A stretch of 64,000 nt of DNA, taken from the NCBI GenBank assembly GCA_036867785.1, contig CP145427.1:186001-250000 (forward strand), in the 5' to 3' direction. Below are positions 1-64,000 of this stretch, in pieces. A model generated the notes under the pieces. That model was given only the letters and a program-made list of their open reading frames with translations, had not been told where the DNA came from and searched no databases. Both the position numbers and the translations under genes were made by a program. The stretch comes from Plasmodiophora brassicae (lineage: Eukaryota). Numbering within the stretch: the first letter of the stretch is position 1; each line of letters begins with the position of its first letter.

Positions 1-24766: not shown

Positions 24767-27721
24767 TCAGATGATGGCAAAGACAGCGAAGGTGAGGCAC
24801 AGAGCAGCGGACACGATGTCGTGTGGTCTGCTACCGCTGCTAGGGTCCTGGTGGGGTGACGAGGCGATGGGAGCGGGCCCATCCAGCTGACGCGCAAGGA
24901 CCCTGGTGGCCACCGCTGCGGTTGCACCGGCAGTAGCGGCAGCGATGGCCACCTCGCCGACAGCCGACAGCGGATGTTGCCGACGGTGAGCCTCGCCGAC
25001 AGGATTCGGCTTGCGAGCGTGCGTCGCCAAGAAGCACAATCCAGCGAGGGCCAGCGGCGGCTGCAGGATACCGGTCACCAGGCTCCTGGCGCGATGTAGG
25101 CCGGATGACCCGGCAGGCCTGCTAACGTGGACAGTCATGTTCCGAATCTGTCGCAGGATTGCCTGGCCCTCTCGGGGTCCTGTCACCAACTCGAGGCACC
25201 TCTTACGGGACGCGTCACCGGCGCCAGCGTCCATGATAGAGAACGACACCGGTGTCATCCCGTCATGGTCGCGAGCGCTGACGAGCCGATTCGCCAGGTC
25301 TGGCCCGGCCTTCGTCAGGATGCGCTCCACAACGGTAGGAAATCCGCCTCGGCTGGCCAGATGCAGGGGCGAGCGACCGCGATCATCGATAGCTGTCAGG
25401 TCAGCGCCCTGGTCGATGAGGAACAGGGCAATTTCCTCGTTGCAGGTCGAGCGATCGAGAAGGGCCATGTGCAACGCCGTGTGCCCAGGGGAGCCGGCAG
25501 GCACCACCTGCGGGATCAACGTGTTCACAGCTTGGCGGACGGCGACGTTGATCGCGGCAGGGTCGTGACGGTGACTCGCCAGGTACGCCGCTGTGATGCC
25601 GACGTCGACAGCAGCGATGAACGAGACTGGATCAATGGCTGCCTGCCAGCGTTGGACGAGTGTATCGCGGATGGCGCGCAGACGCTCAGCGATCGGTAAG
25701 CTCCGGTTCCAGTAGAGATCCCAGGAGCACCACGACAGGGCGGCCATTCCATTCACGTCGGTGCGATTGACGTGCGCGGGTTTGCTAGAGCCGATGGAAT
25801 CGACTTGGCTGGGCAGCCCATAACGGACCGCCATGTGAAGCAGATCGAGTTCGGGATACGGGTGCGCGTCGAACAGATAGTAGGCCAAGGCATCCCACAG
25901 GTCTAGACCAACGGCACGCCGGGTGTCAGTGGCTTTCAGATTGTCGAACACGGTACCAAACGGGGTGTCGCCGTTGTCGTCCGTCCAGGCATGCCAGTAC
26001 GGGTACTGACTACAGACCCTTCTGACGAGAGTCACGTTGCACGCTCGGATACCTTGAAACAGGTCCACGCGCGCAGTTGAACGGGAAGGCGTGATCGGTG
26101 GACGTTTCAGGAGCCGCCGTTTCATCTCCTCGAAGGCTGGCGAACTTGTGTCTAACGTGTCGGCGTACGGCTGCCCTTTCGGAGTGTTAGGGCTGGCTCC
26201 ATGGTTGAGCAGGAGGTCGACAATGTCCTTGTAGTAGGCGCCCTCGGGGCGCTGCAGGCCTCGTTTGAGTGCCATCGATAACGGCGTCTCGCCGTTCTCG
26301 TCGGCCTTGTCGATCTGGGTGTCTGGGTGCAACACCAGCTTGCGAACCAACTCAACAGAGAGGCCGTCGTGGATCGCGTCGATCAGGACGTATCTGTCAC
26401 CGCGGTGCCGCCAGTGAGCATTGATGTCAGCGCCAGCATCAATCAGGGCCATCGCGACATCGTCGTTTGCTCCACGCACCGCCACCCACAGGGCCGTTGC
26501 ACCATCTCCGTCCGCATCAACGATCTTGGCCAGGTCGTTGTCGTCATCGAAGCTTATGCGGGTGCTGAGGAGTCGCTTGACGTTGCTCGATCGTTCCAGA
26601 TACAACTCAGTGAGCGTCACCGAAGACGAAGCAAAGAACGCCAGCGGGGCCCTACTGGCCCAGATGTCAGCGCCCGTTTTGATCAGCAGGTCCATATTGT
26701 CTCGCACGCGTTCCTTGTTCAAACGTTTGACAATGCGTTGACGCTTCCCATGGCGACTTGACGTCAGGCTGATGTCGAACACGTCCGGCAGCACATGTGC
26801 AGCGCAGAAGTCCAGGGCGGTCGTACCCATGTGTAGGTCATCGATTTGGGCAGGGGTCCGATCCAGTATGATCTGTAGCAGATCCCGTGGGCCTGCAACG
26901 GCTGCGGCATGAAGTGGAGGGATCCGCGAGACACTGCCGGGAAGTGATGCATTATCGGACCATTCGGTGTAGAGGTTCCTGCTGACATCCGAGTACTCGT
27001 GAGCGGCAAAGAGTCGAGCCATGTCCAGGAAGATTTTGTCGACCGCCCCATCGTTTGGGTTCGTGTCGCTGTTGATGTATACCTGAGAGAGCGTTAACTG
27101 GAATGGGGATATGGTATCCTCATCATTGCACGTCCAGTTCATCCACCTGGCATTGTCCTTGCAAATGGCCACGATTAGTGGCACATCTGCATGCATAAAG
27201 GCATTGAACAGGTCCTCCTCAACGGCCATTGCACGGATCAACGCTATGCGTCTCCCCTCGTCTTCTGACCAGAACAAACGGTCCACGGTTTTCAAGTCGA
27301 AGATGTAGTTCCGCTCAAGTGCTCGTTCGTCGTAGGGGGATCCGGCATCCACTAAGGCGCTGATAATCCTCAGCAGGCGGGCGTCGCGGTCGTCGTCGGC
27401 GTCTTTGGCCTTCCTGTAGGTGGAGACAGCGACGCTAAGTGCAGATTGCCCAGCGCTGTTCTGCCTGCACACGTCGGCACCGCCTCGCGCGAGAATCTCG
27501 TCAACCACGACTTCGTCCGCTTGCGCACAGGCGATGTGCAATTTGGTGTTGCCGTTGGCATCAACGAAATCGGCGGATGTCCCGTTCAACGAGGTGGTAC
27601 GCGCGTGTGCAGGCCGCCCGCGCAATTTCAGCTTTGCAGCAATGTTCCCGGCGGAGGCCGAAGACGTGAGCGCTGCGACGCTGACGATGAGAGCGAGAGC
27701 GGCCATCTGCCCACCCACCAT
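24767..27721 (-). CDS. Large intronless ankyrin-repeat protein with signal peptide and C-terminal hydrophobic anchor
   Basis: MAALALIVSVAALTSSASA leader; dispersed ankyrin repeats (GNTKLHIA, GATALWVA, GETPLSMA, GRSPLHLA); ends IVSAALCLTFAVFAII*. Confidence 0.85.
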   Translation of the reverse strand: MVGGQMAALALIVSVAALTSSASAGNIAAKLKLRGRPAHARTTSLNGTSADFVDANGNTKLHIACAQADEVVVDEILARGGADVCRQNSAGQSALSVAVSTYRKAKDADDDRDARLLRIISALVDAGSPYDERALERNYIFDLKTVDRLFWSEDEGRRIALIRAMAVEEDLFNAFMHADVPLIVAICKDNARWMNWTCNDEDTISPFQLTLSQVYINSDTNPNDGAVDKIFLDMARLFAAHEYSDVSRNLYTEWSDNASLPGSVSRIPPLHAAAVAGPRDLLQIILDRTPAQIDDLHMGTTALDFCAAHVLPDVFDISLTSSRHGKRQRIVKRLNKERVRDNMDLLIKTGADIWASRAPLAFFASSSVTLTELYLERSSNVKRLLSTRISFDDDNDLAKIVDADGDGATALWVAVRGANDDVAMALIDAGADINAHWRHRGDRYVLIDAIHDGLSVELVRKLVLHPDTQIDKADENGETPLSMALKRGLQRPEGAYYKDIVDLLLNHGASPNTPKGQPYADTLDTSSPAFEEMKRRLLKRPPITPSRSTARVDLFQGIRACNVTLVRRVCSQYPYWHAWTDDNGDTPFGTVFDNLKATDTRRAVGLDLWDALAYYLFDAHPYPELDLLHMAVRYGLPSQVDSIGSSKPAHVNRTDVNGMAALSWCSWDLYWNRSLPIAERLRAIRDTLVQRWQAAIDPVSFIAAVDVGITAAYLASHRHDPAAINVAVRQAVNTLIPQVVPAGSPGHTALHMALLDRSTCNEEIALFLIDQGADLTAIDDRGRSPLHLASRGGFPTVVERILTKAGPDLANRLVSARDHDGMTPVSFSIMDAGAGDASRKRCLELVTGPREGQAILRQIRNMTVHVSRPAGSSGLHRARSLVTGILQPPLALAGLCFLATHARKPNPVGEAHRRQHPLSAVGEVAIAAATAGATAAVATRVLARQLDGPAPIASSPHQDPSSGSRPHDIVSAALCLTFAVFAII

Positions 27722-28040
27722 ATCAGTTCCGCAAGCGATCAACCCGTGTTCAGCGCGCACAGACGGCAACCAGTGCCGCCCACGTCCAACTCCAGGCCGC
27801 AAGCTGCCGCCCTTGGAAGGCGGCTGCCGCCGTCCCGAAATAGCGCGGGCGCCCAGAGGGGCCCCAAAACCGCGCCCGCAGTGCCGTCGCGGAATCGCCC
27901 ACCAGAGCGTACCTACTCTCAGCTTCCCGCAAGGTGACTGGTACTCTGAAAAACCGGCGCCGAGCAGACCTGCACTGTCTTCCATTATGACCTCGGTCGT
28001 CCAACGGAGAAGGTCGACGCACACGTTTAGAGATTCGGCT

Positions 28041-29278
28041 TCAGCAAAGCACCGCGGAGTACACGTTTCCGTTCGGGACGATACTGCCGATGGTGCTCTT
28101 GAGGTAGCAGGTGTTCCAGGCGAACGCGTATCCGATGCATCCCGGGGTCTGCCCGCATAGCGGCTGACAATCGTTGCGGTTGCTGGCCGGCTTGGTTGTG
28201 AGATCGCCGCCGAACAGGTCCACGTAGTCATAGTAGCGCCAGCCCCAGACCGAGCACGGGTGCGCGCTGTCAGTGTCGACGTCGAACGAGAACTTCTCCG
28301 TCCCGGTGTTGACGAATAGCCCGAAGTGTTTCTCCGTCTCCGCGGGCCCCTTCCACGATTCGTCGAACGCCTCGAATAGGTACAGGTCCTTTACCTTGCC
28401 GGATGTCCTGGCGAAGGTCACAGCCGTGCTCGTGTACTGCTGCGCGTTGTCGACGGACGCGTAGGAACCGCCAGTCGTTGGCCAACCTGTTTCGCCGACG
28501 ATGATTGGGAGGGAGCCTGGCGCTCCGATCTTGTTCAGGGCGGCCCGAACGGCGTCAATCACGTTCGACAGAATCGATGGGTTCGGACCTCGACCCAGGG
28601 CCGGATCCGCCAGAGCGTTGTTGCCACTGTAGACGAGCGCGAAGTACGGATACACGTTGATGCTGAACTCAGGAACGCTCGGGACGAATTGCCGAACAAG
28701 GTCGACAATTTCGGGGTCGAAGTTGGCGTTCTGTGGAGGATACGTGTTCTGCAGGCTGGCCTCTAGATCACACAGGAATGAGGGCAACGACCAGGGGCTG
28801 TCGGAACCGACTGACCGCTCAGCGGAACGATAACCTTCGTGCTCAGGCCGTTGCTCGAGACCAGCTGGCGGACCTTGTTATAGGCCGGGATCAGGTACGG
28901 GCGTGTCTGGGCCCGCGTGGCGGCGCCGTTGAACGGCTCGTTGCTGACGGCGATGGAGCGAACGGTTCGGCGACGCAGGGCTTGGACGATCAGACCTTGG
29001 TATCCAGGATCGTAGGCAGCAGCAGACAGACGGTCATTCGGGATCGCGACCGTGATCTCGACGGCAGCCTTGGCGTAGACACGATCGACGGCGTCGAGGA
29101 AGCCGGAGTCGATGTTGTACGTTTTGATCAACGAGACGCCGCGGTTCCGAAGGCGCTGGAGCTGGCTGTCGTACGAGAGAGCGTCGGGAAACAGGCCAAT
29201 GTCGACCCCGACACGGGCCTCGCCAATAGCAGCGATCACCAGGATCAGACACAGCGACAGCCCGTTACGTACGCCCAT
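28041..29278 (-). CDS. Secreted GH17 beta-1,3-glucanase with C-terminal PAN/Apple module
   Basis: Signal peptide; IAVSNEP and IIVGETGWPT catalytic motifs; LFEAFDESWK..EKHFGLF; C-terminal DYVDLFGGDL..DCQPLCGQTPGCIGYAFAWNTCYLK. Intron 28763-28815. Confidence 0.92.
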
Positions 29279-29469
29279 TGTCCTGCTGCTGGAGGCGCGC
29301 CACGAGATAACCGAGTGAGGTGTCCGATCAAGGCCCTGAAGTGTCAATGGGCCACGAGTAACGTTGCCGACGAGATATTTCCGACTGGCTGGGGACACGG
29401 GGGCTGCAACGACAACGACGGGGCACCCTCGAAGGCGCGGTGGTCGATAAGGTGTCCGTTCTCGCCAAG

Positions 29470-29916
29470 TGGGGCCCAGTCCGATACTGTGCCGCACCGT
29501 CACGCACACGAACGATGTTCTGGAACATTCCAGCGCTTCGATGCCTGTACAGCCGTTCCTTCATGGCACCATACTGGGGCAGAAAACCACAGCGGTGACG
29601 ATAAGGCGATCAGCAACGGGCACGACGACGAATGCCGCGCCGGATGAATGCGAGTCAAGACGGCAACCGAACTGTCGGGGAAGTTCCCACGTCTGGACGT
29701 CAATAGACGCTGGATGTTTGATATGAACAGCTTTAGCGGATCGTTCGTTCGTCGAGCACGCGCCCGTTTCAGTGCGCTCCACGCGTGCACATGGCATTGG
29801 CGTGACTCGCCGTCGTCCAGAGCGGCATTCGGTTGCCCGTTTGCTGATCGCCTTTTCGTCACCGCCCATGACGTTCGTGTTCATGATCGTGCGCCATAGC
29901 ATCGGGTTGGGGTCCA
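29470..29916. repeat. Old, diverged inverted repeat
   Basis: 29470-29520 matches the reverse complement of ~29865-29916. 29592-29670 matches the reverse complement of ~29793-29865. Confidence 0.7.
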
Positions 29917-30640
29917 CACCTTCAGCTGTCGAACCCGTTTCGCCAGGTCCGCCTGGCTGGCCGACTTCAGCTTTGGCTTCTTCGCGTCGTCGTCCCGCCG
30001 AACCAGTGTGGCCATTCGAACCGTCTCCTGGGTCCGCCTGCCTTTTTCAAGCCCCGATTCCCGGTCATCGGCAACGTTGACACCGTCATGGTTTGACGTG
30101 GCGCTAATCAGTTCCTGACCCTTGCTCATTGTTCTCCTCCTTCAACTATGCGTCCATGTTGTAGCAGTAATGGTCGGAAAGCTCCACGTCAAAGCATGAC
30201 GGTGTTGTTGCCGATGACCGGCGACGTTGGCTTCGGGGGGCCACGTCGACGTGGCACCCCCGCAACGACGTTGTTGCCGCTGCAACCTCGGCCATGGACA
30301 AACTGAAAAGGCATCGTCACACGCTGAAGTACCGTCCGCGCTCGGAGTCTGGGTGTATGGTCGAGTCGGACGGAACTCTGCATGGTCAGTTCTGCATGTT
30401 GAAACCTGAGCCGTCCAATGCATCCCGTGGACCGGTATGATCTGCGGCGGTGCAGCAGCATGGCAGTCGCTGGCGCCACACGACACACACACACACACAC
30501 AGACGTCGTTGCGTTTCCAGGATCATTCTTCGATCGTCCAGTGTGAGAGAACAGGGATTGAGGCTCCGATCCGCTGAGCTCCTGAACGCAAACAGCCAGT
30601 TCGACGGTACCAAAGCACCATGGATGACGCGTACGAGCGG
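29655..30640 (+). repeat. Degenerate direct duplicate of ~36058-37870
   Basis: Shared blocks: cccacgtctggacgtcaat, atgaacagct, ttcgttcgtc..gcacgcg..ccgtttcagtgc, and gcagcagcatgg..cacacagacgtcgttgcgttt..ccgctgagctcctgaacg..ttcgacggta.caaagcacca. Confidence 0.8.
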
Positions 30641-31225
30641 TCAGGTGCAGGCCTACTTCTGCATGTGAAACGGAAACGGACGCGCAGGGTGTGCGACGGA
30701 CGGACGCGACAAACGCTTGCTTGGGCGGCGCCGGCCAGCGATGCGAATGGGTGCGCCGTAATTTGCAAGGGCATTCCGCAACGCCACCGTTTCGCAAATT
30801 CGATCCAGAGTGGCTTCTTCGAGTCGACCTCCTTATCCTCTGTGGCACCCGCGCTGCTGGGAACGAGGGGGCGATCTCAGGACGGCGGGAGGTACCTCAG
30901 TAGGCGCGATTGGGATCGATGCTGCTAACGTCGACGTCAGCGGTGCGACGATGTCGTCGGTAGCAGCGGATGATGGCACGATCGTGTCGACAGCGGGCGC
31001 AAGGTTCGACGCAGGGTCGGATGATCACTGGGAAAAATTCGTTGTCAAATTCTGGTCAACATGACAGGCGACGCCAATTTCCCGTCAATCTGGATGTGCA
31101 TGCAGTTACCGCAACCGGTTACAGGATCCAATCCCGGCCCTGGCTGAGGGCCTGGTCGAAGTATTTTTCGCCAACGTTTCCTACTGTGACGAGCATCGAC
31201 TCTCGTTGACTCTTCGCCTCCTTCT

Positions 31226-31345
31226 CGTCTCCTTTGCGCAGCCTTTTGTGACTGGTTCTCGTCTCCTTTTTGAAAAGGGAGCTCCTCGAGCTCCTTTTTG
31301 AAAAAGGAGTTGAGAACAGTGGAACGTCACAGATGAAGGAGACGA
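31226..31345. repeat. Nested hairpin / cruciform
   Basis: 22-bp stem 31263-31284 / 31288-31309 (20/22 complementary, 3-nt loop), extended by gttctc/gagaac, tgtgac/gtcaca and tcgtctcctt/aaggagacga. Confidence 0.8.
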
Positions 31346-31349
31346 AATT

Positions 31350-31859
31350 ATGTCGACCCAACATCACTTCGACCAGGCTCTGATTGCAAGGCGAACTACG
31401 CACTCCGCAACGTGCGCGGGTGTCAGGTCAAGTCGTCGTGGGGACGTCGATCTGGAGGAGACGTCGTCAGCCGATCATGAGGCCATGGGAGACTACTTCT
31501 GGCAGGAATGGGCGAGGCACGCCGAGGGTGACGTCGACTCAAAGTCGCCCGACATGAGTGACGTCGATGGCAACTATGCTCTTCGGGAATGGTTGGACTC
31601 CAGCGATGACGATGACGGCGAGGCATATCCGCCGAGCGATGACGACGTAAACGAGTATTTCCTGCGTCAATGGATCCGACGACGCGACAATGAAGGTGCC
31701 GGTGGCTATGGCGCCGTCCCGCCAGAATTCGAACTGGAAAGACCTGACGATGCACCCCACGTGAAGCCATTCGACATTCGACCTGCACTACTCGGCATGG
31801 CAGCTCGTGAAAACACAGATTCGTTCGATGATTGGCGTCGGGATAACGATGCCGCATAG
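31350..31859 (+). CDS. Acidic hypothetical ORF with three YxxxxW repeats
   Basis: 169-aa ORF containing DYFWQEW, NYALREW and EYFLRQW separated by acidic spacers. Lies in a degenerate region. Confidence 0.4.
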   Translation: MSTQHHFDQALIARRTTHSATCAGVRSSRRGDVDLEETSSADHEAMGDYFWQEWARHAEGDVDSKSPDMSDVDGNYALREWLDSSDDDDGEAYPPSDDDVNEYFLRQWIRRRDNEGAGGYGAVPPEFELERPDDAPHVKPFDIRPALLGMAARENTDSFDDWRRDNDAA

Positions 31860-32540
31860 ATCGCCGAGCTTGCACTTTACGATCACCTTCTGGAACATAT
31901 GAGTTCACGCCTGGTCCCTGTGGCCGTTGACGAGCTGGACACGGACGCCGTCGATGTTTTTGACGAGGCCATTCGTGCCAAGCTGTCCTACGAGGCTGTG
32001 GACAGTCAGCTGAAGATTAGCTGCCATCGATCGAAGAAACTGGTTGATAAGCATAACTCACTGGTGAGGGACACTGTGGAAGCATTCTTAAATCGCCGAC
32101 GGTCCGGGTGGTCAAGTTGTGGTCGTCCGAGGTCGTTGGTGAAGCTATTGTTCGCCGTGCCAACCCAAGACGAGGGTATCGCGCGATCGTGGAGAAGCAC
32201 GTCCGCAAATCCATTGACAGTTTCATCGCCTCTGAGCGCGAACGGTAAGACGTGATACGGTGTCCAGACATTGCCTGATGCCTATGTTGCTCATAACTTT
32301 ATTGTAGCGGCCTCGTCGACGGTCAGCACCCGACTCTCGACTTGCTGAATGACTTTCAGCATCGATTGATACCACCGGAGTCCCTTGTTGACGAAAGACG
32401 CCCACTGGGGGAGGCCGTCTTTCATGGTGCAACAAGGGCCCACCCTAACCGTCCGTGTGCCTAAGTCGTTTTTGACGTCCATTATATCTAAGCGTAAACG
32501 TCGTGCCTCAGAAGACACATTGTGACCTGTCGCGGGTCCT

Positions 32541-32950
32541 GGCCATTCACTTCAGCGGCCAAAACATGGCCTTGAAGGTCTGGTTCATCTTTACGTAAGC
32601 TACTTTGGCGACAGCATGGTCCCTAATGCTGACAGTGCTGTCTGTAGAAATGACAGAGGCATGGCGGTCGAGTAAACACCAGACGCAGGCGCAATGTTCC
32701 CCGTACAGCGACAAGCTGGCCGACATGTTGAAAGCATGTCGCTTCCACGACGTGTTGTGCGTCGTGCAAAGACCCGGGGACGTTATCTACATGCCTCCCA
32801 GCATGATGCATGCAGTGTATACTGCGTATGCACCTGGGACCCCTCCGGGCTAGCAGTTCTGCCTGGCGGGTGGTTACCTGTTCTGTACTGCACAGGACCC
32901 ACCCTACATGGTTCGGTTTCATGGCGAACGTCCGCAATGCTGCCCTGAAC
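32541..32950 (+). pseudogene. JmjC-domain gene fragment (left arm)
   Basis: LKVWFIF and VVQRPGDVIYMPPSMMHAVYT (JmjC QxPGDxxYxPxxxxHxV). In-frame TAG at 32851; splice phases do not join. Confidence 0.65.
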
Positions 32951-33499
32951 GATGGAACGAACAGAAGCTGGCGTCGTACGTGCTGCCCATCGGCGCCCGA
33001 GATTTCACCGAGAACCGCCACGGCACATGGCGAAAATCCTGTCCTGTGCTGAACCTTGGCCAGAGGTCGTTCAACAGGTGCAGAGGGAGGGCACGCGCCG
33101 CAATTTGTCTAGGGAGGTTTAATCAGGATAAAATAGCATGGCTTAGAGGCCGATCTTTCAACCATGCCGCGGCGAATTGACCGCAAGAACTCCTTTCTTT
33201 CGTGGTGCTTACGGCCGAAGGGCACGCGCCGCACGGAAGCACCACGAAAGAAAGGAGTTCTTGCGGTCAATTCGCCGCGGCATGGTCGAATGATCGGCCT
33301 CTAAGACATGCTATGTTATCCTGATTAAACCTCCCTAGACAAATTGCGGCGCGTGCCCTCCCTCTGCACCTGTTGAACGACCTCTGGCCAAGGTTCAGCA
33401 CAGGACAGGATTTTCGCCATGTGCCGTCGGCGGTTCTCGGTGAAATCTCGGGCGCCGATGGGCAGCACGTACGACGCCAGCTTCTGTTCGTTCCATCGT

Positions 33500-33895
33500 T
33501 CAGGGCAGCATTGCGGACATTCGCCATGAAACCGAACCATGTAGGGTGGGTCCTGTGCAGTACAGAACAGGTAACCACCCGCCAGGCAGAACTGCTAGCC
33601 CGGAGGGGTCCCAGGTGCATACGCAGTATACACTGCATGCATCATGCTGGGAGGCATGTAGATAACGTCCCCGGGTCTTTGCACGTCGTGGAAGCGACAT
33701 GCTTTCAACATGTCGGCCAGCTTGTCGCTGTACGGGGAACATTGCGCCTGCGTCTGGTGTTTACTCGACCGCCATGCCTCTGTCATTTCTACAGACAGCA
33801 CTGTCAGCATTAGGGACCATGCTGTAGCCAAAGTAGCTTACGTAAAGATGAACCAGACCTTCAAGGCCATGTTTTGGTCGCTGAAGTGAATGGCC
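33500..33895 (-). pseudogene. JmjC-domain gene fragment (right arm)
   Basis: Mirror copy with the same stop, plus a 12-bp deletion that shortens DVLCVVQ to DVQ. Confidence 0.65.
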
Positions 33896-34821
33896 AGGAC
33901 CCGCGACAGGTCACAATGTGTCTTCTGAGGCACGACGTTTACGCTTAGATATAATGGACGTCAAAAACGACTTAGGCACACGGACGGTTAGGGTGGGCCC
34001 TTGTTGCACCATGAAAGACGGCCTCCCCCAGAGGGCGTCTTTCGTCAACAAGGGACTCCGGTGGTATCAATCGATGCTGAAGGTCATTCAGCAAGTCGAG
34101 AGTCGGGTGCTGACCGTCGACGAGGCCGCTACAATAAAGTTATGAGCAATATAGGCATCAGGCAATGTCTGGACACCGTATCACGTCTTACCGTTCGCGC
34201 TCAGAGGCGATGAAACTGGCAATGGATTTGCGGACGTGCTTCTCCACGATCGCGCGATACCCTCGTCTTGGGTTGACACGGCGAGCAATAGCTTCACCAA
34301 CGACCTCGGACGACCACAACTTGACCACCCGGACCGTCGGCGATTTTTCAGATGACGAGCACTTCCACCCGAAGCCGAAAGCGGCCGGCTTCTCCAGAAA
34401 TTCGGCAGTCGTGCTCTCGAGGTGTCACCGCATTTGACAATATCGTAGAAGCTTCATGGTTTGATCATGCCGGGCGTGAAGCCGATGGATCGAAGACGGC
34501 ACGAACGAGGCATCGCGGATCATAATGGCCATCGAGCTCGACGTGTTCATGTCAAGACGACAGGAAGAACCTCACGTCGCCCCAGACGAAACCGACGCGC
34601 TGGGGTGTTAACCACCGATGACTGAAGAATCGTCGCCCTGCATCGAGTCCCAGACACATTCTGTAAGAACGAACGATCCCGATTGGGAACTCGTAGTTTC
34701 CCATGGCCTGGCTGCGAACACTAAACATCCGCATCTCATTCATACGCGTCAAATCCAAACGATCCGATGGGGACCCAAAGTTGTCAACGACCAGGGCTCC
34801 CATCTCATTCATATTGGTGAC

Positions 34822-34878
34822 GCGGCCCAGGACATCCGGCAAGGTGAAGGCCCTGTACCAATTCGAGACGTTCGACGT
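34822..34878 (+). pseudogene. GH17 gene remnant
   Basis: caggacatccggcaaggtgaaggccctgtaccaattcgagacgttcgacg reads RTSGKVKALYQFETFD, matching RTSGKVKDLYLFEAFD of the 28041-29278 gene. Confidence 0.75.
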
Positions 34879-35040
34879 CTGAACCGGGACACGGCACTGA
34901 TCCGGTCGGGAGCGTACCACAACCTTCTTGATTTGTCTCGAATCTGTTGCAGGCGGCCGTTCTAGAACGACGTTCTGTATCCTGCAGCAGTCGGCCCAAC
35001 GATGTCTTATTTCGTCCCTGGACGTCATTCAGTAATTATC

Positions 35041-36055
35041 ATGCATTGGTTGGCGTTGACGACGTCTCTGTTCATCGTGGTCGTTGCCGAGGCACGTATC
35101 GGGGTCGACATTGGCCTGTTTCCGGATGCGCTGTCGTATGACGAACAGCTACTTCGTCTTCGAAACCACGGCGTGTCGCTGATCAAGACGTTCAACCTCG
35201 ACCCAGGGTTTCTGGACGCTGTTGAACGAGTCTACGCCAATGCCCCAGTCGAAGTCACCATTGCGATCCCAAACGACCGCCTCGCCGCTGCTGTCAGCGA
35301 CCCCGGGTACCAGAATGTCATCGTGCAAGCCCTGCGCCGCCGAACGGTGCGCTGGATCGCCATCAGCAACGAGCCGTTCCACGATACCGCCTCTCGTGCT
35401 CAAACACGTCCGTACCTGATCGCGGCATACAATCAGGTGCGCCAGCTAGTCTCCAGCAATGGACTGGCCACGAAGGTCATCATCCCTTTAAGCGGTCAGA
35501 CATACCGGATATGTATCGGCGCCTGAAGGTTTGCCGTTGACGTCCTGAATGGTTGGTCTAGAGGCATCGCTAGCGAACACGTATCCTCCTCAGAACGCCA
35601 TCTTCGATCCCGAGATTGTCGACCTCGTCCAGCAATTCGTGCCAAGTCTTCCTGCGTTCAGCATCAACGTCTACCCGTTTTTCGCTCTGGGCGGTAACGG
35701 CGCCCTGCTGGATCCGGCCCTGGGTCGGGGCCCGAATCCATCGATACTGTCGAACGTGCTGGACGCCGTCCGCGCCGCCTTGGGCAAAGTCGGTGCGCCC
35801 GGGTCGCTCCCGATCATCGTCGGGGAAACTGGATGGCCGACAGCAGGCGGGCCGCTCGCGTCCATCGACAACGCTCGGCAGTACGTCAGCCATGCCGTCA
35901 GTGTCGCCAGGGCATCCAGCAAGGTCCAGGACCTGTACCTGTTCGAGGCGTTCGACGAGTCCTGGAAAGGACCCGCGGAAACCGAGAGGCACTTTGGGCT
36001 GTTCTACAACACCGGCGCCGAGAAGTTCCCTTTCGACATCGCCACCGGAGCGTAA
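35041..36055 (+). CDS. Secreted GH17 beta-1,3-glucanase without PAN module
   Basis: Signal peptide MHWLALTTSLFIVVVAEA; AISNEP; IIVGETGWPT. Intron 35495-35561 at the same position as in the paralog. Confidence 0.92.
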
Positions 36056-36195
36056 CGCAAGACGTCGGCAACCAGAATGTAAGGGATGCTCCCACGTCTG
36101 GACGTCAATGCACGCTGTGCAGCCAGCCTAATAATGAATCGTTTACGTATGGTTGGGAATGCGGGCACGGTATGGGTGTATTGACATGAACAGCT

Positions 36196-37341
36196 CTAGC
36201 GGATCAGGAACAGGCCGCCAACGGTCAGGACGAAGGCAGTGACCATCCAGAGCGTCGAGACACTGCTGACGCTGCTCGACGACGATGTGTCGGCGGCGCA
36301 CACCAGGTTCGCATCGTTGTGGCAGTCAGACAGGAGGACGCATGTGTGGGCCATCGCCGGGAGCATGTCCACCCAGGCCTTGCAGCCCGACGTGGACGCG
36401 CACGACGACTTGCAATCCGTCAACGTGGTCTGCGCGACGATGCAGGTACGAGTCGGGTCGCAGGAACGGTACAGGTTGCACGCGTGCCCCATGCCCGTCG
36501 TCGTCATCGTAAACGCCTTGCAACCAGCGGTATTCGCACACGATGCGGCACACGAGGTCCCGGCACCGGTCTGCGCGATCAGGTCAGGTGCCTGAGTCGG
36601 GTGCGTCGCAACGGGGACCGGCGTCGGTGATGGAGCTGGCGCCGACGGTGCCGCCGTCTTCATGCAGGAAATTGACGGATCGAGGCAGTTCGACAGGAAG
36701 TTGCACCCATGGCCCATTCCGGTCGACGTGACGACGATAGCTTGGCAGGTCGGCGAGTTCTGGCAGGCGGCGGAACAGTCGTACCCGGCACCCACACCCC
36801 CGACAATGCTGGTCTGGCCTGCATCCGGCGTAGAGTACAGGCTGCAGGAATGGCCCATACCAGTGGACGAGTACGTGAACGACTTGCATTGCACGTTCTT
36901 CACACAGGCCACTGCACACGATGGCGTCTCAGCGGCGCCCGTCGTCCCCAGCAGCACTGGCACTGAGGTTGGCGCCGGCGTCAGGCAACCGACGGACGGA
37001 TCCAGACAGTTGGACAGCAAGATGCAGGCGTGGCTCATTCCAGTGGATTTGACGAAGACGGCAGTGCAGGACGGCGTGTTCCGGCAGGCGACGGCACAGT
37101 CCGCTGTGGCACCCGCGCTGCCCACAATGCTGGTCTGGCCTTCACCCGGCGTTGAGTACAGGTTGCAGGCGTGGCCCATGCCCGTTGACGAGTACGTGAA
37201 CGACTGGCACTGGACGTTCGACGCACAGTCCATTGCACACGACGTCGATGCCGCCCCGGTGGTCCCTAGCAGCGCCGAGTGGCCCATGCGGCTCAACAGG
37301 GCAGCAGCCATCATCATCATCGTGCTCGTGGTCGGCGACAT
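36196..37341 (-). CDS. Surface protein with six PAN/Apple-like TGMGH repeats and C-terminal TM/GPI signal
   Basis: Leader MSPTTSTMMMMAAALLS; repeats CxxxCxxxxxCxxFxxxxTGMGHxCxL; Ser-rich stalk; LWMVTAFVLTVGGLFLIR*. Confidence 0.85.
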   Translation of the reverse strand: MSPTTSTMMMMAAALLSRMGHSALLGTTGAASTSCAMDCASNVQCQSFTYSSTGMGHACNLYSTPGEGQTSIVGSAGATADCAVACRNTPSCTAVFVKSTGMSHACILLSNCLDPSVGCLTPAPTSVPVLLGTTGAAETPSCAVACVKNVQCKSFTYSSTGMGHSCSLYSTPDAGQTSIVGGVGAGYDCSAACQNSPTCQAIVVTSTGMGHGCNFLSNCLDPSISCMKTAAPSAPAPSPTPVPVATHPTQAPDLIAQTGAGTSCAASCANTAGCKAFTMTTTGMGHACNLYRSCDPTRTCIVAQTTLTDCKSSCASTSGCKAWVDMLPAMAHTCVLLSDCHNDANLVCAADTSSSSSVSSVSTLWMVTAFVLTVGGLFLIR

Positions 37342-37434
37342 CGTCTCTTGTTCGTCGGCGGGTTTGCAGAATGAAAGAGAGCGAGCTCTGCTTCGTCGCC
37401 TCGACGGGTGGAGTTGGATCGGCGGCATGGTTGA

Positions 37435-37555
37435 GTCACGGCACGCGCCCTTACAAATTTCGCGCCTCTCTAGATCGTTGTCAGGCACGCGCCTCGCTAG
37501 ATCGTTCGTCAGGCACGCGCCGCGCTCCGCTTCGTTCGTCAGGCACGCGTCCGTT
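37435..37555. promoter_or_regulatory. Four copies of gtca(c)ggcacgcg upstream of the PAN-repeat gene
   Basis: Copies near 37435, 37480, 37508 and 37538. A related tcaggcacgtgcc lies at ~38735 upstream of the paralog. Confidence 0.45.
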
Positions 37556-38000
37556 TCAGTGCACTACATCCATGTACACGAATGTGTGGCCGCGGGGCAC
37601 GTGCCCGTCGCGTGACACGCGTTGATCCACGGTCAGGGTGAATGTCACTGGACCGGGAGTTCGTATCCGACGGGCACACGGCGCCGTCTGTGGCAGTGCA
37701 GCAGCATGGCGGTCGCTGTCGCCTCACGACGTTGGGCAACCACACAGACGTCGTTGCGTTTTCAGGAACATTCTTCGACCGTTCAGTTTGGGAGGACAGG
37801 GGTTGAACCTCCGCTGAGCTCCTGAACGTAAACAGCCTGTTCGACGGTAACAAAGCACCATTGATGCAGAGCGGGCGGGTGGGCGTCTGTTCACCTGGAC
37901 TGCACGAGGTAACCAGCGTTTCTCCAAACCCGGTCCGGAGTGGGTCGTTCGCTGGCGAACGCCTCGAAGGTATGTGCACATTGACATGGTTGATGTTTAA

Positions 38001-38624
38001 TCAGCTATCACGTGCCAAGTACAGTCCACAGCCCATCCCCATTGCCAGAGCAGTCGTCACCCAGAGCATTGTGAAACTGCTGTTCGAGGACGACGTCGAC
38101 GGCGGGTCAGACGAGACAGGTGCAACAACACGCGCTGCGGTTGGTGATGTTGTCGGCGGTGGGATCGGTAATCGGGTCGGGGTCGGCGTCATGGAGCCTG
38201 GCAGGGTTGGCGATACCGCCGGGATCGGTAGTAAGGTCGCTGGAGCTGTCTGAGATGGAGTCCGTGAGATACAGGTGGTGGACGGGTCTAGGCAGTTTGC
38301 CACGAGAATGCAGGCATGCCCCATGCCAGTGGTGGCCACGAGAAATGCACGGCAGGATGCCATGTTTTGACAGGCGTCGAGGCAGTTGGCGGTGGCACCA
38401 GCATCCCCAACAATGCAGGTCCGGCCTTCTTCGCATGTCGAGTACAGGTTGCAAACATGTCCCGCACCAGTTGTGGATAACGTCGAGGACAGGCACCCAG
38501 CCTCGTGGTAACAGTCCAGTGTACACGACGTAGACGTCGCACCCGTCGACCTGAGTAACGCAGCTCGCCCGAACGCAAGACTCGCCACAACAGCAAGCGT
38601 CGTGACAGCCGTCATCGTCGGCAT
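38001..38624 (-). CDS. Surface protein with two PAN/Apple-like repeats (paralog)
   Basis: Signal peptide; TTGAGHVCNLY and TTGMGHACIL; Pro/Thr stalk; C-terminal hydrophobic tail. Confidence 0.85.
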   Translation of the reverse strand: MPTMTAVTTLAVVASLAFGRAALLRSTGATSTSCTLDCYHEAGCLSSTLSTTGAGHVCNLYSTCEEGRTCIVGDAGATANCLDACQNMASCRAFLVATTGMGHACILVANCLDPSTTCISRTPSQTAPATLLPIPAVSPTLPGSMTPTPTRLPIPPPTTSPTAARVVAPVSSDPPSTSSSNSSFTMLWVTTALAMGMGCGLYLARDS

Positions 38625-38883
38625 CGCCCTCGTCAGTGGCAACTTTACTGAACGCGAGAGCGCGCTACCGTCGGTGAATCGCCCGCCGCAGGCCCTATTT
38701 CAGTTTACGTCTGGACGTACATCGAGTCACCATATCAGGCACGTGCCACCTCGAGGGAGCCGGCTCTCCTTGGCCAGCCAGTTCGTGCCACGTCCTGAAC
38801 GGATCTGTTTTCTATGCGGCACTGTCCGTGGTCAGTCGCGTGCGGAGTCCGTCACGGACTCCGCAGCAGACCTCTTCACAACC

Positions 38884-40714
38884 ATGGGGAAGCCGCTCCG
38901 TCGCGGTCCAGCAGTGGTCTTTGAAGAATGCTCGGAATCTGACCAGGAAGCCAGCCCGACAAATGCTCGTATTGCTGCTAGTAAGCGAGAGCGAGCCGCT
39001 CCTAAAACGGCTGTCGCGGGGCGAAACGTCCCCGATTCAAGCGAACCCGATGACGACTCGGAACAGAGCGCGTCGTCGTTCGATGACGATGATGAGTTTG
39101 TAGACAGCGACGTTGAGATGGGGTCAGACGCAGGCGAAGACGACGACGACGAGGACAACGATGATGTCGGCAGCTGGCTGAGTGGATCGGATGGGGGCAG
39201 TGACGACGAGCTCGTCGGCAAGGCGCGCGAAGTCGATGCCGAACGACGCGCGGAAGCCGACGATGCCGAAGCCGAGTTGCGAACCAACCTGAGCGCAGGC
39301 GCCCAGGAGTCGTACGCGCTTCCTACATCGGATGACCTCGCCAAGGAGAACCTGCTGCCTTCCCCCGACCTCGTTGTCCTCAAACAACGAATCAACCAGG
39401 TACCGGAACGCAACGAACTCGTTTACATTAGACAATTCTGATGGCTGTTCAGGTGCTGTTCGTCCTTGCAGACCTGAAGAACCAGCGACAGGACGGTGTG
39501 TCACGCGCGGAATACATCGACAACCTGAAACGGGACCTGGGCCTGTACTACGGGTACAACGACGACCTGATCAGCAAGTTCCTGGAGATGTTCTCGCCGG
39601 CGGAATGCGTCGAATTCCTGGAGGCGAACGCCGCCCAACGCCCCATGTGCATTCGCGCCAACACGCTCAAGGCCCGACGACGCGACCTGGCCCAGGCACT
39701 GATCAACCGTGGCGTGAACCTGGACCCGCTCGCCGACTGGAGCAAAGTCGGCCTGACGATCTCGTCCAGTCAAGTCCCTGTCGCCGCCACGCCCGAATAC
39801 CTCGCTGGGCATTACATGCTTCAGAGTGCTTCCTCGCTGCTCCCGGTCATGGCACTGGCCCCGAAGGAGAACGAGACCGTCGTTGACATGTGCTCCGCCC
39901 CCGGTGGCAAGACGACGTATATCTCGGCGCTGATGAAGAACACGGGCGTCGTCGTCGCCAACGACGCCAACAAGGACCGTCTCAAGGCCACGATCGGCAA
40001 CGTGCATCGTCTTGGCGCGCAGAACGTCGTCGTCGTCAACTTTGACGGCAGGAAGTTGCCGCAGCATTTCGGCGGTGTCGATCGCGTCCTGCTGGATGCG
40101 CCCTGCTCGGGCCTGGGCGTCATCTCCAAGGACGAATCCATCAAGCTGAACAGGACGGCGGCGGACATCGAGAAGTCGGCCAAGCTGCAGAAGGAGCTGA
40201 TCCTGGCCGCCATCGACATGCTGAAACCGAACGGGTACCTCGTCTACTCGACGTGCTCCATCTCCGTCGAGGAGAACGAGGCCGTCGTCCAGTACGCGCT
40301 CGGCAAGCGCTTCGTGAAGATCTGCCCAACGGTAGCAACGACGTGGGTCTGCGTCGCGGCCACATAACGGCTGACCCGTTTATGTAGGGGATCGAGGTCG
40401 GCCGGAACGGGTTCAAGCAGATGGGCGGGCGGTTCGCGTTCCACCCGAGCCTGGAGTTGACGAAACGCGTCTACCCGCACGTCCACAACATGGACGGGTT
40501 CTTCGTCGCCAAGCTGCAGAAGCTGGAGAACGGCGCCCGCGTGTTCGTCGGCGAGAAGGCGACGAGCGGCGAGCAGCAGGGGCCAGCGGCAGAAGTGGTC
40601 CCGGAAGCCGATGGCGATGCGCCGGAGCTGAGCAAACGCGCCCAGCACGCGATCGACAGGAGGGCACGCAAGCAGTCAGCGATGAGCGCCGCCAAGCGAC
40701 AAAAGAAGCAGTAA
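38884..40714 (+). CDS. NOP2: 25S rRNA m5C methyltransferase Nop2
   Basis: Acidic N-terminus; IRANTLK, ATPEYLAGHYMLQ, DMCSAPGGKT, DRVLLDAPCSG, VYSTCS, YPHVHNMDGFFVAK. Two introns. Confidence 0.95.
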
Positions 40715-40769
40715 ACGGGGAGCGATCCCGAGATACGACGGTCTAGGTAGTGTACTCGACGGTCGCGTT

Positions 40770-41937
40770 ATGCTGCAGCAGCGCCATGGCGGTCGCCCGC
40801 GGATCACACTGGCCGACCTGCGAGATGGGGACCTGCTGCTGATGGGCAGTTGCACGGTCGTGCACGGGTGCAGGATGCCGACGAGCGTGGCCAGGGCGAT
40901 GAAGATCATGGGGTCGCCGCTCGGCGCACCGCGCCTCGATCTCGACGTCCCGTTCCTCGACAGGATCGGGTTCGTGTTGTGCCCGGACGTCGATCCACGA
41001 TCGTTCACCGGCAGCAGTATCACGGTCGTCCATGCGACATCGGATGGCATTCACGGGGACACCCTGCAAACGTCGGTCGTATGGATTAGAGCGCGACTTT
41101 GTAGCCGACTCGTGTGAAGCATAGCGAACCGGTGCGATCGGTTAGTGGTGCGGAAGGTCCAGCACAGAGCGTCCAGCATCAGGAACCTGGTCCGGTTCGT
41201 GTCGCCGCTGTTGAACAAACCCTACGATGTGCGTCTCGCGCGCCAGGTGTCCTGCCGCCATGGGATGACGCGTGTTCCCTGCCCCAGCACAGGAGCTGCG
41301 TCGAAGCGCTGGCGTCAATGTTCGAGAAGGTGAAGAAGGCGCTGGCGGCGCAATCGGACCCGAGCGCGATCGACGAGAACAGGCAGATCGTCCTGGATAC
41401 GTTCGACAAGTTCGACCCAAAGGCCACGGGGCTACTGGGCCTGCAAGAGTCAGTCAGCCGAGAGTGCGCTGACCCATCGTGGTGTAACGCGCTTCGCACA
41501 GGTTCGTGCAACTGTCGGCCGCCCTGGAACAGCAAGGGATAAACTATTTCTCGCACCAGTCGATCCAGGAGCTCATGGGCGTCATCCGCGCGCATTCGGC
41601 ATCGTGCCCGGCCACGATGGACGACGACGATCGGAGACGTGGCCTGCCAAAGCAGAGGGTTGTCGACGAGTGGGACAAGATGGCAGGCGATGTGACAAGG
41701 AACAGGCAGGATCTGCCACTGGCCGTTAGCATCGCGTTCGCCATGGTGTGTTTGCAGCGAATGGGTACGCGTTCGCCCATTGGCGAAATGAGAACGGTGA
41801 ACCCTGAAACGCAAACAGAACTGATCGAGGAACGTCAAACAACGGACAGACTGACCGTGATGGGCGTGTTCGAGGCGCTGCGAGACGTGGCAGACGAGGA
41901 CGAGAAGGTGTTAATCGTGGCGAGAACAACAAATTGA
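40770..41937 (+). CDS. Multi-exon hypothetical protein with an EF-hand-like segment
   Basis: DLRDGDLLL N-terminal segment; FDKFDPKATGLLGLQE EF-hand-like loop. Introns inferred. Confidence 0.5.
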
Positions 41938-41982
41938 ATACAAACGGCAGTTGGGTCCCGATGATATCCGGATGTATTTGTA

Positions 41983-42832
41983 TCACGCGGCGTTGCGCTT
42001 GGATTCGAAGAACCCGCGAAGGTAGTAGATCTTCCACAGCGAGACGGCCACCAGGACAATGGTCTCCAGGATGGACCACCACAGGACACGGCTGTTGGTG
42101 CTCTCGTTCGCTGTAACGCATGGCGGAATTAGGACTGGGACGCGAGTGAAGCGGTACGCGGCACCTACTGGCGTTGGCGACACGCTCCCGCACCTTGAGG
42201 TACTTCTGTTCGTCGGCGACGCCACGCAGCGTCTGACTAAGCATGACAACGGAGGTCTCCAGGGGCGTCAGGTGCTCTGCAGCATCCAAATCGGTTCAGA
42301 AACCGTGGCTCGCAAACGCGAAACCGGCGACGATACGGGACCTTGCTTGGCAACATCCTTCGCCTGCAGCGCATTGCCAACAGCGATCGAGAACGTCAGG
42401 TGCTTGGCCGTCACCGTCGACATGATATTGTAGAAGCAAACCTTGTATCGCCCTGGGACGACCACGATTTAGGAACCGTGATCCAGACGCATGTCACCGA
42501 GGCGCATACCTGCGAGTTGCGCTGTAAACGTGAAACTCTCGGTCTGAACGCGCTCCTCTTCGAACACGACTTTCTCGGCCGGGTCGAAGACCTGGCGCGA
42601 CGTTTAGCGCGGTTCCCGCTCGCCAGCGGCACGGCGCGCGACGAACCTTGACGTCGACGTCGAGGAAGCCGCCGGCGTAGACGTTGAACGAGCAGTGGAA
42701 TTTATCGCCGACGTCGGCGGTCTCGAAGAAGCACTCGGACCCGCTGGCCGGGATCGTCGTGCTGTACGGGCGGGCGACGCCGACCAGCACGGCGGCCGCC
42801 AGGGCCACGGCCGCAGGCCATCCCGTCGTCAT
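41983..42832 (-). CDS. p24/emp24/GOLD family cargo receptor
   Basis: Signal peptide; SECFFE, GGFLDVDV, GRYKVCFYN, NESTNSRVLWWSILE..YLRGFFE. Confidence 0.92.
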
Positions 42833-43204
42833 GATCCAAAATGACGCGACCGCCGCGCCACCAAAAAATCGTGCAGATCGTAATGGCGCGCCCCTCCTTT
42901 TTTTTCGGGGAGCAGCGGGGCCCCCGGAGTGGCGCAGCAGCAGACTCAGAGCCAGATCGTCAGTGGTCTGGCTGTCGTTCGCACTGCTGTCCAAGCGAGG
43001 GCCAGATTCTGGGTCCTGTATTCGACGGTGAGCGCCTGCACCAGCGGCTCGTCGTGTGAAGAGCGTTGGCTTACCCGGCGAACGGTGGACGTTCGAGGAC
43101 ACGCGTATTCGTAAGTTATCGTCGACGGTTGGAGGCATAGACCATGGACCTTTGTGCCAGGTATTGGCCAGAAGAGGCGCCGCGCCCACGAGAAAATAGG
43201 GTAG

Positions 43205-43777
43205 AGGAGGTACCACAACAGCAACGGTGTCCGCAAGTACGAGAAGAAGGTGCCGACCCAGATCCTGTGGGATCTCAAAATGTTGAGCTACGTTGTTCCG
43301 TCAGTCCTGATAATGACCATACGACGTGTAATGATGATTTCATTTGGTCCTACAAGGTGAAGCGCGGGTCGGTGTCCTCCTGGATATTTGATACCGTTTG
43401 AAGATCACAGGAGCAACGGTGACGTATCTAACAGTGAAGTGGTCCAGAGGACGGTTGTATCTTACCCAGCGATTGACTGGGGAAGCCTCGTCGCCCTTCT
43501 CCAGTCAATCGCTTGGTAAGGTACTTGGCAACCGTTCTCTTGACCACTTCGTTGTTGAATACGTCACCGTTGCTCCTGTGATCTTCAAACTGGTATCGAA
43601 TGTCCAGGAGGACATCGACCAGCGCTTCACCTTGTAGGACCAAATGAAATCATCATTAGGTCAGTATCAGGACTGACGGAATAACGTAGGACATACCCAC
43701 AATATTGAGATCCCTCAGGATCTGGGTCGGCGCCTTCTGGTACTTGCTGACATCAGTGCTCTTGTGGTGCCTCTTCA
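43205..43777. repeat. ~570-bp imperfect palindrome of an intron-bearing gene fragment
   Basis: Arms ~43205-43487 and ~43495-43777. For example gaagatcacaggagcaacggtgacgtat pairs with atacgtcaccgttgctcctgtgatcttc. Loop ~8-10 nt. Confidence 0.92.
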
Positions 43778-44384
43778 GGAGGAAATTATCGAACATGATG
43801 TCGCGGCACTTGGTTGTGTCGTAATCGACGCGCAGATCATGTCCTGCTGCGGTTCATCTAATGAGTTCGCATCGAGGATGAACAAACGCAGGCAGTTAAA
43901 GCCTTGGCGCGTTCTCTTCAAGAGCAACTTGCTAGTACAGTTCTGAACGATCACGAGTGTGCCGACAGAGTGGGCCAGCTGGGCGAACAAGAGCAGAGAG
44001 GACTGATCTCCGTGTCCAAGGCGCTGTCAAGGTCAATGTGGACGCGCAGCTGCCCGCTCCACGTCCCAAGCAGTTGTCCGCATTCAAGAGCGGCAGAAGC
44101 ACGCGTTCTTGACGAATGAACGGAGCCTACACCCAGTCCCGCCGTCAGTTCTGCCGTGCTACACGATAATGTACAGGGACCCAGTTGCAGTGGCAGCGTC
44201 GCTTGACACAGGTGTTTGTTGGTGAACCCAGTTGAGGACAACTCCACCAGTAGGTGCCATACCCAGCGCGACGCCAATTTACGTACAAATGGCAAAGTCA
44301 AGCAGTGTATTGTTGCGGGCTCTCGCTCCCAATGGGTCGTTGGAACCCTAATTGGTACTGCCGTTCGCGGCTGTGCGAGACCGC

Positions 44385-45437
44385 TTAGAAACCGTAGATC
44401 TTGTGGGCAGGGCCCATGGTGCTCTTCAGGTAGAGGCGCTTGCAGTTGTGCCACTTCTTCTTCAGCAGGGAGACCATGAAGTTAACGGCAAGGTTGACGT
44501 TCATGACGATCTCGTCCTCGGACATGCCGACGTTGGCGACGGCGGTACCCATGCACATCGGGCGATCCTTCTTGATACGAAGGTTGAACTTGATCGTCGA
44601 GGAGATCTCAGCGACCTTCTCGGCGGGGTCGGAGTTGGGCGCCAGGACACCGGGGAACTTGCCGACCTTGTTCAGGGTGGGACCCAATAAACGAGGGATC
44701 TTCTTGATCAGCGTTGGCGAGGCCAGGAACGCGTCGTAGCGCTGGGCGAGTTTCTGCGACAGCAACGTATTAGAACACGATAGAGACGCGCGTCAACGAA
44801 AAGCACTCGGAAGAAATCAGAGCTGTTGGTCTCGACAAAGAATATCCGATTGGGGCGACACAGCAAGAAACTCATCATGAACAGACGCGAAAGACAGTGC
44901 AGAACGTACTGTACCTTGACGAGCTTCTTGTTACGGTTGAACTTGTTCAAATCCTCTTCGGACATGAACTCGAGGCCCTTCTCCTTGGCCTGGTCACAGG
45001 CACGAGCATCACCGAGAATGCAGACGCGCGATTTCGGCTTCGGGACGTACGGGAGCTTGACCTGACCTAAGATCGACGGAAATCAGAGCACGTCCAACGA
45101 AATGATGGCGAGAATGATCAACTGAAACGCGTCAGAAACTGAATTATCCATGATTTAATCGCCACAATCGGTGTCCGATGGAGGGCAAATCGTTTTCTCA
45201 TCAAACACACACGACGTTGAAACACCGGCACATACCAGCGATACGCTTGTCACGAGCGGCGTCGTAGTTCTTCAGGGCGACCTGCAGCTCGATCGTCTCC
45301 GTGAACTTGCGCTTCTTGGCCTCGGCCTCGGCCAAGATCTTGCGAACATTGTCGCGAACGGTCTCGCTCGACAGCTTACTGCGACACGGTCAGCACACGC
45401 CAAATAGAATCCTGCCAGGGCAATCCCCGAACCTCAT
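44385..45437 (-). CDS. RPL10A: 60S ribosomal protein L10a (uL1)
   Basis: MSKLSSE..KKRKFTETIELQVALKNYD..DKR; YDAFLAS..IPRLLGP.LNKVGKFP; LKSTMGP. Introns 45379-45432, 45067-45235 and 44754-44914. Confidence 0.97.
44813..44882 (-). ncRNA. Intronic box C/D snoRNA, snR67/SNORD31-like
   Basis: Box C ATGATGA (44878-44872), box D CTGA (44820-44817), D'-like CGGA preceded by guide TGTGTCGCCCCA complementary to LSU P-loop UGGGGCGGCACA. Confidence 0.8.
45127..45210 (-). ncRNA. Intronic box C/D snoRNA with SSU rRNA guide
   Basis: Box C TGATGA (45203-45198), box D CTGA (45135-45132), short terminal stem, guide GATTTGCCCTCCA complementary to SSU UGGAGGGCAAGUC. Confidence 0.78.
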
Positions 45438-45512
45438 TGCAACACGAGAGCCCTTGGTGTTGTGCCTCGCACTGTCCCGGACTCCGCGACGGACTCCGCA
45501 GCTTCCCACAGG

Positions 45513-45622
45513 TTAGGGCGGCCGCCATATAGTAAGTGCCTCCCGGGAAGGAGGATCATCCCATTTGCGAGCCCCGCGGATGTACCTGACCTACCTAGAG
45601 AACATTAGGGCGGCGCCATATG
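45513..45622. promoter_or_regulatory. Duplicated motif ttagggcgg(c)cgccatat in the divergent promoter
   Basis: Copies at 45513-45530 and 45606-45622 between RPL10A and the ARM gene. Confidence 0.5.
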
Positions 45623-45727
45623 TTGACTCCACGCTAGTGGAGCGTGCCTCCAGCCGCAGGACTATATCAACATCTTGGAACGATCGTGACGAGTACCCCC
45701 CACTTCGTCGGCCGCATTGCCGTTGAC

Positions 45728-47166
45728 ATGGCGTCCCCGCGTGCTTTGAACCCGTTCACCGCGTTGCTCCACCGGGTGCACAACCCCGACCTGCCGCTCG
45801 ACGACCTGGCAGGCATCCTATCCGACCTGCATTCGTACCTGGGCCACCCGACGAACCACGTCATCGCGATTAACGCCGGGGTCTTCGCCGACCTGCGCCG
45901 GTGGCTCTCCCTTCCTGACATCGGCCAGCATCAGAACGCGATCGTGTACATCTTTCTCATCATCGATGCCCTCCTGGACATGTTCGACGGGCGCCATGCG
46001 TTCGTCAACAGCGTTGATGGCGTCAATCTGGTCCTGGAATGGGTTGCCAATGATGCGCCCAGCATTCGTCTGCCTGTCGGTCGCGCTCTCAGGCGTCTGG
46101 CTGAGGCCCCGGATTCGTTTGCGATCCTCCTCAAGAGCGACAACGTTATCACCACGTTGCTGAACGTCTTGTTCGACAACGATGATCGTGTGGCGTGCTG
46201 CGCGGCCGCCTGCCTTGCCTCCCTTCTGCCGTGTACACGTCCTTGGCGAATCAGCTAATTGCGGTATCTGATGCGTTCCTGAATAGATCGCCCTACGAAG
46301 GCTGTGCTGCGAGACTACAAACGGTTGCTCAATCTGCTGGAGACGGTATCGAACGATGTCGACAAGCTGGACGTGATTCGCGCCGTCTGGAACATGTCCA
46401 ATTGCCTCGAGTCAAAGGTTCCCGCCGTACTCGCCTCGCGTTTGCGCAATCTGATGCTAGGCCACAGGATACCATAATCGAAGCCGGCGCCATCCCAGTC
46501 ATGACAAAGTTGTTGACGTACAACGTTCCAGCAATCGCGTCGGGGGCGGCGGGTGCCATCATGGCGCTGTCGATCTCGCTGAAGGGCAAGCTGGCAGCAG
46601 TTGCCAACGCAGGCGTAATATCAACCCTCTGCGACATCGTCCTCAACACAGCGGACGCCACACCGCTTCGAACGAACGCGGCCATTGCCCTTCGCCACAT
46701 TGCGGAGAACGAGACCGCACTACCAACCGCCAGTGCATTACTAGAGCACAGCCCATATATTCTTCGATCTGTCAGTCACTGCTATGTTCTGCAACACGTG
46801 CCTGGACGTTCCCTGACTGCCAAACAGGTGTTGGGAGTTCGAGGATCGGCTTGCGCCATTCGAAGGCATCTGGAGGAGAAGACGGGACGGGCGACTGCGA
46901 ATGTGCTGTCGTTGCTGCAAACGTTGCTGGACGATGACGAGGGGTGTCAGGCAGCGTATGACTGCCTGGGCATCGTGCCGTTCCTTGTCAACGGCGCCAC
47001 GAACGGGAACGATCAGGCGGCGACCTGTTTGCGGCAGCTATGCGCACGGTGCCCGCCTGCCCTCGCCGAACTTAGCACGTTCTTCGTCAAGCGCCGCCTG
47101 GCACCCGTTCCCGTATTTGTCGAAAGCATCCTGAACGAGCACCGGCTGCCTGCGGCCAAAGCGTAA
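45728..47166 (+). CDS. Armadillo-repeat protein, radial spoke RSPH14-like
   Basis: ARM helices, e.g. IIEAGAIPVMTKLL..AAGAIMALSISLKGK. Several short introns. Confidence 0.7.
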
Positions 47167-47193
47167 TACACTCTGCCGGATGATATTCGAAAT

Positions 47194-48017
47194 ATGATGG
47201 CACGTGTCCCTCCATTCATCGTACTCAGCATGACGTTACCACGCCCTGTTCTATCGCCAGACATGTCGGTGCGGGATCGCGTTCGCGCCATCCAAGACTA
47301 CCTGGACGCCCTCGAGTACAACCACACCGGGTTCCAGTTCTTCATGTAGGTGGTAACCCCAGGTTTCCAAACCCTTTCCCATGCACTGCCTCCTGCAGGA
47401 TCGATAAGCGGGATCCGATGCAGACGACGGCGCAGGTGGCCGACGCCATCATGGCCGAGGCGTTGCCGATTAAGTGCCTGGAGGCGTGTGCGGTCGCCAT
47501 GGTGCTCACGTGTGGCACACCTGGCCTGGTGCGATCCCCGCTCAGGTTCCGCAGCGTCGCCAATGGAAGACGCTACTGGCACATCGTCTGCCTGCTTGAA
47601 GCCGACGGCGCATTCGGTGCCCTGGGCCTCAGCAGGCAGAAATCGCTCGGGTACCGACCCATTCACTTCCCGTCCGTTACTGCCTGTAAAGGACGCGTTG
47701 CTCGTCGCGGCACAGACGCTTGCTAATTGGTCACGCGCGCAGTGGTCCAGGATTACGTGGCGTGTTATGAACGACTCGGGCATCACGTCGATCGGGTGAC
47801 ACTGGGCACCCCGTTCAGCCACAGAATGGACACGCAGGATCCCGTCATCTGGAGCGCGGTCACGTTCCCGATCGCGGGCCTGTCTCCCGAATCCCTGTCC
47901 AGGCACATCGCGGCGTTCTACTCGAGGGCGCGACCGCGCCGACCGCTCGCCAAGGTACAGCGGCAACCAGCTGGCAGACCGAGACGGGACCGGATCTCAG
48001 CGATTGACGCCGTGTAA
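47194..48017 (+). CDS. VASH: Vasohibin-family tubulin detyrosinase
   Basis: IQDYLDALEYNHTGFQFF, EALPIKCLEA (catalytic Cys), HIV, FGALGLSR. Both ends approximate. Confidence 0.9.
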
Positions 48018-48245
48018 GGCTCCGACTAATACAGCGACAAGCTCCGATCCGCGTGCAAGTGACCGGCCAACCTGATTGTCACCAGGTACCTGTTCATCTT
48101 CACGGCCGACGACCTGAAGGAACAGGACCTGTCGCTCGCCGCCGACAGCATTCGCGGGTCGAATAGAATAACAACGTGTATAAATAGAAGAAGCGGGCGC
48201 ACTCGGCGATCAAGTCTGCTGCTGCTGCTGCTGGTCGTGTTCGCG

Positions 48246-48976
48246 TCAGTTGGTGTCGACGGCGTTCGGTTTCAGGAACTGGTGGCCGAGCGACGACAGC
48301 CAGACGAGCGCCGCACGAATCCCCGACCTCTGCTTACGTAGGTCGCCACCCGTCTCTTGCTCGGCCGTCCTGGGCGGTTCCTCGACGTCTTTGCTTGCAT
48401 CAGCGACCGCTGTTCGTGCACCGCTGCGCTTCGCGGGCGGCGAGCGCCGCAGGGGCCCCTCGCCAACGTGCGCCTTCTTCCGGGGCGGGCTCTTCGATCT
48501 ACGACGGGAGTGGATCGTTGACCCGCTGTCTTCACTGGCGCTTGTTGCAGGACCTCTCCGCTTCGTCGGCGTCGTTTTGCCGGATCGCTCCTTGTCGGCA
48601 TCGCTGACGATGGGCTTCCTGCGCGCATTCAATGGGAAGAAAGAAGACGGAGAACCATGCGACCCGTACTTCTTTTTTCTATGCGGTTTCATCTCCGACT
48701 GGATCTGTCGGAATTCGTCGATCAAACCAGGAGGGATATGGCTCTCTGAGTGGAACGATGAGCGCCCCCCGGAGCCGCAGCACGTGCGACGCGCGCCTAC
48801 CGACCCGGTTCCCACGTGTTCTCCGACTCCGGGTACCCCTGCCATTTAATCAGGTACTGGGTGACGCCGTGCCGTCTGCGTGTCGCGCGGATCTCCTCGA
48901 CCTCGAACACGCCGTCGCCCCCGTCGCCGTCGCCATCGTCCGAGTCGACGACGGTCGGCGCCTTCGTGCGCGGCAT
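48246..48976 (-). CDS. Chromodomain protein
   Basis: FEVEEIRATR..QYLIKWQGYPESENTWEP|ESHI..LIDEF, followed by a basic tail. Confidence 0.9.
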
Positions 48977-49262
48977 CTGTGACTGGCGGACCACTGTGGG
49001 GGCCGACCCCGCCGTAACGGGCGGAGAAAATTACTGCGCAGCTCTCGTTCTAAACGCGACTGACATTCCCGGGATCCCGTCCCACCGGCCCCGTCGCCTT
49101 CTACCCGCTCACGCCCGCCCCAAACAGATGAATGATTCATGCGTTGCAACGTGTGATCGGGTGCGGATCCGGTGCGTGTGCGTGTAACCATGTAGGAACG
49201 CAGCTGCACGGACGTATATGCGTGACAATAATGTATTAGTGGGCCGGGGATTGCAGTACGAT

Positions 49263-49808
49263 TTAGTTGACGAGGAACTCGTCGTCGAGTTGCACAGCAG
49301 TGGTATGGTCGTCATTGCTGAAGAAGGCGTCGGCGGCGGACGGGACGGAGCTGGATGCCCCGGAGGAGATGGATCCTTTCCGGAAGCCGGCGTCAACCTC
49401 GCTGAACAGGCTGTGCATCCAGGTCTCGTCGGAGGCGTGCCTGAAGGACGTCAGCGGGTGGGCCTCGCGCGATCTGGGTGACGACGATGTCTTGCCAACG
49501 TCGGCCGCTCCCCTGTCCCGGAACTCCTCGAAGCACGACCACAGTTGGTCAAAGTCGCCACTTGAGAACTTGGTGATGTTCGTCGACCCATCCTTTGGGA
49601 TTACCAGCACCGACACTTCGCAGTCGCACACTACGATCGGGCACATGGGTTAGCAGTGCATCAGTCAGGGCAATGCCATCGGTGACGAACGCGTTGCTAA
49701 CTCGTGCGCCTTCTTGACTAGACCATGCCTCCGCTTCCTGAACGTTGAGTCACGTCGTTTGGCAATCGGGGACGGGTCGTCGACGATCACATCGTTCTTG
49801 GCCACCAT
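49263..49808 (-). CDS. MADS-box (SRF/MEF2-type) transcription factor
   Basis: RRDSTFRKRRHGLVKKAHEL, then after an intron CDCEVSVLVI. Confidence 0.85.
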
Positions 49809-50201
49809 GATTGCGGAATGAGTCCCGCCAGCAGAGCTGCAACGAGCAATCGATGCCCGAGACCCGTGGTCGGTCCTAATTATAGAAAGGGCCGCACGCA
49901 GCTTCCACGGCCATCATGGGCCCCGGGGTCCCAGCCGCAGATCTCGAATTAGACCACAGCGATTCAAGAATAGAACCGCTCGTCCCACGGCCGAGGTTTG
50001 GGCATCCCGGTTCCGTTTCCAGAACAGCAGGTGCTCTTCATCGAACCTAATTTCGGTCGACCATCAGTTTGCCATGCACGTATGGGGCGGAGCGCTATGT
50101 ACGTAGATGGGCCGACCGATATTAGAGCTCGCAGTTTGCGCGGTGACCCGGGTCATGCTGCCAGTGTGAAAGCGACAACGGAACGCTAACCACAGCCCTC
50201 G

Positions 50202-50780
50202 ATGAAGACCGCGCTGGTGGTGCTAGCGCTGCTGCTGACTTTGACTGTAATTATTACGAAAGCGTCGACGTCGGCAGGTGCGAAATGCGCAGCGTATACG
50301 GGGTCGAACGCAGGACTGGAGCTGACCCCCGAGTTGTTTATGACAGATAACGATAAGCCTAGTACTGGCATCGCAGGACTCCAGAACATGGTCGTTATGA
50401 ACCTCCAGAAATACTATCCACAAGTGCCGCCTGAACTGCTGAGCATGTCGTACACGAAACTGGCGTTGCTGTCGGCAGGTACGGGTGCCACGCTTCTGGC
50501 GGTTGACGAACTGAAGAGAGCTGTATCAAAATCGATCGGCTGGGCGGCGAGGAAGGTCGTAATGCCGACGACGCTCGTGGCGGCGTTAGGCCTAATGGGC
50601 CTGCGTATCGTCAATAGGAAAAAGTTCGACGAGTACTGGAACAGCGCCAAGGACAACGTATCCAATCTCAAAGACGCTGGCCTGGCGTATATCGGTTTCG
50701 ACCAGTTCAAGCTGAACGTTGCCACGTTCAGGGAGGTCGTGACGGCAATGCACGACGCCCAAAGCCCCGCCAAAGAATAA
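50202..50780 (+). CDS. Predicted secreted or membrane protein, unknown function
   Basis: Signal peptide MKTALVVLALLLTLTVIITKA; two internal hydrophobic segments; intronless 192 aa. Confidence 0.75.
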   Translation: MKTALVVLALLLTLTVIITKASTSAGAKCAAYTGSNAGLELTPELFMTDNDKPSTGIAGLQNMVVMNLQKYYPQVPPELLSMSYTKLALLSAGTGATLLAVDELKRAVSKSIGWAARKVVMPTTLVAALGLMGLRIVNRKKFDEYWNSAKDNVSNLKDAGLAYIGFDQFKLNVATFREVVTAMHDAQSPAKE

Positions 50781-51177
50781 GCATCGAGAAAGCGACGCGA
50801 CTCTGCTCCCTTTGCAATTCCTTCATCATATCTTGCGCCCCAATAATATTTATATTCTCCAGCCCCTGATCAACGTCATGATCTAATCGTATACATGCAC
50901 TTTATACTAGTAAAGCATGCCGATCCTTAATCATCGTTTACGTGCGTACTTTGGCGTGCTTTACGGTTCCCCAGATGGCATTTCCGCGCGCAACGAAACA
51001 TCATAGCGTTCGGGCCTATCAGGACACAACGAACGGCGACCGCCATCGACCAGCAACTACGTCGACGTCGTCAGGAGCACCTCAGTGCCGCGGCCGGTCG
51101 AGCACGACGTCCGGCGCCGGTCCACATGTTCGCCGGTGGTCCCAGCGTGCGCCAGTGACCGCGGTGTCAGGTGGCGC

Positions 51178-51705
51178 ATGAGTCAACAGTTAGCAATGCT
51201 CGATGCTGATTATGTCGGGCACCGATCGAGGATGCCGATGTACGCCGCCGCCGTTTACGCGTTCGACCTGGCGGTCTGCTTGGGTGTCCTGGCGCAGAAA
51301 GAGTCCTCGTGTCACGCCTTCCTGAATTACTACAGGGCGCTGCTGGTCCTGACCGCCTTCAGAGATACCGTATCGCTCGGCTGGGTATTACCGTTGCTGG
51401 TAAAGAGCACTGAACGCGGCCATGACGACACGGGGATCTTCCCGCCAACCATGTTATCGTGGTTGCACCGGTGCACCTGGGTTAGTCTAGCCCTGCTTCT
51501 GTACGGTTGGTTCACCGAACCGGACACCTGCAGGATGATGTCTCCTGTGATATATTGGTTCACGCGCGTCGAGCTCCTCCTTGTGGTCCCTGCCTGCATC
51601 ACGGGCATGTCATTCGCTGTCGTTTGTACGTATTCATGGATACGTCTGGTATATTCTCCGCTGAGTACCAGTGACAGATCTGTGCATTACGCTGCAGAAC
51701 AGTAA
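51178..51705 (+). CDS. Four-TM membrane protein
   Basis: Four hydrophobic segments with loop Cys (SSCH; TCRMMSPVIY). Confidence 0.65.
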   Translation: MSQQLAMLDADYVGHRSRMPMYAAAVYAFDLAVCLGVLAQKESSCHAFLNYYRALLVLTAFRDTVSLGWVLPLLVKSTERGHDDTGIFPPTMLSWLHRCTWVSLALLLYGWFTEPDTCRMMSPVIYWFTRVELLLVVPACITGMSFAVVCTYSWIRLVYSPLSTSDRSVHYAAEQ

Positions 51706-51880
51706 TCTGGATCTGGGTTTGCCGCGGTCACCGTCCGCTGCTCAACAGTCCCTCAACCAGGACGCATAGCACAAGGCCACAATACATTCCCGTTGCTGGC
51801 GCAGCTGGATTCGTTGCTTGGGAGGTCGATCAATCGTTTATTGGAAGATTGACAAACAGAACGGCCACAGTGATGGCTGA

Positions 51881-52432
51881 TCATGCGAGGACGGCGAAGG
51901 CAGCTGCGGCAATCACGGTGGCACCGACGTACACCGACGTCGCCGAGTTCTTCGCAGGGTCGTCCTTCGCGTTGTCCTTGTAGCCGGTGTAGGTCGCAAC
52001 CTTGTCCTTCATCGCGGCGTAGCCTTTCTGCATTCCGTCCTTGCCGACGACAGCAGCAGCAGTAGCACCGGCAGCAACAACGGCGCCGGCGCCAGCAGCG
52101 ATAGCACCAGCCCGTGTCATCTGCATCTTCCCGTCGACCTCGGTGGCCAGCCCTGCCTTCATCAGAATGTTCTTGCTGACGAACTTGTTCTGGTCCGCTA
52201 CCGGCTCGCCGTCGATAGCGCCAGTGTTGCCCAGTTCGCCGGTACTGTCGTCCTTGACCAAACCCATCTTCGTCCCAATCCCCGTCCCAATCCTCCCAAT
52301 CCCCGTCCCAATCCTACTGAAGAAGCCCGGAGCGTTGCTCGGGTCAGCCGGGGGCGCGGCATCATCATCGGCGGCGTATGCAACGGCGGCGAAGACCAGG
52401 GCGAAGACAAACAGGAACTTGATGGCCGACAT
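51881..52432 (-). CDS. Predicted secreted, GPI-like anchored protein
   Basis: MSAIKFLFVFALVFAAVAYA; RIGTGIG repeat; Ala/Gly hydrophobic core; NSATS..VIAAAAFAVLA* tail. Confidence 0.8.
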   Translation of the reverse strand: MSAIKFLFVFALVFAAVAYAADDDAAPPADPSNAPGFFSRIGTGIGRIGTGIGTKMGLVKDDSTGELGNTGAIDGEPVADQNKFVSKNILMKAGLATEVDGKMQMTRAGAIAAGAGAVVAAGATAAAVVGKDGMQKGYAAMKDKVATYTGYKDNAKDDPAKNSATSVYVGATVIAAAAFAVLA

Positions 52433-53254
52433 GGCGTGTAGTCAATGGGGTGGCTTTCGATCGATGTTGCACAGACGAAGCGATTTGCAGATTGAACGTG
52501 TCCGGCGCGGCGTTTGCCGTGACCAGTGCGGCCGTCCAGACCGACACTTGGCGTGTCCAGAAATAGGATTGTCGAACCGAGACCCGTTTTTAGATCAGCG
52601 CCAGTCATGTCCGTCTGTGCCGTGGACGGGGTTCGTGTCGACCGAAGTGTCGACCGACGTGAACGGACAACTGCGAAACTATTTTTAGCAACGCATGACG
52701 TTCGAACCGCCCACCTACCTATGTAGTTGCGTAGAAGTGGAAACCGGTTCGACAAGCTCGAGCCAGGTCGCGAACAAGTTCTGACGTCACAGAGACGATA
52801 GAGCAACTCCATCTAGTTACGGCTGATACCACGACTTGGAATGGGCCCATGGCAACATCAGGACGATGGCGATAGACGCGCTGTGCCTGCCGTATCACCT
52901 AAGGCCATGACACTGCCGTCTCCACGTGACCAGCAACCTGTGGCCACGCGCCCCCGTTCAAGGCTGTGTACACGGGGAGCCATCCATTTCGTCGAAAGCT
53001 GCTGTATCCCCCGAGTGTATTGACATCTACGTATGCGATGAGCGTGCACCGGCGCCCGCTTCATGAGACCGTGTAGGCATTCCGCGCACGAGGAGTGTGC
53101 TGCACGTCTCGGATTCCGTAGGGACATCCCTCGGAGTTTTTGCTGGGCCAGTTTGGCCGGCGAGGACGTGTCTGGCGGACGCAAGAAGCAACAACGGGTG
53201 CCTGGGATGTCGTTCAGGAGGCCCGTTCGTCCGGCCGGAACACCGGTGTCCTTC

Positions 53255-54865
53255 ATGATCATGGTCATCGTCGGGCTCAGTGGCCGTGTTGATGCGTTGA
53301 TCATCACGCTGCGCTCGGCCAGCGACGCTGACGTCGACTATGCCGTGGACGCCTGGACGGCGGCGTCCCATTCCAAAGTGCTCGACGGTTTGATCGGCGA
53401 CCTTGGCGATCGCGTGGGTCGCGTTCAGGTGCCGAACATTGCCAGTAGCGAGTTGCAGCTGATCGTGGAGTTCATGAACGCAACCGCTGTCGAGGAGGTT
53501 CTGTCACATTCGCAGTTCTGCGCCAGGATCCCCCTGATGGATGATCCCGGTTTATAGGTCGACCTCGCCTTGGAATGGGTCGAGAACAGGTTGGCGGCGT
53601 TAACGGGCGATACGCTGTGCCGACTGTTGATCGCCGCTGATTTCCTCGATATGCGGTCGCTCTTGGTCGCTGTCGCGTCCACGAAACGTGCACGGGACGA
53701 CATAGCTATGATTGCCGCGACAATGCACGCGGACGTTCTTCATTACGTCATGGGCATCGTCCGGCTCTGTCACTTCGCACGAATGGACGGCCAGAGATCG
53801 CTATGGCGTCGGCTCCGGTACGCTCTCGTCGTCCAGGACGGGGTCGGCTTCGTCAATCAAGCGCCGTGGGTCGCCCACCTGAACTTGCTGAACTGGGCCG
53901 TCGCGTACAAGGAGGAACTGATCGTCCAGCTGCTGGTCAGCCTGCCGGGGATCGATGTGAACGCCTGCAGCTGCAGCGCGACGTTCAAGAGGACGCCCCT
54001 GCACGAGGCCGTCTTCACCGGCCAGGCGCGCGTCGTTGAGATGCTGTTACGTGCTCGCGGGATCGACGTGAATGCGCGCGACACGACCAACAGGACCGCA
54101 TTGCACTGGGTCAGAAACCCCAACAGCCACGTCGTAATCAACCTGCTGCTGAACGCGTCTGGCGTTGACGTCAGCGCGAGAGACATGTACGAACGCACGC
54201 CGCTGCACGATTTAGTGTACAGGGGCACCCTTCAGGCTGTCGAGGCGCTGCTACAAATCGGCGATGTCGACATCAACGCCCGTGACGTGCACGAAATGAC
54301 GCCTCTACATGAGGCCGTGTTTTCCAGAGATGGGGACATCGAATTGCTGCTCAAGCCGCCGGGAATCCGTCATGCCATCGTGGCGTTGCTGCTGAAGGCC
54401 CCCAGGATCGATGTCAATGCCCGTGATCAGCATCAGATGACTCCTCTGCATAGGGCGATCCAGGCTGGTCGCATTCGCACTGTCCAGTTACTGCTGATGG
54501 CCCCTGGTGTCGATGTCAATGCGCGCGATGGTCAGCAGCAGACCCCTCTGCACAAGGCCACGATGCGCTCCCGCGCGCACGTTGAGCTGTTGTTAAGGGT
54601 CCCCGGCATCGACGTCAACGCGGCCGACTCGCTCCAGATGACACCGCTCCACTTGGCGACTGCACTGAACCGCCCCGATATCGTGGAGCTGTTAGTGGCG
54701 CTACCCTCGATCAGCATCAATGTTGAAGACAGTTTTCAGAGGACGCCCTTGGACATTGCCAAGGCAAGTCGCTATCAACCAATCGTATCGCTGCTGAAGC
54801 CTCGCCACGGGACGCTGAAGAGGCTCATGAAGAGGCTCACCTCACTTCGCTGGCTGCTGTGGTAA
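53255..54865 (+). CDS. Predicted secreted SKP1/BTB-like + ankyrin-repeat protein (paralog B)
   Basis: Hydrophobic leader; ITLRSASD..VQVPNIASSELQLIVEF; intron 53498-53557 at the same site as paralog A; LCRLLIAADFLDM; ~9 ankyrin repeats. Start could be the upstream ATG at ~53207. Confidence 0.85.
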
Positions 54866-55562
54866 TACAAACGATTTCAGCTGTGCATCGTTTGTCACAA
54901 ATCGCTCGAGCGATCGAGTTTGCATAGATCCAGTATTACCCGTTGTTCAAGCGACACGGTCCCAGGCCGAGGACATGTTCGCGATAGTCGTCGGCCATTG
55001 CCAGTCAGCACGTGGACAGCTTGCGATCGAAGAAGAACGGCAGGTGGGTTTCACGGCGAGTTTATCGATGGCATAGTCAACGACTTCGCTGCATCGACGT
55101 AAACGCATTAACGTGCCGCTGCGACCCACTGTGTCATCTTGTCGCTCTGCAATTCAGATTGTTGCTCTGTTGGTGTTCCAACGGCACGTCCGCCAGTTGG
55201 ACTTACAGCCGTACACGGCAGTGCACGTCGACCGTAGCATAGCGCTAACGAAGAGGCGCGATCGTCGACATGGTTTTGGTGTCGCTCTTCCATTCCGCGC
55301 TGGACTCATGACTGCATTGCACGACCACTATACCCTTGCCGCGATCTGGCACTACATCCTTGTCTCGGCCGACCCCTAAGCGTATTGCGACTGGCTCTCC
55401 CAATGGGTCTATCCCAGGACCGGCTCCGGCACGTTCGCCCGCCTGCACCTGTGTGACCAACAGTACCGCTATTCATTGGGCAGTTTCCGCCTCGCTGTGC
55501 AATGACGTCCGTCGCTGCTCCTAAAGCAATCAGAGTATGGAGCAGCGGTCGTCGGAAGACTG

Positions 55563-57992
55563 CTACATTTTCACAGTGACGAATGCAGCCTGCCGACCTG
55601 ATTTGACCATGGCTTCGAGCTCCTGCTTGGTCTGGATCTCGCCGCGCATGATGGCCTCGCAGTACTCGTGAGCGACAGAGATGTGGCTGTAGTGGTCTTT
55701 GCATTTGTGGATCGCCCAGACGCCGTCATCGTCGGTGCACAGCGTCACTGGGATATGCAGGTTCAGGAACCGCCGCAGCGTACGCTGGTTCTCCGGTTTA
55801 TCGTCTACGACGCTGTCGAACAGTAGCGCGTCGTTGCTTGTCGGGTTCAACTCGAACACGATGCTATTCGTGCGGCAGAACTGGCGGAACTTCCGCAAGG
55901 ACAGGATCAGGTCGTCGTCATCTGCCGGCGCGCAATCCAAGTCGGGGAGTGCCGACCCTCGTACTTCTGAGTCGTCTGCCAAGTGCAGAAAGGCGACGCC
56001 ATGGCCGATGCGGATGAGCGCAGATGGGTGTCCAGCAGGCGGTGCTCCAATTGCTTCATACAGCATCCGGATGCTCGTCATCAGGACACGCATATGCAAC
56101 TCAAACGCACGTTGAAGGGTGCGTTGGCCAGGATTAGGCGACGGCGCTGGGAACGCAGAGCTTGGCGGCCGTGGAACGCTCTCGCCGGCATGGATTCGCA
56201 TTCCGAACGTCCGGCGCCCGTTGTCGCGGAAGTACCGGACGATACTGAGAAACGTGGGATGGGTGAGCGGAATGTACGGATAGCCCATCTCGTCACCCAC
56301 CACATCGAGGCCAACGAGCAAGTGCTTCCAATACCGATGCAGGTCCCTACTGGAACCATCGTCGTGCAGCACGTCAAGGAACTCTTGTGCTATCAGACGA
56401 ACCGTGTCAGATGCGGGGTTTGGGAAACCAGAAACAGGATGGACTGACCCTTCCTCAGTTCGTCTGCAAACATGCTCTCGATTGATTTCTTGCTGCAGAG
56501 TTCTTTAGCGAGGTCCTGTAGGCTAGCGTCGAGTGGCACGCTCTTGACGAATTGTAACAGGCGCTCAAGGGCGCTGCCTTCGGACAGCGCATTGAACTCG
56601 ATGTCCGTCAGTGACCGATACTTTGTGGGAAGCCGAACACTGCTGCTGTTGCGCTTGAACGCCATCAGCAGAGTGAACGTCAGCCCTCTCGGCTTGTTAT
56701 GGTACACGCCGAAATACTTCCGCCATACAGGCCGGGGTTGGCTTCTACATGGGTCTCCAGATATCGAAATCTCTACAGCAGAAGTCAGAGTGCGAGCGCC
56801 ATCCTCATTACAGAGCGTACCGGGCATTTCCTTTTCCGATTCAGAGGATGCATCTGGCAGATCCTCCACGTCGCCTTCGGAAGGTTCGTCCCCGGCAACG
56901 CCCGCCTGCCCGCGCTTTCGATTCCTCAAGTTGACCAGCGGCGAGCTGAACGACTTCCTGACCACGTTGTCCATGATCGTTAAGTTCATGACGTCACTTG
57001 ACCCGACAGACATCTCCACGTAGTTCACGCCCGCGCGATCATAACGGCCCAGGACCGTGTTCAGCAAGATGCCCAGAACCTCCGGTCGCTGCTCGTATAT
57101 GCAATCCTTGGCGGCGAAGCGCATCGGATAGAACTGGGGCGTGAACTGACTTCCAGTCAGATCGCGGCGACAAACGATTTCGCCCAGAGCTCAGTACCTT
57201 TCCCCGGAACACCTGCACAATGTCGTGATGACCAGGAGCATCACCGTCCTTCCCGAGGAACTGAAACCAGTTCGAGACCAGCGCCCGGAAGCTGCCATTG
57301 CTGCGATCGCTGCCGACGACCAGGTCTGCGATGTGCTCGTTCCGCAACCCCACGGCCCAGCAGAGCGTCTTCCTTCGCGCATTCAGATACACGTACTCGT
57401 TGAACAGCCCGTTGACGTTTGCGCCGTTGCTGGACGTCGAGTTGTTGAACAGGCCTTCCAGGAGATACCGCCGCATATCCTGACGAAAGGTCACATCCGC
57501 AACGCCCGTTTCAATGTTGCAGATCTGGACGAGGGTATCCTCGGGGAATACGACGTCGTTCGTGAAATGGTCCGCGACGAACGAGATACGTTCCTGCCCC
57601 GCCCGTCGCTCCAGCTGTCCGATCAGCGAATCGTCAAGGTCGACCTCATGACGGCAGCCCGTATTGGTGCATTTCGCCTGCAGCGACTCGATCCTTGCTC
57701 TGAGGCAGGCGGCGGCGGCGTCCTTGGACGGTCTATCGGGGAACAGGACGCCGAGCGCGTGCTTCAGTTTGCGCCAGGCGTCGGTCGCGCGACAGGCCGT
57801 CGCACGGGGGAGGTAGACGGTCATGATACGCAGCCAGAGATCGGCGGCCCCCATCCCCATCAGGTGCGTGTGCAGTTCCGCCAGGCCACGACACCCGACC
57901 ACCCGGTCCAGCTCGGCAATGATCCGGGCCGTGCGGTCGGCGTGCGCGTCGCTGCCGATAGACCCGGACGACGACGACGACGACGACGCCAT
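55563..57992 (-). CDS. Adenosine/AMP deaminase-like metallohydrolase with large insertions
   Basis: AELHTHLMG, YVEM, VGLDVVGDE, RIHAGES, RIGHG, ELNPTSN, LCTDD. Two introns. Confidence 0.88.
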
Positions 57993-58293
57993 GCGTCGCC
58001 GCTTACGGCCACCGCTCCCGGTACCCGCCGACCGCATCGGCGGCTCCCCCGCCCACGAGGCGCCTGCGTTAAAAGCGCGAAACACAAATAAACTAAACTA
58101 AGGGTGCGTCTGGCAACCGGAAAAATCGCAATTTTTGGCCCAAAAATGGCATTTTTCTCAGTAAAATGGCATTTCTTGAAAAATAACATTTTTGTAGCGT
58201 CTGGCAAACCATCTTCAGATTTTGGAAAATGCCATTTTTCGAGATTGAGCTCTGAGCTCAATTTCGAAAAATGGCATTTTGAAGCGAGCGCCA

Positions 58294-64000: not shown

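Follow-up and report, generated by a model that had tools for sequence, protein, structure and literature searches.

A spliced JmjC-like pseudogene palindrome behind a transposon end coincides with a phased 21-nt RNA locus in Plasmodiophora brassicae

Structure of the locus

The window, a stretch of 64,000 nucleotides, corresponds to C19:186001-250000 of the P. brassicae genome G000 (25.3 Mb in 20 contigs), and all positions below are given in window numbering unless a contig is named. It contains two inverted arms. The left arm (32090-33213, 1124 nt, plus strand) is a sense-oriented fragment of a JmjC-like pseudogene that lacks both of its ends, and the right arm (33234-34346, 1113 nt, minus strand) is an inverted copy of the same fragment, represented in another assembly by the gene model P0003. 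Alignment of the arms and folding placed the fold-back point in a loop of 20 nt (33214-33233, no strand), which becomes 26 nt, the spacer originally reported, when the last mismatch and two pairs are omitted. The arms are 98.7% identical over 1112 paired positions; 14 substitutions separate them, and the right arm has a 12-nt deletion and a 1-nt insertion. The original prediction, a 2.25-kb palindrome with 1.1-kb arms, about a dozen substitutions and two indels, was borne out by this alignment. The apex of the hairpin had a folding energy of -211 kcal/mol (z = -28.7 versus shuffles), and the locus thus provides an extended genomic inverted repeat with the capacity to fold into a stem, as expected of a hairpin-RNA locus.

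Both flanking genes appear to be bystanders. To the left lies a GH17 gene that also carries a PAN domain (28044..29226, minus strand; Glyco_hydro_17, E=9e-25), and to the right its inverted paralog (35030..36045, plus strand; 77% identity by blastn), none of whose three distinct ORF pieces matched Pfam alone. These GH17 genes lie 0.7 and 2.9 kb from the palindrome.

The sequence immediately upstream of the left arm (31026..32089, plus strand) is a 5' remnant of an old DNA transposon of CACTA/EnSpm-like type, which starts with CACTG and includes the degenerate start of a transposase-like ORF. The fusion of this end to the left arm had gone unnoticed in the original prediction. The fragment has 26 matches in the genome, several of which reach the arm boundary, and several copies extend beyond the junction into a transposase-like gene. 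Its terminus was aligned with other genomic copies, and positions 31761-32084 encode a segment 35% identical to P0013, a full related protein carrying DUF4218. A search with a downstream exon of the family gave 42 matches in the genome, including groups of equal score. Assignment to CACTA/EnSpm therefore rests on the CACT(A/G) terminus, the dispersed copies and the DUF4218-bearing transposase of the relative P0013; we take CACTG ends and DUF4218 to be features of CACTA-like families. Neither a matching 3' terminus nor a target-site duplication was found, and the window holds one terminus-like match, which indicates that the element is a 5' fragment. It probably serves as promoter and leader of a hairpin transcript. 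Within the transposon end lies a small multi-copy MITE-like insert with an internal inverted repeat (31154..31385, no strand), which has matches on C8 and C17 at 93-94% identity and a weaker one on C7, all confined to that stretch.

We then considered whether the palindrome exists in the DNA. In the DNA run X7, the arm was assembled as a single contig (32090-33210) with a depth of 91.5, as against 50.8 in the flank (1.8-fold), indicating that two arm copies had been collapsed into one contig. The right junction was crossed in the DNA runs X3 and X7 by contigs starting at 34317, and alleles of both arms were present in other sequencing runs. In another assembly, the minus-strand P0003 model (SPR01867.1) begins within the right flank and crosses the right junction, with 100% identity to the right arm and 89% to the left arm. 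The locus is also equally long in the isolate of PMC13547706, as judged from the table coordinates of PHAS21-315 in that report. None of the listed contigs of the runs examined spans both arms, and the extra base at 33428 is missing from one DNA run. These data confirmed that the palindrome is real and not an assembly artefact, and the argument made at the outset against a read fold-back artefact held in view of the arm depth and of the right junction in X3, X7 and another assembly.

The description of the palindrome as young stands in a relative sense only. Right-arm alleles are common to the data of other isolates, so the 1.3% divergence between the arms predates the split of those samples, and gene conversion between the arms could also mask the age. 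When we sought the original arm, neither flank aligned convincingly with the upstream sequence common to two paralogs.

The spliced JmjC-like pseudogene and its family

Transcription was analyzed in X15 and X18, two RNA-like runs from two studies that were taken as RNA by guess. Joints at GT..AG introns were present in both of them and in neither of the DNA runs X3 and X7. Four introns of 53-63 nt, all on the plus strand, were defined in this way: intron 1 (32245..32307, 63 nt) by inference from the joint at the mirror position 32243/34129 in X18, with its ends checked; intron 2 (32451..32511, 61 nt) from a joint in X15 that is mirrored in X18; intron 3 (32595..32647, 53 nt) from joints in X15 and X18; and intron 4 (32911..32964, 54 nt) from a joint in X18 and the mirror joint 33483/33538 in X15. 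These results indicate that the palindrome is transcribed and spliced. RNA contigs cross the left junction at a depth of 250-313, the depth in the right flank being 4.6-5.8, values that do not rank genes and come from contigs that give neither strand nor level. Together with the sense-strand splicing, the cover of the left junction is a weak hint that points to a plus-strand transcript starting in the transposon end. The RNA contigs end at 33117 and 33162, and none of them crosses the loop.

The arm resembles a JmjC gene without reaching the curated Pfam cut-offs: JmjC_2 was found at E=0.0014 and JmjC at E=0.014, the JmjC profile scoring 18.6 bits in the arm and 21.4 in a sister fragment versus a cut-off of 22. 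A metal triad of the form H-x-D/E ... H, which we take to be the metal motif of JmjC 2-oxoglutarate/Fe(II) dioxygenases, can be read in the arm translation as H-C-D (32518-32526) and H (32809-32811), which a frameshift has put into different frames. One relative clusters with JmjC proteins by its features and predicted fold model.

Translation of the spliced arm in three frames revealed a premature exonic TAG (32851-32853, plus strand; mirror 33595-33597) in both arms and two frameshifts, near 32400 and 32650, that are also common to both. None of these sites is among the arm differences that alter the frame. The reading frame of a JmjC dioxygenase is thus broken in the arm, and the shared lesions indicate that the gene was dead before it was duplicated, unless conversion copied the lesions from arm to arm. 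The first in-frame TAA (32596) was rejected as a lesion, being part of the intron 3 donor. Accordingly, the earlier statement that a stop codon lies in both arms and that inactivation came first is carried by the TAG and the two frameshifts, and not by that TAA.

Other loci of this JmjC-like family are present in G000 at C19:553-557 kb, C6:592 kb, C6:1196 kb and C2:1923 kb, all of them fragments. The search for an intact parent, as originally proposed, ended with these: DNA and protein searches of G000, performed exon by exon and giving counts that are lower bounds, found no intact family member, and these searches, together with a Pfam JmjC scan, returned fragments or unrelated JmjC genes. 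Three of the four other family loci have fold-backs of their own, each folded about a different centre; these measure 497 nt (94% identity), 220 nt (77%) and 226 nt (79%). A phmmer search for a wider family gave 10 matches at E<=0.001, namely three P. brassicae fragments and seven distant proteins with 33-51% identity, including proteins of Spongospora (CRZ05530.1) and Phytophthora (EGZ06182.1). A profile search returned three proteins, all from the alignment on which the profile had been built, and a scan of viral contigs with P0010 found no relative. P0007, one of the distant relatives, carries a fused NDC10_II domain, which is related to Crypton transposons, and the JmjC-like family was probably once mobile.

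Small RNAs, phased loci and targets

According to PMC13547706, as far as its text and tables were available, P. brassicae produces phased 21-nt RNAs, with 435 PHAS loci, and has two Argonautes; long dsRNA is diced by a Drosha-like enzyme, Dicer and RdRP are lacking, and the dsRNA source for its siRNAs "remains unknown". G000 contains two Piwi-domain genes; a search for the RdRP family gave no match, but the positive control matched nowhere either, so that this negative carries no weight.

Two entries in the tables of that report fall on the palindrome. Mature Pb-miR077 (Table S8, PMC13547706) corresponds to 33150..33170 on the plus strand and represents the left-arm allele, with no mismatch there and two on the right arm; the precursor annotated for it covers about 33140-33307, with the loop at its centre. 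The phased 21-nt siRNA locus PHAS21-315 (Ctg_5:222627-225553, P=4.4e-10; Table S6, PMC13547706) corresponds to 31420..34346, without strand, after subtraction of an offset of 5207 between Ctg_5 and C19 that was fixed by the sequences of miR075, miR073 and miR077. PHAS21-315 ends exactly on the last base of the right arm. A further 670 nt of the phased locus lie in the leader, beyond the stem, and call for more than a hairpin; one possible source of the leader siRNAs is antisense transcription entering from the right. In this evidence, which consists of published locus tables and not of reads, the sequence-anchored pair of Pb-miR077 and PHAS21-315 places phased RNAs of about 21 nt on the palindrome, as the proposal of a siRNA source had anticipated. 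We are highly confident that the locus is real and gives rise to 21-nt RNAs. A canonical microRNA gene, with a short precursor and one dominant duplex, was ruled out, since the stem that has miR077 at its apex is 1.1 kb long and belongs to a phased locus of 2.9 kb.

To place the locus in its chromosomal context, we searched C19 over its full length (722,821 bases) for palindromes; there are 30, and they cover 18,218 bases (2.5%). The contigs Ctg_5 (first 310 kb) and Ctg_19 (reversed) of PMC13547706 correspond to C19. Ctg_19 was first suggested by spacing relative to the palindromes and then placed by contig-end arithmetic with no fitted offset, a placement that the miR224 and miR225 sequences confirmed; for PHAS21-317/318 an offset of 17,277 was picked within the range set by miR078. 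Entries from PHAS21-319 onward were dropped because four miRNAs beyond 407 kb of Ctg_5 were not found on C19. Of the 21 placed PHAS entries, 17 overlap a palindrome by at least half (random mean 0.49, maximum 4 in 5000); the count is 17 of 22 with PHAS21-316, a miss under both possible offsets, and 17 of 25 if PHAS21-319 to 321 are also scored as misses. When arm pairs were merged, 14 of 19 phased clusters lay in palindromes (random mean 0.42, maximum 5 in 10,000), and a PHAS locus was carried by 13 of the 16 palindromes with arms of at least 150 nt. The other five clusters are not palindromes, and none of them matched the hairpins on C19. No PHAS entry falls on the sister JmjC-like hairpin (C19:553494-553990). 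These counts concern one chromosome of twenty, with an assembly and tables from two different isolates, and since every read from a palindrome maps to both strands, phasing calls may be favoured there. It is nevertheless reasonably likely, as part of the whole account favoured below, that palindromes are the main source of phased siRNAs on C19.

None of 48 translated frames of the other palindromes reached a Pfam cut-off. Fold-backs with arms of at least 75 nt were found at 9 of 14 old-repeat loci (7 of 11 CACTA-like, 2 of 3 MITE-like) and at three of five other JmjC-like fragment loci; none was found at five young near-identical transposon copies or at five host-gene loci, and 18 of 219 chromosome tiles had one. 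Three other palindromes were searched genome-wide; two have a relative elsewhere with matches on both strands, and the third has none. Break-prone DNA or selective retention could each explain fold-backs on decayed repeats. Arm identities of the C19 palindromes range from about 79 to 100%. No G-U bias was seen in the JmjC stem (4 versus 3), and one of the 30 palindromes was biased at P<0.01; there is thus no sign of selection on RNA pairing.

The original prediction held that the siRNAs might silence intact JmjC homologs in trans or affect chromatin at the flanking GH17 genes. Neither proposal found support among the targets analyzed. None of the 1104 arm 21-mers matches perfectly in 10 candidate regions, among them the JmjC-like fragments, Pfam-JmjC loci and GH17 genes, so that the intact target with near-perfect complementarity to the stem, of the kind silenced by Mu killer, was not found among these regions. 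At one mismatch, each JmjC-like fragment region has 0-3 arm 21-mers, with 1-3 in three paralogous loci; no arm 21-mer comes within two mismatches of the three Pfam-JmjC loci, and none of the 1104 within three mismatches of either GH17 gene. A search for the C5 methylase domain PF00145, which is a weak test, found nothing. Leader 21-mers do match old transposon copies perfectly (9-64 of 650, in seven of eight copies tested), and none of the 650 comes within three mismatches of two young transposon copies. For miR077, five targets are predicted in PMC13547706, with scores of 101-109 versus a threshold of 100.

Origin and role of the palindrome

The locus has the structure of a head-to-head dimer of a dead JmjC-like fragment joined to a CACTA-like 5' end, and such a dimer would have arisen through fold-back copying during the repair of a break or of a stalled fork. 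The transposon promoter would then drive the transcript, spliced and covering the left junction as described above, through left arm, loop and right arm. This RNA would form a stem about 0.9 kb long, interrupted by intron bulges, from which the Drosha-like enzyme PbDRL, judging from its activity reported in PMC13547706, may cut the phased 21-nt RNAs of the published tables for two Argonautes. On C19, palindromes would be the main source of phased siRNAs and substitute for the missing RdRP. The siRNAs themselves may be the relic of a defence against a JmjC-like family that has no intact copy left and was probably once mobile; their remaining pairing partners would be their own transcript and, via the leader, old CACTA-like copies. 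A palindromic hairpin-RNA locus with such a spent defence role is the account that we favour, and we consider it fairly probable.

A present-day job of the siRNAs is harder to sustain, since the lack of a target, the weak miR077 predictions and the absence of a wobble bias all count against it. The locus might accordingly be a neutral repair scar, one of the fold-backs that arise from breaks in decayed repeats, stay in place for want of anything to remove them and are diced solely through promoter read-through, with siRNAs that were never selected. The absence of a target among the regions tested, the 29 of 30 palindromes without wobble bias and the failure of the leader to match young near-identical transposon copies all suit this explanation, and a gene that was dead before folding left little to silence. 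It has to face the fact that the same small families (the JmjC-like family and the relatives of two of the three other palindromes) have folded back more than once, independently and about different centres, a recurrence that break-prone repeat DNA could also produce, and the retention of arms of very different ages. On balance we regard a neutral scar as possible but rather unlikely.

The dsRNA might instead be bimolecular, formed by convergent transcription from the transposon promoter and the right flank with no intramolecular hairpin. The non-palindromic leader within PHAS21-315 and the start of P0003 in the right flank on the minus strand are compatible with this, and convergent precursors occur in budding yeast, according to the part of 10.1101/2019.12.12.873604 that was accessible. 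Against it stand the miR077 precursor centred on the loop, the end of PHAS21-315 exactly at the end of the right arm and, as a weak hint, the low RNA depth of the right flank relative to the left junction. Convergent transcription is improbable for the locus as a whole and may still account for the leader part.

Silencing of intact JmjC genes in trans, or setting of GH17 chromatin, appears very improbable. The siRNAs are produced, the GH17 genes are near and three paralogous loci are matched by a few arm 21-mers with at most one mismatch, but those paralogs are fragments, the Pfam-JmjC loci and GH17 genes lack even such imperfect matches, the best relatives outside Plasmodiophora are 33-51% identical, and the methylase search, a weak test, was empty; other isolates could have an intact copy, or the exon-wise search could have missed one. 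An assembly or read fold-back artefact, which the lack of a contig covering both arms and the run without the base at 33428 might suggest, is practically inconceivable given the collapsed arm at 1.8-fold depth, the alleles of both arms in other runs, the right junction in another assembly and the same locus length in the isolate of PMC13547706.

The favoured hairpin-RNA account has counterparts elsewhere. In Naumovozyma (Saccharomyces) castellii, as described in the accessible part of 10.1101/2019.12.12.873604, genomic inverted repeats likewise give hairpin transcripts and siRNAs, palindromic loci account for 74.1% of 22-23-nt wild-type reads, and RNAi in budding yeast is implied to need no RdRP. 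The yeast uses Dicer and makes 22-23-nt products, whereas a Drosha-like enzyme and 21-nt products are reported for P. brassicae (PMC13547706), and unlike in the N. castellii loci, the stem described here comes from a spliced JmjC-like pseudogene and is preceded by the end of a DNA transposon. Maize Mu killer, as far as PMC3440606 was available, is likewise an inverted duplication at a truncated DNA transposon that yields a long hairpin and siRNA from a borrowed promoter. There, the transposon forms the stem and the target is active; in the P. brassicae locus the transposon forms the leader, the stem is not derived from a transposase and no active target was found.

Long hairpins of gene copies that yield phased RNAs of about 21 nt are also known as the hairpin RNAs of Drosophila and the inverted-duplication MIRNA genes of plants. 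Those regulate intact paralogs, and none was found for the P. brassicae locus.

A broader reading, which we put forward as tentative and doubtful, is that DNA-level memory has replaced RdRP in this organism. Mobile elements and their cargo would have been folded repeatedly into several hundred hairpin genes that were kept and are diced by the Drosha-like enzyme, and the JmjC-like family would be a transposon-borne anti-silencing enzyme, all copies of which were disabled, mostly by independent fold-backs. This reading draws on the enrichment of fold-backs on old repeats and the JmjC-like family, on their recurrence with different centres and on the overlap with PHAS loci; the directed mechanism and the mobility and substrate of the JmjC-like enzyme are all putative. 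Such a heritable hairpin archive would be comparable in role to piRNA clusters.

The locus itself is already in print as two supplement rows of PMC13547706, where miR077 and PHAS21-315 are listed without connection. The main text of that report contains "inverted" and "JmjC" nowhere and "palindrom" once, in a figure of one miRNA region. Neither the identity of the pseudogene palindrome nor palindromes as the missing dsRNA source were found in the literature searched, which included part of the PMC13547706 supplement.

Taken together, the palindrome and the 14 of 19 phased clusters on C19 point to genomic palindromes as a dsRNA source, and palindromes may thus supply the dsRNA gap in the RdRP-less RNAi of P. 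brassicae described in 2026 (PMC13547706). The solution of budding yeast would then be seen in a rhizarian that is reported to be Dicer-less. Some annotated P. brassicae "miRNAs" may be apices of long siRNA hairpins, which calls for caution with their lists of predicted targets. The locus also raises the question of whether repeated fold-back of decayed mobile DNA is an accident or a defence. For RNAi-based control of clubroot, palindromes would represent natural substrates of the pathway.

Segmental duplication around the palindrome

On the two sides of the palindrome of the JmjC-like fragment (window 32090-33213 and 33234-34346), two GH17 genes, at 28273-29226 and 35084-36045, form an inverted pair with 77% identity, and near them a 186-nt stretch is directly repeated at 83% (30441-30626 and 37687-37866). 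The transposon end and the palindrome are framed by an older segmental duplication, marked by these repeats. The window also contains a tandem array of a 17-nt unit (18286-18451), three ankyrin-repeat genes (4438-5778, 24770-28390 and 53558-54862), and a PAN-repeat gene (36199-37563).

Other fold-backs and published siRNA loci on the contig

A second fold-back of 573 nt is present in the window at 43204-43776, with arms about 90% identical and a loop of 10 nt. A strong G-U bias (14 versus 2, P = 0.004) was seen here and in none of the other 29 palindromes of contig C19. The fold-back nevertheless has no entry among the phased siRNA loci of PMC13547706 that were placed on C19. By an offset of 5207 from the Ctg_5 coordinates in that paper, PHAS21-316 probably lies at window 58520-59412, a non-palindromic site containing a DDE_Tnp_4-like transposase fragment (58670-59119; E = 2e-4, below the cut-off).

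Compared with the contigs of the published isolate, C19 is equivalent to the beginning of Ctg_5 plus Ctg_19 in reverse, the join falling between about 293 and 346 kb, and that isolate carries about 12 kb extra relative to C19 between 220 and 290 kb. The discrepancy reflects either a translocation or an assembly difference.

Another JmjC-like gene on C19, at 553281-557100 (L049 and L050), is interrupted by inserted DNA and flanked on both sides by retrotransposon remains. The 3' part of this gene folds into a hairpin of 497 nt, in which 222 bases pair perfectly, and an inverted duplicate of 215 nt lies 2.9 kb away.

Argonaute genes and a methylase search

Two adjoining Argonaute (Piwi-domain) genes were found in the genome at C12:592510-596413, each with an open frame of more than 850 codons. 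A weak exon-wise search of the whole genome, whose control was positive in 9 of 14 prokaryotes, gave no match to C5 DNA methylase (PF00145).

The CACTA-like family

A small inverted duplication was observed in another CACTA-like copy (L024:2169-2335; C20 near 479 kb). It starts immediately 3' of a probable intron donor, within about 10 nt of the site equivalent to the left-arm junction in the window; this site is possibly a hotspot. Five copies on C2, C3, C6, and C7 (L136-L140) constitute a young subfamily, which lacks long hairpins and does not match the transposon leader of the palindrome. The pairs compared were 99.97-100% identical, and the subfamily may still be active.
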